A DNA stretch of 64,000 nucleotides from positions 378,303-442,302 of the forward strand of contig NIVC01000302.1 in NCBI GenBank assembly GCA_002269645.1. The letters are read 5' to 3'. Position numbers and translations under genes: made by a program. Below are positions 1 to 64,000 of the stretch, piece after piece (the stretch's first letter is position 1; the number at the start of each line of letters is the position of its first letter). The notes beneath the pieces are model-generated. The model was not told where the DNA came from. It did no database searches and worked only from the letters and a program-made list of their open reading frames with translations. The DNA is from Macrostomum lignano (Eukaryota).

Positions 1-1854
1 TAGGCCATATAGATTACATCTTCCATCTGGACCTCCTACTGCTTTTTAGCCTATCACTACTCTATACAAACAAACAATGATTTGGAGGGGTGGCATCCAA
101 GGCTGAACCACAAAGCCCAATGAAATGACATTTTGTTCTATTTGCTTGTATGCCTCTTGTATGAAGAAGCCAGATTGGTGGCTTTTGATGCATAGCTTAT
201 ATCACAGTGTGCCCTTTGGTACAAGCAGCACACAGCTATCTACTATTGACAGACCATTTATGACAAAATATAGGACAAACATGAGGCAGACATAAGAACA
301 GACCAAGCTTTGCTTGAGGCCTGCAGTCAGTTAAATGCCCCCATGTGATTTAATCACTGCTATAATTTTACCATTCACAGTTTACAATTTTACCATATTT
401 AACCATTTTTTTATAAACCTTCCATTTTAACCTTGTGAAACTAAACAAAATTAATGTCACTTTGTGCTCTTTTTACATTTTAGAGTTTGTTTCTTGTTGC
501 AGAGTTGCAGTGATTTTTATACTTAAGCCCATATGACATTTGAAATAAATTGAACATTGTATAACTTTAGGAAAAAAATGAATGAATTTTCTTGGAAAGC
601 ACATTTGAAAAGCATCGGATAAATAGTATTGTTGCTGAATTTGCTTTTGCCAAATTTGTCCATAGGCCTAGTGAATATCTATTGCCTAATTTGCTTGTCA
701 CCAAATTGGTTAGCACCTTATTAGACATAGCCACTGTCTCTATAAGCTTTAATGTTATAGACACAGCCACTGTTTCTAGTCTAAGTGTGACAAAAAATAG
801 AGCCATAGATTGGGCCTTTAAGTATTAAAATGATAGTGACAACAATAATAAATGAAAAAGCCCTCAATATTAAATATTATAATGCTTTGCAAAATATTAG
901 TTTGCCTAAACTTTGCCAAAACATCATTGGACTTGTTGCACTTAAAATATTTAGTAGAGCCTAGATCTGCATGAAATATAAAATGGTTTCTAACCTTACA
1001 CTGGGCCTAATTAATGAACAAAAATAAGTATAAGCTATAACTATTGCTTTCATGGCTGCCTATAGCTTCCCACTAATTTTCAATTTACTATAGTAATAGT
1101 AATAATTTTGGCTCAGGCAAAAAGCCTATTTGGTCAATATAAGTCAATGCATTTAATATTTATTAAAAAGGTTAGATAATTTTAATTGATAAATGGAATG
1201 AATACGAGTCAGGGGTGTCAGAACCAGGGGGCATAGGAGACTGGAGCCCCCCCCCCACTTTTTAAGCATGATCTTGCATGTGCCCTTTTGAATTTTAAAC
1301 AAGTGTTAGGTTTTTAGGCCTTGGCTTTTCTGAGTCTTGAGAGCTATAAGTATAACAAGCTAGAGCAAGAGGGCACCATTGCTATTTACACCCTAGAAAT
1401 CAATGTACATATAAGAATAAATAAAGTACAGTAAGTAAGGGTATTCACATAGCGTTGTGCTCCTCTTTCCTCAAGCAACAACCCTTCTTTCCTTTCTCTG
1501 CCCCTTTCCATCACCGCTTGGTTATATAGGCCCCAGCCCCATCAATGAGGTCTGTGGACATATAATAGTTTATGTTGTTCTCAATCTTATTTCACTACAG
1601 TTTTTTATCTAATGTGCCTAAGCCTAGTGCTTTAGTATTTATTTAGCCCTTTTGCTTTGGCATTTCTAATCAACATTCTCAGTCTGCCATAATCCCAAGA
1701 CTTAAACCACTATTGTTGCTACAATCAACATCTCTAAAATGCTATCAGCTAAAAGATTAAAAAGACAGCACCAAGAGGAACTCAAGGAGGCAGGCAAAAG
1801 ATCAAAAAATTAAATGATTAGTACTGGTAAGTACATGTACAATTTTAGTTTTTT

Positions 1855-3415
1855 AAAGTGAAACGAAAAAATTATATGGTTTTTTTTCCCATATTATCGT
1901 TTCCTTCTGCCAACAGTTCAGGAAGACAACAAACAATGGACCTGATGGTAACTTTCTCTGTGTGATCTCTAGAGTCACATTCTCAAACTTCAGGCGAGGA
2001 TCTTTCCTCTTCAATCAGTATATTTTATAAGCTAGCACACTGTACGCAAGCAACGAGGAATAGTAGCAGTAGGGAGAGAGAGAGTGGAATTTTGAGGCCC
2101 AATAGGCAGTGTCGGTCAGAGGTTGTGCATGCATCACGCGAGGGTCGCATGGCTGGGCTTCTTGCTTGCCGATCATCAGGACTATTTTTAGGCATGCAGA
2201 TCTTGTGCATCTGGGGAGTTGCTGCCAAGGCTGGATGCTTGTTCACGCATCACGCGCGTGTCGGCTGATTTCTCCCATCCTCTTGCTAATGGCGCCTTTG
2301 TTTTACTTCAGTCGCTCTTTTTTCAGGGAAGCGAGGTCCTCTGAGCTCTGTTGAAAATAAGCTTGGAGCAATGATGACATGGCGTACAGTTGTGCATTTG
2401 CTTGCAATACGCAGTCCCACTTGGTAACTTGCAGTTGAGTTGATGTTGTTGAAGCACCAAACTTGGTCAAGGGGCAAAGTGAACTTGTGACAACAGTGGA
2501 TGAATTGTACCAGCATATCCTCTTGACTATTTAATCAGATCTGAGAGGGGGATTGACGTGAACTCGGAAACTCGACAAATTGAATGGGCTTTTCGATGCC
2601 CTAAACAGTGACGCAAATAGGATGGGACATGGAGACTCGACAAATTGAAACAGCGTCTGGTAGACAGTCAGATCGGGATGCTGGCTGAAGGTACATTGCA
2701 GTTAAATAGGACGTTGGAAAAATACCGTCTTGACCAAATTGATTGTGTAGATCTCTCAACGAAAGTTTCTTCTTGGAAAGGTAAACTGTGTCACTTCTTG
2801 ATCTTCGTCCATTGGTCTTGTCTAGTTCGAAGTCTTCCTTTACTGAAGGCAGGAAAGTCTCAGTTCTTGATTCATTCGAATGGCTATTGAAGACATGCAG
2901 CAGAGCGATAACTGCATGGTATCTGAGACTTCTGTCTAGCGGCGACTCACGCGGTCAGTGGAACCAATTAAAACGACAATTTATATGGGTTTTTCCCATA
3001 TTATCGTTTCCTTCTGCCAACAGTTCAGGAAGACAACGAACAATGGACCTTGATGGTAACTTTCTCTGTGTGATCTCTAGAGTCACATACTCAAACTTCA
3101 GGCAAGGATCTTTTCTCTTCAATCAGTATATTTTATAAGCTAGCACACTGTACGCAAGCAATGAGGAATAGGAGCAGTAGGGAGAGAGAGATTGGGATTT
3201 CGAGGCCCAATAGGCAGTGTCAGTCAGAGGTTGTGCATGCATCACGCGAGGGTCGCATGGCTGGGCTTCTTGCTTGCCGATCATCAGGACTATTTTTAGG
3301 CATGCAGATCTTGTGCATCTGGGGAGTTGCTGCCAGGGCTGGATGCTTGTTCACGCATCACGCGCGTGTTGGCTGATTTCTCCCATCCTCTTGCTAACAG
3401 CCCCTTCATTTCACT
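1855..3415. repeat. Pair of ~450-bp direct repeats (~1855-2310 and ~2967-3415) around a ~650-bp unique spacer
   Basis: The two copies align colinearly (e.g. ttcccatattatcgtttccttctgccaacagttcaggaagacaac...gctgatttctcccatcctcttgcta); the paired ORFs 2109/3217 and 2025/3161 are shadows of this duplication. Confidence 0.9.
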
Positions 3416-3556
3416 TCAAAAGTATATTTGTAATATATTATAGTACACTACTAGCACAAAAACATTCATTGATAGACCAGTTGTCATGCAATCTAGGCTT
3501 GTTTTTTAGTGTTTAAATGACAGCATTTAATTTTAGGTCAAATTCTACTGAAGCCA

Positions 3557-4130
3557 GATGGTGCCACAAATATGAGTGGAAGGATGACAGGCACTGCCAC
3601 TTGTATTAGACAAGAATAGCCATTTGCCTTAAACATTCACTGCAAAAATCACTGCCTACAACTGACACTATAGAAGTGCACTAGGGAGTCTAGTGTTGTT
3701 AGTGCCACTTTAAGTGCAGTTTAAGAGATGGCCATGTTCCTTAAGGCCTTTCCAAAGTGCTCCATTTGTTCTTTTTATCTCTTAAAAAAATTGTTTTATG
3801 CAAATAAAAAAATAGATTAGATCCTGAAGATGACCCTTGTTAGACTAAAATGCATTAGAATAAGTTAATTTATACTGATTTTCACTTTTATATTCATCTT
3901 CAAAAGGGAACAGCATCAATTCCCACTGTTCCAGAATGTTGTTGCTTTACTTCACAACTACTTGCTAGTACCCATGATATCCTTTATAGCTGTAAGGTCA
4001 TTTTTTACACAATGACATGAAGAGTTATATACTCAATGCTCTTAGTACTAAGTCTAATGATCTTGCATGTGCACAAGAAGCACACTGACAACTTAGACTT
4101 ACAACAAGTTGCATAGGGGGGCTATGAATT
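3557..4130 (+). pseudogene. Degraded hAT (ZMYM1/PRKRIR-like) transposase fragments
   Basis: Manual translation from 3557 gives DGATNMSGRMTGTATCIRQE*PFALNIHCKNHCLQL (DGAxNMSG plus CxxH of the hAT DDE core). Near 4050-4130 it gives LMILHVHKKHTDNLDLQQVA (hAT C-terminal dimerisation domain). Stops and frameshifts present. Confidence 0.75.
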
Positions 4131-6539
4131 TGTGAGCTGTTCCAGTTGTTGGCTAAAATTTTTCAGGAAATTTTAATGTTATACCATTCTTGCACAATCT
4201 AGTATTGTGTTTACTCAGCTATATTAGCATTAACAAGATATTTACTGACTCGAGTAAGCTATTAGCACTGCATCTTCTGTCTTTGTTTTATTTTCATGGG
4301 ATGGAAGTGACCTAAATAACAGCTAATGTTTATATTTAAAAATTAGACCTAGCTATTCTGTTTTCTATTAATAAACTTATATTAAAAATAGAAAATACAT
4401 ATTAAAACATTTACTTTGAATGAACAAAGGGTTATATTAATGCTTGGGCACAACCTTGGGATTCACTTGGCAATTTCTATTGGCAACACACAAATGTAAG
4501 TTGCTATTAGATGGAATAATAGTCACGAGACTACTCTTAGCCAATAGTGACTTACATAGGCCTATATGTTGAATGTTGCCAATAGAAATGGCCTAGTAAA
4601 TCCTAAGGTTGCACAAATATGGTTGTATTGTATATGCAGGTTGCAGGGGTGTTTGAAAGCAAATTTTAGTAATTTATTTGTAAAAGTTTCCCAGGGGAAG
4701 AAAATGTATATATCATGTATTAAATGTATACAACTGACTATCACCTTGCAGATATTTTCTTACCCAAATGTAGCAATGTGTTATGGTTTTCCTTCCACAT
4801 TTGTCTTGCAACTTTCATTCATTTGGGATTTTCGGAGGTTTTGAGGTTTTTCAGAGGTTTCATTTCCAACAAATATTTTTGCACAAAAACTTTATTTACT
4901 AAATAAATTGATAGTGCAGTATAGCCTATAGTTGCACAATGTTTGAATCAGTTGAAAATTAGAGCATTTTTAGACTTTTGGTCACTAGGCCTACCAACAC
5001 AGAATTGAATATTGGCTTAGTTGTCAAAATGTCGCAAACTGACATAATAGTAGGAGTTAGGGTGCCCTTAGATTACAAAAATGTATTTGCAATGTGCCCT
5101 CCTACCATGGCAATAACCCCTCCACTTTGAAATATGTTCGACACCGCTAGCTAGTTTGAGTTAGGCCTATGATATTTATATTAAATATGGTATCTGAAAG
5201 AGGTTACTATAATGACTATAATGACTAACAACAGAACAACAAGAAATAGTGGCAGTGCAGGGGGGCGCCGGGGCGGGGGGGCTGTAGCCCCTGGATGACC
5301 ATCAATGGAGGAATCTAGCATGCTGACGCGCACTCGTGTTTCAGCCATTGACGCACAAGTCAAAGTGCTTGATTCCCATTCTCATTTGATCCAACATGTG
5401 TGGCTAAAGTAGACAAGGGTGGAGCTGGTTGTGTGGAGTTAGACTTGAACCATAGACAAAATATGCGCGAGCTAGTCTGAACATTCTTGCATGATGGAAA
5501 GAAGATTATGCTTGTAGTCTATGGCTGTTATGCTAAATATAGAAACATCGCGCATTACATTCTTGCACGATTGACATTCCTGCACGGAGTGCACATGCAA
5601 ATTCAAGGTGCTTTTACCATAGACACTTGCATTTTTGCACGCATATGGCGACTTTCAAAGCATTCTTGCACGCTGGATCAAATAAGAATGGTTTCCAATT
5701 TCCATGCATTTCGGTGCCCGTGCTTTTCGGTGCCCGGCATTTCGGTGCCCCAGATTGCTTTTCGGAGCCCCAGTTTATGATGCCAAAATGATGATAATAA
5801 AAAAGAAATCCCATAACAAATATAATAAATAATTTACAAAACGTTCAATATTCCTAATAGAAGCAGCATTCATTTTGTTAAACTGGCACGTTTCTTAAAT
5901 TTAAAAAATCCCGCCCAATTTAATTCCGATGCATTTTGCTGTACGTAGATCATATATACTACAATAAGCTGGCTGCACTCAGCAAGCGTGCTAGTGCTAT
6001 GAAGACTTAGTTGGGTAAAGTTGAAATCCATCAACGATTCTACATGTATTTTCGAAATTATGAAATGTGACAAGTCTACATGTATTTTAGTTTTTAGTTA
6101 GTATTGATTTTTTGAATCACACGATAGATACGATCATTTTTAATTACATAAAACTGCCTAGGAAATGAAGCGAGTAATATTTAATGAGCTGAAATCTTTT
6201 GGGGCATAACTATTGGACCAAAATCTATAAGATTTTATTGCAAGCGCATTTGGGACATTAGTTTAAAATTTTGACGCGGCTGAGACGCGGCTAGCGACAT
6301 GGAAGTTCTTTGAAAAATACTTTCTGCCTTGCGTTTATTATTTAAATTTAATAATGGAATAATTAATTTACCCGCCACCATATTTTTAGGGTAGGCCCTA
6401 TTAAGGCCTAAATATTACAAATAAATTAAATATGATCAGGTTATCTACCATTTTACTGATTTGTTGAGATTGATAAAGTATTGAGTAGGCCTATACAAGG
6501 TCCCAGTTATTAAAATATTTTGTCCCCTTGCCTTGTGAT

Positions 6540-6715
6540 TAGGGATTCCAATCCCAGGATCCCAGGATTGGGGCCAAAAATCCCGGATTTGAATCCTGGG
6601 ATTTTTTGGGAATCGAATCCCAGGATTTTTTTTAATCCTGGGATTGCAAAAGTCTGGGATTGGGATCCCGGGATTTCAAGGCCTTAATCCTGGGATTGGT
6701 CCGGGATTAGAACAA
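6540..6715. mobile_element. hAT-like MITE end with ATCCCRGGAT subterminal motifs; second partial copy at ~8096-8232
   Basis: The tagggattccaatcccaggatcccaggattggggccaaaaatcc...tcctgggattgcaaaagt block occurs twice (6540 and 8096). Confidence 0.6.
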
Positions 6716-6916
6716 CCTTTCAATGCCTAAATTAGATAATTTAAAGTCTAAACGTTTATTTGAATAATAAAATATTTATTTGTTTTTGCTGTTTCTCAAT
6801 GAAATGTTAAACATTTGCAAAGCTCCTGTCCTAATTGAGCTAAAAATTGTTAATGTGAACTGTAAATGATAGATAATTTTAACTTTTTTTCATTTTCCAC
6901 CACGAGACGAGACTAA

Positions 6917-8036
6917 GGGCCTTTTCATAGTGCTTGTTCTGGTTCCAGAACAAGAACCAATTTGTGAAGTATAACTTTTTGTCTCCATAACTAGAGGGAG
7001 ATACGTGCTATAAAGTTTTTATTATTGAATGACAATTGCCAAAAAGAAAGTGAAAAATCGTGCAAAGTGAGGCTGTTAAGCAGGGTTTTTTTTGTGCGCA
7101 GAGTGTGCGTATGCACCCTAAATTTTAAAATCGCACCCTGAAATAAAAAAAGTAGGTGCGGTTTAGGTGCGGTCTTATAACCATTTTTCTTTAAAGGCTT
7201 ACCCATGCTTAAGCTATTTTTTATGCACTGCCTTAAAATATGAAACAAAATAACTCTTTAAATCCTATTAAGTCATATAGGCGATATAGCCTATAGCTAT
7301 AGCCTTATGTAAGATATTAAAATATACATTCCCAGTTGTCTGAAATGTGAGCAATGTGAGGGTTTCACGAGAGATATTCAGACAAAGGCTCCCTAAAACA
7401 CGCCCCGCACCGGGCCCCGAACTGCTACATATTATAACATTTTTTGTCAATGCAGTATTTGATTGCAAGGAAAAGTTAAAATAGTAATGGAATAAATATC
7501 TTTATTTATTTTTTTAAATATTATTATTTTTTATATTCTCGTTTTCATTATTAAATTATAATATTATTATTTTATTAATATTATTATTAATATCACTTAT
7601 TGTTCACCGAATTTTATATTTCAAAGTAAAAAAAACTAAATTTAATAAAAACTTGAAGCTTAACAGAAAATGCATTCTGAAGTGTCTTTAGTTATAGTCC
7701 AATTTGTTTTAATGTGTAGCGCTGCAGGGCGGTGCGGGGCGTGTTTTAGGGAGACCCATTCAGACAGACATTCAAAATGATCGTTTCGAATGTCTGTCTG
7801 AATATCTCTCATGAAACCCTCACATTCTAAACAAGACTCAAGAGAAATTGCACTCTGAGCCTTAAAATCGCACCTTGAAATTTGGCACAAGGTGCGATTT
7901 CGCACCTTATTTCTGGCGAAAAAAAAACCCAGCTGTTAAGGCAGTCAAATATTAATAGAGTTTAATAGTTATACTGCTGTTTTTCTTGGAATTCCGAACT
8001 GATTCTGGTTCTGGAATTGGTAATATGAAAAGGCCC
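6917..8036. mobile_element. PIF/Harbinger-like MITE (host of nested insertions)
   Basis: TIR gggccttttcata / tatgaaaaggccc with TAA on both flanks (6914-6916, 8037-8039). Confidence 0.75.
7081..7932. mobile_element. hAT-type MITE nested in the Harbinger MITE
   Basis: Ends cagggtttttttt / aaaaaaaaacccag; perfect 8-bp TSD ctgttaag at 7073-7080 and 7933-7940; internal inverted repeat at ~7355-7430 / ~7712-7828. Confidence 0.8.
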
Positions 8037-9649
8037 TAAGACTCTGAGAGTCCCGAGACCATGACTACTGCATGTGGCATGCCGCACAGTCCGTCTTAGA
8101 GATTCCAATCCCGGGATCCCAGGATTGGGGCCAAAAATCCGGGATTTGAATCCCAGGATTTTTTGGGAATCGAATCCCGGGATTTTTTTGGGAATCGAAT
8201 CCCGGGATTTTTAATCCTGGGATTGCAAAAGTATAGCAAGGTCCCAAAGCATAGCACCCATCTTTGTTTGGCCATCTCCCAAGCTATTAAAACAATAAAA
8301 TTAGGCCTATTAACTTTTAACTTTTAAGCACTTTTTCCATCTCTAAAGCAGGGCAGAAAAGAAATGAAGGGCCTTGGCCACAAGTTAAACTGCATTTACT
8401 AGCATAGCAAACAGGTTAGCTAAAATATCTATGATAAATTAATGGCCAAGATTGTCTATTGGCAAGATAATGGTAGACAAAGGGAGTTGGCTAACTGAAA
8501 AGTACAAGGCTGAGTTGCAAAATAGAAAGTACAAATTTTTGAAAGATGATAATCTAATATGTGTTATTTAACATGGCATTGATGCTTATTGGAAGTGTCT
8601 ATGGCCCTAAGGGACATGCATGTGCAACCTCCAAAATTTGGTTGGCCATGCGACTTAGTTTTATCAAAAATGCAACTTACATGTAAAAAAACCCCTAAAG
8701 CAAAATTAATGCAGCTTTGGGTAATTGGCAGGAGTAACTATGACTGTCTTATTAAGTCAAAATGCATCATCAGCTACTTAGTACTACTACTTGGGTATTT
8801 TTTCAGGTGGGAATTTTTGCGACTTCCTTGGTTGGCCGCCAGATTGGCCAACTCGGCCAACTTTTGCACATGTATGCTAAGGGATGTTGGTTAGAAGGAG
8901 GGAAGTCTAAGCACTGGGACTTATGTTCTTATTGCTAATTAGTTCTTACTAAGACCATTAATCAACCATTTAGTCTATGCTAGAAGGCCACCCTCAAACT
9001 GTTAGGAATTGTTGGGAATAAAGATAGAAAAGGTGCTTAAAAAACAAAGTTGTTACTTTTACTATTTTAATAGCTTGAAGACTATGTCCAAACATGCTAA
9101 AATCAGCTTCTAAAGTAGAGAAAATGCAAAAAACATTGAAAAATAGTTTAACAAACAATTCAAGAATGCCAAAACATTCTTGGCTATCCCGCAGAATCAT
9201 TTGTTAAACTCACTATATGCATGTTTTTTAGCTATTGACTTAAAACTTGCCAAAAATAAATATTTTCATTAGTTCATTCAATTTAACAAATTTTATTGCT
9301 AGGGGCCTAGTAATAATTGTATTGTGTTTACATTTATAAGTAAATTTTGGTAGCTAAGTATTTATTAAATGAAATAAAAGTAATTAATAAACAATAAAAC
9401 TATTTGGCTGAGAATTTTGAATATTAAGACTTTGAATTACACTTTTCTAGTTTTCTATATTTGCCTTTTCATTTTGTAAGTAGAGCATGAACCATGCATT
9501 TATATATGTGCACATGTGACTACACATATGTGCTAATATACCTATAAGCATCTCAATGCATGTCATGCGCATATTTGCCTATATTTATGCCTACCAAACT
9601 TCTTAGGCATACCAGATTGTGTCTACGAAATAAAGATTAATTCCAATAG

Positions 9650-10470
9650 GTTGGGCATAAGGGCACCTTAGTGTTGTATAATAGACAGTTCACATATTCA
9701 TAGGTTTGGGCCTAACCTCCCTAAATGGGCCTTGCAAGGTGAGTAGCAAAATGTCCTAAACAGGTTGGGAGCAGTAGCCCTTAGCCTAGATCACATGGCT
9801 TGCCAATTGAAGTTGCCATTGGCAAAGGATGGTGGATAGGTGTTGCAGCTTGGCTCAATTGTATAGGGTCTCAGTCTAAACACTTGTTAGCTCAAAAGTT
9901 TGCATAGAGCAACCCTAAGTGTGCCAAGTCCAGCTGCCACTCTAGCGTAGCCATTAGTGTCCATATCTTGGCATTGTATAGCAGGATGGTTTCAACCACT
10001 ACCTGCTACAGCTGAGCCCTCTGGTAATCAGGCAACACTTTAGACTAGAGGATGGCTCAGATCAAATGGAAGGCCATCTAGGCAAGTCTTCTGCACCGCT
10101 GGAGGTCCTCTTCCACATGGGGCACTAGACCACCAAGGTAGGTGAAATGCTGGCAGTGAGAAAGCTTGGTTGTCTACTTGTCTGCATTGTGGTATATCAG
10201 GTCTACTAAGATGTTGGCTAACATAGTCAGCACTTAGTCTTCAGCATATTAAAAACTAGACTAATGCTCAATGCCACCTTGACCAGCTTATCAATCTGGC
10301 ATAGTGGCACTAGGTGCTTTCAATGGACAAGGACAAAAGGGCGAGGTTATCAGTACAGCCAAGCATGCTCAGGCACTTTTTCTATGGTGGTGACCAATGC
10401 ATCTGCACAGCAGGAAGCCATTGTCAGCTGATGGGACAACTAATGGGACTGGGATGGGGTTGGAATGACT
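9650..10470 (-). pseudogene. Degraded RTE-clade LINE reverse transcriptase C-terminal region
   Basis: Minus-strand translation gives a decayed YADD region (TDNLALLS), FTYLGGLV..EEDLQRCRRLA and VVETILLYNAKIWTL..LE..LD, matching RTE RT domains 5-7 and the thumb; many stops. Confidence 0.65.
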
Positions 10471-11679
10471 CTCAATTAAGAAATTGATATTAAATACTAA
10501 AAAATGTATAAAATGGTATATGTCTAATATTAATATTGCTTATTTGTAGTTACTTTTTGCCTTATCTAAGTGTAGTGGATATAGTTGGTACAGGTATTTA
10601 GAATTAGAAAGAGACTTGGCTTTACAACTTGCCTAAAAACAAAATAAAATTTATAAATAATATTTGTAAAAAAAAAGTCAGAAAGCATTTAAAATTTTGT
10701 GAAATCTTTGGTCTCAAAGTTTTTTATGCAAATTGGTATAAATAGCATCCAAGATTTAAAAATTTCACCTTGAAATTTGAGCCATGGTGCAATTTTGCAT
10801 CCTAAAATTTGATCTAGACTTTTGTGCATGCAATTCAGATTTTATTAGATTAAACTAATATCTAATGATGTTAAATTATTCGAGCAAAACGAGACATGTC
10901 TTGTGAGCCACAAAAAATGCAATAGTATAGTTGTCATATATATTATGACTCATTATTTTGCTTCTTAAATTATTTTGCTAGCCACACCCTGCTTTTAAAA
11001 TTTTGTGCCTTGAATTGAAATTGGACCCTAGGTACAAGATTGCTCCTAATATCCAGACAAAAAACCCAGTTTGGTCTGGTAAATAGATAGCAGGTAGGCA
11101 AATATGATTTTTATGAAATTTTAAATGATTTTTCTAAGATATTGTGCTTATTTTTTACCTGTATTAACTAGTAATTCTAGGTCTATATCTCTATTATATT
11201 TAAAGTGGATAAAGTTATTAATATTATTCTTTATACTGGGTAGTCTGATTTTGTTTCTATATAAGAAAATAGGCCTTAAAGGCCTTAGTCTACTTTATAT
11301 GTATGATATAACAAACAAAGATCTTACTGATTATAACAAGAGGAAATTAAATGCTTCCTCTTGTTAAAGCTGACTAACTGAAACTTTTAATCAGTTAAAC
11401 CTTTTGCTTTGCTATCCATTTTTTTCAAAGACTATTTAAAATTATTTGCATAATCTTTGAAGCTTTATAATAAGCCTTATTTATTAGCATTATTATCTTT
11501 TAATATTTGAATTTTGGTGTTTAGGATCACAAAATTTTTATCAAATAAAAAATAACACATTGTGATTTTCAATGGTTGCTTGAGAAAAAAGAATCATCAG
11601 TTAAATGTGTCTTATATATAATTATTGCATTTTAATTTCCAATTGATGCTAAAGCTCTTATATAGTTTGAAATTCTCAA

Positions 11680-15762
<4,083 letters not shown>

Positions 15763-15829
15763 ACAGCCTTCGGATCGGTTGGGTGACTGGGGCCGATACT
15801 GAACTACAGACAGGGGTAGGACGGGATCT

Positions 15830-16330
15830 CGACGAATATTGGGATCTAGATCCCAATGCGATTATCCCAATGTCCCAGGATCCCGACAAATATTGGGATC
15901 TTGATTCCGATCTCAAAATCTCGGGATCCCGACACATATTGGGATCTTGATCTCCCGATGTGGTAATCCCAAAATCTCGGTATCCTGACAGATATTGGGA
16001 TCTTGATCCCGATGCGATTATCCCAATGTCCCAGGATTTCGGCAAATATTGGGATCTTGATCCCAATGCGTTTATCCCAATGTCCCAGGATTCCGACAAA
16101 TATTGGGATCTTGATCTCATGATGTGGTTATCCCAAAATCTCGGGATCCTGACAAATATTGGGATCTTGATCCCAATGCGATTATCCCAATGTCCCAGGA
16201 TTCCGACAAATATTGGGATCTTGATCTCATGATGTGGTTATCCCAAAATCTCGGGATCCTGACAAATATTGGGATCTGGATCCCAATGCGATTATACACA
16301 AATCCCAGGATCCCGACAAATATCAGGATG
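15830..16330. repeat. Tandem repeat of ~54-57-bp subunits (~111-bp higher-order period) just 3' of GMDS
   Basis: Recurrent acaaatattgggatcttgatc...ttatcccaa; shares ATCCC/GGGAT motifs with the MITE at 55189. Confidence 0.9.
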
Positions 16331-17094
16331 TGGACTCCTGCCGATCCAGAATTTTTTATCCCCACCAATCTATATTTATCCAATCCAATTAAATAATTTT
16401 TCTAACTGCTGGTGTTGTAGATCAAGCTTGATATTCTCTTAATTTGGAGTTGGACGAGTCTGTAATATTTAAATCGACATATATGTCTAGAATAAGCTAC
16501 TTTCGATTCAGTAGTATTTAGAATTTTCCTATATACAAAAAACATGATTTCTGGCAGTGTACATCTGGTGCCCCCGTTGACTGTAATGTAAATCGACAAT
16601 GAGTTCATTGATAGCGAATATGCAATCCGAGCGTACTAATTAGCAGGTAGGAAAGATTTATATTTACCGATAGAAATTTATTCAGAAATATGAAAAATTC
16701 AAAATCTTTTTCCTCTTGCTGTTGTTCTGCTGTCATTGCGTGTTATATATTTATTAGATAGACAGCAAATTTGTAATCTTATTAATTCTGATCTGCTTTT
16801 CTAAAAAGATGCATTCCATTAGTTTATTTGATTTATGTTAGCGGAATCGTGCTACCATTTCATTCTGACAGTAGCTTATTTGTTTTCAGTTTATATGCAT
16901 CCCATATATGGAGATAATATTCGGTTACAGAAATTCTACAAATTTATTCACCCTTCTGTTCGTGACTTGCATCGCTGATTGCGATTGTTTTTATTGATCT
17001 TTTTGGCTGCCATTCGAATTGACTGCTTGCTACTTTGCACCTATTTTGAATAACTTCACGGCAAAACAATTCTTAGCATAGTGCGTTCACTTGT

Positions 17095-18115
17095 GCTTCA
17101 GATCCTCAGTTGCTGGGCCAGCCTCCCAGACCCTTAGTTGCTGGGCCAGCCTCCCAGATCCTCGGTTGCTGGGCCAGCCTCCCAGATCCTCGGTTGCTGA
17201 GCCAGCCTCCCAGATCCTCGGTTGCTGGGCCAGCCTCCCAGATCCTCGGTTTCTGGGCCAGCTTCCCAGATCCTCGGTTGCTGGGCCAGCCTCCCTGATC
17301 CTCGGTTTCTTGGCCAGCCTCCCAGATAGGGGGCCGTAGCCCCGCGGTCTAGCGCAGGCTCTGGTGTGCCAGCGACCCAGGCTCGATTCCAAGTGCAGTC
17401 ATATTAATTTGGGGCTAAATTGGAATCTCGGCTTGGCTCTGCTTGTGCAATTAACGGCCTTGAGAGCCAACCCCCCCAAGGCGCAGTGAAGTGTACATGC
17501 CTAACGATCAATAAAGTTAGGGCCGCTGTACACTCCTGTGTGAGTGTGTGCCTGCGTACGTATCCGCGCGCTTGTGTGCCTGCTCAGGGGAGTCGGCGGA
17601 ATGGGCAGTAATGCCTCTCGCCGGTTGTGTGCCTATGTCGCTTGAAGTGCGCCAGGGTGCACACAACCCCCTGGCTCTAATAAAAAAACAGCGAGCCTCC
17701 CAGATCCTCAGTTGCTGGGCCAGCTTCCCAGATCCTCAGTTGCTGGGCCAGCTTCCCAGATCCTCAGTTGCTGGGCCAGCTTCCCAGATCCTCAGTTGCT
17801 GGGCCAGCTTCCCAGATCCTCGGTTGCTGGGCCAGCCTCCCAGATCCTCGGTTTCTGGGCCAGCTTCCCAAATCCTCAGTTGATGGGCCAGCCTCCCAGA
17901 TCCTCGGTTGCTGGGCCAGCTTCCCAGATCCTCAGTTGCTGGGCCAGCCTCCCAGATCCTCGGTTTCTGGGCCAGCTTCCCAGATCCTCAGTTGCTGGGC
18001 CAGCTTCCCAGATGCTCAGTTGCTGGGCCAGCCTCCCAGATCCTCAGTTGCTGGACCAGCTTCCCAGATCCTCAGTTGCTGGACCAGCTTCCCAGATCCT
18101 CAGTTGCTGGGCCAC
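17095..18115. repeat. 28-bp minisatellite (cccagatcctcggttgctgggccagcct)n, split by a SINE
   Basis: Arrays at 17095-17327 and 17694-18115. Confidence 0.95.
17328..17693 (+). mobile_element. tRNA-derived SINE (~365 bp)
   Basis: A-box-like tagccccgcggtctagcg, B-box-like ggctcgattcc, A-rich tail aataaaaaaaca; flanked by agcctcccagat on both sides (TSD ambiguous because the host is a tandem repeat). Confidence 0.75.
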
Positions 18116-18689
18116 TGCCCTCTCAGAGGAAACCAGATGCACAGAACGTCAGCAGGCTGCATTAAAATCTGGTTTCTATTGCTATCGTACAAGCAGGAAA
18201 TTTCCTTGCCTAGAATTTCTTCATTTAGTAGTACGGTTAATTATCTCTGTCAGCTCGGTGCAATACTGTGTGCCGTGAATATTGCTCTGCTGTCTAAATT
18301 CTTATTGCTGCTACCTGGATTACAAGTAAAATATTAGCGTTTTCCCGCATCTGTTTTAGTCGGAATTGTATCGAAATTTTTTGTTTTTAATTCATTATGT
18401 TTTTAGCTCTGCGATAAAGATGCTGTGCGCACTTGTGCCAATCTATTATTTAGCTATAATGTGTCCTCTATCCGACAAAAATTAATGCACTATGCTATTG
18501 CGCTTTAATAGTCAAAATATTTACGCTCGTACTGGTTCACTTTTTGCGTTACTCTTTGCTTTACTTTCCCACGATTTTAAGGAGTTTCTAAAAATCGCCC
18601 TGTACCTTAATTTTTAAAAACAATTTTTTTACTGTTCCACAAAATCGTGCTGTACCTTTCGTAAGAATCGTTCTGTACATTTAATAAAA

Positions 18690-19075
18690 ATCGCCTTTTA
18701 TCTTTCCTGAGAAATGTCCTGTACCATCAATGAGAATCGCTCAGTACCTTTTTCTAAGAATCGCCCTGTACCTTTTCCTAAGAATCGCCTTGTACCCCTT
18801 TCCTAAGAATCGCCTTGTACCCCTTTCCTAAGAATCGCCTTGTACCCCTTTCCTAAGAATCGCCTTGTACCCCTTTTTCTAAGAATCGCCTTGTACCCCT
18901 TTTTCTAAGAATCGCCTTGTACCCCTTTTTCTAAGAATCGCCTTGTACCCCTTTTTCTAAGAATCGCCTTGTACCCCTCTCTTAAAAATTCCTTGTAACG
19001 TTACTAAGAATCGGCCTGTATATTTTCTAAGAATCGCCTTGTACCGTCACTGAGAGTCGCCCTTACTCGTATGTG
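18690..19075. repeat. 25-27-bp minisatellite (taagaatcgccttgtacccctttcc)n upstream of AIF
   Basis: Direct tandem array. Confidence 0.92.
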
Positions 19076-19206
19076 TACTTTAGCCCTTTAGCCTTCTCCT
19101 ATAGTCTTCATTATAAATGATAATTTTGAGTGTTTCTGTGTTACACTTGAATCACTGCTAACGCCATTCCAGATCCCCCAACTAGTACAATTGGTACACC
19201 TGAACA

Positions 19207-22200
19207 ATGCTTCGATTCTCACGCTTAGCCTCATCGGCCGCCCGTCATCAGCGCGCTGCACTTTATAGCAGCCGCCAGTTTCATTCGCGCTTCATCGCAG
19301 CCTCAACCAGTGGGAGCGGCGGCGGTAACGGCGGCGACAACGCCGGAGATTCTGCCGGTCGTTTCTACCGCATCGGAGCGGCCGCCGCTGCCGTGGCTGC
19401 TCTGGCCGCTGCCGCTCTGAGCAGCCCCAATGCCGACAGCAGATTCCCGACTGCTCAAGTGGCTACAGCTACCACTTCTGCGACAGGTTCCACGCATGTC
19501 ACCTACGAACAGCAGCTCAAACAGAAACGCAGCCAGCGTCGGATTGTCACGCCTATCGATCGATTCGATAATGGCGGCGAGATCAAACGAACCGACGGAT
19601 TAACAGCGGCCGATGCCGGCGATAGTCGATCGTTGCAAAAGAGCGCCCTAACCAGATCGGCGCCTGCCGCTCTGCCGCTGGCAGCTGGCGGCGCCGCTAC
19701 TGGCAAGTCTACGGCGCAGAGAACTGTTGCCGAGCAACAGGCGACTTTGCCGGCACCAGCAGCGCCAGCGGACAGTCCCGGGTCCGTTGTGACAATGTCC
19801 GACCGTACCGGCTTGCCTAGCAGGGTGCCCTACTTAATTATTGGCAGCGGATTTGCCGGCATGGCGGCTGCTAGAGCTATCCGGGCTAGCGATCCGCTTT
19901 CTAAGGTGCGGTATGCGCGTGCTTCATAAGTGTATGCAGTTAGAATGCTGCCCTCTGAGTGTACTCTGAATTAACTCTGTAATACGAGCTATCTTAAAGT
20001 TGCCCTTAAAACTCTTTTAATCGTTCTCAGAACTCCCCATCCCGAGACCTTCCCTCAGGATTCCCCATCCCGAGACCTTCCCTTAGAACTCCCCATCCCG
20101 AGACCTTCCCTCAGGATTCCCCATCCCGAGACCTTCCCTTAGAACTCCACATCCCGAGACCTTCCCTCAGAATTCCCCATCCCGAGACCTTCCCTTAGAA
20201 CTCCCCATCCCGAGACCTTCCCTCAGGATTCCCCATCCCGAGACCTTCCCTTAGAACTCCCCATCCCGAGACCTTCCCTCAGGATTCCCCATCCCGAGAC
20301 CTTCCCTTAGAACTCCACATCCCGAGACCTTCTCTCAGAATTCCCCATCCCGAGACCTTCCCTTAGAACTCCCCATCCCGAGACCTTCTCTCAGAGCTCC
20401 CCATCCCGAGACCTTCCCTCAGGATTCCCTATCCCGAGACCTTCTCTCATAATTCCCCATCCCGAGACCTTCCCTCAGGAGTCCCCATCCCGAGACCTTC
20501 TCTCATAATTCCCCATCCCGAGACCTTCCCAGAAGTCCCCATCCCGAGACCTTCTCTCAGAATTCCCCATCCCGAGGCCTTCCCTCAGAATTCCCCATCC
20601 CGAGACCTTCTCTCATAATTCCCCATCCCGAGACCTTCCCTCAGGAGTCCCCATCCCGAGACCTTCTCTCATAATTCCCCATCCCGAGACCTTCTCTCAT
20701 AATTCCCCATCCCGAGACCTTCCCAGAACTCCCCATCCCGAGACCTTCCCTCAGAAGTCCCCATCCCGAGACCTTCTCTCAGAATTCCCCATCCCGAGAC
20801 CTTCTCTCAGAATTCCCCATCCCGAGACCTCTCAGAATTCCCCATCCCGAGACCTCTCAGAATTCCCCGTCTGCCAGAAGCTTGTCTCATACCATTAAAT
20901 ATTACTCTAACAATCATTCCCTAAAAACAACAGGTGCTAATGATTGGCGACGAGCCCTACCCGCCGTACCTTCGCCCGCCGCTGTCCAAAGAGCTGTGGC
21001 GTCGCAAAGATGACCGAGTGAAAGCCATGCTGTCTCCGCTAGGCGATATGCGGCGCAATTCTTGGCTATTTGTCGAGCCGGATTCGTTTTTCATCGAGCC
21101 GCGCCGGCTTCATTTGGCGGACACCGGCGGCGTTAGCCTGTGGAAAGGTCGCCGAGTCATCGCCTTGGACATCGCCGATAAGCGAGTCACGTTGGATAGC
21201 GGCGATCGAATCGAATACGGCAAATGTCTGCTGGCCACCGGCGGCCGGCCCCGCACCCTGCCCGTGTTCGACGCCGCCGCCGCCCAGTCGCCCGAGGTGG
21301 CCTCCAGGACTGCCTACTTTCGCAATATCGACGATTTTCAATCGTTGCGCAACAAAGCTAATCAAGCGAAATCTGTCATTGTAATTGGCGGCGGCTTTCT
21401 CGGCTGTGAGCTAGCTGTTAGCTTGACAGAGGTGGCTAAGAAAACCGGCTTGGAGGTGAGTAGTTTGCTGTCAGTGTAGCTGGATTCAGCATTCGCTAAC
21501 CCCCCTCCCCTGCTTAAACCGATCATCTCGGTCCGCTTAATTGGTCTAGCCGCTAACCCCCCTCCCCCGCTTGCTTGAACTGGCCGCCGCTAACCCCCCC
21601 CCGCTTAATTGATCTGGCCGACGCTAAACCCCCCCCCCCCGCTTACTTGAACTGGCCGCTGCAAACCCCCCGCTTAATTGATCTGGCCGACGCTAAACCC
21701 CCCCGCTTACTTGATCTGGCCGCTGACAACCCCCCGCTTAATTGATCTGTCCGCTGCAAACCCCCCCCCCTTAATTGATCTGGCCGCTGCAAACCCCCCC
21801 CCCTTAATTGATCTGGCCGCTGCAAACCCCCCGCTTAATTGATCTGGCCGCTGCTAAACCTTCCGCTTAATTGATCTGGCCGCTGCTAAACCTTCCGCTT
21901 AATTGATCTGTCCGCTGCAACCCCCCCCCGCTTAATTGAACTGGCCGCCGCTATCCTACAGCGACATAGCTCCTCCCAGTGCTTCACAATCTCCAATACA
22001 GTATTTTTCACAGAACTCCACCAACCAATCAATCGCAGGTGCACCAAGTGTTTAAAGAGTCCGGCACCTTGGCTCACGTTTTGCCGCCTCACCTATCCGA
22101 GCACACGTCAAAATTCATCGCCCAGAGCGGCGTGGCCCAGTACCCCGGCGAGCGGGTGACCTCAGTAGACTGGGACTCGGCCGCCGGTCAAGTGAAGGTC

Positions 22201-23007
22201 GGCCTGAGCTCCGGCCGCAGCCTCTCAGCCGACCTATGCCTGGTTGCCGTTGGCATCGAGGCCAACACTCAGCTAGCTGAATCGGCCGGATTAGAAATCG
22301 ATCCAGGCGACGGCGGCTTCCTAGTGAACGCCGAACTGGAAGCTCGAGCCGATCTGTACGCGGCTGGGGACGCCTGCTCCTACTACGATGTGCTGCTTGG
22401 CAGGCGTCGAGTTGAGCACGTCAACCACGCTGAGGAGAGCGGCGCCGTTGCCGGCCGGAACATGGCGTCCGACCCGGCTGATCCGGACAGGAAACGGTCC
22501 ACCTACCAGCACCAGAGCTCGTTCTGGTGCAACCTGGCCAACACACTGGCCTGGGACGCTGTGGGATTAGTTGACTCCCGCCTAGAGACTCAATCATTCT
22601 TTGCTATGCCTCCGCTAGCATCCGATGACGGAGCAGCCGGCAGCGACACCGCGGAGGACTATCAGTATCCGGGAGTGGTTTTCTACCTGAAAGCCGGTCG
22701 GGTTGTTGGCATCCTGCTGTGGAATTTGCCAGACGAAATCTTTCAAGATAAGAAAGCGTTCGCTCCGTCGAGGCTCAATCTGGCCAGGAAGGTGCTGGCG
22801 GAGAGGCAGCTGGCGGACCCAGCGGCGCTGCAGGCTCTGGCTAGAGAGTTCGACGTCTACCAGACTGTCGACGACGACTATCAGGATTTAAAGAAGTACA
22901 TGGAGACCAAGGAGAGACAGCAGCAGCAGCAGGCGGAGGCATCGGCGACTGCCAATTCGTCGGGTCCTGCCGCAACCGGTGTCGCATCAGCGCCAGTGCC
23001 CGCCTGA
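19207..23007 (+). CDS. AIFM1: Apoptosis-inducing factor, mitochondrial (AIFM1-like flavoprotein); exons 19207-19905, 20934-21455, 22039-23007 (~729 aa)
   Basis: Arg/Ser-rich presequence and Ala-rich TM segment; VPYLIIGSG, PYLRPPLSKELW, KCLLATGG, VIGGGFLGCELA, AAGDA, RRRVEH, HQSSFW, AVGLVDS and GILLWN; GT-AG introns join in frame. Confidence 0.93.
20027..20868. repeat. 28-bp minisatellite (ccccatcccgagaccttccctcagaatt)n in AIF intron 1
   Basis: Direct tandem array. Confidence 0.97.
21495..21945. repeat. ~32-35-bp minisatellite (cccccccgcttaattgatctggccgctgcaaa)n in AIF intron 2
   Basis: Direct tandem array with a variable C-run. Confidence 0.93.
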
Positions 23008-23544
23008 GATTGTTTCGCCTATTAGCATAAAAATATGTCATCTTCTGTGTCCGCTAGTACTAATAGTAGCGTGCTAGTTTGTTTTCTAGTTGGGAACAAA
23101 ATAGAAGCTAGTGGAAATTGGGCTGTTATACGAGAGACTTCGTATTGTAAGAAATAGACTACGCAAACTTCGCCCCTAGTTTTGTTATTCTCTCCCGTTT
23201 TTATAGCTGTCAAATTTATCACATTGCTGTCTCTATGCATTCATTCATTAGCGAAAAATCTAGCGATTTAATAATGCGTTTAAAGCAGAAAAACCTACAC
23301 GCGGCTTTGTGCCTAACGGTCGCAGAATCTACCGTTCAGCTTACCAACTATAGAATTGCTGTCTATTTTCCAGAGTTCCCAGCTCTTGTTTCATACATTG
23401 TTTTTGGTTAATCTGCTATGTCTTCTGCAAAACTAATGATGCGATTAATTGGAACTGCGCCTTCAAGTCGCTTATTTTCGTTCGGGCTTGCTCAGAGACA
23501 CTTTGATTCACCCTTGTGGGATCTCCCTCATCATCTCCATCAGT

Positions 23545-24135
23545 CATGAGAATCTGCCTCTCCGCTCCATCAGTCCCTGAGAATCTGCCTCTCCGCTCCA
23601 TCAGTCCCTGAGAATCGGCCTCTCTGCTCCCCCCCGTCCCTGAGAATCTGCCTCTCCGCTCCATCAGTCCCTGAGAATCGGCCTCTCTGCTCCCCCCCCG
23701 TCCCTGAGAATCTGCCTCTCCGCTCCCTCAGTCCCTGAGAATCTTCCTCTCCGCTCCATCAGTCCCTGAGCATCTGCCTCTCCGCTCCATCAGTCCCTGA
23801 GAATCTGCCTCTCCGCTCCCTCAGTCCCTGAGAATCTTCCTCTCCGCTCCATCAGTCCCTGAGCATCTGCCTCTCCGCTCCATCAGTCCCTGAGCATCTG
23901 CCTCTCCGCTCCATCAGTCCCTGAGAATCTGCCTCTCCGCTCCATCAGTCCCTGAGAATCTGCCTCTCCGCTTTATCAGTCCCTGAGAATCTGCCTCTCC
24001 GCTCCATCAGTCCCTGAGAATCTGCCTCTCCGCTCCATCAGTCCCTGAGCATCTGCCTCTCCGCTCCATCAGTCCCTGAGCATCTGCCTCTCCGCTCCAT
24101 CAGTCCCTGAGCATCTGCCTCTCCGCTCCATCAGT
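23545..24135. repeat. 31-bp minisatellite (cagtccctgagaatctgcctctccgctccat)n in the AIF-CDK spacer
   Basis: Direct tandem array ending ~60 bp before ttttag|ATG. Confidence 0.96.
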
Positions 24136-24197
24136 GCTTGAAACTGTTTTTCACGCCCATGCTGTGTGCTTATATTTCTTAATCCACAATATTTTAG

Positions 24198-25117
24198 ATG
24201 CAGGAAGATAAAAAGCTAAAGAAAAAGAAGAAGGAAAAGAAAAAGAAGGAAAAGAAAGAAAAAAAGGAGAAAAAGCAGAAGAAAGACAAGAAAGAGAAGA
24301 AAGCCAAACGGCTTCAGCGTCGCAGCCCAGAGTTGGTCGGCGGCAGCGACTCCGACAGTTCCGTCCCGGCGCCAAAAGCAAAGCGGCAAGCCCCGGCATC
24401 TTCTGCGACTCCGGCCATCGCAGCCGCCTCTGCCGATCGCAGCCAGCATCGGCACCGAACGACATCCAGCCGGCATCTGAACGCCCCCGCGACTGCTCGC
24501 GACCGGTCCAGATCGCGGGACCGCGGCAGGCGCGACCGAGTCGAAGGCGGCAGCTCCAGCGGCAGCCGCGATCAGCAGCGGCCCAGCATCAGCGTCGGGC
24601 TCTGGTCGGAGATCTCCCGCAACACCGGCTGCGCTCTGCCACCGCCTCCGGAAGTGCCGAAGCAGCAAAAGCAGCAGCAGCAGCAGCAGCAATCATCATC
24701 TTCTTCGTCAGCTGGCAGCGGCAGTTCAAAGCGGCCTGCAGCTTCTGTATCCAACGATCAACAGCCGCCAGCTAGTAAGTTGGCGCGTCATCACCATGGC
24801 AACCAGGCTGGCAAAGAGCAACACCACTCGGAGGTCCGGCTAGAAGACATCAGCCTGCCAGCTGGCAAACCCGCCGCCGTAGCCTCTTCGGCCGCCGGCT
24901 CGGCTGTTGCCAAGGAGACGACGCAGCGTCGGTTATCGACAATGCCGAATTTGCCTATGCCGCCGGGCATGGAGCTGGCGACTGCGGGCAGCTCGGGCAG
25001 CAAGTCGAGACGGTCGCAGCAGCAGCGGCTATCAACCCTGCCTGACCTGCCTCTCCCAAGTGTGAAACTCGATCATCATCGACGAAGCCAAAGATCTTCC
25101 ACTTCCAGTTCTTCTGT

Positions 25118-25155
<38 letters not shown>

Positions 25156-28100
25156 TGCCGCAGCCGCAGCAGCTACAAGCTAATCAGCCTCAGCTAAACC
25201 CCTTGGCGGCCATCAATGGACCGGCCGCTTCCTTAAACTTCTCGGGTGTCTCAGCCTCCGGCGCGGCTGCCTTAACTGAGGAATTCGTCAAACCGAAGCT
25301 GTGCCAGCGACGTCAAAAGGATGCTAAAAATTTAGTAAGGCAAAATGATGATAGTGCTTGGTTTTACTGGAGAATTAATGTGTTTATAAATTAGTGATGA
25401 TCACGGATTTGTAACTGTAGTGTAAGTTGTAGTAGTATGTTGTGATCGCCATTGCCGTCTTTAGTTGACGGAAGATTGTAGTAGTATCGTAGTAGTGCTA
25501 GTAGTATCGTAGTAGTGCTAGTAGTATCGTTGTAGTTCTAGTAGTATCGTTGTAGTTCTAGTAGTATCGTTGTAGTTCTAGTAGCATCGTAGTAGTTCTA
25601 GTACGAGTAGTATCGTAGTAGTTCTAGTAGTATCGTTGTAGTTCTAGTAGTATCGTTGTAGTTCTAGTAGTATCGTTGTAGTTCTAGTAGTATCGTTGTA
25701 GTGCTAGTAGTATCGTTGTAGTTCTAGTAGTATCGTTGTAGTTCTAGTAGTATCGTTGTAGTTCTAGTAGCATCGTAGTAGTTCTAGTACGAGTAGTATC
25801 GTAGTAGTTCTAGTAGTATCGTTGTAGTTCTAGTAGTATCGTTGTAGTTCTAGTAGTATCGTTGTAGTTCTAGTAGTATCGTTGTAGTTCTAGTAGTATC
25901 GTTGTAGTTCTAGTAGTATCGTTGTAGTTCTAGTAGTATCGTTGTAGTTCTAGTAGCATCGTTGTAGTTCTAGTAGCATCGTTGTAGTTCTAGTAGTATC
26001 GTTGTAGTTCTAGTAGCATCGTTGTAGTTCTAGTAGTATCGTAGTAGTTCTAGTAGTATCGTAGTAGTTCTAGTACGAGTAGAATCGTAGTAGTTCTAGT
26101 ACGAGTAGTATCGTAGTAGTTCTAGTAGTATCGTTGTAGTTCTAGTAGTATCGTTGTAGTTCTAGTAGTATCGTTGTAGTTCTAGTAGTATCGTTGTAGT
26201 TCTAGTAGTATCGTTGTAGTTCTAGTAGTATCGTTGTAGTTCTAGTAGCATCGTTGTAGTTCTAGTACGAGTAGAATCGTAGTACATGTAGTTCTAGTAG
26301 AGAGTAGTATCGTAGTAGTTCTAGTACGAGTAGTAGTTCTAGTACGAGTAGTATCATAGTGGTTCTAGTAGTATCGTTGTAGTTCTAGTAGTATCGTTGT
26401 AGTTCTAGTAGTATCGTTGTAGTTCTAGTAGTATCGTAGTAGTTCTAGTACGAGTAAAATCGTAGTAGTTCTAGTACGAGTAGTATCGTAGTAGTTCTAG
26501 TAGTATCGTTGTAGTTCTAGTAGTATCGTTGTAGTTCTAGTAGTATCGTTGTAGTTCTAGTAGCATCGTTGTAGTTCTAGTACGAGTAGTATCGTAGTAG
26601 TTCTAGTAGTATCGTTGTAGTTCTAGTAGCATCGTAGTAGTTCTAGTACGAGTAGAATCGTAGTAGTTCTAGTAGAGAGTAGTATCGTAGTAGTTCTAGT
26701 ACGAGTAGTAGTTCTAGTACGAGTAGTATGGTTGTAGTTCTAGTAGTATCGTAGTAATGGTAACGGTTAAAACATCCACCCTCCCGCCCAGGTATTCATG
26801 GACCGGACTCTGGCCAATTTTGAAATCTTGGCCCAAGTTGGCGAAGGCGCCTACGGCCAGGTGTACAAAGCGCGCGACAAAGACAACGGAGAACTGCGCG
26901 CGCTCAAGCGAGTCCGCTTGGAAAAAGAGAAAGAAGGCTTCCCAATCACGGCTGTTCGCGAGATTAAAATCCTCAAACAACTGCACCATCCCAATATTGT
27001 CAATCTCAGCGAGATACTCGCTGACGAGGCGGCTTTCTACCTGGTGTTCGATTACATGGACCATGATCTGTTCGGCCTGCTGGAGTCCTCGGAGGCCGAG
27101 TTCACCGAGCGGCACATTGCCGGCATGATGAAGCAGCTGCTGGACGGATTGAATTATTGCCACGGCAAGCGGTTCCTTCATCGCGACATCAAATGTTCCA
27201 ACGTGTTAATTAATAATCAGGGCCAGATTAAGCTGGCGGATTTCGGATTAGCTCGCCTAGTAGCTGGCGAGGACCGGCCTTACACTAATCCGGTCATCAC
27301 TCTGTGGTACAGGCCGCCTGAGCTGCTTCTGGGGGAGCTGCAGTATTCTACAGCTATTGACATTTGGTCTTGCGGCTGCATATTGGGCGAGTTGTTCACG
27401 AGGAAGCCGCTGTTCCAGGCTAACAGGGAGCCGGAGCAGCTGGAGGCTATCAGTCAGGTGAGTCCTCTGGGGAACAGCACAGCCAGCGAGTAGTACTACT
27501 AAGAGGGCTGGCCCAAAAGTAGTGCTACTTTTCATTATATCTCTCGTTGTGATAATCAAAAAAACATAATTTCGCACAGTTCTATAGCGGCAACTCTCTT
27601 CTCCATATTAACAGACATTGGAAACAAAAGCTAGGCTTAGTATTGCTTTTGACGATCTAAATGGGAATTTTGGACAATCAAAACGGGACGCCATGGACAT
27701 TCAAGCCAGGCCACAGGCTCGGGCGGCCCGGGAATACGCAACCATAGAATGTGGAATGGACAATCAAAATGGGAATTCGCCCAAATTAATGTATTTTTTA
27801 TCTCAAGGCCACTGAAGTAAACAAATTGTGCCCGTTACCGGAAGCAAAACAAAAGTAACTCAGAACTCTTGAACGTCAGAAAAGAATTTTCATTGAGTTC
27901 CTCAACCAAGAATTCTCATTTCCTGATCGGCCTTGCACAATCCTTCTTTCTGACCACAGCGAGGAAGGGATTCTGCACTCTGCCATCGAGTCGATAGTTG
28001 GCAGCGATTCGGAATGCGGTTGTTTTCTTGATTTGCAAGATTCTTGCAGCTCCTCCTGCGATGGATGACCCATGTTCAATCGCATCAATCAGACGCTGGC

Positions 28101-29517
28101 GATCTGCTACCGGAATTGGTGGCGCCATTGAATGGGGTTGCTTTCACCAGGCCAAAGACGAGCAAACAGGGGAGGGAGGGACTGAGAGCTGTAAAATCTC
28201 AGTCCGATTCCCGTATTGAATGGCTTTCTCCCATATTGAATGTCCAAAGTTATAGTCTATGGCCAAGCCTCCCTCAGTAGTAGACTTTGCTAAACTGCTA
28301 AAGTCCATGACTAGGGTGTGGTCTGAGGCCTGGCTTGAATGTCTATGGCATCCCGTTTTGATTGTCCAAATTCCCATTTAGATCGTCAAAAGTGATAATA
28401 GCTTTTTGCAGCCTATTGGGCCTACGTGCATTGAGTTTAATCCAAGATAGGTTTGCCAATGTAATGGAGCGGTATTTAATTTGGTCCAAAAAGCATCGAT
28501 TTGGTCCATAGTCCCAGAATAGTGGACCATATGCTAGGATGTAAAAGCTGTGCGAAATTATGTTGTTTGGACCATCAGAACGAGAGATATAATCAAAAGT
28601 AACGCTACTTTTGGGTACAGCCCTCGTAATTAGCAGTGCATGCAAACTGTCCTCGTTTCCAGCTGTGCGGCACCCCCTGTCCGGCCCTGTGGCCCAGCGT
28701 TGTCCGCCTGCGCGACTTCGCCGTGTACAAGCCCCGCCGGCAGCATCGCCGACGCCTGCGCGAAGAGCTCGCCTTCTTGCCAGAACTGGCGCTCGACCTG
28801 CTGGACCAGATGCTGCAGCTGGACCCGGAGAAGCGCTGCTCCGCTCAACAGGCGCTTGACGGACCCTGGCTGCGCGATGTTGACCCAGCTAAAGTGCCTC
28901 CGCCTAGCCTGCCCACTGATCAGGTTAGGGAATCACAGATCTTTTAATATTCTCATCTTTCAGTAGCCTCACAGATCCTTCAGTAGCCTCACAAATCATT
29001 TAGTAGCCTCACAGATCCTTCAGTAGCTTCACAGATCTTTCAGTAGCCTCACAGATCCTTCAGTAGCCTCACAGATCCTTCAGTAGCCTCACAGATCCTT
29101 CAGTAGCCTCACAGATCCTTCAGTAGCTTCACAGATCTTTCAGTAGCCTCACAGATCCTTCAGTTGCCTCACAGATCTTTCAGTAGCCTCACAGATCCTT
29201 CAGTAGCTTCACAGATCCTTCAGTAGCCTCACAGATCCTTCAGTAGCCTCACAGATCCTTCAGTAGCCTCACAGATCCTTCAGTAGCCTCACAGATCCTT
29301 CAGTAGCTTCACAGATCCTTCAGTAGCCTCACAGATCCTTCAGTAGCCTCACAGATCCTTCAGTAGCCTCACAGATCCTTCAGTTGCCTCACGGATCCTT
29401 CAGTCGCCTTACCTTTGACGTCAATATTAACTGTTACTGTGTGTAATTTTAACACAGGACTGTCACGAGATGTGGAGCAAAAAGAAGCGAAAGCAACAGC
29501 AACAGCAACAACAGCAA

Positions 29518-29560
<43 letters not shown>

Positions 29561-30024
29561 TTCCCGGTCGCCAAGGCCTGTCCCGCACATCCAGCGTAGT
29601 GGACCTGCAGGAGCGCGAGATGAAAAGAACAGCTGGTTATCATCATGGCCAGCATCAGCAGCATCAGCAGCAGCAGCAACAGCATCAACGGCAGCAGCAA
29701 CAACAGCAGCCGCAGGCGGCTCCCCTACTAGAGACCAGAGACAGGCGCGCCGCGCCTCAGGAGCTGGCCGCCGATCTCAGCCGCCTGCTGGCCGCGGATC
29801 CCGCCCTGGTTGACCGGCTGGCCATGTGCAGCGGCAGCGAGCCCGGAGTCGGCGGCGCAGAGCTGGAGCCGCGCACCGCTCAAGCCCTTCGCGAACTGCG
29901 CGCTCAATTAGCCGCAGAATCTTCATCTACTTCGGCGTCCTCATCCGAGCTTGTCCGAGAATTGCGAGCGGCTCTGGCCAGCCTGGCTAGCAAGGGTGAG
30001 GCCACCAGTAGCTATGCCAGCTAG
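24198..30024 (+). CDS. CDK12: Cyclin-dependent kinase 12/13 family (CTD kinase); exons 24198-25334, 26792-27457, 28663-28923, 29458-30024 (~876 aa)
   Basis: Lys-rich, RS-like and Pro-rich N-terminus; [67 protein letters not shown] and the CDK12/13-specific PTDQ|DCHEMWSKK extension; polyQ tail. CDK12 versus CDK13 is not resolvable. Confidence 0.93.
25480..26757. repeat. 20-bp minisatellite (tagtagtatcgttgtagttc)n in CDK intron 1
   Basis: Direct tandem array. Confidence 0.97.
27641..28397 (-). mobile_element. Non-autonomous Tc1/IS630-like element in CDK intron 2
   Basis: ~77-bp inverted repeats at 27641-27717 and 28323-28397 with TA at the outer ends. Internal frameshifted HTH relic: [67 protein letters not shown]. 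Confidence 0.75.
28958..29405. repeat. 20-bp minisatellite (cagtagcctcacagatcctt)n in CDK intron 3
   Basis: Direct tandem array. Confidence 0.97.
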
Positions 30025-30671
30025 GCTTGTTGGGCCTTGTAGATTTCAAATGCTTTTTAAGCCCGCCATTTTAGTTCCTAGCGGAGTAACAACAGATCGA
30101 GGCTAGAATTTATGCCTAATTGAATAGAATAGTCTCGTGGAGATGCAGGGTTATAGAGCCGCTTCTTTAGTATTGTTGCTCTTCGATAATAGCTTGTTTA
30201 ATTTATTTAGTTTCTTGAACAATTGAAGCAACTTCTGCGAACTTTAATGCGTTCTTTTCTTACAAGACAGGTTAACGAATATGCCTAGGGAGCAGCTGCG
30301 TTTCTGACACATTTTCTTGTGCATCTCGTGTCCTTATCGTTTCGAACTTCAGCTCCAAAAATACATGGGAGTTAAGACTTGGTTCTTGCTTGTACTTTTT
30401 TTGCTGAAATCCGCAAGCTTAACTTGCTCGTCGCGCTGTTCATTTTGTAAGTTATTTATTTAAAACGTCTTGTCGGAATAGTTAAATATATATTGCAAAA
30501 TAATATTAATTCTGTACTTGTAGTACGTTTAACTGTGCGTCTTAAAATACCGTGATTTCTGTGGAGTCACCCTGTAAACATATTGCTTTCTGATTTGTCT
30601 TTTTGGAACTTTTTTAACTTACTGCTTTATGAACAACATTGTGTGAACGCCATCGGAACTCAAATTTTGGC

Positions 30672-31075
30672 GCTGTAGCATTCGTACCCCTCTTGACACC
30701 CACCTCACTCCCAGTGTGTCCACAACCCCTGCTATGTAGCATTCCTACCCCTTCCGACACCCACCTCACTCCCAGTGTGTCCACAACCCCTGCTATGTAG
30801 CATTCCTACCCCTCCCGACACCCACCTCACTCCCAGTGTGTCCCGAACCCCTGCGTGTAGCATTCCTACCCCGCCCGATACCCACCTCACTCCCAGTGTG
30901 TCCTCAACCCCTGTCATGTAGCACTCCTACCCCTCCCGACACCCACCTCTTGACAATAGCTGCAAGGCGATCCGAAGACGCAGCTCCCCATGTCCCCAAC
31001 CTCGCCCTATAGTATTCCTACCTTTATCAACACCCACCTCACTCTCAGTGTGTCCCAACTCCTGCCCCGTAGGCA
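30672..31075. repeat. ~62-bp C-rich minisatellite between the convergent gene clusters
   Basis: Repeated tgtagcattcctacccctcccgacacccacctcactcccagtgtgtcc. Confidence 0.92.
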
Positions 31076-31469
31076 TATTTTCAGCAATAAAACCTTATTA
31101 GAAAATGTTGAAGTAAATGTTACACATTTATTTACGTCCAATTTCACATTAGACAGTATTGGTTATCATCTTATATTACTAGGTTTATATTTAAGCCTGT
31201 CGATTTAAAGAAAAATTCAAATAAAAGAAGAAAGCTATACTGTATATTATTTTACAGTTTAAAAGCGGCCTTTTCTAAGTCTAGTTCGTTTCTTGGAAAC
31301 TTGGCAAACTCCAGTTCCGTAGCAGACCCAGACAGTCTAAAAATATCTTAATGGGAAATCCTTCGAAAGTTAAGTGCGGTTTAAATTAAGCTTGGATAGA
31401 CAAACAGCATCCCATCCGCCACTTGAAGCTCTGGTCTGTCTAAACAAACCGGCGGGTTCTTGAATTAGT

Positions 31470-32441
31470 TCAGCCCAGAAGGCCCTCCGGAGGCTCCTCT
31501 TCCTGCGACGGCTTCTCCCTTCGGAGCAGCCAGTCAGTCTGAGGCCCCACCGGGCTGCAGCAGAAGCAGCGGGCCATGCTCATGAGCCGCTGGCCGTACA
31601 TGCTCAGCAGGGTGTTCTCCGGGACGCTGCGGTTCCACAGCAGCACCAGCGGGCAGCCAGAGCTGCCAACCCGGCAGCGCCATTGACGCCTGGCTGAGAA
31701 GGCCGGGTCGAAGTCCTCCAGGAAGCGCAGACAAGCGTCCGTGCTCCATTTGGCGTCGCTCTCTAATGAGAACAGCATGTACTTCACCATGCAGCCGGTG
31801 CGCGCCAGGCGGCGCAACATCAGTGCGTCGCGCAGCTTCACGCAGCACCTGGTCTTGTTAACTATGGCCTTGAGAGTTGGCAGATTGCCAAGCAGTTTGG
31901 CTAGCAAGTTTAGGTGGAATACTACACAGAAAATCTGGCGCGACTGGTGCGCAACGAACTGGGGTGGCGACTGGTGTCCAGCATCGTCCTGCGTCAGCTC
32001 GGCCGGCTTCAGCACCAGCAGCAGCCGGTCGGACCATTTTGGCACGGCGCCAAAGTCTGTGCTGCTCGACGGCTGCCGCATGCTGATTCCGTCGTCTTCT
32101 GGCGGCAGCGGCAGGTGCAACGGAAACGCCTGCAGTGGCTGCGGAGGCGGCGGCGGCGGCTGCTGCTGCTGCTGCGTCTGGTTCCAGTTGGCCAGACAGG
32201 CCCCGTTGCCGGAGCAGCCGGAGCTCGAACTGGAACTGTCGCCGACATTCAAGCGACAGGACACGGTGAAACTGCGTCTGTCAGGTCTCGCTGACTGCAG
32301 CTCTGTGGCGTTGATTGGTTCGTTTTTTACTCGGCGATGCAGAACGGCGGCGCTGCAGCCGAGCTCGATGGCCTCCTTCGTTCGCGAATTTCTTCTGCCT
32401 TTACTGCTTGGCATTGCATTGGAATTCTTAGTGCTGATCAT
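31470..32441 (-). CDS. Hypothetical protein, 323 aa, intronless; disordered N-half and Cys-rich, apparently globular C-half
   Basis: Long GC-rich ORF with the same codon style as the neighbouring genes and AT-rich flanks; no family recognised. Confidence 0.7.
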   Translation of the reverse strand: MISTKNSNAMPSSKGRRNSRTKEAIELGCSAAVLHRRVKNEPINATELQSARPDRRSFTVSCRLNVGDSSSSSSGCSGNGACLANWNQTQQQQQPPPPPPQPLQAFPLHLPLPPEDDGISMRQPSSSTDFGAVPKWSDRLLLVLKPAELTQDDAGHQSPPQFVAHQSRQIFCVVFHLNLLAKLLGNLPTLKAIVNKTRCCVKLRDALMLRRLARTGCMVKYMLFSLESDAKWSTDACLRFLEDFDPAFSARRQWRCRVGSSGCPLVLLWNRSVPENTLLSMYGQRLMSMARCFCCSPVGPQTDWLLRREKPSQEEEPPEGLLG

Positions 32442-32873
32442 GGATCCCGTAAATTTTCTATAGCGGTTCTAGTAATATACTCTTACACCCTGATTGTTTT
32501 GCACTGGGTGACAAATGTGCGTGCAATGAATCCTCTATGGTAGCTTTGCTCTCCCAGGATTCAGAACTCAATGTCCATGTCTAACTCTATAGTTTTAGTC
32601 TTAAAGTATACTCGTAGGTCATTTTGCGCCTCAATAATACTCGAAGCTCTTCATGACTCAACCCTCGTGGTCGAGCAGACTCAGCGAAAATACTACTTAT
32701 CGCAAGCCAACTCAAAATAGGCCAACCTGGGGATTGAAATTAAAAAAAACAGGAATTGTCTATGGCCAATAGAAAGCTAACAAATAACTTCAGTCTACTC
32801 GGGGGACCTTCGAAATCCATGCAGCATTGACAGTCGGTTTAAATACGGACTTAAACAGTTTTCCTGCCAGCCC

Positions 32874-33158
32874 ATGTCTTCCATACCTTGGCCACCCGAA
32901 GCAGCGGCCCTGGTTGCGGCTACTAGGAGGGCCTATCAGCGGTGGACTGCGCACCTGATGCACAGCAATGCCTTCTCCTTGTCGCGGTCCGAACTGGAAG
33001 ACGAGTCGCTGGACCCAAATAGCAATAATACTAATAGTAATTATTATTATTGCCATTATTATTTGCAGCCAAGAGAGCGTAAGGCGTTGAAACGGCCATT
33101 GAGCGATTCCGATTTGGAGTTGGCGGCAGTTGGCGGCAAGCGAGCCGCTCGAGAATGA
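32874..33158 (+). CDS. Small hypothetical protein, 94 aa
   Basis: GC-rich ORF; ttttcctgccag acceptor-like site 3 nt before the ATG; KRP..KR basic motif; no family recognised. Confidence 0.45.
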   Translation: MSSIPWPPEAAALVAATRRAYQRWTAHLMHSNAFSLSRSELEDESLDPNSNNTNSNYYYCHYYLQPRERKALKRPLSDSDLELAAVGGKRAARE

Positions 33159-33639
33159 CTGCTGCGAGTAAAGCTTCACTGCTTAGCGTCAGGCTGAGAC
33201 AGAAACTAGACTGTGTTTTGTTATTGAAAACAACCCGGTCTACTTAATTGCACTACTGCCGCCTATTCAAGTAGTGCGTTTAGTGATTTAGCGTTTTTTT
33301 TACTTGTCGATCATTTTCCGTGATTTCTCTGCACTTGACCACAGCTCTAGACAGACAGAATTTGCGCTACAGCCTATTTGATCCGCTTCTATAAAGGCAC
33401 TGCGTACAAAGGTTGAATTCATTTATTGTTTGTTATTTTTACTTTGAGACGACCTTATTCGTTTAACCCGCATCTACAAGTGTATTATTTCATTTCTGTG
33501 TGCCATGCACAGGTCTAAAATAAATGTATTTTCAAGCTGAAAAGCGTGAATTTTATCAACTCTGCGCTTCTCACACTCGTCTGCTGTGCTGGCTATATAA
33601 TAGTTCATTTAGATATTCTCAGCTTGGGCGGCTCATGCA

Positions 33640-33870
33640 CTGCATCATGCACTGCATCATGCACTGCATCATTCACGAATCATTCACGAATCATTCCCTG
33701 CATCATTCCCGAATCATTCCCTGCATCATTCACGAAACATTCCCTGCATCATGCACTGCATCATTCCCTGCATCATACACTGCATCATTCACGAATCATT
33801 CCCTGCATCATACACTGCATCATTCCCGAATCATTCCCTGCATCATGCACTGCATCATTCCCCATCATTC
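33640..33870. repeat. Short-unit (12-23 bp) cattccctgcatcat / catgcactgcat tandem repeat
   Basis: Direct inspection. Confidence 0.88.
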
Positions 33871-34035
33871 CCCCCTCTCCATTGCCTGCACAGTTCCTGC
33901 CTCCACAACCCTCTCAGGTCAGATTTAAAGCATACGCAGGAATGCCAGAATGAGCAGCCTATTGGGGATCTCAGCGAGTCTGCTGTGCTGGCGACCTGTA
34001 CGCTCGCATTCGTACAAAAATCAGCTTTCAGTTTT

Positions 34036-34746
34036 TCACACTGCAAACTCGTTGCCGACCTCGCAGACAGGCGGCGGCCGCTGAATCGTATTGGCGCGGA
34101 CCAGCGCCGGCCCCGGCTCCCGGATGGTCACCCGCTTGACAGCGGCGCCAGGCTTCTTCGCCTGCGGCGGAGCGTACAGGTGCGCCTGGAAGACCTCCTT
34201 GGGCGGTGGAGGTGGCGGCGAAGGCGGAGCCGAAGGCTGCGGTCTCGGCGGCAGCGGCGTCGTCAGATCTCGCAGCCGGCGCCGCTCCTCCAGGCACTCG
34301 ATCCAGCCAAGCCGGAACTTCCTGTCCAGATGGGCGGCCTCGTTGTGCGCCGAGAACGCGTCACGACGCCGGCGTCGGGCAAGGCGCTGCAGCTTCTCGG
34401 CACCCCCGTCGTCTGCTAGGAGACGCACCGCGGCAGCCGAGTGGGTCTGCTGACTGTGGCCGCAGCGCCAGGCCGGTGGGTACACCGAGCCGGGCGAATA
34501 GTTGGAGTTGAACTGCTGGCTCAGCTGCCTGTAGCCGCTGCTCAGCTGGTCTGGCGAGGCTGCTGGCGATGAGGCTCCGGATGCTGAGGCCACCGCCGCC
34601 GCCACCGGCGCTTGTCGAGTTTGCGTCAACGTCGAGCCCAACAGCAGCAGCTGACGGCAGCGGGCGCGGCCGCCAAACTTTGCCTGAATGTTCAACGGCA
34701 AGCGGCTCAACAGAGCCTCAGATTGAGCCGCTGCATCAGCTGACAT
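34036..34746 (-). CDS. Hypothetical protein, 236 aa, intronless; Arg-rich helical core plus Pro-rich tail
   Basis: GC-rich ORF with genic codon style bounded by AT-rich flanks; no family recognised. Confidence 0.65.
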   Translation of the reverse strand: MSADAAAQSEALLSRLPLNIQAKFGGRARCRQLLLLGSTLTQTRQAPVAAAVASASGASSPAASPDQLSSGYRQLSQQFNSNYSPGSVYPPAWRCGHSQQTHSAAAVRLLADDGGAEKLQRLARRRRRDAFSAHNEAAHLDRKFRLGWIECLEERRRLRDLTTPLPPRPQPSAPPSPPPPPPKEVFQAHLYAPPQAKKPGAAVKRVTIREPGPALVRANTIQRPPPVCEVGNEFAV

Positions 34747-35072
34747 GTCGCTCTACCTGCTCAGAACGGCAAGCTGCTGACGTGACAACACTGCGGCACT
34801 GCACAGTGCGATGTTTATTTATTCATTTATTAATGCATTCAATCCATGCACTCATTCCGTATGCATGGGCTGCTTGTATTAGTTCGCGCGTACCTGTGTT
34901 ATTAATATTTTAACTGGCGTCCGTCGCTATGGATTGTCAATAGACAGAAGGTTCCTGCCTGATTTTGATTGCCAGAGCTGTCTTATTTACAGTATGCTGG
35001 TACATTATTTACCGCTAATGTAACAAGTATATTATGTATTTATTGATTTACATGTACATGTATAGGAGGAAT

Positions 35073-35118
35073 GATCTATCTATTTATCTATCTACCTATC
35101 TGTCTATCTATCTGTCTG

Positions 35119-35181
<63 letters not shown>

Positions 35182-35182
35182 G

Positions 35183-35280
<98 letters not shown>

Positions 35281-35281
35281 A
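35073..35281. repeat. (TATC)n microsatellite
   Basis: Near-perfect tetranucleotide run. Confidence 0.98.
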
Positions 35282-36054
35282 CTTCACACATCAACATGGT
35301 ATAATAAAGCCACTTTATAATGTTGCAACTTTAATCAGCTTGAGTAGTAAAATCATTAATTAGTAATAATAGCAACTATTACAACACATCAGGAGACAAT
35401 ATTATATTTTGCATAGCAGGCATGATTTGAAATCTTTAATAAACTGTTGAATTAGCAATCAATCAAAGCGTTACATATTTTAGCACAAATATAGCATTAA
35501 TACGATTCCAGAACTATTTCAAGTAGACAATAACAATTAACAGTCGATACTGCGGAATTCTTGATAAATTGATCGCATAAAACAGCAACAGGAAGGGACA
35601 AAAGATAATCAAAGTGAAAGGCATGTGAAAAAATCCACTTCTCATAGCAGAAATCTACAGCGCCCGGTTAGTCTGTATTTACAGCATGCCAGAGTACTTT
35701 TCTATTTCGTGTGTTCGAAAATTTAAACGTTTTTTTAAAAAGTTCGAATGATAAACTTCAAATTTACAGCATTTTTTTACAATAACTGATATTCATTAGC
35801 GCCATATTCAGGTTATTCTACTCTATTGGCTTAGCACAAGTAGTATTTTTTATAACAGAAACAGAAACTCTGACAGTCTGACAGAAAAAAACAGGAAAAT
35901 TTGGAAGGCGGATCAAAAATATTGATGATGATGAGATTCTGGGTTGGAGCCAAGTTGTCTGGTTAATCAGGATTCTTTATCTTAGTTTGAGCAGCTCGGA
36001 GTCTGCAGTGATTTTTGCTTTTTTAGATTTAAATTCTTAATATACCATAGAGGA

Positions 36055-37210
36055 TATCCTACAGTCTATAGATTATCCCTACACTATAGATGATTCCCTA
36101 CATTCTATAGATGATTCCCTACATTCTATAGATGATTCCCTACACTATAGATGATTCCCTACATTCTATAGATGATCCCTACACTATAGATGATTCCCTA
36201 CATTCTATAGATGATTCCCTACATTCTATAGATGATTCCCTACATTCTATAGATGATTCCCTACACTATAGATGATTCCCTACATTCTATAGATGATTCC
36301 CTACACTATAGATGATCCCTACACTATAGATGATTCCCTACATTCTATAGATGATTCCCTACACTATAGATGATTCCCTACACTATAGATGATCCCTACA
36401 CTATAGATGATTCCCTACATTCTATAGATGATTCCCTACACTATAGATGATTCCCTACATTCTATAAATGATTCCCTACATTCTATAGATGATTCCCTAC
36501 ACTATAGATGATTCCCTACATTCTATAGATGATCCCTACACTATAGATGATTCCCTACATTCTATAGATGATTCCCTACACTATAGATGATTCCCTACAT
36601 TCTATAGATGATTCCCTACACTATAGATGATTCCCTACATTCTATAGATGATCCCTACACTATAGATGATTCCCTACATTCTATAGATGATTCCCTACAC
36701 TATAGATGATTCCCTAAATTCTATAGATGATTCCCTACATTCTATAGATGATTCCCTACACTATAGATGATTCCCTACATTCTATAGATGATTCCCTACA
36801 CTATAGATTATTCCCTACACTATAGATGATCCCTACACTATAGATGATTCCCTACATTCTATAGATGATTCCCTACACTATAGATTATTCCCTACACTAT
36901 AGATTATTCCCTACATTCTATAGATGATTCCCTACATTCTATAGATGATTCCCTACATTCTATAGATGATTCCCTACACTATAGATTATTCCCTACACTA
37001 TAGATGATTCCCTACACTATAGATGATTCCCTACATTCTATAGATTATTCCCTACACTCTTTAGATGATTCTCTTCATTCTACAGATGATTCTCTACACT
37101 CTAAAGACGTTTCCCTACATTCTATAGATTCCCTACATTTTATAGACAATTCCCTACACTCTATAGATGACTCCCTACTCTATAGATTATTCCCTACATT
37201 CTATAGACAA
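36055..37210. repeat. 19-21-bp minisatellite (tatagatgattccctacattc)n
   Basis: Direct tandem array. Confidence 0.97.
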
Positions 37211-37873
37211 TTACTTCGAATCTATACCCAATTAAAACGGTACCTCAGGCCAAGAAGCGTCCCAGAGTCACCTGCGTCACGCCATAGTCGTTTCAGATAA
37301 CAGGTAAAATAAGAAAGAAGTGACTCTACTCGACTCTAAAACGACAAGATTTCACGGTACAAGTAGTCAAAGAGTCGCCTGAAAGTCAATCTGAGGCATT
37401 TTATTGCCTGCGACTCCGAAACGACTCTGGGGCGGTGGAGTCGCTGTAAAATAACAAGCAGAGTTTCGTCTAAAGCGCATCTGCGTTACTTTATGAATTA
37501 AAATCGTATTTTGTATTTATAACAACACTCTATTTAGTCTACTTGAGTTAGTAGAAAGTAAAGCGTTAATACAGCGACTTTGGACGACTTTTTCGCGACT
37601 CAACAGTCGCCTCTCCGCCTCTTGTTTGTAATGACTCCTTAGCGATTATTGTAACTGTAACGTTTTCAACGGGTACAGTTGATGCAATCGAGTGTATCGA
37701 TAATTTCTTTAGATTCTATAGACGATTACTTCAATCCTAAAACAGGATTTCTTCCAAATAAATATAAAACTCTTGGATAAAGGATTCTTCAGCACACAGT
37801 CTAGCAGACATTAGCTAATGAACAGAGTCAGCAGCCAGCATACATAGTTATGTCTATACACAGCTTCCCCAGC

Positions 37874-38785
37874 TCAGGCCATCTCGCCAGTCCGTCTCAG
37901 CAGAGTCACCTGGTCCTGAATCTGGCCAGCAAGCACCCGGGACAGAAATATAGCTGTCAGCTGCACTACAGACACTCCGATAGCCACCCCGGCCACTGGC
38001 AGTACATTCTTTTCAACGTATTTCCTAGTGGCAGCCACACAGCCGATAGTCCAGATTCGGTCGTCTGGCTGTTCAGTCTGCGCCATGACATTATAGCCGC
38101 ACATTGTGTTAATCACTCGATCGTCAATGTCGTTCATCTTTTTGCAGCAGGAGAACGGCACCCCGCAGCGCTCCGGGCTGGTGTTATTTGATGTACAGGC
38201 GAAGTACTTGTTCTCGCTCCAATCTTTATATGAGGCCGCACCGCAGCAGGCCAGGTTTTTGTGATAACAATCTATGAAATTCTGCGTGTCCTCATAGCGC
38301 TCCTCTCTGTACATAGTGATCATATTGGTCTTGAGCACTGTCTCCATGTACTCAATAGCCCGTTCTTTCAACGCGAACACGGCTATAGCGGCCGAGCATT
38401 CAATTAGGAATATGACAAACAAGGACAGGGCAAAGAATTTCAACAGGCAGACATTGTCGCGAAGCGAGCCCAGACAACCGGCGAAGGTCAGCAAGAAAAC
38501 GATTGCGCCGAACGCAATAAATACCAGGGTTGCATCGAACAGCACGCTGAACACGTCTTGAACTCCGCCATTGTCGGAGGCGAATGCGTCCTTCTTCATC
38601 GCGGTGGCGATAATGCCGATAGCTAGGATGCCAGTGCCCGCCAGCCAGAATATGAAGTTGAAAAAGAACAGCGCGTACTTTATACAAGGATTGACAAAAT
38701 TTGTGCGACGGCCAGCTGGTCGAAGTCCCGCTGCGGAGGAGGACGCGGCTGCGCCAGCGCTGCGACGATTCGACTTGCCAGCCAT
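37874..38785 (-). CDS. Tetraspanin, TspanC8 subfamily (TSPAN5/14/17/33-like), 303 aa, intronless
   Basis: Four TM segments, CIKYALFFFNFIFW, AGCLGSLRDN, CCG, NKYFAC, ERCGVPFSCC, INTMCGY, IWTIGC. Confidence 0.93.
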   Translation of the reverse strand: MAGKSNRRSAGAAASSSAAGLRPAGRRTNFVNPCIKYALFFFNFIFWLAGTGILAIGIIATAMKKDAFASDNGGVQDVFSVLFDATLVFIAFGAIVFLLTFAGCLGSLRDNVCLLKFFALSLFVIFLIECSAAIAVFALKERAIEYMETVLKTNMITMYREERYEDTQNFIDCYHKNLACCGAASYKDWSENKYFACTSNNTSPERCGVPFSCCKKMNDIDDRVINTMCGYNVMAQTEQPDDRIWTIGCVAATRKYVEKNVLPVAGVAIGVSVVQLTAIFLSRVLAGQIQDQVTLLRRTGEMA

Positions 38786-38861
38786 TGGGTGGTGCCTGTC
38801 GTTGCTGTCAGCTGTTGGCGATGCCGCTGGTCGTGCTATGCAATGGGATATGGGATCAGAG

Positions 38862-40280
38862 TGAGTCTATGACCTGCTGAGTGAGTCTATAACCTGCTGA
38901 GTGAGTCTATGACCTGCTGAGTGAGTCTATGACCTGCTGAGTGAGTCTGTGACCTGCTAAGTGAGTCTGTGACCTGCTGAGTGAGTCTATGACCTGCTGA
39001 GTGAGTCTATGACCTGCTGAGTGAGTCTATGACCTGCTGAGTGAGTCTATGACCTGCTGAGTGAGTCTGTGACCTGCTGACTGAGTCTGTGACCTGCTGA
39101 GTGAGTCTGTGACCTGTTGAGTGAGTCTGTGACCTGCTGAGTGAGTCTGTCACCTGCTGAGTGAGTCTGTGACCTGGTGAGTGAGTCTGTGACCTGCTAA
39201 GTGAGTCTGTGACCTGCTGAGTGAGTCTATAATCTGCTGAGTGAGTCTGTGACCTGCTGAGTGAGTCTGTGACCTGCTGAGTGAGTCTATAACCTGCTGA
39301 GTGAGTCTGTGACCTGCTGACTGAGTCTGTGACCTGCTGAGTGAGTCTGTGACCTGTTGAGTGAGTCTGTGACCTGCTGAGTGAGTCTGTCACCTGCTAA
39401 GTGAGTCTGTGACCTGGTGAGTGAGTCTGTGACCTGCTAAGTGAGTCTGTGACCTGCTGAGAGAGTCTATGACCTGCTGAGTGAGTCTATGACCTGCTGA
39501 GTGAGTCTGTGACCTGCTGAGTGAGTCTGTGACCTGTTGAGTGAGTCTGTGACCTGCTGAGTAAGTCTGTGACCTGCTAAGTGAGTCTGTGACCTGCTGA
39601 GTAAGTCTGTGACCTGCTAAGTGAGTCTGTGACCTGCTGAGTGAGTCTATGACCTGCTGAGTGAGTCTATGACCTGCTGAGTGAGTCTATGACCTGCTGA
39701 GTGAGTCTGTGACCTGCTGAGTGAGTCTATGACCTGCTGAGTGAGTCTATGACCTACTGAGTGAGTCTGTGACCTGCTGAGTGAGTCTGTGACCTGCTGA
39801 GTGAGTCTATGACCTGCTGACTGAGTCTGTGACCTGCTGGGTGAGCCTATGACCTTCTGAGTGAGATTACGAACTGCTGAGTGAGTCTTTAAACTGCTGG
39901 GTGAGCCTATGACCTGCTGAGTGAGTCTGTGACCTGCTAAGTGAGTCTTTAAACTGCTGGTTGAGCCTATGACCTGCTGAGTGAGATTACGAACTGCTGA
40001 GTGAGTCTGTGATCTGCTGAGTCAGTCTGTGACCTGCTGACTGAGTCTATGAACTGCTGAGTGAGTCTATGACCTGCTGAGTGAGTCTGTGACCTGCTGA
40101 GTAAGTCTGTGACCTGGTGAGTGAGTCTGTGACCTGGTGAGTGAGTCTTTAAACTGCTGGGTGAGCCTATGACCTGCTGAGTCAGTCTGTGACCGAATGA
40201 GCTGATGAGTGATTGTGTGAATGATGAGTGAGTCTATGACTTGCAGCGTGAGTCTATGACCTGTTGAGTGAGTCTATGAA
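38862..40280. repeat. 20-bp minisatellite (gtgagtctgtgacctgctga)n in the BRCC3-tetraspanin spacer
   Basis: Direct tandem array, degenerating toward 40.2 kb. Confidence 0.97.
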
Positions 40281-41098
40281 CTTGAGTGTGCCTAATCTTC
40301 AATCAATCTATCCAACAGACATTTCCAACGTTAAAAAACCTAAGCAAGTTTGTTTTCAAAGATAAAAAACTAATAAAAATGGTACCTTAGAATACAGCAA
40401 GCAACGATTGATTGATTATATTTGTTGCAAACAAAGGGATTAAAGTATTACACTTAACAAAACCCTCTTTAACTTTTCTAATAAGCATATACAATTATAC
40501 TCATCTTAAAACATTCAGTACAGCATATGAGAATGCACAAAAGACATGTGCGCAGAACATACAGGTACTAGTAGGTACAAAGTTTCTGAATGCCCTTGAT
40601 GTGAGAAAGACAAAAAATAGATTAAATCATCATTCAAACCACTGTTGTATAGACGCCGGACACAGATGGAGATTGCTCAAAATATAAGGGAGAACACATT
40701 ACAATGGCCTTAGTAATTAAAAATCTAAACGGTTTTTTAAACAATTCTCAACGAACCGGTTACTAATGGCAGCCGGGCCTCAAAAAACGATTTTTTATTA
40801 ACTATTCAACATTTGGCACCATCATCTGCTTCGCTGAAACTATCAAGCGCGGTGTACATACTAACTGTTAGCAGGCAGCAGTGGAACATAGGAAAATTAT
40901 ATGCTGTTGCTTCACATCAGCCTACTATAGTGAGTAGAAAGTGTCGATTTTTCTAAGAATTTTACTAAAAAAAGCTTTTTGCACTCTTTCTTCAAATTTG
41001 TTGCCTCGATCAGTACTTTCTACTGTTATCAGTAGGCAGATTCAGAACAATAGGTTTTTAAATATTTTCCAGTCTCAAAACGGATACAATCGGTCCAT

Positions 41099-41899
41099 CT
41101 AGGCCTGGTCGACGCACCGATCTCGGGCCACTTGAATCAGCGGCCAGATCAGCCTATCAACAATTGAGCCAACGTTGCAAGCATAAGCGCAGGCGGGGGC
41201 CAATTCAACAACGCTATCGCTGCTATTAGACGATGAAGCTGTTGCTTTCTGATTACTTTTGGGTTGCTGCTGCTGCTCAAACTCTCGCTGCTCCTCTTCG
41301 AACAGCAGGCGAGGCAGCGCCACCACGCCTGCGGCATTCTCGGCAGCGGACACGGCGGTGGCGGCGGCGGCATCCGGAGAGGTGGCGCAGTGCGGCGGCC
41401 GGACTCGCATAGGTATGTAGGCGCACGAGCCGCGGACATTTTGAAAGCACAGGGCCTGGCAACGCTGGCCCCGTTCATGACCGCTATAGACGGCGAATAT
41501 TAATCCTACAAATGATTCGGCCAGCTGCTGGTAGCTCAGCTGAGTAGCCAGATCTACATGGCTGGGCAGGGCTGTGATGTGCGGATGGCTGTGGTACCAG
41601 CCAACTACACGGACAGTGCGGCCCAGCTGAGCTGTGAGCTCATCGGCCCGCTGGGTGGCCGCAACCAGCTGGTCTGGCTCAATTTCAACTCGATCTTTGC
41701 GCTTGTCAACTCGCAGCAGCGGCAAAAAGGCCAGGATTTCCAAATTGACGCCGCCAACAGCATCGCCAGCCGCTGATTGCAGCTCTTCGCCAAGGCAAAG
41801 GCCCATGATCTCTTCATTCTCGGTGACCATGGCGTGAGTCAGGCAGCCCCAATAGGCCACCCAGTCAAGGGACACCCGGTCTACCACTGGTAGATGAGA
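41099..41899 (-). CDS. BRCC3: BRCC36 K63-specific JAMM/MPN+ deubiquitinase; single coding exon with no genomic ATG before the conserved N-terminus
   Basis: CLTHAMVTENEEIMGLCLGE, VEIEPDQL, RVVGWYHSHPHITALPSHVDL (HxHx7Sx2D), FVGLIF. The ORF-track start at 41887 is GTG; the start given here is the in-frame acceptor at 41899. Confidence 0.92.
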   Translation of the reverse strand, partial: SHLPVVDRVSLDWVAYWGCLTHAMVTENEEIMGLCLGEELQSAAGDAVGGVNLEILAFLPLLRVDKRKDRVEIEPDQLVAATQRADELTAQLGRTVRVVGWYHSHPHITALPSHVDLATQLSYQQLAESFVGLIFAVYSGHERGQRCQALCFQNVRGSCAYIPMRVRPPHCATSPDAAAATAVSAAENAAGVVALPRLLFEEEQREFEQQQQPKSNQKATASSSNSSDSVVELAPACAYACNVGSIVDRLIWPLIQVARDRCVDQA

Positions 41900-44460
41900 C
41901 TGCAGAGTTTTGAAAGATTTTAGTGAGTGCCAGTTGTCTGAGTGATTTTCAAATTCATAAACATCAGCATAGCCATACTTATATTTACAAAAACATGTTT
42001 ACAAAAAACTTCATGCATAACACCATACACTTAATAAATAACATAAATAACACATACAAGCACAAGTGTCTGTGTAAAACAAACAAAAACCAAAAATGTG
42101 AAACAAATAACATCAATAGATTTTATCTTTACAACTATACTAAATTCTTGTTATTGTTTTTTGTTTCCTATTTTTAACGCTTTTCAGTGTTTAGCAAATA
42201 AAAAAATAATAAGATTATATAGAAAAGTACAAAAAAACTCACAACTCAACAAACATTAATAAATTATTTTGATTACATTGTTAATGTCTGTTTAGACCAC
42301 ATTTAGCACATACTGAGATTTAATTTTTTCAGTTTTAATCAATTTCATTGAATAATTTTTGATTTATAAAGAAGAATGAGTTCTTTAATAATAAAGAACA
42401 TTGAAGACCATGAACTTGACAAAGACAGTGACAATGATTCAAGTCAATTGAGTGGGAGTGATTCAGACTGTCACTCCAGTCACTCCAGTGTAGGCAGGCA
42501 GACACAGTGCTACTGCTACTGCGAGTGATAGCGCTAGTGCTATTGGTACTTTTGCTCCTAAGCCCATACATCTTTGACTAGATATTTGCAACTAATAGAT
42601 TAAAACTACGAGTGTAGGCCTTCCCAAAGAACCCATTTCTGATTTGCCAACTTTGTCTTCCAGGAATTCAAAGTCTAAATCCTATTAATACCCATATCTC
42701 TTCATTGCAAAATTTAAGTAAGCATATTAAGTCAAATATCCAAGTAGTTTCTCAAAGGTAAGCAAGCATTTCTGTTACTTACTTATTATGTAACATAATA
42801 CATTTTCATACATTTATAATTTATATTTATTAAATTATTAATTAAAAGCTAAGATGTGAGAAAATAAAAGGAATTAATTTTAAAGAAGGCTTAGGTGAAA
42901 AATATTAATATTTAATAAACAAGAAGCATTATAACATTATATTAATACTAATTTACTCTATACTTATAGAATCTATATAAGCATCTGTAATAAATGGAAT
43001 CTATATTATATAGATCATATAGAAACACTAAAGGGCTAAAGGCTATATTATTTAATTAGTACATTAAAGTTTTCATTTTTAGGAATATAATTTTAACATA
43101 AAATTTCATACAAGAAATCTAAACATATACCAATGCAATCCAATGCCATAATCTAGTGAAAATAATGATAATTGATTTAAATGTACCAACAAATAAGGTC
43201 ATTATTTAGTTTATTTTAAATTGTTTTCATATAACCTACAATTTGATGGATATTAAACAAAATCTCAAAAACTTACTTAGTATCTTAACATAAGTGAGTA
43301 AAGTGACTAAAATTGAAACATGATTGCAATTTCTTTTGATAATATAAATATACTTACTAATACCAATGCTAATTTTCAGTTTGAATTTCAAAGCAAGGCC
43401 AAGCCTAAACATAATAATGATAGTTCCAAATCAACCAACTGCAATACTAATCTGCTATCCAAGACCAAGACTGATTCTAAAACTGGTATAGCAGCTTCAG
43501 CTTTAGCTAGTGCTAGTGTTGAATTGCCCTTGCCTACAGCTATAGCCATGACCACTATATCAACCTCAACTATTGTTATTCAATCTATTCAGCTATTGTT
43601 CCTACAACTCCTGCAGGATCTATTTAAACTTTGAGGCCTGGATAGTCTCTTAGTCAACCTAGTGGTCCCAGTTATACTCTTACTCAGGCTGAGGCTACTC
43701 CTAGATGTTTATCTGTGCATGTATTATCTAGCCCCTTATGGAAGCACCAGCACCAATCAATTCTACCACAAACAGTGGCCACTATAGTGCAATGTTCTGG
43801 CATACTGTGTTCTGGAAGAGGTGGTAAAGCAAATTATAAATGTTGTGGTTAAAAACATACTATAATTCCAGGTAATTGAATCTACATCTATTTGTCCACC
43901 TTTTCAAGACACTAAACTCAAATAAAGTGGTGCCATCCTGCTAGACATTAGGCCAAAGAATTTTGAAATATTATCAAGGTGGAATGCAGCCTCAGCATCT
44001 ACCTACAACTAGCAATGCTTGATGTTCACATATAAGCACCATTTTTAATTGCTATTAACAATTGACATTAGCCAGTTGCATATGTACCAATAGGAGAGGA
44101 GAAGTGACCACCTCTGCTTTGTATTTGTGGTCTTAATTTGACAATTCATGAGGTACCAATTGAGTAAACTTGTGTACCTTGGCTAGTTGATGCAAGTGAG
44201 GGCAATCATTTGATAGTCTACCCAAAGGACTTGCACTAACTTGCATGTGGTTTGTTAGGGGTCAGCCTCAATTAGTATATGCAAGTGGTCATTATCCACC
44301 TTAGAAGGATATCCTGTGTGGTAGCATGGGTCTGCTCAGTTGCTCCACTCAGTGTAATGTACAATGCAGGTGTATACCTGCACGCGCATGTGTGATTGGC
44401 TTACACTTTGTCAGACAACCTTTATTGTTGGCCAGCTATATTAAATACTAGCTCTCTGCC

Positions 44461-44590
44461 TTTGGGGGGGGGGTCTTACCCCCGAAGTGGAGTTTTCACA
44501 GTGGCGACAAGGATAGGATTCAAACCCACGCGGGGAAACCCCAATGGATTAGTATTTGGGGGGTCTTACCCCCGAAGTGGAGTTTTCACA
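44461..44590 (+). mobile_element. LTR-end-like direct repeats (44461-44500, 44555-44590) around an extended primer-binding site complementary to tRNA-Ser(GCU) (44502-44554)
   Basis: ...ttttcaca g tggcgacaaggataggattc...; the reverse complement reads anticodon loop, Ser variable arm ggggtttcccc, T arm, acceptor ccttgtc-g-CCA. Confidence 0.75.
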
Positions 44591-45409
44591 TCCTGACTAG
44601 GGCAAATATTCAAGGCTGAAATCTCCTTAGTGAAACTAAGCAAACCAATCTTGTTCAGTGCATTTAGACACAGTACTAGCACCAAATGCACTGGTAATGT
44701 GGTAGCTTGATTTAGCTGCTTTGAGTCCAGTTTGAAGTTGTTGATTAATAGCCATGAATATTGGGTTAAGAGAAATCCATATAGTTAATCTGGCTTTGAT
44801 AGCAATAATCATGAAAAGTAGATCACACATACCCACTTTCAATATATACCCACATAGTAAGCTTTTAGAATGTTCTAGAATTGAATTTTCTAAAAACTAC
44901 AAAACATTCTTGACAACTAAATAATACCTTGCTTGGCATAGGGTTTCCTAGACTATAAATATAGACTTTCCTCAGCTTTCCTTTTATCAGAGTCTTAAAT
45001 TAGCATTTCCTTTATTTTTCAAGTTTATAATTGTCTATTATTTATATTTTTTATCTCAAACCTAGACCAGAACTAGAGTCTAAAGGTTGTAGTTGTAGCC
45101 TAGGGAGTTGTAGCCTAATGTATATTGTTAGACTTAAGAATTGAAAATTAGGGGTTTAATTCTTGATCTTTTCAGAACAATTTGTGTCCTTGAGCAAGAC
45201 ACTTAACTTTGGATTAATTTAGTTTACCTAGTTATAAAATTGGTATTAGCATTAGCTGGGGTAATTGAGGATATATGTAGCAATCCCTTAATCTTTTGAC
45301 TAAATAGCCATATGCAGCATTCAGATGTATTGTACAATAGCTATAGCTAAGCTATCAGTTGTACATTTATAAATATAATCAATTTTTATTATTTATTATT
45401 ACTAGATCT

Positions 45410-46440
45410 CTACTAGCAATCTACACCCCCGTTGGGGAGCCAAAGAAATGCAATACACATTATTTTAATAAGCTATATGTATCCTTGAAATCTTATCTTA
45501 AAAAATCTCTTGTCAAACCTTGTAGGCCTTGACATGTCAGTAATTCCCCCCAGAAGCTTTAACATATCAACTTCCCCCTTGACATCTCAGCAATGCCCCC
45601 AATAAGCCTTGGAAATTAAAAAATCTGTCAACCTTCTAACCCTAACCCTAGCCTAAGCCTAAGCCTAAGCCTAACCCTAACCCTAAAGCATTGACATTTC
45701 AGTAATTCTCTCTAAGAGTCATTATAGCACTGCTACAGCATTATAGTGATTCCCTGCAAGCCTTAATATCGTAGGGATTCCCAAATGAATCTCTTAACTT
45801 TGACATGAAGCTTCTTTTATTTTTTACATTACACTTTTTTTATCAGCGATCCCTCCCCTAAGGAGGCATCAAATAATGTAATAAAAAGTTTTCAATAAAC
45901 TACATGTAGCTTCTGACTTTAGCTTTGAAATCTCAATTATACCCTTGTAAGCCTTGACATCTCAGCTATTCCCCCTGTAAGCCTTGACATGTCAGCGATG
46001 GCCTCCATAAACCTTGAAATCTGAAAAATCCCCCGTTAACCTTGAAACCCGATAAAATATAACCCTCAACCCACACCTGAACTAAACCTAACTTTAACCC
46101 AACCTAAAGCCTTGAATCTCAGCAATTCTTCTCCCCTAAGCCTTGACATTTTAGTGATTCCTTCTTTAAGAATCATAGCACTATAATGATTCCCTCCAAG
46201 CTTTGACATTGTAGCAATTCCCAAATGAATCTTTTAACTTCGATATGACTTTTCTTTTATGTATACATAGTGCTACTTTTATTTTTTACATGACTCTTCT
46301 TCTATCAGCGACCCCCCCCCATGGCGAGCCAACAAAGAATGTAATAAAAAAATTGAGTAAAGTAAATGAACTTTGAAGTAGCTTCTGACTTTTGCTTTGA
46401 CATCTCAGAAACGCCCCTATAATCTCAGTTATTCTCTGTG
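45410..46440. repeat. Two diverged ~450-bp direct copies containing ccttgacat subrepeats and a telomere-like (TAACCC/TAAGCC)n tract at 45636-45686
   Basis: Blocks ~45520-45900 and ~45950-46400 align; a possible Helitron-like a|CTAG plus hairpin end lies near 45412. Confidence 0.65.
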
Positions 46441-46489
46441 AGCCTTGACTTCTCAGTTTTTCTCCCTAGCACAGCACTATAGCTTCATT

Positions 46490-47270
46490 TAATTTTTACA
46501 TGACACCTTTCATGTCTGACATGACGCTTCTTTTATTCTAACATGATGCTTCTTAATTTTTTAAATGATACTTTCATTAGTTTTTAAATGAGACTTCTAT
46601 GGTTTTTATATGACGCTTCTATGATTTTTTACATGACACTTCTATGATTTTTACATGACGCTTCTATGATTGTTTCATGATGCTTCTATGATTGTTTACA
46701 TGATGCTTCTATGATTTTTAAATGACGCTTCTATGATTGTTTCATGACGCTTATATGATTGTTTACATGACGCTTCTATGATTGTTTACATGACGCTTCT
46801 ATGATTGTTTACATGACGCTTCTATGATTTTTACATGACATTTCTATGATTGTTTCATGACGCTTCTATGATTGTTTACATGACGCTTCTATGATTGTTT
46901 ACATGACGCTTCTATGATTTTTACATGACACTTCTATGATTGTTTACATGACGCTTCTAGGATTGTTTACATGAGGCTTTTATGATTTTTACATGACGCT
47001 TCTATGATTGTTTCATGACGCTTCTATGATTGTTTACATGACGCTACTATGATTTTTACATGACGCTACTACGATTTTTACATGACGATTTTATGATTTT
47101 TTACATGACGCTTCTATGATTTTTACATGACGCTTCTATGATTTTTTACATGATACTTCTATGATTTTTTACATGACACTTCTATGATTGTTTCATGACG
47201 CTTCTATGATTGTTTACATGACGCTTCTATGATTGTTTCATGACGCTTCTATGATTTTTTACATGACGCC
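46490..47270. repeat. 23-bp minisatellite (acatgacgcttctatgattgttt)n
   Basis: Direct tandem array. Confidence 0.96.
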
Positions 47271-47317
47271 TTTAGTCCTTTATTATTTTTTTAATAAAAG
47301 CTTTTAATAAAAAAATT

Positions 47318-47381
47318 TCACTACTAAGATTCGAACCCAGGTCGCTGCATTAGCAGTCCAGTCTGTTCACATCTAGGCTAG
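47318..47381 (-). other. tRNA-like fragment (SINE/TE-derived), not a functional tRNA
   Basis: Minus strand has ggactgctaatgc (anticodon-arm-like) and ggttcgaatc (B box) but no acceptor stem. Confidence 0.5.
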
Positions 47382-47836
47382 ATCTTATCAAATTTATAAA
47401 TGAAATTGTAACACTCATATAATTCAACACTCACTCACGAAGCAGTTATGACATAATCAATTTCCCAGGCAAGTCAGCATCAGTCTCAATTAAAGTTGAG
47501 AATATGGTTATGCAATCTAAATCAAGTCTGGTGCTACACTTCCACACTGCATTTTCAATACTGTGACGCAATTCAAGTTGGAGTTACAATGCAGTTATGA
47601 TGCAATCTATTTCAGAATCAGAATCAACCAGTCAATTTTTTCTCTAGCATTCTTACAATGCATTTCAAGTTGAAAAGTTTGCTTGACCTTTGCAAAAAGC
47701 ATGTTTTTCGAATATTTAATGCCTTTAGCATCAAGCAATTTCTTAGCCACGATGCATGTACCGTCACGGGAAAATTTCTGATCAAACAGTGCAAGTCTCA
47801 TGAAAATTGGTTAAGCCATTTTTTCTCTAATCGATT

Positions 47837-47869
<33 letters not shown>

Positions 47870-48316
47870 ATTTTCATTTTTAGTCTATAGGAGGAAAGAC
47901 CTAAGTCTTAACTAAGGCTAATATTGCCATCCTAACCATATGCTAAGTATAATAAGATCTATTGATTAGTCATTTAAAATTGTAAGTCTATGTGGTGTGG
48001 AGTAGGCCAAGGACTTCTAGATAATAGGAACTGGATAGGAAGGCTATTAAAAAAGGTAGCTGGCTGTACTAGAGGTTGCCTAAGAAACAAACACATTTTC
48101 CTCTCATTTTGTCCTCGGACCCTCCTATGCCCTCCTATTGCCTTCCTATTGAGAAATGTTTTTCAATCCTACCAAGGCTAATGAGCTAAAGACCAAGGCC
48201 CCAAAAAGAACCCCTCCCCCCAATATATAGAACCCCCCCTCAAAGATGGCTGCTAGATGTTATCGTGCAGGGATTCACAGAGAGCTGAGGGAGAAGAGAG
48301 CTTATTGCATCTCAAT

Positions 48317-49100
48317 ATGGTCTATACGTGCTTAGCTTTTGGCTGCAGAAGTGGGTACATGACAGAACCTCAACTAGAACTTTTCATAAGTTTCCAAGAG
48401 ATGAAAAGCTCAAGGCCAAGTGTGTTTGGGCCAACCCAAGACAGGGATTTATGCCAACAAAGCACACCTGAATATGCTCTCTGCACTTTGCTTTAGCTAA
48501 TATTATTAAGGAGCAACGTGACACCAATGCAAGGAGGATGAAAAAGCATTTGTCTAGCCAGCTTGTCCACAGGTATCTAAAGCAGGGTGCTATATCTTCT
48601 ATCTTTCCCAATGCACTAGTCTATCTATCATCAAATGCAACAATGTCTTGGCAAATTGCCATAAGAGCTATAGCCTCTGGTTGATTGAAGAAGGAAGCTG
48701 AGCGACTAGAAGCTCAAGCTGAGGTCTTTGAGGCTAAAGATCAGATTGGCTTTTTACCTCTGGAAGAAGTGAAAGACCAGCTTTCTACAGAAAGAACCCT
48801 TCTAGAAGGATTCCAATTATCAATGAGTGCTGAATCTGCTGATACGTTTTTGATCTACTTGCTTAGCATAATCAATGGTGTGTTCCAAGTGACTGCATCA
48901 GTAATTATCAACCCAGATTTCTCTATGGAGGTGAATTGCAATGGAGAAATTGTGCCCAGCACGCAATTCCAAGATATTGTACCAGGTCAGCTTACTTACA
49001 TGTTGCAGCTCTTTAATCTCATGGCTAAACTGAAATCATGGCGCAGCAATCAGACTTCAGGATCTGGCAACCAATCCTTGGAGGCAGCCATTAGAAATAT
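48317..49100 (+). pseudogene. THAP-domain (P-element-like) transposase N-terminal relic
   Basis: MVYTCLAFGCRSG..TFHKFPRDEKLK..R..P..ICSLHF (C2CH THAP, frameshifted, 48317-48489), followed by the ORF at 48685 (..VIINPDFSMEV..LFNLMAKLKSW). Confidence 0.75.
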
Positions 49101-49104
49101 GAAG

Positions 49105-49425
49105 TATTTGGATTTGCTTATCAATCCTCTCATTCCGTCTGAGTTCACTTTGAAGTCTAACTGTAACTTCCTTAATGACCTTCAACACTTGTGTCTTCTT
49201 ACTAAGAGATCTGACACTCTGTAGTTTTGATGTTGTCTCTCTTTTCACTAATATCCCTCTTGGGCTGGCTATTGACCTTGCCACTGAGCTTGTGTACAAA
49301 GGGAATCCCCCTACCATGCCCAAGGCCTCTTTTAAGAAACTCCTTGTCTTTGCCACCTCTGGCATTTTCATGTTTGACAATAAGTACTACCATCAGATTG
49401 AAGGCTGTGCCATGGGAAGCCCCTT
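49105..49425 (+). pseudogene. Penelope-like element reverse transcriptase fragment
   Basis: LINPLIPSEFTLKS..FLNDL, LCSFDVVSLFTNIP and FMFDNKYYHQIEGCAMGSP are PLE RT motifs A and B. Confidence 0.85.
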
Positions 49426-49654
49426 CCTCCAACATCAATACTCAACTTTAACATAGTGGCGCGGGCCATGTGTTTTGAGGGAGGGGACACTGGTTTTTCA
49501 TTCTGTTTTTTTATCTACATTGCTAACAATCCATCCCTAGACTTTGTCTCTTGACTTATAGACCAACAAACATGTACTTCAAATACTGATTACATTTACA
49601 CCTTAAAATTTTATATTTATTTATTTCCAATCTTACTCATTTCTTTTGCTCAAA

Positions 49655-49700
49655 ATAAACCTGAAGATGCACAGTATGGTGCAAAACATGTCATTAAATT
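49655..49700 (+). ncRNA. Degenerate minimal hammerhead-ribozyme-like motif (PLE pLTR type)
   Basis: CTGAAGA-t-GCAC-agtatg-GTGC-(A for G)AAAC-ATGTC; palindromic ACATGT; stem I poorly paired. Confidence 0.45.
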
Positions 49701-49980
49701 AATGTTGATTTTTGATTTTCTATTCATCCTACTTGCCAAGCAAGCAATTTTACCTTAACTCATCAACTGTCTAGGTGACTATATCATTCAGCACATTTTG
49801 AAAGAAGTCAGAGTCACTAGGTTCTTTTTGTAAGCAAGCACAGCAGCTGAAACTACATACATAACATAAATTGCATAATTACAAATTTTACATGCCACAT
49901 TGCGCCTCCTGCCTTCCTTGAGCAAATTCAATCTTAATTGTTTAAGACTTTAACTATGCGTTATACACTCATAATTACTA

Positions 49981-52020
49981 TTCCACGAATAATCATTTCA
50001 AGATAATTGCTAATGAGACACTTGATGTTGCCAACATGGAGCAACTCAGCTTCAGCATTCGGTTCTATAGTGCCACTGAGCAGATCATCAAAGAGTCTTT
50101 TGTTAGATTTGAGCATGCACCAGATTTGAGTGGCTGTGCTATTACAGAGCAGTTAATCAATTTCATCAAATTCTTAGGCCTTGATCTGTCGAACCTTGTT
50201 GGCCAGAGCTACAATGGAGCCTCTGTAGCAAATTCAATGGTATTCAGCAGGCTGTGCATGAAGTGGCTCTACATGTGGCATATATTCATTGTGCATGCCT
50301 TTGCCTGAACCTTGCACTAGCCAAATGCAGTCCCTGTTGGGAAATCAAATCAATTATTATAGCAATTCATGAAATAGCTAAGTTCTTCAACAACTCTGCC
50401 AAACAGCAAGCTGTCCTCCTAAAGCATATCAAGGTACTGTGCCCTGAGGCAACCCATCTCAAGCTGCAGAAGTACTATGAGACTAGGTGGGTGGAGCACC
50501 ACAATGTCCTCGCCATTTTCTCAGAACTCTTTCAACCTATCTGTGCAGCATTGGAAGAAATGGTTGGCACGCTGATGCAAATGGGTACAAGGCCAATTGT
50601 CATCTCATTGCAGTGCAGAAGTCCTCTTTCTTTGTCCCATTCATCGTATTGCGGCAAGTGCTGGCCTTGACATCTGCTGCCAAAGCTCTATAAGAGGCTA
50701 GCATTGATCTTCTCGTCTGTCTCGATATAGTCAGAGATATTATTCATTAGCTGAAGGATAGGTAAAATGACACTGCCATTTATCAAGTGTGGTTTGAGGA
50801 AGCTGAGGTGCTATACAGTGAGCCAATCAGCAAGCCTCGAGCCTGCCATCAGCAAATTAGTTGCACTAATATTCAGGCTGAGTTGGCAACTGAGTACTAT
50901 TGCCTCAGTGTTTATAATAGCTACCTTGATGCCATCATTTCACACCTATTGGCTTGATTCACCTCTTATGAGTCCCTATAGGAAAAAGTTGTAAAACCGC
51001 GGACAGTGTCCAGTGCACTTTTGAAAAAATTTTCTAAAGTGCAGCGCGCGCAGAGGCGCATCGCCTGCGCGCGCTGCCTTTTCTTACTGGTTGCTGCTCT
51101 AGCAAATACATATACATGGAAATGGGTATAATACCTCTGTTGAAGGGGCTTATACACTTGTAATTTATTAAGCTTAGAGATGTTCCAAAAATTCAATTTC
51201 AATTTTCCAAAATTTGAAATTTTTTAGAGCGAATTTCAATTTCGAAAAAAATTTAGAAGTGAAAATTTTGGTAGTGTCTAAAAAGCCGCTAAAAATAAAC
51301 TACTTTCTACTACATATACATGTATTACTTTTTGCTTAAGCAGTAAATTGAAAGTAGAAAAGTGAGTGTTGATCATACTAAACTGGTTTTTCTGAATTAT
51401 GATTTCAGGAAATTTTGATTTTGATTTTGGAAAGTTAGCAAATTTTAATTTTGACGAAACTGCAGATCTTTTGGAACATCTCTAATAATCCTAAAGCGCG
51501 GTAAAATAGTTTGACTCTTTTCTAAAGCGCGCGTCCGCGGGTTTTTAACATTTATTCCAATAGGGTTACGAGTCACAAGCTCCAAGGCTAGCTGCAATTG
51601 TTTCCAAGTATGTAGTCAGTTCAGATTTTGAGATTCTTCACCCTGCTGTAGAAGCATATTCTGCTCATCTTGATGACCTTGTCACCATTGAAGCTAAGTA
51701 CACTCTATGGGCTTAGAAGTGGCATCACACAAAGGAAAAAGATGCCAAGTTGCCTAGAACACCACTAGAGATGCTAAAGTAATAGTTGAAGACAGCCATT
51801 TCTCAAATATCAGGACTTTGCTACAAATATTTGCTGCAATCCCAGTCATCACAGCCATAGCTGAGTAATCATTCAGTCACCTACACTTGCTGAAGACATA
51901 TTTGCATAGCACCATGGCTGAGGAGCAACTCAGCAACCTTGCTCTTTCTATTTCATCACTCTATTGATGTACCAGCCAATGAGGTCATTGACCACTTCAG
52001 TGCCAAGAATTGCCAATTGC
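49981..52020 (+). pseudogene. Degraded hAT (PRKRIR/ZMYM1-like) transposase interrupted by nested MITEs
   Basis: IIANETLDVANMEQLSFSIRFY, LVGQSYNGAS, YIHCACLCLNL, ETRWVEHH and LKTYLHSTMAEEQLSNLAL; both catalytic Asp residues read Asn. Confidence 0.85.
50974..51564. mobile_element. MITE with 8-bp TSD, carrying a nested hAT-type MITE (51175-51484)
   Basis: TIR ccctat.ggaa...aaaa(c)ccgcggac; TSD ttatgagt / ttacgagt; inner TIR tagagatgttccaaaa / ttttggaacatctcta. Confidence 0.8.
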
Positions 52021-54049
52021 AATTTTGATCACATTGCTCCCACCTCACTGTACTAACAACTTTTTTAATTTCTTTGTGTTGTGTTGAACTAGTTGGTAAG
52101 CTTAGTAATCTGCACCCCCATACAAAATTTCCTGGATCTATACTTGCAAACATCAGCCTGACAGATATAGAAAGCACTGCCGCAGCTCCTATTGAGGGGA
52201 ATCAAACTGCTACTCAGTCCAAGCTTAATTTGACTGCCGATGCCATTGTATTTGCACTGAAGCTTGATCATGAGCCATTATTTAATGAAAAAAATCATCT
52301 TTTTCCTAAGTGGTTATGCTGCTTGATCAACTATTTCATCTACAAGGTGCAAATCTTACTCTGAAATTCTCACTGACTGAAAATTTTCCATCAGTGACTA
52401 ACGATTCCAGCTTATGTTCATCTATGTTCTAGGACAGCATTGACAAGGGTGGCCTAGTGAAGCCATTGGACTTTTTTTTGCAATCATCTTGCCAGCATTC
52501 CCTGTTCAACAAGATCATTGATTGCTGCACTTTCAATAAGGAGCATATACACCTGGTGCTTGGCATTAAGCATGTGCACATCCGGCCACGATCTGCAAAG
52601 CCATATCATTTGTCAGCTTTTCAACTGCTTTGCAAAGAACTTTATCAAGGAGATGACCAACACAGTGCAGTTGACTTCTGGGCCATAGAAATGCAAAATT
52701 TCTAAGCTGTCAGGTTCAACAATGAGATGCATCTGCACTTCAGATTAAGTAAGAAAAAAATTATAGGTATATTTATCCTCTAGTTATCTATGGCTTGTCA
52801 ATTTAATTTTTATATTATATTCTAGTTTTTTAGTACCATATTTGTACCAAAAGGAGCCTAGAATTTAATCTCTAACATCAGATAAAATTATACAAATGAA
52901 TGCTAAAGAAACAATTTCATTTATGCTGCATGCTTACAATTGTAGTTCTTTTCAAAACAGCGCACCTTGCAGTTTTATGAAAAATATATATAATAAATAA
53001 CTTTGGCTTTTACTCTTTAGTAATAAATAAATTTCTCTGTTCATTAATTTGTCTATTTATTCAATGAAATTCACCTCAAAGGGTTAATTTTATTCATATT
53101 TTGTAGTAAAACTAGCCTTAAACTCCACAAATAGTAGGCCACCTCTGGTACACTATAAACAGTCTTATTGTCCAGTTCCTATTATCTAGAAGTCCTTGAG
53201 TAGGCCTACACTAAATTTTCATATTTTTAATATTATCTTATTATTAAATTTATTCATTTTCTAAATAACTTTCTAGGCCTATTTAGCTTGATTAGGAACT
53301 GTAATATTTTAAATATAACATTGTTGTTTGACTGGTCTTTCACTCCTATGGTTCTATGTCTATTTCAAGTTTCAATGTGAAAGCCAAATAACTGAGGTGG
53401 CAGATTTGACTGACTTTTCCTGATGACACAAATCAAAAGAGTGTTATCTTTTAACACTCAATGGTTATTTACAGACCATTGTATTTGATGGTCATACTCT
53501 CAAGATGTTATCTTGCAAAATATAATGCCTGCAAATGGTATTCTAAATGAGAAGCTCTTTCAATTCAAGCTAAAATGGGTTTTGGTTGTTTAGGTAAACT
53601 AAAGGTTAAGTCTATTGTGGAATATAGGTTGTTTGTTAGCTTGGTTTCAATAGGTTACTTTATCCATTTTGGTATTTAGGTTGATGCCCTAACTGTTTTA
53701 ATCAAATGTAATAAAGGCAAGAGCAAGACAGGTAGGGGAAAAGAGAGGCAAAAGAGAAGAGGCAAGCTTCTTGCTTGATTGACAGGTCTTTATAATACTT
53801 TTCAGTCCTAATTGCATCGGATAGTACATAACTACTTTTCATTGGTTGAGGTTGAGGTTTTATCCTTAGCTTTTGCTAGTTGGAGCACATTTATTAGTTG
53901 GAAATATATTCAAACTGGATTTAAGCTTTCAGGGCCAAAATGTATCACTTCAGAACAAGCTATTTTAATTAGTACAAATACATGTTTTATTAAGTGTTTA
54001 AAAACTATTGAACTAGATATTTAATAATAAACATTATAATATAAATATA

Positions 54050-54914
54050 CAGTGTTGGGCAAGTTACTCAAAAAAAGTAACTTGCGTTACTGTAACTTAA
54101 GTTACCAATTTTTAAAAAGTAACTTACGTTAGCCTAGTAACTTTAGACAAAAACCCGGTAACTTTTAAGTTACTGTCCGTTACTCACTTCCGTTACCCAT
54201 GTTATTAACAAAATTTTCTGCTTTTTTCACATTGCATTTTTTTACATTGTTGTTACCGAAATTTGCCATTGGGCATTGGGATTAACCGATTAACAGACAG
54301 AGACAGCAATTGGCGACACGATGTGAGGCAAGTAGAAGGACCGATGGTCAATGGCAATCAATAATTAAAATTATAAATGATAAAATAAACGAATATCAAT
54401 AATTCAATAGAGTAAAATAAATAACTGTATAAAATGGTGTAGTGTACTGCAGTGCCAGTGGAGGGACTTGTGGAGGCTACAGACGAATTTCTTTCTTTGG
54501 TTGTTTGTTTGAATCAAACTTGAAAATTTTTAGTAAATTGAAAATGAGAAATAAAAATTGAAAAATAAAATGAAAGGCGAAAATATTTTACTGAAATTAT
54601 AACTAAGCAAAACATGTTTTAAGTATTTCTTCATTAATTAAAGCGCAATACCAAATGATACTATTCACTTAATTTTGAATTAGGAATGAAAAATGCAAAA
54701 AAATGTGACAACCGGCGTAATAGCTAAGCATTTCAGTTTTAAATTTAAATATTGCGATTGTTGCAAAGTAACTGTAACGGACTTCTGAAATTTGAGTAAC
54801 TTACCGTTACTCCGTTACTAAAATAAAAAAGTAACTTGCGTAAGGAACGCTTTACGAAAAAGTAACTTGCGTTACCATTTGCAAGTTACTCGGTAACGGA
54901 AGTGCCCAACACTG
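54050..54914. mobile_element. Young hAT MITE (865 bp)
   Basis: TIR cagtgttgggca; perfect 8-bp TSD taaatata; gtaac/gttac subterminal repeats; CpGs retained. Confidence 0.9.
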
Positions 54915-55188
54915 TAAATATAAATGGCTATTATGATTATGATATCTTTCATATTATATTTATCAATAGTCAAAAGTTTAACCTTAGATATTCTTTTTTA
55001 GATCTTTAAGTTAAGATTAGTGGTAAACCCAAAGAGGGGGTAGGAAATGGCCACTTACCCCCCTTTTTTGCTATGGCTGAACTTGTAGTCTTGTATATAA
55101 GGGAGAGCATTGCAATTTTGATCTAATAATTAGACTTTATTTTGGCCCAACCCAAAAAGTTGGACCAATCTACCTTTGCCCTACCCTC

Positions 55189-55589
55189 TAGAGGTTGGAT
55201 AGAATCCCAATCCTGATCCTGAAATCTCAGGATCCCAAGGAAAATTGAATTCCCGCGGGACCAGAATCCGGACCTTAAAAAACTTGAGATTTGGAAACAG
55301 GTCTTTTGATTAAAAATTTATAGAATTAGTGATTACTTGAAGGTATTTTCTTTAACTTGTACTTGTTACATTATTTACTTTGTTGGTTACAAAACTTCAT
55401 ATCAATTTATTATGTTTTATTTCTTGCTCTTGACAATCTTTTCTCAATTTTGTTTAACTTTACATGGACAATACACTAAAAGACTTGATCCTGATTCTTG
55501 AATCCCGATCCTGATCCTGATCCCAAGAAAAAAATTATTCCTGATCCCAACCCAATCCCACCCAAGATTTCAATCCCATCCGACCTCTA
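55189..55589. mobile_element. hAT MITE (401 bp), probably nested in an older element (~55017-55627)
   Basis: TIR tagaggt(t/c)ggat; TSD ctaccctc / gtaccttc (6 of 8 match). Confidence 0.75.
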
Positions 55590-56244
55590 GTACCTTCCTC
55601 CCTATTTTAAATCCTGCATCAGCCACTGGTTAAGATATTTAAGTCTAACTAAAATCTAATCTAATCCCAAATGCCAAATAGATTAGGGCCTATATGCTTT
55701 TTATATTTCTATACAACTAGGCCAATATATAATAAGAGTAAATATAGGTTAGGAGTTAGGAAAGGTTAGGCCTACACTTTATTTAAATTTTTAATGCAAA
55801 TTGTAAGTGCTAGAAAAATTATTTTATGTATTATATCAGAGAAGAAAAACAAGCACCTTAGGCTTAGTTTGCTTTGACTATAGGCATAGCATAGCCATAC
55901 CCATAGCTAGGCCTATCTATTATATAGATGAGCTTTAGGCCCTAGTCTAGATAAGCTAGGCCTAACTTCAATATCCAAAGCTAAGGACAATAATCAAACT
56001 AAAGTTTGCAGCTAGCTTTTCTAATATAATTTCTTTGCATATATTATTACATTATAGACCTAAATTAGATAATTAAATGAGTTGCCTATAGCAACTAACA
56101 AGAATTTAATATTCAAAGTTCAGAGATTGAAAACCAGCATCTGTAGGCATTAAGCTTGTAAATTAAAACCTAAGCTAACTAGACCCATTTTAAAGTATAA
56201 AAGATGACATAGACAAATATGACATGATTTACATTACATCTGGT

Positions 56245-56971
56245 CCATAGTCAGGAAGGTGGCCTCTGAGGGGGAAAATTCCCGCGCACACAAAGGGTCT
56301 CGGCGCACATTGGCGTACAAGCGCGGCGCACACAAAGGGTCTCAGCGCACATTGGCGCACAAGCGCGGCGCACACAAAGGGTCTCAGCGCACATTGGCGC
56401 ACCCACACTCTGGATCATGTAGTATATGCCCGAAAATTCGGGCGTGCATTGGCCTTGCACGCCAAAATTAGGTGTGCACAGTTGGCGTGCATCACTCCTG
56501 AGAAAAAAATATGCGTGCACACCTGGCGTGCACTTTATAGAATCACGCGTAAGAGTTATTGTAAAGTAGAAAAAATATCATGAAAAAAGTTCATTTTTAG
56601 GCGCAAATTTCAAGCTTTCCGGTTTTTTCCAGCTCGTAAAAGAGTATTTAAACAAATCTTTGCGTGTATAAGCTTTCCGCTGTAAATAGTATTGCCGAAA
56701 AAGCTTTAAAACCAACAAGATTATCTAATAATAAGGGTCTCTTATGCAATTTAAAAAATTATTGTCACAACGTAAAAAAAGGTCATTTATTGTCGCAACA
56801 CCGGCGTATTTTTGAGAATGGGCGTGTACTAATTTTTTTTCGGCGTGCAGTAGTAATTATTCAATTTTAAATAATGGCGCACAGACGGCGCACAGATAAC
56901 GCACAGACGGCGCACAGATTGTCCCTCTAAAATTTATTCCGGCGCACACTCTGCCACCTTCCTGACTATGG
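56245..56971. mobile_element. Young TIR element/MITE (727 bp)
   Basis: 19-bp TIR ccatagtcaggaaggtggc; 8-bp TSD catctggt; gcgcac subterminal repeats; CpG-rich. Confidence 0.88.
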
Positions 56972-57339
56972 CATCTGGTCTATAGAGGCTATAGACTTAA
57001 CAGACCGGCACCGGGTGCAGCCGAAATCGTCATATTCAAAATCGTCATATGATGATGACGACTTGAACAAATCTGGAAGACTTAAACATTTAAATATGAC
57101 GACTTTGACCAAAGGCAAGGGTGTATTAATTTAGGATTTTCCTACTTTCAGGCAAAAATCGAGTTTAAAGTTATATTTCATTCGTTGATATACATGCAAG
57201 TATCAATTATTAGCCAATAAAGTAAAAACACAAAGATAAAAATGAACTACACTGTATAGCTGACATTTTTATAAGGCTAGGCGCGATGATGCAATAAAAT
57301 TAGTTCAAAGTTAAAAGCAAATTTCATATTTCAATTTCA

Positions 57340-58500
57340 GTAGATAAAATTTTTACGAATTAAAAATTTTAAGCAAAAGCTTGCAATCCTTAATGCAATC
57401 CCTTCAGGCTGAAGCCGACTGCAGGCACGTAGGAATCTGCGGATGCTCAGCTGCCCAGCTGTGTACAATCTCCACAGCTCACTGAGTCGCATCTGCAGTT
57501 CGGCGTATTTTGCACGATGGTCGCGACTTTCGGAGCCCTGTAGTACCAGTTCTGCCTGCACAGCAGCAACATTGGCCTCCTTGTGTACCAGCTGGAGTAG
57601 CATATACAGTGGAAGCTTTGCACGGCCTGCTCTGTTCTTCAGCCGACGATATTTGTGCGCACTTTCTGCCGAAAAACGCTAACATTCGTCTTGGTCAACA
57701 CAGGATGTGTCAGCCAAGTCGTCTCAACGTATTCTGCTACCGGAGCAGCCTGGCATCATTCGTGGATCTGATAATGTCAACGAATCCGATCTCCATGTGC
57801 TCAGCTGGCAGAAGCGGAAGCGCCATCAGCTGTCGACAGAAGTTCTTCGTTGGTGCGTGACTCCTGAATGCCTGAGTCAAACCATAGAGTTGGATCCGGC
57901 GCCAGACAGCTTGACTATAATGAAATAGGCAGCCCGGCCTGTTTCCTTGTGGTGGGGAATACTTCACTAATCGCCTGCCACATAGCACCTTCGAAGTCAA
58001 GAATTGCCACCTGAGGCACAACATTACTAAAATGCAGATGGAGACGCCTCAGTACGGCAGCATAGTCTTGCTGAGATTTTCCTGAGGGACAAAATGTGTG
58101 CACGCGCTACATGTAGCTGACAGTAGGCAGGAAATCTTAAAATTTCAAATCTTCTTATTTACTAAAAATGAGTTGTCTGTATCTATCTAGCTATGCGATA
58201 TGCACCATGGAGGACGTCAAAGCGCATTTCCTGCTGATCTTCGGTGAGAGGAGGCTGCACTGATAATTCAGCAAGGGAGTTCTCCGCAATTACTGATGGC
58301 ATTTCGAAGGGCTGGACATCAGCATACAGCTCACCCAACAACGAATAATCATCAAACTCAGCTGCAGGCTGCTCAACTGGTGCTGGATTCGCATCGTCAA
58401 TGAGCGATGAATGATTAACGATGAGCCGAGCGTCAGGCTGCTCAAGTGGTGCTGGATTCGCATCCTTAAGTAGAGCAGCAGGCTGTTCAGTAGAGCCTGT
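57340..58500 (-). pseudogene. Internally deleted Mutator-like (MULE) transposase
   Basis: KSQQDYAAVL..ILDFEGAMWQAISEVFP, GCLFHYSQAVWRRIQ..GL..FCRQLMALPLLP and VRTN..RAGRAKLPLYMLLQLVHKEA; an acidic N-terminal segment ends at EMRFDVLHGA. Confidence 0.85.
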
Positions 58501-58999
58501 CAAAAAATACATATACATAGTTGATGGGCTCGGTCTTTTTAAGCCTATAGCTTCGGGCCTCAGAATTCAGAAATGAATCACTTAGAACTCTGGCCTCAGT
58601 TCACTCCTGTCAGATGGTCAGCCCCATGGTAGCTAGATTGTGGGCGAGCAGCAAGGTCCTATAGCTAGCAGAAGACAGCGAGAGACAAGCAGGGAGAATT
58701 TGAGTTCTTGAATTTGAGAAATTTGAAAGGTAGGGATTAGCTAATCTGCAGATTAACTAACCCGCTGTCACCAGTCCGTGCGCCCCGGCTTACCAAACCG
58801 GAGCTATCGAAATCGGACTTCCGACTAGAGGGGCACTGCACTTACTCGTACCTGCCATCTAGTGTCTTTTATAGCTGTCTATCTCGAAGTCATAGCCGAA
58901 TAGAAGGGACACTGCTCTGACTAAGATCGCATTATTGGCCATGCAGGGACAGAGAGGACTTTTGCAGGGGGTTCTTGCGCTGGCCATAGATAATAAAAA

Positions 59000-60279
59000 C
59001 ACTAGATGGGTCACTCGCCTATTTCATGAATAAGCTACTTTCAATTGGGCGTCTGTATAGAGTTTTTTGGATATATTTGTGCATCAAGTAAAATTTTAAT
59101 ATTATATTTAGATTATGATGTAGACAAAAAAGTTTTGACATTTCAGACCCTCATTTTTCAATCATTGAAGTTTATTACCGACGGAAAATGAAAAAAATTT
59201 AACAAAAATGTGGGCTTGGTTTAAACTTGTTATAATAGAGGCATGCGCATTGCACTTACATGTATATATATTTTGATGCACAGGGTCGTATCAACTTATC
59301 ATGTATACACAGATTGAAAGAAGATTTCACAAAAGTAAATATTATACTCGTACATATAAAGCATTTGGGCAAGACAAAAGCATTATGAAAACAAAATTTT
59401 ACTTTATAGTTTAAGCTAGCTACTTACCCGGTAGTTAAAGCAAATGTTAATGAACAAATTGAAGTTAACGAATGTGACAAAGAACGAAATACAATTAAAT
59501 GTTTAATACAAACACGAAGGTTAATTAAGTTTACTCATCTTTCTGCTTGCTGAGCATCGCGCTGTCCTATCCTTCAGCGGCTTGGCCTCACAGCGGCACC
59601 AGTGATGCAGTCTGAGACGAGCGAACTCCCTGATTAGTCGTGGCAACACCAGCTCTCTGTCAGGAACAGCATCCCACCGTAGCCTTGTACTTCGGTCATG
59701 GCGTAGTCTTGGGCAATTGTATGCCTCGTCTGTAAAATGCAAGCTGCATATACCTTCCACTTCATTTTCCACAGCTTCTCGAGTGAAATGGCTCGTAACT
59801 CCAGCATTGATTGCCACTTCAATGCTATGGACTGATTCTTCGGAAACTGGTGCATGCGAATCGGGATGCCATCTTCGTTTACAGAGGTACTAGTGCTGGT
59901 ACAAGTCGCCGCACAGCAATCTTCGCTTGTGTATTTCAGTATTTCAACTCTTCGATATTTGCCAGCACTCGGTCTTCATGCGTTCTTCCTCCAGCAGCCA
60001 TTTAGACAATTGTTTTTACTTGCTTAAATGAAAACGAATTAGCAAAGGAGAAAAGTCAAAATATATATACTCCTTGCTTTCGCTCTGATATCTAATAGAA
60101 AAGCCATGCTGAACCCCTACTAGTAAGCTTTATTTCGATGCTTGAAACTTTTGTCTATGGCTTTAACCATAGCACTGACGTGGGAGAACAAAAATCGATA
60201 GTCTTGCGCGTTCATATGCCCAGAAGAGAGTAGGCTATTCAGACATCGAGCGAATTTGCATCAAGTGACCCATCTAGTG
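59000..60279 (-). mobile_element. ~1.28-kb TIR element carrying a THAP-only ORF relic (59521-60001)
   Basis: TIR cactagatgggtcact / agtgacccatctagtg; THAP motif CCAATC..MHQFPK..KW..ICSLHF..RLRWDAVP. Confidence 0.75.
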
Positions 60280-61269
60280 TTTTAGTATCTGTGGCGCTGG
60301 CGAGCCTTTATACGCTACTAAATGTACTATTTCATTACCAAATTCCCAGAAGTACATGTACAAGTACACGTAACTGCACACCTTTGGCACTAAATGTGTT
60401 AACACGTCGACAGATAGCGATGATGTAGATGCATTGTCACTTTCGGAGATCTTTAGACTAATATTTAACTTACTTTAGCCGCTTAACTGCCTGTGACCGC
60501 GCCAAAGCGCCAGTCTGGCACTTAATTTGCATGCTTAACATAATTATTTCTTAGATCGACTGATTGACTGGGAACTGTGTCGCTTCCGGTCCACCGTGAC
60601 CTCTGCCTCTAGATTTAGCTGCTCATCTCAGCTGGTATTGCGAAAAAGAAAGAAAACGCTAAGTCTTTAACTTCCAGATTTAACTTTCTCACTTAATCCG
60701 CAATCCTAAACACTTTAGATTGAGTTAGAGCAAATGGCTCCTTTTAATATTAACTGACACTTCTGCCTCGAGATTGGCACACAAAAGCAAGTAAGCAAAA
60801 GTGCAAACCCTATCAGACTACCTAGGAAGGGGTCAGACAAAGGGTGCACCCAGTTAAGCAGGTCAAGAGAGCCTCTCACCAAACCAATCAGAGGACATAT
60901 CTGCCGGTGGCCAAGGAATCCACAGAGACCGAAACACTCAGATGGTATGCTGCTGCTGACCTTAACTGACGCGTGACGCTGTTGCTCTTCACTTGCCGGT
61001 TGTCGTTGCTGTTCTTAGATTACTGCCGGGAGATATTGACGATGCTTCTTAGGGGGAACTTAGCTGTTGAAGCCGAAACTGCCGGGGGAAGGAGGATCAG
61101 GTCGGCAGGACCGCAGGGGGGAAGAGCCTGAAGGCAGTATCAAGTTAAGTCGAGCGCCCCAGAAGGCCTTGGCAGGGACAAAAACCGGGCGTCAAAGGCC
61201 AGTGAGTAACAGACCAGTTCGCAAAAGTCCCATGAGAAAACGACAGGAGTCTCGAGCGCGGTTCGAGTT

Positions 61270-61410
61270 GCCGCCTTTTATAGCTCCCACGCGGCCGATT
61301 TTTTATAACGCACGCCGAAATTTCCGATTGGCTGAGAGCTTTTGTTAAAATAGGCGCCGAATTTTCTGATTGGTCGAGCCGGGGGCAGTCAGGTCGACTC
61401 TGATTGGCTG
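61270..61410 (-). promoter_or_regulatory. Pol II promoter-like module: three CCAAT boxes plus TATAAAA
   Basis: Minus-strand CCAATC at 61402-61407, 61368-61373 and 61326-61331; TATAAAA at 61276-61282. Confidence 0.5.
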
Positions 61411-63562
61411 AGCTCAAGACCCCAAAACCCACCCCACGAGGTGGCCTTCAGACCCCAGGGAAGATGACAGGTGCAGTCATAAATCATGCGCAGAACATAA
61501 TAAAAGCAACTTGTCTAGACACCCTGGCGCCAAAAGTGACAGCAAAACACCCATAAATTAAAGGAGAAAGTAATAGAGCGAGTGGGGAAAGCTGGAAAGA
61601 CCTCTTTGACCCAGACAGGCTGGAGCCAAAAGTGACAGCTAGACCGCCATAAATCACCGAAAACAGTGAAAAAGCCGCAAATCTGGGGTCAGAATGGGGT
61701 TGAAACCATTCCTCCCAGACTTAGTGTCGCCCGTCTAGACTGCTAGAGGTCAATCCGTCTCAGACCCAGACAGTCTGACCTTCAAAGATGCGTAAACAAT
61801 CCAAAATTAGAATCCTAAGAGAAGTACATTGAGTATTAATCATAACTAATAGTGGTGGCATAAATTAGTGTAGAACTTAGCCTGGATGAGAGAATGGAGA
61901 GAGATTCCTAAGCTAGCCTACTGACAGTAGGGGAAAAGCGCATAGAAGCAAAACGTGCAGTTCTAAGATTGAAAAAAGGTGCGTCCTCATCATAGTAAAA
62001 AAGCGATCAAGCAATGAGAGTTTTTAACACACACAGTTACATGTACTTGTAACTTCCATGCACTTACACTGACTGCAGGACCAATGAAAGACAGTACCCT
62101 GGAGTCCGCGGTACTCATTTAGGCTGACTGACGAACACCCTACTCTGTGCTGCCAGCAGCGTTGACAACCATCGCACTGAAAGCCATGTTGCTTCGGTCA
62201 AACTTCTTTGTGACAAACTATGCATGGATACATATAGCCTTCAGTAAGTGTTTATTTATCAGTTCACGATTCATCAACTCTCTAGTATAGAGTTTGCCCC
62301 TGTTTATAAAGTTAAGCTGCAGTAAAAGCGTTGCAGGAGTGCTCAATATTCAGTGTAAGCACATGCATATACATATATCTCTGCTCTCATTCATGCAATA
62401 TATACACATGTACATCATCGTGAGATATCACAAAACAATTATTTGACTGCCAACGATTTAGGTTATAAGAATACTTTAGAGTTTAGGTTATGGGTTAGAA
62501 AGTAAGGTTTAGGATAGGTTCGGATTAGTTTCGTAGTCGATTCACGGCAGTCGAATAGCTGGTCCCCTATCTAGTCAAACTGCGGCTTGTCTTTTTGTCG
62601 TATGATAGGCCTATGTAATAATCTCTCCATTTTTCAAAGTTGGCTTGCCCGCTTGGAAAACTCACAAATATTGCGGGCATGAAAACAGAACTGCATTTAC
62701 TGTATTTAACCCGTTCATATTATAAGAGCCAGTCGTTCGTTTGCACCACTTGATTTAACACAAAAGAATCTCTAGCTAATTTTTCTTTCTATATGGTGTC
62801 TTAATCATATAACCAAATATCACATAAGCTCAACAATAGCGACTAATTAGCCACTAAATAAGTCAATAATTTAACCAGGATTTGACTTTCTTCACTTTAG
62901 GGCTTCACTGATTTTAATTTTTCATTAGAAGGGCTTTTCAGGCCATTGTGAGATTAGGCTATAGTTCAAAAACTTGTCATTTAACTGTTTCATAAATTTT
63001 CCGTTAATTTTTTAAGAAAATATACTAATGTTGCTCGAGCAAGTATATTTATGAGCTTTCATGCATCTTTTCCCCTTTTGTCTCTTGCACCACCTTCTAT
63101 TTGCATACATCAGCTATACACATATTGAGTTGTATTTATTCAGCATCATAAAAATTATCTAGACTAATCATATCGGCATAATTAAAAGCAAATTTACTTT
63201 AATTCTATAAGTACGAGTAGGAACTACGGATTGCGCTAGCATAGTATTTGCCGATCGCATCTCTCATCATTTTCGCATGAGCTTTATAGTAGTCAAGTGC
63301 TCATGAATATGAAGAGTATTTACTCAACGGATAATCTCACCATTTTTTCAAAGTTAGCATGCCCGTTTGGAAAACCAATGTTTGGTCAAGGACTATACTC
63401 AAGTAGAAGGACGGGAAACCGATCGTTTCTTGGAAAATTTTGGAGGCAGGTTTTTTCCGAAAAAAAACACTACGGAGATTAAGGGGTTTTCCTTTTTTCA
63501 GCACAAACAATTTATTGCTTTCGATAGGAGGCAAACCCAATGTTTATCTTTTGATATGTTGT

Positions 63563-64000
63563 GCCTTAATCACGTCGTGCCAAGAAGCGGATGAGTGCGC
63601 GACTGTGCTAACAGAAACACTAACCGCCGCTTTTGAGGCATCCTGCCCTTTAAAAGCCTATAAAGGGAAAAAATCTACGCCGTGGTGGAATCCCGAGCTC
63701 GGCAACCTTCGTCACAGAGATAAGAGACTCCACCGCAGAGCAACTAAAGCCAAGAGCTCAGCGGACCAAACCGCCGATCATGAAACAATCCATGAGTTTA
63801 AAAGGCAGGTCAGGAACGCGAAAGCTCAGAAATGGCGTCAATACTGTGAGGAGCTAGAGGACTCACGCCCCACCTCCAGAACTGTGAAAGCGCTTATATA
63901 CGCTGGACAAAATGTCTCAGCTTTCCTCTGTTAAGCGCACCGGCGGCACGTCCACGGACAACCCAGGCGAAACGCTTGATGCAATGCTCTCTGCGTTTTA
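63563..64000 (+). mobile_element. 5'-truncated non-LTR retrotransposon (LOA/R1-like) EN-RT linker, continuing off the window
   Basis: AAFEASCP..KKSTPWWNPELGNLR..R..FKRQVRNAKAQKWRQYCEEL, then (frameshift) LSSVKRTGG..TDNPGETLDAML. Confidence 0.8.

What the first reader, a model, noticed from the sequence alone, without database searches (positions are those of the whole stretch)
41099..42001. BRCC36 has no start codon for its conserved N-terminus; the upstream acceptor is in frame for a spliced-leader AUG
Seen: on the minus strand the frame is open from a TAA at 42001-41999 to residue 20 of the ORF-track protein with no ATG. The first ATG (41830) lies inside the MPN domain (HA-M-VTENEE) and would delete VDRVSL..CLTHA, which matches human VQAVHL..CLNHA. 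The acceptor-like aaaatctttcaaaactctgcag ends at 41900, and the next base opens TCT CAT CTA CCA GTG GTA GAC, in frame with the domain. Established: flatworm SL exons end in AUG and can supply the initiator Met. Inference: the protein would start M-SHLPVVDRVSL, making translation of this DNA-repair DUB dependent on trans-splicing. CDK12 (ttttag|ATG) and the 94-aa ORF (ccag|CCC ATG) also have in-frame acceptors.
Basis: partly seen in the sequence, partly recalled or inferred. Interest (0 to 1): 0.8.

Follow-up and report, generated by a model that had tools for sequence, protein, structure and literature searches.

The report
BRCC36 start codon supplied by trans-splicing
In this flatworm (Macrostomum lignano) the BRCC36 deubiquitinase gene has no start codon of its own for its conserved N-terminus and almost certainly borrows the AUG at the end of the trans-spliced leader RNA, a mechanism already known in flatworms, so the case is real but ordinary.

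Summary
The window is Macrostomum lignano (Mlig_3_7, NIVC01000302.1). On the minus strand the BRCC36 frame is open from TAA 42001-41999. The first in-frame ATG is at 41830, inside the MPN domain. The acceptor CTGCAG ends at 41900 and sits in phase 0.

- The M. lignano spliced leader ends in ATG.
- CTGCAG fits the published trans-acceptor motif [T/C]TNCAG.
- The deposited gene model is 5'-partial and starts exactly at 41899 (SHLPVVD...). The annotation pipeline sets 5' ends from SL-bearing RNA.
- The 23 residues before the first genomic ATG include four columns invariant in my ten-sequence alignment and fold as strand 1 plus helix 1.
- No consensus cis donor with an in-frame ATG exon lies within 3.1 kb upstream.

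The mechanism is already known: Cheng et al. 2006 reported more than 40 Schistosoma cDNAs that need the SL AUG. This is therefore a new member of a known kind.

One thing was unexpected. The two other genomic copies read CTG and ATG where the window has CAG. A copy of the neighbouring tetraspanin reads TTG instead of TAG. Every change is towards the SL's 3' bases. The assembly was polished with RNA-seq, so these are most likely polishing artefacts. A real swap between an acceptor and a start codon is less likely.

The parts
41900..41921 (-). 3' end of the outron: aaaatctttcaaaactctgcag. The last six bases CTGCAG (41905-41900) are the trans-splice acceptor.
   Evidence: One search gives the sequence. 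CTGCAG fits the [T/C]TNCAG motif enriched at M. lignano SL acceptors (PMC8629364). The annotated CDS begins at the next base.
41099..41899 (-). Single-exon BRCC36 coding sequence as deposited: 266 codons without a start codon, plus TAG at 41101-41099.
   Evidence: Searches show the annotated 5'-partial protein P0001. Pfam JAB and BRCC36_C match. PDB BRCC36 chains match at 1e-38. The JAMM residues (E, HSHPH, S, D) are conserved.
41831..41899 (-). The 23 codons SHLPVVDRVSLDWVAYWGCLTHA. They are conserved N-terminal coding sequence with no genomic start codon.
   Evidence: V9, C19, H22 and A23 are invariant among orthologues. The AlphaFold model gives strand 6-12 and helix 13-25 at block pLDDT 82-89. 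PDB alignments begin at query residue 6-7.
41828..41830 (-). First genomic ATG, in frame, in context GCCATGG. It is a possible second initiation site giving a 243-aa protein that lacks strand 1 and helix 1.
   Evidence: One search shows it is the first ATG in any frame of the exon. A 243-aa form exists as a UniParc entry, P0123.
41999..42001 (-). In-frame TAA that closes the frame upstream. No in-frame ATG lies between it and the acceptor.
41887..41888 (-). Alternative AG (ctaccAG|TGG TAG). An SL joined here would give AUG UGG UAG.
   Evidence: This AG is conserved in all three copies. It does not fit [T/C]TNCAG and is not the annotated 5' end.
41885..41887 (-). GTG used by the mechanical ORF list as a 'start'. 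It is the internal Val6 codon of the deposited 266-aa protein.

Best explanation
The gene is transcribed with an upstream outron. The 35-nt spliced leader, which ends ...UUGCAUG, is trans-spliced to the acceptor CTGCAG|. The first exon base is therefore 41899.

The SL's terminal AUG then sits directly in frame before UCU CAU CUA. It serves as the initiator, giving MSHLPVVDRVSL..., a full-length 267-aa BRCC36 with an intact MPN fold.

The SL AUG has a weak context (U at -3, U at +4). The next AUG is in frame and strongly contexted (GCCAUGG, 41830). Some leaky scanning to a 243-aa N-truncated form is therefore possible.

What is shown:
- the sequence anatomy and the phase;
- homology of the N-terminus that has no ATG;
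- the fact that the deposited model begins at this base.

What comes from the literature:
- the SL sequence and the acceptor motif;
- the use of SL AUGs as initiators in flatworms;
- how the annotation defined 5' ends.

What is inferred:
- that this particular copy is trans-spliced at this site;
- that ribosomes start on the SL AUG.
For: Organism and SL.
- The window is M. lignano Mlig_3_7.
- Its SL ends in ATG, and the trans-acceptor motif [T/C]TNCAG matches CTGCAG here.
- A Logan transcript contig from a related Macrostomum (L005, 83% nt identity to M. lignano in the tetraspanin CDS) begins TTATTGCATG|. This shows the SL 3' end on an mRNA directly.

Annotation.
- The deposited proteins of all three copies start SHLPVVD without Met.
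- The pipeline cuts 5' ends at SL-read peaks or SL-trimmed transcripts and then runs TransDecoder.

Frame.
- SL-ATG plus the exon gives MSHLPVVDRVSL... with no stop.
- No genomic ATG in any frame precedes 41830 in the exon.

Need for the N-terminus.
- Four invariant columns lie upstream of the first ATG.
- The region is modelled as strand 1 plus helix 1 at pLDDT 82-89.
- Orthologues and solved structures have only 4-12 residues before the aligned strand. An SL-AUG start therefore gives a normal N-terminal length.

No cis alternative.
- There are 0 GT[AG]AG donors preceded by an in-frame ATG-bearing open exon within 3.1 kb upstream.
- No upstream gene is annotated within 10 kb.

Copies under constraint.
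- Differences between copies are 5 synonymous to 1 non-synonymous, and 6 to 2.

Paralogues.
- The paralogue bases at -2 and -3 read as SL bases (CTG, ATG).
- The assembly was polished with RNA-seq.
- This is what SL-bearing reads ending ...ATG|TCTCAC would leave behind.

Precedent.
Against: - No SL-bearing read, EST or cDNA of this gene could be retrieved. The 267-aa M-form and the 243-aa form are not on record in the assembly collection, and no supplementary table lists the gene.
- A '5'-partial' annotation alone is not proof. The neighbouring tetraspanin is also 5'-partial, yet its SL AUG is out of frame and it has its own ATG.
- AUG 41830 has a much better Kozak context than the SL AUG.
- The window copy shares no homology with the other two copies beyond about 190 nt upstream of the acceptor. 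Its promoter, and hence its expression, is not assured.
- In the assembly, two of the three copies lack an AG at this position.
Confidence: 0.8

Rival explanations
1. Translation starts only at the genomic AUG 41830, giving a 243-aa protein. The in-frame stretch between the acceptor and that AUG is 5' UTR.
For: It is the first genomic ATG, in an optimal context GCCATGG. A 243-aa form was once predicted and sits in UniParc as P0123. The SL AUG context is weak.
Against: - The 23 upstream codons keep residues that are invariant across the animal orthologues aligned: V9, C19, H22, A23.
- They form strand 1 and helix 1 of the MPN fold.
- Such conservation is not expected of a UTR.
- A truncated protein would lack core secondary structure.
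Confidence: 0.07
2. A cis-spliced upstream exon, missed by the annotation, supplies the ATG and uses the same acceptor at 41900.
For: Parasitic flatworms share acceptors extensively between cis- and trans-splicing (PMC12582326). One weak candidate exists in the window: ATG AAG TTT TTT|GTAAAC, with the ATG at 42014 and a 103-nt intron (read).
Against: - No GT[AG]AG donor with an in-frame ATG exon lies within 3.1 kb.
- The weak candidate is absent from both paralogues.
- The RNA-seq-based annotation has no upstream exon and leaves the CDS 5'-partial.
Confidence: 0.04
3. Non-AUG initiation (GUG 41887, or a CUG) on the transcript, without any need for the SL AUG.
For: GTG 41887 is in frame. Paralogue L002 reads CTG exactly where the AUG would be.
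Against: - GTG 41887 has a poor context (ccaGTGg, pyrimidine at -3).
- An in-frame AUG delivered by the SL would be met first by scanning ribosomes.
- The CTG in L002 is probably an assembly artefact.
Confidence: 0.03
4. The window copy is a silent or decaying duplicate. The acceptor and frame are inherited features, and only the other copies are expressed.
For: Homology to the other two copies stops about 190 nt upstream of the acceptor, and the upstream 10 kb has no annotated gene. The DV1 line carries redundant duplicated chromosomes.
Against: - The ORF is intact.
- Differences from the other copies are mostly synonymous, 5:1 and 6:2.
- The window copy is the only one with a canonical AG in the assembly.
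- This rival concerns expression of one copy, not the mechanism.
Confidence: 0.06

Closest known systems
Flatworm SL 3'-terminal AUG used as initiator methionine (Cheng, Cohen, Ndegwa and Davis 2006, J Biol Chem 281:733; called 'slORFs' in PMC9851317)
   Same: The SL ends in AUG. The acceptor sits in phase 0 before a conserved N-terminus that has no genomic ATG. The protein would be made as M plus the exon-encoded sequence.
   Different: The species (the free-living M. lignano rather than Schistosoma) and the gene (BRCC36) differ. No cDNA or translation data were obtained here. A strong in-frame AUG 23 codons downstream could give a second product.
SL trans-splicing in Macrostomum lignano as annotated in Mlig_3_7 (Wudarski et al. 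2017; Ustyantsev and Berezikov 2021)
   Same: The same 35-nt SL and the same [T/C]TNCAG acceptor motif apply. The gene model's 5' end lies at the acceptor, and 30-39% of genes are trans-spliced.
   Different: In the passages I searched, those papers do not discuss use of the SL AUG as a start codon, and they do not mention this gene. Wiberg et al. [quoted passage not shown]
BRCC36 / BRCC3 JAMM deubiquitinase (PDB 5cw3, 5cw6, 6gvw, 6r8f, 6h3c)
   Same: The MPN+ domain has E, HSHPH, S and D. A BRCC36_C helical region is present. Identity to animal orthologues is 36-42%.
   Different: - The gene has a single exon here.
- The protein ends about 20-33 alignment columns earlier than the orthologues aligned.
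- It carries two lineage-specific insertions (AAGDAVGG, and an Ala-rich stretch).

Membership tests
SL-AUG-dependent ORF (flatworm slORF, Cheng et al. 2006) | The organism's spliced leader ends in AUG immediately before the donor. | tested here: met
   The published M. lignano SL is ...TTATTGCATG followed by GTAAG. Logan transcript contig L005, from a related Macrostomum, starts TTATTGCATG|. No SL RNA gene lies in the window itself.
SL-AUG-dependent ORF (flatworm slORF, Cheng et al. 2006) | SL-bearing transcripts join at the proposed acceptor. | not testable with these tools
   The evidence is indirect only. The deposited CDS starts at 41899, and the pipeline sets 5' ends from SL evidence. SL-like bases appear at -2 and -3 in the paralogues of an RNA-seq-polished assembly. 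No reads or cDNA were obtained.
SL-AUG-dependent ORF (flatworm slORF, Cheng et al. 2006) | The SL AUG is in frame with the main ORF, with no intervening stop. | tested here: met
   ATG plus the exon from 41899 translates to MSHLPVVDRVSL...DQA.
SL-AUG-dependent ORF (flatworm slORF, Cheng et al. 2006) | The mature mRNA has no other AUG upstream of conserved, required N-terminal sequence. | tested here: met
   The first ATG in any frame of the exon is at codon 24 of the deposited protein. Residues 6-25 are conserved and structured.
SL-AUG-dependent ORF (flatworm slORF, Cheng et al. 2006) | Ribosomes initiate at the SL AUG. | not testable with these tools
   This needs Ribo-seq, N-terminal proteomics or a reporter assay.
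BRCC36 (JAMM/MPN+ K63 deubiquitinase) | An MPN+ domain with the JAMM metal-binding motif, and a BRCC36 C-terminal helical domain. | tested here: met
   Pfam JAB 1e-16 and BRCC36_C 4.2e-5, above the cut-off. The invariant residues E27, E30, H103-S-H-P-H107, S113 and D116 are present. PDB BRCC36 chains match at E 1e-38.

The most novel reading that the evidence does not exclude
The CAG / CTG / ATG series at one position in three near-identical copies is real, not a polishing artefact. Recent paralogues would then have switched between a genome-encoded initiator ATG (L003) and an SL-donated AUG (window) at exactly the same codon, passing through a CTG intermediate (L002). That would be a caught-in-the-act example of how a start codon is outsourced to, or recaptured from, the spliced leader.
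Probability: 0.15. Interest if true: 0.55.

Novelty: new member of a known kind. Interest (0 to 1): 0.28.

Why it matters
For the gene itself, the correct M. lignano BRCC36 protein is MSHLPVVD... (267 aa). It is neither the 'partial' 266-aa record nor the 243-aa truncated form. Expression constructs, knock-ins and homology models should use this N-terminus. Synthesis of the full-length protein depends on trans-splicing.

For annotation, 5'-partial models that begin in phase 0 at an SL site with a conserved N-terminus should be completed with the SL Met.

For the assembly, SL-like bases replace the acceptor AG in some copies (CTG and ATG for CAG; TTG for TAG). This suggests that RNA-seq polishing wrote leader bases into Mlig_3_7 at trans-splice sites. 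That would erase acceptors and create spurious genomic ATGs. If general, it would affect motif statistics at SL acceptors.

Tried and rejected
1. Orthologues from other Macrostomum species, to test conservation of the acceptor phase. The protein search found nothing closer than 54% local identity (38% for the top hit) apart from the M. lignano cluster. The Logan collection holds a related-species tetraspanin transcript (L005) but no BRCC36.

2. Direct transcript evidence. Exact look-ups of the SL-Met 267-aa form and of the 243-aa form found nothing. Gene identifiers were not found in the held supplementary files.

3. The idea that the gene is a retrocopy carrying a degenerate SL upstream. Local alignment of the SL to the 60 nt upstream of the junction scores below the null mean for BRCC36. 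For the tetraspanin it is not significant (null fraction 0.18). Rejected.

4. SL fragments elsewhere in the window. The longest SL suffix found is 9 nt (TATTGCATG at 62400, minus strand). It is followed by a short random ORF and is not a gene start.

5. A fourth syntenic region (L006, NIVC01000768.1) has the CDK12, 323-aa and gene-3 paralogues but no BRCC36 or tetraspanin.

6. The CDK12 junction ttttag|ATG is identical in three copies, so it adds nothing to the artefact question.

7. Rfam found nothing in the window.

Full report
**What is in the sequence.** On the minus strand the mechanical ORF 41099..41887 starts at a GTG. The same frame stays open upstream to a TAA at 42001-41999. The 33 in-frame codons between that TAA and 41900 contain no ATG. 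The tract aaaatctttcaaaactctgcag ends with its G at 41900. The next bases, TCT CAT CTA CCA GTG GTA GAC, are in frame with the ORF. The first ATG in any frame of this exon is at 41830-41828, in the context cacGCCATGG. A second AG at 41888-41887 would put an SL AUG in front of UGG UAG.

**What the gene is.** The translation matches Pfam JAB (1e-16) and BRCC36_C (4.2e-5, above the curated cut-off). It also matches solved BRCC36 chains (5cw6, 5cw3, 6gvw, 6r8f, 6h3c) at E 1e-38 to 4e-35. In an alignment with nine animal orthologues the JAMM residues are invariant. So are four positions upstream of the first genomic ATG (V9, C19, H22, A23), and D14 is nearly invariant. An AlphaFold model built on that alignment (mean pLDDT 78) places strand 6-12 and helix 13-25 in this region, with block pLDDT 82-89. 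Starting at ATG 41830 would remove both elements. Orthologues and crystal constructs carry only 4-12 residues before the aligned strand. A Met placed directly before SHLPVVDRVSL therefore gives a normal N-terminal length.

**Where the window comes from.** The exact protein is in the public collection as a 266-aa sequence that starts SHLPVVDRVSL, without Met. It lies on contig NIVC01000302.1 of GCA_002269645.1, the Macrostomum lignano Mlig_3_7 assembly. Two further copies exist: PAA85834.1 (BOX15_Mlig014230g1), 380 kb away on the same contig, and PAA50256.1 (BOX15_Mlig008788g1) on NIVC01003684.1. Both are named 'partial'. The deposited CDS is thus a single exon, 41899..41099, beginning at the base after CAG.

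**What is known about this organism.**
- The M. lignano SL is CGGTCTCTTACTGCGAAGACTCAATTTATTGCATG, followed by a GTAAG donor in the SL RNA gene.
- 30-39% of genes are trans-spliced.
- The top motif at trans-acceptors is [T/C]TNCAG (PMC8629364; PMC5730564). CTGCAG at 41905-41900 fits it; TACCAG at the alternative AG does not.
- The Mlig_3_7 annotation sets 5' ends from SL-trimmed reads (the TBONE pipeline) and SL-trimmed de novo transcripts. It then predicts ORFs with TransDecoder. A 5'-partial ORF in phase 0 at the first base after an AG is the expected output for an SL site whose leader supplies the start codon.
- Wiberg et al. [quoted passage not shown]
- For the phylum, all reported SLs end in ATG. 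Cheng et al. 2006 found the SL AUG in frame in 28% of trans-spliced Schistosoma mansoni transcripts, and required by more than 40 cDNAs (as cited in PMC9851317). I could not read Cheng et al. itself.
It is L005 from SRR28338165, a tetraspanin orthologue 83% identical in nucleotides to M. lignano, so from another Macrostomum species. It shows the leader's 3' end on an mRNA directly.

**Rivals.**
- *Cis-spliced upstream ATG exon.* There are no GT[AG]AG donors preceded by an open, ATG-bearing in-frame exon within 3.1 kb. No upstream exon or gene is annotated within 10 kb. The one weak candidate I could construct by eye (ATG AAG TTT TTT|GTAAAC at 42014-42002) is absent from both paralogues.
- *Initiation only at 41830.* This is contradicted by the conservation and predicted structure of the upstream 23 residues. 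Its excellent context, against the weak context of the SL AUG, does make some dual initiation plausible.
- *Non-AUG initiation at GTG 41887.* The context is poor, and scanning ribosomes would meet the SL AUG first.
- *The window copy is silent.* It loses homology with the other copies about 190 nt upstream of the acceptor. Its ORF is intact, however, and the differences between copies are mostly synonymous: 5:1 and 6:2.

**A caution.** A '5'-partial' label alone proves nothing. The tetraspanin gene 2.3 kb downstream (38833..37874) is also 5'-partial after ...cattgcatag|ca. Its SL AUG is out of frame, giving a 52-codon overlapping uORF, and it has its own ATG 16 codons in.

**The unexpected observation.** I aligned the three copies. 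The triplet before TCT is CAG in the window, CTG in L002 and ATG in L003, and all three models start at TCT. L002 and L003 differ at only 2 of 197 positions in this upstream stretch, and one of those two is this C/A. At the tetraspanin acceptor, L001 and L002 read TAG while L003 reads TTG. All three changes replace genomic bases with the SL's bases at -2 (T) and -3 (A), working outward from the junction.

The methods of Wudarski et al. state that the Canu assembly was polished with Pilon using Illumina DNA reads and RNA-seq mapped by STAR. The simplest reading is that SL-bearing RNA reads overhanging the junction overwrote the acceptor in some copies. On that reading the ATG in L003 is a footprint of ...AUG|UCUCAC mRNAs, which indirectly supports trans-splicing at exactly this site.

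The alternative is that the variants are real. Paralogues would then have exchanged an SL acceptor for a genomic start codon via CTG. This cannot be excluded here, but it does not explain the tetraspanin TTG. I give it about 0.15. The CDK12 junction (ttttag|ATG) is unchanged in three copies, so any artefact is not universal.

**Verdict.** The mechanism is long established in flatworms and already presumed for Macrostomum. This is a new example, not a new kind. Its practical value is a corrected protein N-terminus and a warning about RNA-seq polishing at SL sites. Interest 0.28.

Noticed in passing
L002:9998-10000 and L003:9998-10000 versus window 41902-41900; also L003:12536-12538 versus window 38838-38836: In other assembly copies the acceptor AG is replaced by SL-like bases: CAG becomes CTG or ATG for BRCC36, and TAG becomes TTG for the tetraspanin. 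Mlig_3_7 was Pilon-polished with RNA-seq, so leader-bearing reads probably overwrote the genome at trans-splice sites.
   Followed up: partly
window 37874-38833 (minus strand): This tetraspanin gene is also annotated 5'-partial after cattgcatag|ca. Here the SL AUG is out of frame, giving a 52-codon uORF that overlaps the gene's own ATG at 38785. Seven bases just upstream of the AG (ATTGCAT) equal the SL's 3' end; the SL alignment over the 60 nt upstream is not significant.
   Followed up: partly
window 38859-40279 and 36047-37207: Two long tandem arrays are present: a 20-nt unit x 71 copies and a 21-nt unit x 58 copies. The first abuts the tetraspanin acceptor and produces the spurious repetitive ORF 39007-39393 (TDSLSRSQTHS...).
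   Followed up: no
window 41900-42090 versus L002 and L003: Homology between the window copy and the other two BRCC36 copies ends about 190 nt upstream of the acceptor. Downstream, the window copy and L002 are 99.35% identical over 6.9 kb. In the first ~25 codons and the proximal upstream region L002 matches L003 instead. The copies are mosaic, through gene conversion, recombination or assembly mixing. A copy in inverted orientation lies 380 kb away on the same contig.
   Followed up: partly
window 41099-41300 (C-terminus of BRCC36): The M. lignano protein ends about 20-33 alignment columns before the orthologues aligned, so it lacks the end of the C-terminal helix. It has lineage-specific insertions (AAGDAVGG after the first hairpin; an Ala-rich stretch DAAAATAVSAAENAAG; a QQQQPKSNQKATASSSNSS linker). 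The gene has no introns.
   Followed up: no
window 23007-24198 (plus strand): The AIF homologue ends at 23007. CDK12 starts at 24198 directly after ttttag, on the same strand 1.2 kb downstream. This may be a polycistronic pair resolved by trans-splicing, in which case the SL AUG would add one Met in frame (MM...).
   Followed up: no
L005 (Logan SRR28338165_166209) 1-60: This transcript contig from another Macrostomum species carries the SL 3' end TTATTGCATG joined to a tetraspanin 5' UTR. There the SL AUG opens a 7-codon uORF (MPVDQSD*) ahead of the gene's own ATG at position 53.
   Followed up: partly
window 32796-33158 (plus strand) and its paralogues in L002, L003, L006 and L007: This small gene of unknown function is annotated with different 5' ends in different copies: 120 aa and 114 aa as 5'-partial models, and 99 aa and 94 aa with an ATG. 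The sequence around the starts differs between copies (CAGTTTTCC versus TAGATGTCC).
   Followed up: partly

Follow-up and report, generated by a model that had tools for sequence, protein, structure and literature searches.

We have characterized a single 274-bp insertion (44317-44590) in the window, by which we mean the whole 64,000-nucleotide stretch of Macrostomum lignano DNA analysed here. The insertion consists of a whole LTR, one G, the complement of a tRNA and a repeat of the LTR end. Taken as a whole, it is best explained, in our view with good probability, by a plus strand that overran its primer site, stopped likely just before a modified C32 of the primer tRNA, jumped to the LTR end and was integrated. 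That overrun, template switch and integration produced the insertion is highly likely, and it is an even question whether m3C32 caused the stop in this copy. The broader proposal, that the genome keeps a record of tRNA modification, has strong support, which comes from loci other than this insertion.

Results

Structure of the insertion

The features of the locus are listed in Table 1. The original prediction had placed the feature at 44461..44590; its right end holds, but the start moves to 44317, where the whole LTR begins, and the 5-bp target duplication had been missed. The first LTR copy ends in ...TTTTCACA at 44500, followed by one G and then by the tRNA complement. The predicted order of a tRNA-Ser(GCU) complement with CCA after the LTR end, followed by an LTR-end repeat, was confirmed against the tRNA-Ser(GCU) genes of the species, and the whole 184-bp LTR and the 5' LTRs of the family show that the flanking repeat is indeed an LTR terminus. 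A 23-base core of this repeat occurs twice in the window, with no matches in 100 shuffles, and the G run is shorter in the second copy than in the first. A purine tract precedes the 3' LTRs of the family and is absent before the LTR of the insertion.

Table 1. Features of the insertion and its target site (window positions; TSD, target-site duplication)
Position	Strand	Feature	Remarks
44312-44316	+	Left TSD copy, TCCTG	5 bp; no polypurine tract before the adjoining LTR
44317-44500	+	Complete Ty3/Gypsy-family LTR, 184 bp, TG...CA	Family comparison
44501	+	G spacer, 1 base	Identical in 21/21 family 5' LTR-PBS junctions
44502-44552	+	Complement of mature tRNA-Ser(GCU) positions 76 to 35, including CCA	Gene alignment
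44553-44554	+	TA: mismatch opposite G34, match opposite U33	Gene alignment
44555-44590	+	Last 36 nt of LTR, second copy (U5 end); supplies the right-hand CA end	Repeat comparison
44591-44595	+	Right TSD copy, TCCTG	5 bp; homologues lacking the insertion
44596-44920	.	Older interspersed repeat hosting the insertion, right part; resumes left of 44312	40 candidates scored, 69-83% identity

Nine homologues of the host repeat were examined, seven of which aligned across the site, and all seven show the target once and without the insertion. No duplicate of the window's own locus was found, and these homologues were used as the empty sites. Together with the target duplication, they suggest that the 274 bp entered as one piece with integrase-type ends. 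Assembled contigs of public runs (4 of 24 listed) span the left host-LTR junction in X1, X4 and X6, from three studies. The LTR-tRNA junction is spanned by contigs of X1 only, which may be the assembly's own source. At the right junction, the contig pieces extend just 27-30 bases into the repeat, below the 31-base rule, and the tRNA-U5 junction is unbridged among the pieces listed (213 further pieces exist). A bin of zero depth in X6 and X11 was given no weight.

The surroundings of the locus hold dense, unrelated minisatellite arrays (12000-47300; periods 18-61 and longer), and the region 42000-45600 is strongly CpG-poor, with an observed/expected ratio of 0.12. On the minus strand, an apparently intronless open frame of 299 codons (41099-41998) has Pfam JAB/MPN and weak BRCC36 C-terminal matches.

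The tRNA copy

The tRNA part carries three transitions of the C-to-T type, at tRNA positions 69, 63 and 56 (44509, 44515 and 44522). The base opposite A58 (44520) is the correct T, and the copy is without any signature misincorporation; it stops short of position 32 and therefore gives no reading of C32. A 53-nt match to exactly U33 had been claimed. U33 does match, but under our neutral score rule, with G34 mismatched, the match ends at 35 (51 nt); an end at 33 (53 nt) requires that the mismatch at 34 be later decay. Across the LTR and the tRNA part, C:G to T:A changes are present at 7 of the 26 CpG sites and at 3 of the 95 remaining C/G sites. Because such non-CpG changes occur in the insertion, a later C-to-T change at 44553 is plausible, and 44553-44554 are likely the final two copied tRNA bases, one of them changed later. 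Considering this plausible decay and the ends at 33 in three other events described below, we are fairly sure that the copy reached position 33.

The complement of CCA indicates that a mature tRNA served as the template. A pattern from the tRNA part was found at 22 places in the genome, 14 of which were called tRNA-Ser(GCU) genes by ARAGORN, and none of these 14 has CCA directly 3'. On the 64-kb window, ARAGORN found no tRNA and Rfam gave sub-threshold matches only, both as expected for a partial copy. The tRNA-U5 junction shows no notable microhomology, and at least two shared or near-shared bases are present at five of the six other junctions for which a normal sibling is available.

As direct repeats flank the tRNA piece, it could also be supposed that a LINE enzyme put a 3' tRNA fragment into a solo LTR, the 36-nt repeat being its target duplication; tRNA retropseudogenes with duplications of 8-35 nt do exist (PMC5322556). 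This reading needs the family's own primer, the exact LTR end, the orientation of the primer site and the family's G spacer all at once. Moreover, tailless retropseudogenes lack the 3' end, whereas the window copy lacks the 5' end, and 13 other events share the left junction while their right partners differ. CCA-ended tRNA-Ser(GCU) copies away from LTR ends numbered 0 of 8 such loci. Accordingly, we regard a LINE insertion as very improbable.

The LTR family and the parent element

A search with 171 bases of the feature gave 83 candidates; among the 40 matches scored, the only full-length one was the window itself, and many were paired, 3.5-4.4 kb apart. The other family loci (n = 29) comprise 21 5' LTRs and 8 3' or solo LTRs. 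The parent element (L068) has a single frame of 1312 aa with the Pfam order protease-RT-RNase H-integrase, and paired TG...CA LTRs, a tRNA primer site, a purine tract and a short target duplication mark it as Ty3/Gypsy. The 5-bp target duplication could be tested in six elements of the family, of which four were perfect, one had one mismatch and one failed; two further solo-like LTRs are without it. The Mag clade rows of PMC3286476 fit the parent family in element size, 180-bp LTR, Ser primer and 5-bp duplication, which makes it a candidate member of that clade.

All 21 family 5' LTRs carry the G and a 10-nt primer site. The primer sites at other copies of the LTR end, a check proposed in the original prediction, are thus 10 nt long, and the 51-53-nt segment is private to the window locus, a single-copy insertion within the 40 candidates scored per DNA search. 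The prediction had also taken about 18 nt as a normal primer-site copy, which does not apply here: the family site is 10 nt, and in such families 18 nt is already an overshoot.

These results bear on membership in a TRIM or tRNA-derived SINE family that always carries the tRNA segment. Its layout would be LTR, primer site, short internal part and LTR end, as seen here, and one sibling event (L089) is indeed ordered LTR-tRNA-PPT-LTR. On the other hand, only one copy was found (40 scored candidates per search), the 21 sibling 5' LTRs stay at 10 nt, the PPT is lacking and the second LTR amounts to just 36 nt, so that this reading is hardly credible. As regards classification, TRIM/Helenus membership was rejected, as two complete LTRs with PBS and PPT and a shared multi-copy segment are both absent. 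Assignment as a tRNA-derived SINE or a tailless retropseudogene was likewise rejected, the 5' half being absent and CCA kept.

Over its 184 bp, the LTR of the insertion carries 7-8 substitutions relative to the closest single copies, almost all of them C:G to T:A, and is therefore older than the intact members. Deleted members of the family also exist, with LTR pairs 1.7 and 3.5 kb apart versus the usual 4.2-4.4 kb. Time was therefore available for a later deletion, in which a long tRNA copy would have been inserted with internal sequence, and the stretch from the tRNA copy to the U5 of the 3' LTR lost afterwards; positions 33-35 would then be a breakpoint. However, a young event (L188), with identical LTRs and a perfect target duplication, likewise ends at 33, and the breakpoint must coincide by chance with the commonest stop. 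We consider a later deletion unlikely.

Primer-site lengths across the genome

The LTR end with a 10-nt site occurs at 397 places in the genome, versus 13 for the reversed control. In the first 30 of the 397 sites, the exact match extends over 10 nt (15 sites), 11 (5), 12 (3), 15 (4) or 18 (3), with none at 16-17. A search for the 18-nt complement returned 56 places, which with the window make 57 long-site loci. Forty-nine of them, which form 23 groups when sorted by LTR and junction, have ends at 17-20 nt, and the other eight (7 events) at 43-81 nt, with none between 20 and 43. This length pattern indicates that an overshoot usually runs to 18 nt, the base just before A58, and that the window copy is a rarer long one.

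Most multi-copy groups among the long-site loci are duplicated loci with flanks in common; the few groups whose flanks differ may have propagated. Among the 18-nt sites, one junction recurs at differing insertion sites in L084, L095, L104 and L115, in L077, L105, L117 and L123, and in L090 and L112. The overrun site may have become heritable in those 18-nt lineages, or it may be native to them. Several 18-nt copies have siblings with a short primer site, and in one family all nine sampled 5' LTRs are at 10 nt, with 18-20, 49 and 53 nt in three other copies. Where a normal sibling is available, the tail re-enters the element at a distance of a few up to hundreds of bases, frequently where a short stretch is shared.

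Fourteen read-throughs and the modification signature

A general T-arm/CCA/LTR pattern gave 63 matches, compared with 16 in the reversed control, and 43 loci were inspected; GC-rich coding and other non-tRNA matches were removed by eye, and tRNA-Glu-like matches were left out. The primers recovered with this pattern were Ser(AGA/TGA/CGA) and Leu(AAG), and their genes were compared. Under one neutral alignment rule, with duplicated loci collapsed by shared flanks or junctions, we obtained 14 independent Ser and Leu read-throughs, including one Leu event only. Terminal mismatches (C208 A34G, C2171 C32T and window G34A) were excluded from the counts.

Relative to the tRNA genes, 17 of 24 covered A58, A34, C32 and G26 sites are changed versus 6 of 745 other positions (three of the six belonging to the window copy), counts in which the search patterns, with a wildcard at 58 and strict around it, favour changes at 58 and lower the background nearby. 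A58 is changed in 9 of 14 events (to T in five, G in three and C in one), A34 to G in all three covering events, C32 in three of the four crossing it (T, T and A) and G26 to A in two of three covering events. At positions 34-22, outside all search patterns, the changes number 8 of 10 at signature sites versus 0 of 48 at others (P 2e-8). When the published site list 9/20/26/32/34/37/58 is used regardless of base, 17 of 44 sites are changed versus 6 of 725 elsewhere, and in the seven events found after the hypothesis was formed the counts are 11 of 14 signature sites and 2 of 360 elsewhere. Variants of the tRNA genes were rejected as the source of the changed bases: none was present among the genes displayed, which comprised 14 for Ser(GCU), 16 for other Ser tRNAs and 13 for Leu.

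Reverse transcriptase misreads modified tRNA at the sites changed here, and errors at 26, 32, 34 and 58 report modifications (PMC8062790). In fission yeast, mouse and human, m3C32 is described on all tRNA-Ser and is read mostly as T, and Ser(GCU) also carries t6A37 (PMC4986895). By analogy, the signature sites may correspond to m1A58, I34, m3C32 and m2,2G26. The overrun copies thus likely preserve a DNA record of primer-tRNA modification as a genome-wide set. For the genomic record that had been predicted from the window alone, the strong support comes from the other loci, but the window copy itself has A58 unchanged.

The last matched positions of the 14 events are 33, 33, 33, 35, 35, 36, 37, 39, 28, 28, 23, 22 and 5, with one in the variable arm. 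Because the ends scatter over the anticodon loop, C32 is not the sole stop. Cleavage of tRNA in the anticodon loop into halves is an established process. Such halves are named in PMC7472051. Accordingly, the primer may have been a 3' tRNA half from which the enzyme ran off at 33-35 and jumped, with no need for a stall at a modified base; the scattered ends at 33-39 in 8 of 14 events fit this, and the window copy gives no C32 reading that would speak against it. In contrast, synthesis reached position 28 or went past it in 5 of 14 events, so that intact primers were used there, C32 is changed in most of the events that cross it, and two ends at 28 lie close before G26. Three ends fall exactly at 33 in two different tRNAs; if ends were spread evenly over 67 sites, P would be about 0.001. 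On balance, a cleaved primer appears doubtful, although less so than a later deletion, and overrun on an intact primer is preferred.

Individual sibling events

The best single witness is L184 (G000:C114:891305-895826), a young element in which the two LTRs are identical and the primer copy, 81 nt long, has signature changes at 58, 32 and 26. In L187:1043-1125 (G000:C2171), the tRNA copy ends at 33 and gives way to the end of another LTR, which has a 10-nt primer site of its own and gag, possibly a jump between two element families. Overrun primer copies are joined to antisense pol in L191, L185 and L192, and L191 has two LTR ends whose primer sites stand face to face. L089 and L059 each show an LTR, a 58-nt tRNA copy, a purine tract and an LTR, a miniature TRIM-like element from one step; L059 duplicates L089 apart from a 1-nt gap.

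L189 (G000:C330:361737-361799), like L039 and L041, holds tRNA-Ser(GCU) from position 58 to position 1 and lacks the 3'-terminal 18 nt. This copy, present at three duplicated loci, has primer polarity, lies near the end of the integrase region and carries C32T and G26A. It likely arose when synthesis jumped to the piece of tRNA that RNase H had left behind; TTCGAA at the entry is shared with the T loop. L189 was left out of the 14 as an internal copy without CCA, in which the shared TTCGAA makes the change at 58 ambiguous.

L319 (G000:C393:302763-303548) and G000:C2548:18114-18900 are 28-bp tandem satellites with a unit like the 3' end of tRNA-Leu and a C at the A58 position. L239, L252, L304, L230, L305 and L298 are tRNA-Glu-like and CCA-ended, followed by G/T-TG, and may be genes, decayed copies or further read-throughs.

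Discussion

The insertion combines the LTR, the spacer and the CCA-end complement of the family's own primer in one run, and its tRNA copy is 51-53 nt long versus 10 nt in all 21 siblings. We propose that plus-strand synthesis from the purine tract would copy the LTR, the spacer and then the tRNA primer. In short-PBS families, the plus-strand strong-stop DNA would run past the 10-nt site to A58 and so acquire an unpaired tail, and a minority of plus strands would read beyond A58. Such a tailed end would be unable to finish normal strand transfer and would prime elsewhere, on gag, the PPT, U5 or the opposite strand. In the window copy, A58 would have been passed with the correct base, being either unmodified or read correctly, and synthesis would have come to a stop within the anticodon loop, the most likely point being just before C32. 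The tail would then have jumped to the minus-strand U5, 36 nt from its end, a landing that would restore the CA end after completion, so that integrase could insert the product. As to the acceptor, the DNA fold of the U5 end favours neither a full minus strand nor mutual priming with a 36-nt abortive minus strand.

The original prediction of an aberrant plus strand that passed 58, stalled at C32 and switched template thus keeps its overrun and switch as the best reading. We put the m3C32 stall at no more than even chances in the window copy because no misincorporation is present, the end is at 33 or 35, and a cleaved half or a deletion would give an identical junction.

We think it rather likely that genomes rich in short-PBS Gypsy elements are a readable and datable archive of primer-tRNA modification, written in vivo by the reverse transcriptases of these elements. 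The overshoot, at about 1 in 10 of the sampled primer sites, would then also regularly give rise to deleted, inverted and chimeric elements, and the window copy would be its smallest integrated product. If so, an assembly with enough such elements would by itself reveal the tRNA modifications of a non-model animal, and LTR divergence would date them. There would also be in vivo evidence that, in elements with a primer site shorter than 18 nt, the plus strand runs to A58 or beyond, and that the unpaired tail is rescued by a template jump into rearranged copies. The window locus itself is dead scrap, and its value lies in being an entry point to this class of overruns.

Faulty plus-strand transfer that leaves primer tRNA beside an LTR, with deletions, was reportedly described by Colicelli and Goff in 1986 and by Pulsinelli and Temin in 1991. 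That work is said to concern a few cell-culture clones of vectors or circles, with no genome survey of modification sites. The literature searched yielded no description of inherited copies in which misread bases persist at several sites of modification; older virology and subscription literature lay outside this search, and a precedent may exist.

In HIV-1, the plus strand is described as stopping mainly at m1A58 (18 nt), with minor products to the anticodon loop (PMC13191261; PMC11251516). The over-extended products P3-P5 resemble the present case in this main stop before m1A58 and minor anticodon-loop read-through. The long HIV-1 product, seen in reactions and cells, is called non-productive there, whereas here such products are integrated and inherited; in addition, the primer site here has 10 nt, long ends fall most often at 33 and not at 37, and misread bases are kept. 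In Ty1/Ty3, the first plus strand is a dead end: it takes in 12 nt of tRNA sequence and is then discarded (PMC5371799). These are likewise short-PBS elements whose first plus strand copies tRNA beyond the inherited part, but here 18 nt is the mode among overruns, copies of 40-81 nt occur and they are fixed in the genome.

Among other elements, cqgypsy_1 of Culex quinquefasciatus also has CCA-ended tRNA at the primer site, between 26-nt 5' LTR duplicates. It differs in having two whole tRNAs head to head, read by its authors as a Twin-SINE-like insert, and is reported without a modification analysis (PMC3286476). Helenus TRIMs similarly tie tRNA-derived sequence to a retroelement, but their tRNA lies inside both LTRs and they form families (PMC10886601), and tailless retropseudogenes are tRNA-derived and linked to retroelements, but are 3'-truncated LINE products (PMC5322556). 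In mim-tRNAseq, reverse-transcription errors likewise report modifications, although as a bench method (PMC8062790), whereas here it was likely retrotransposon enzymes that introduced the errors in vivo, and the genome stores them. In these copies we see an already known type of reverse-transcription error that has become fixed in a germline and is numerous enough to map tRNA modifications.
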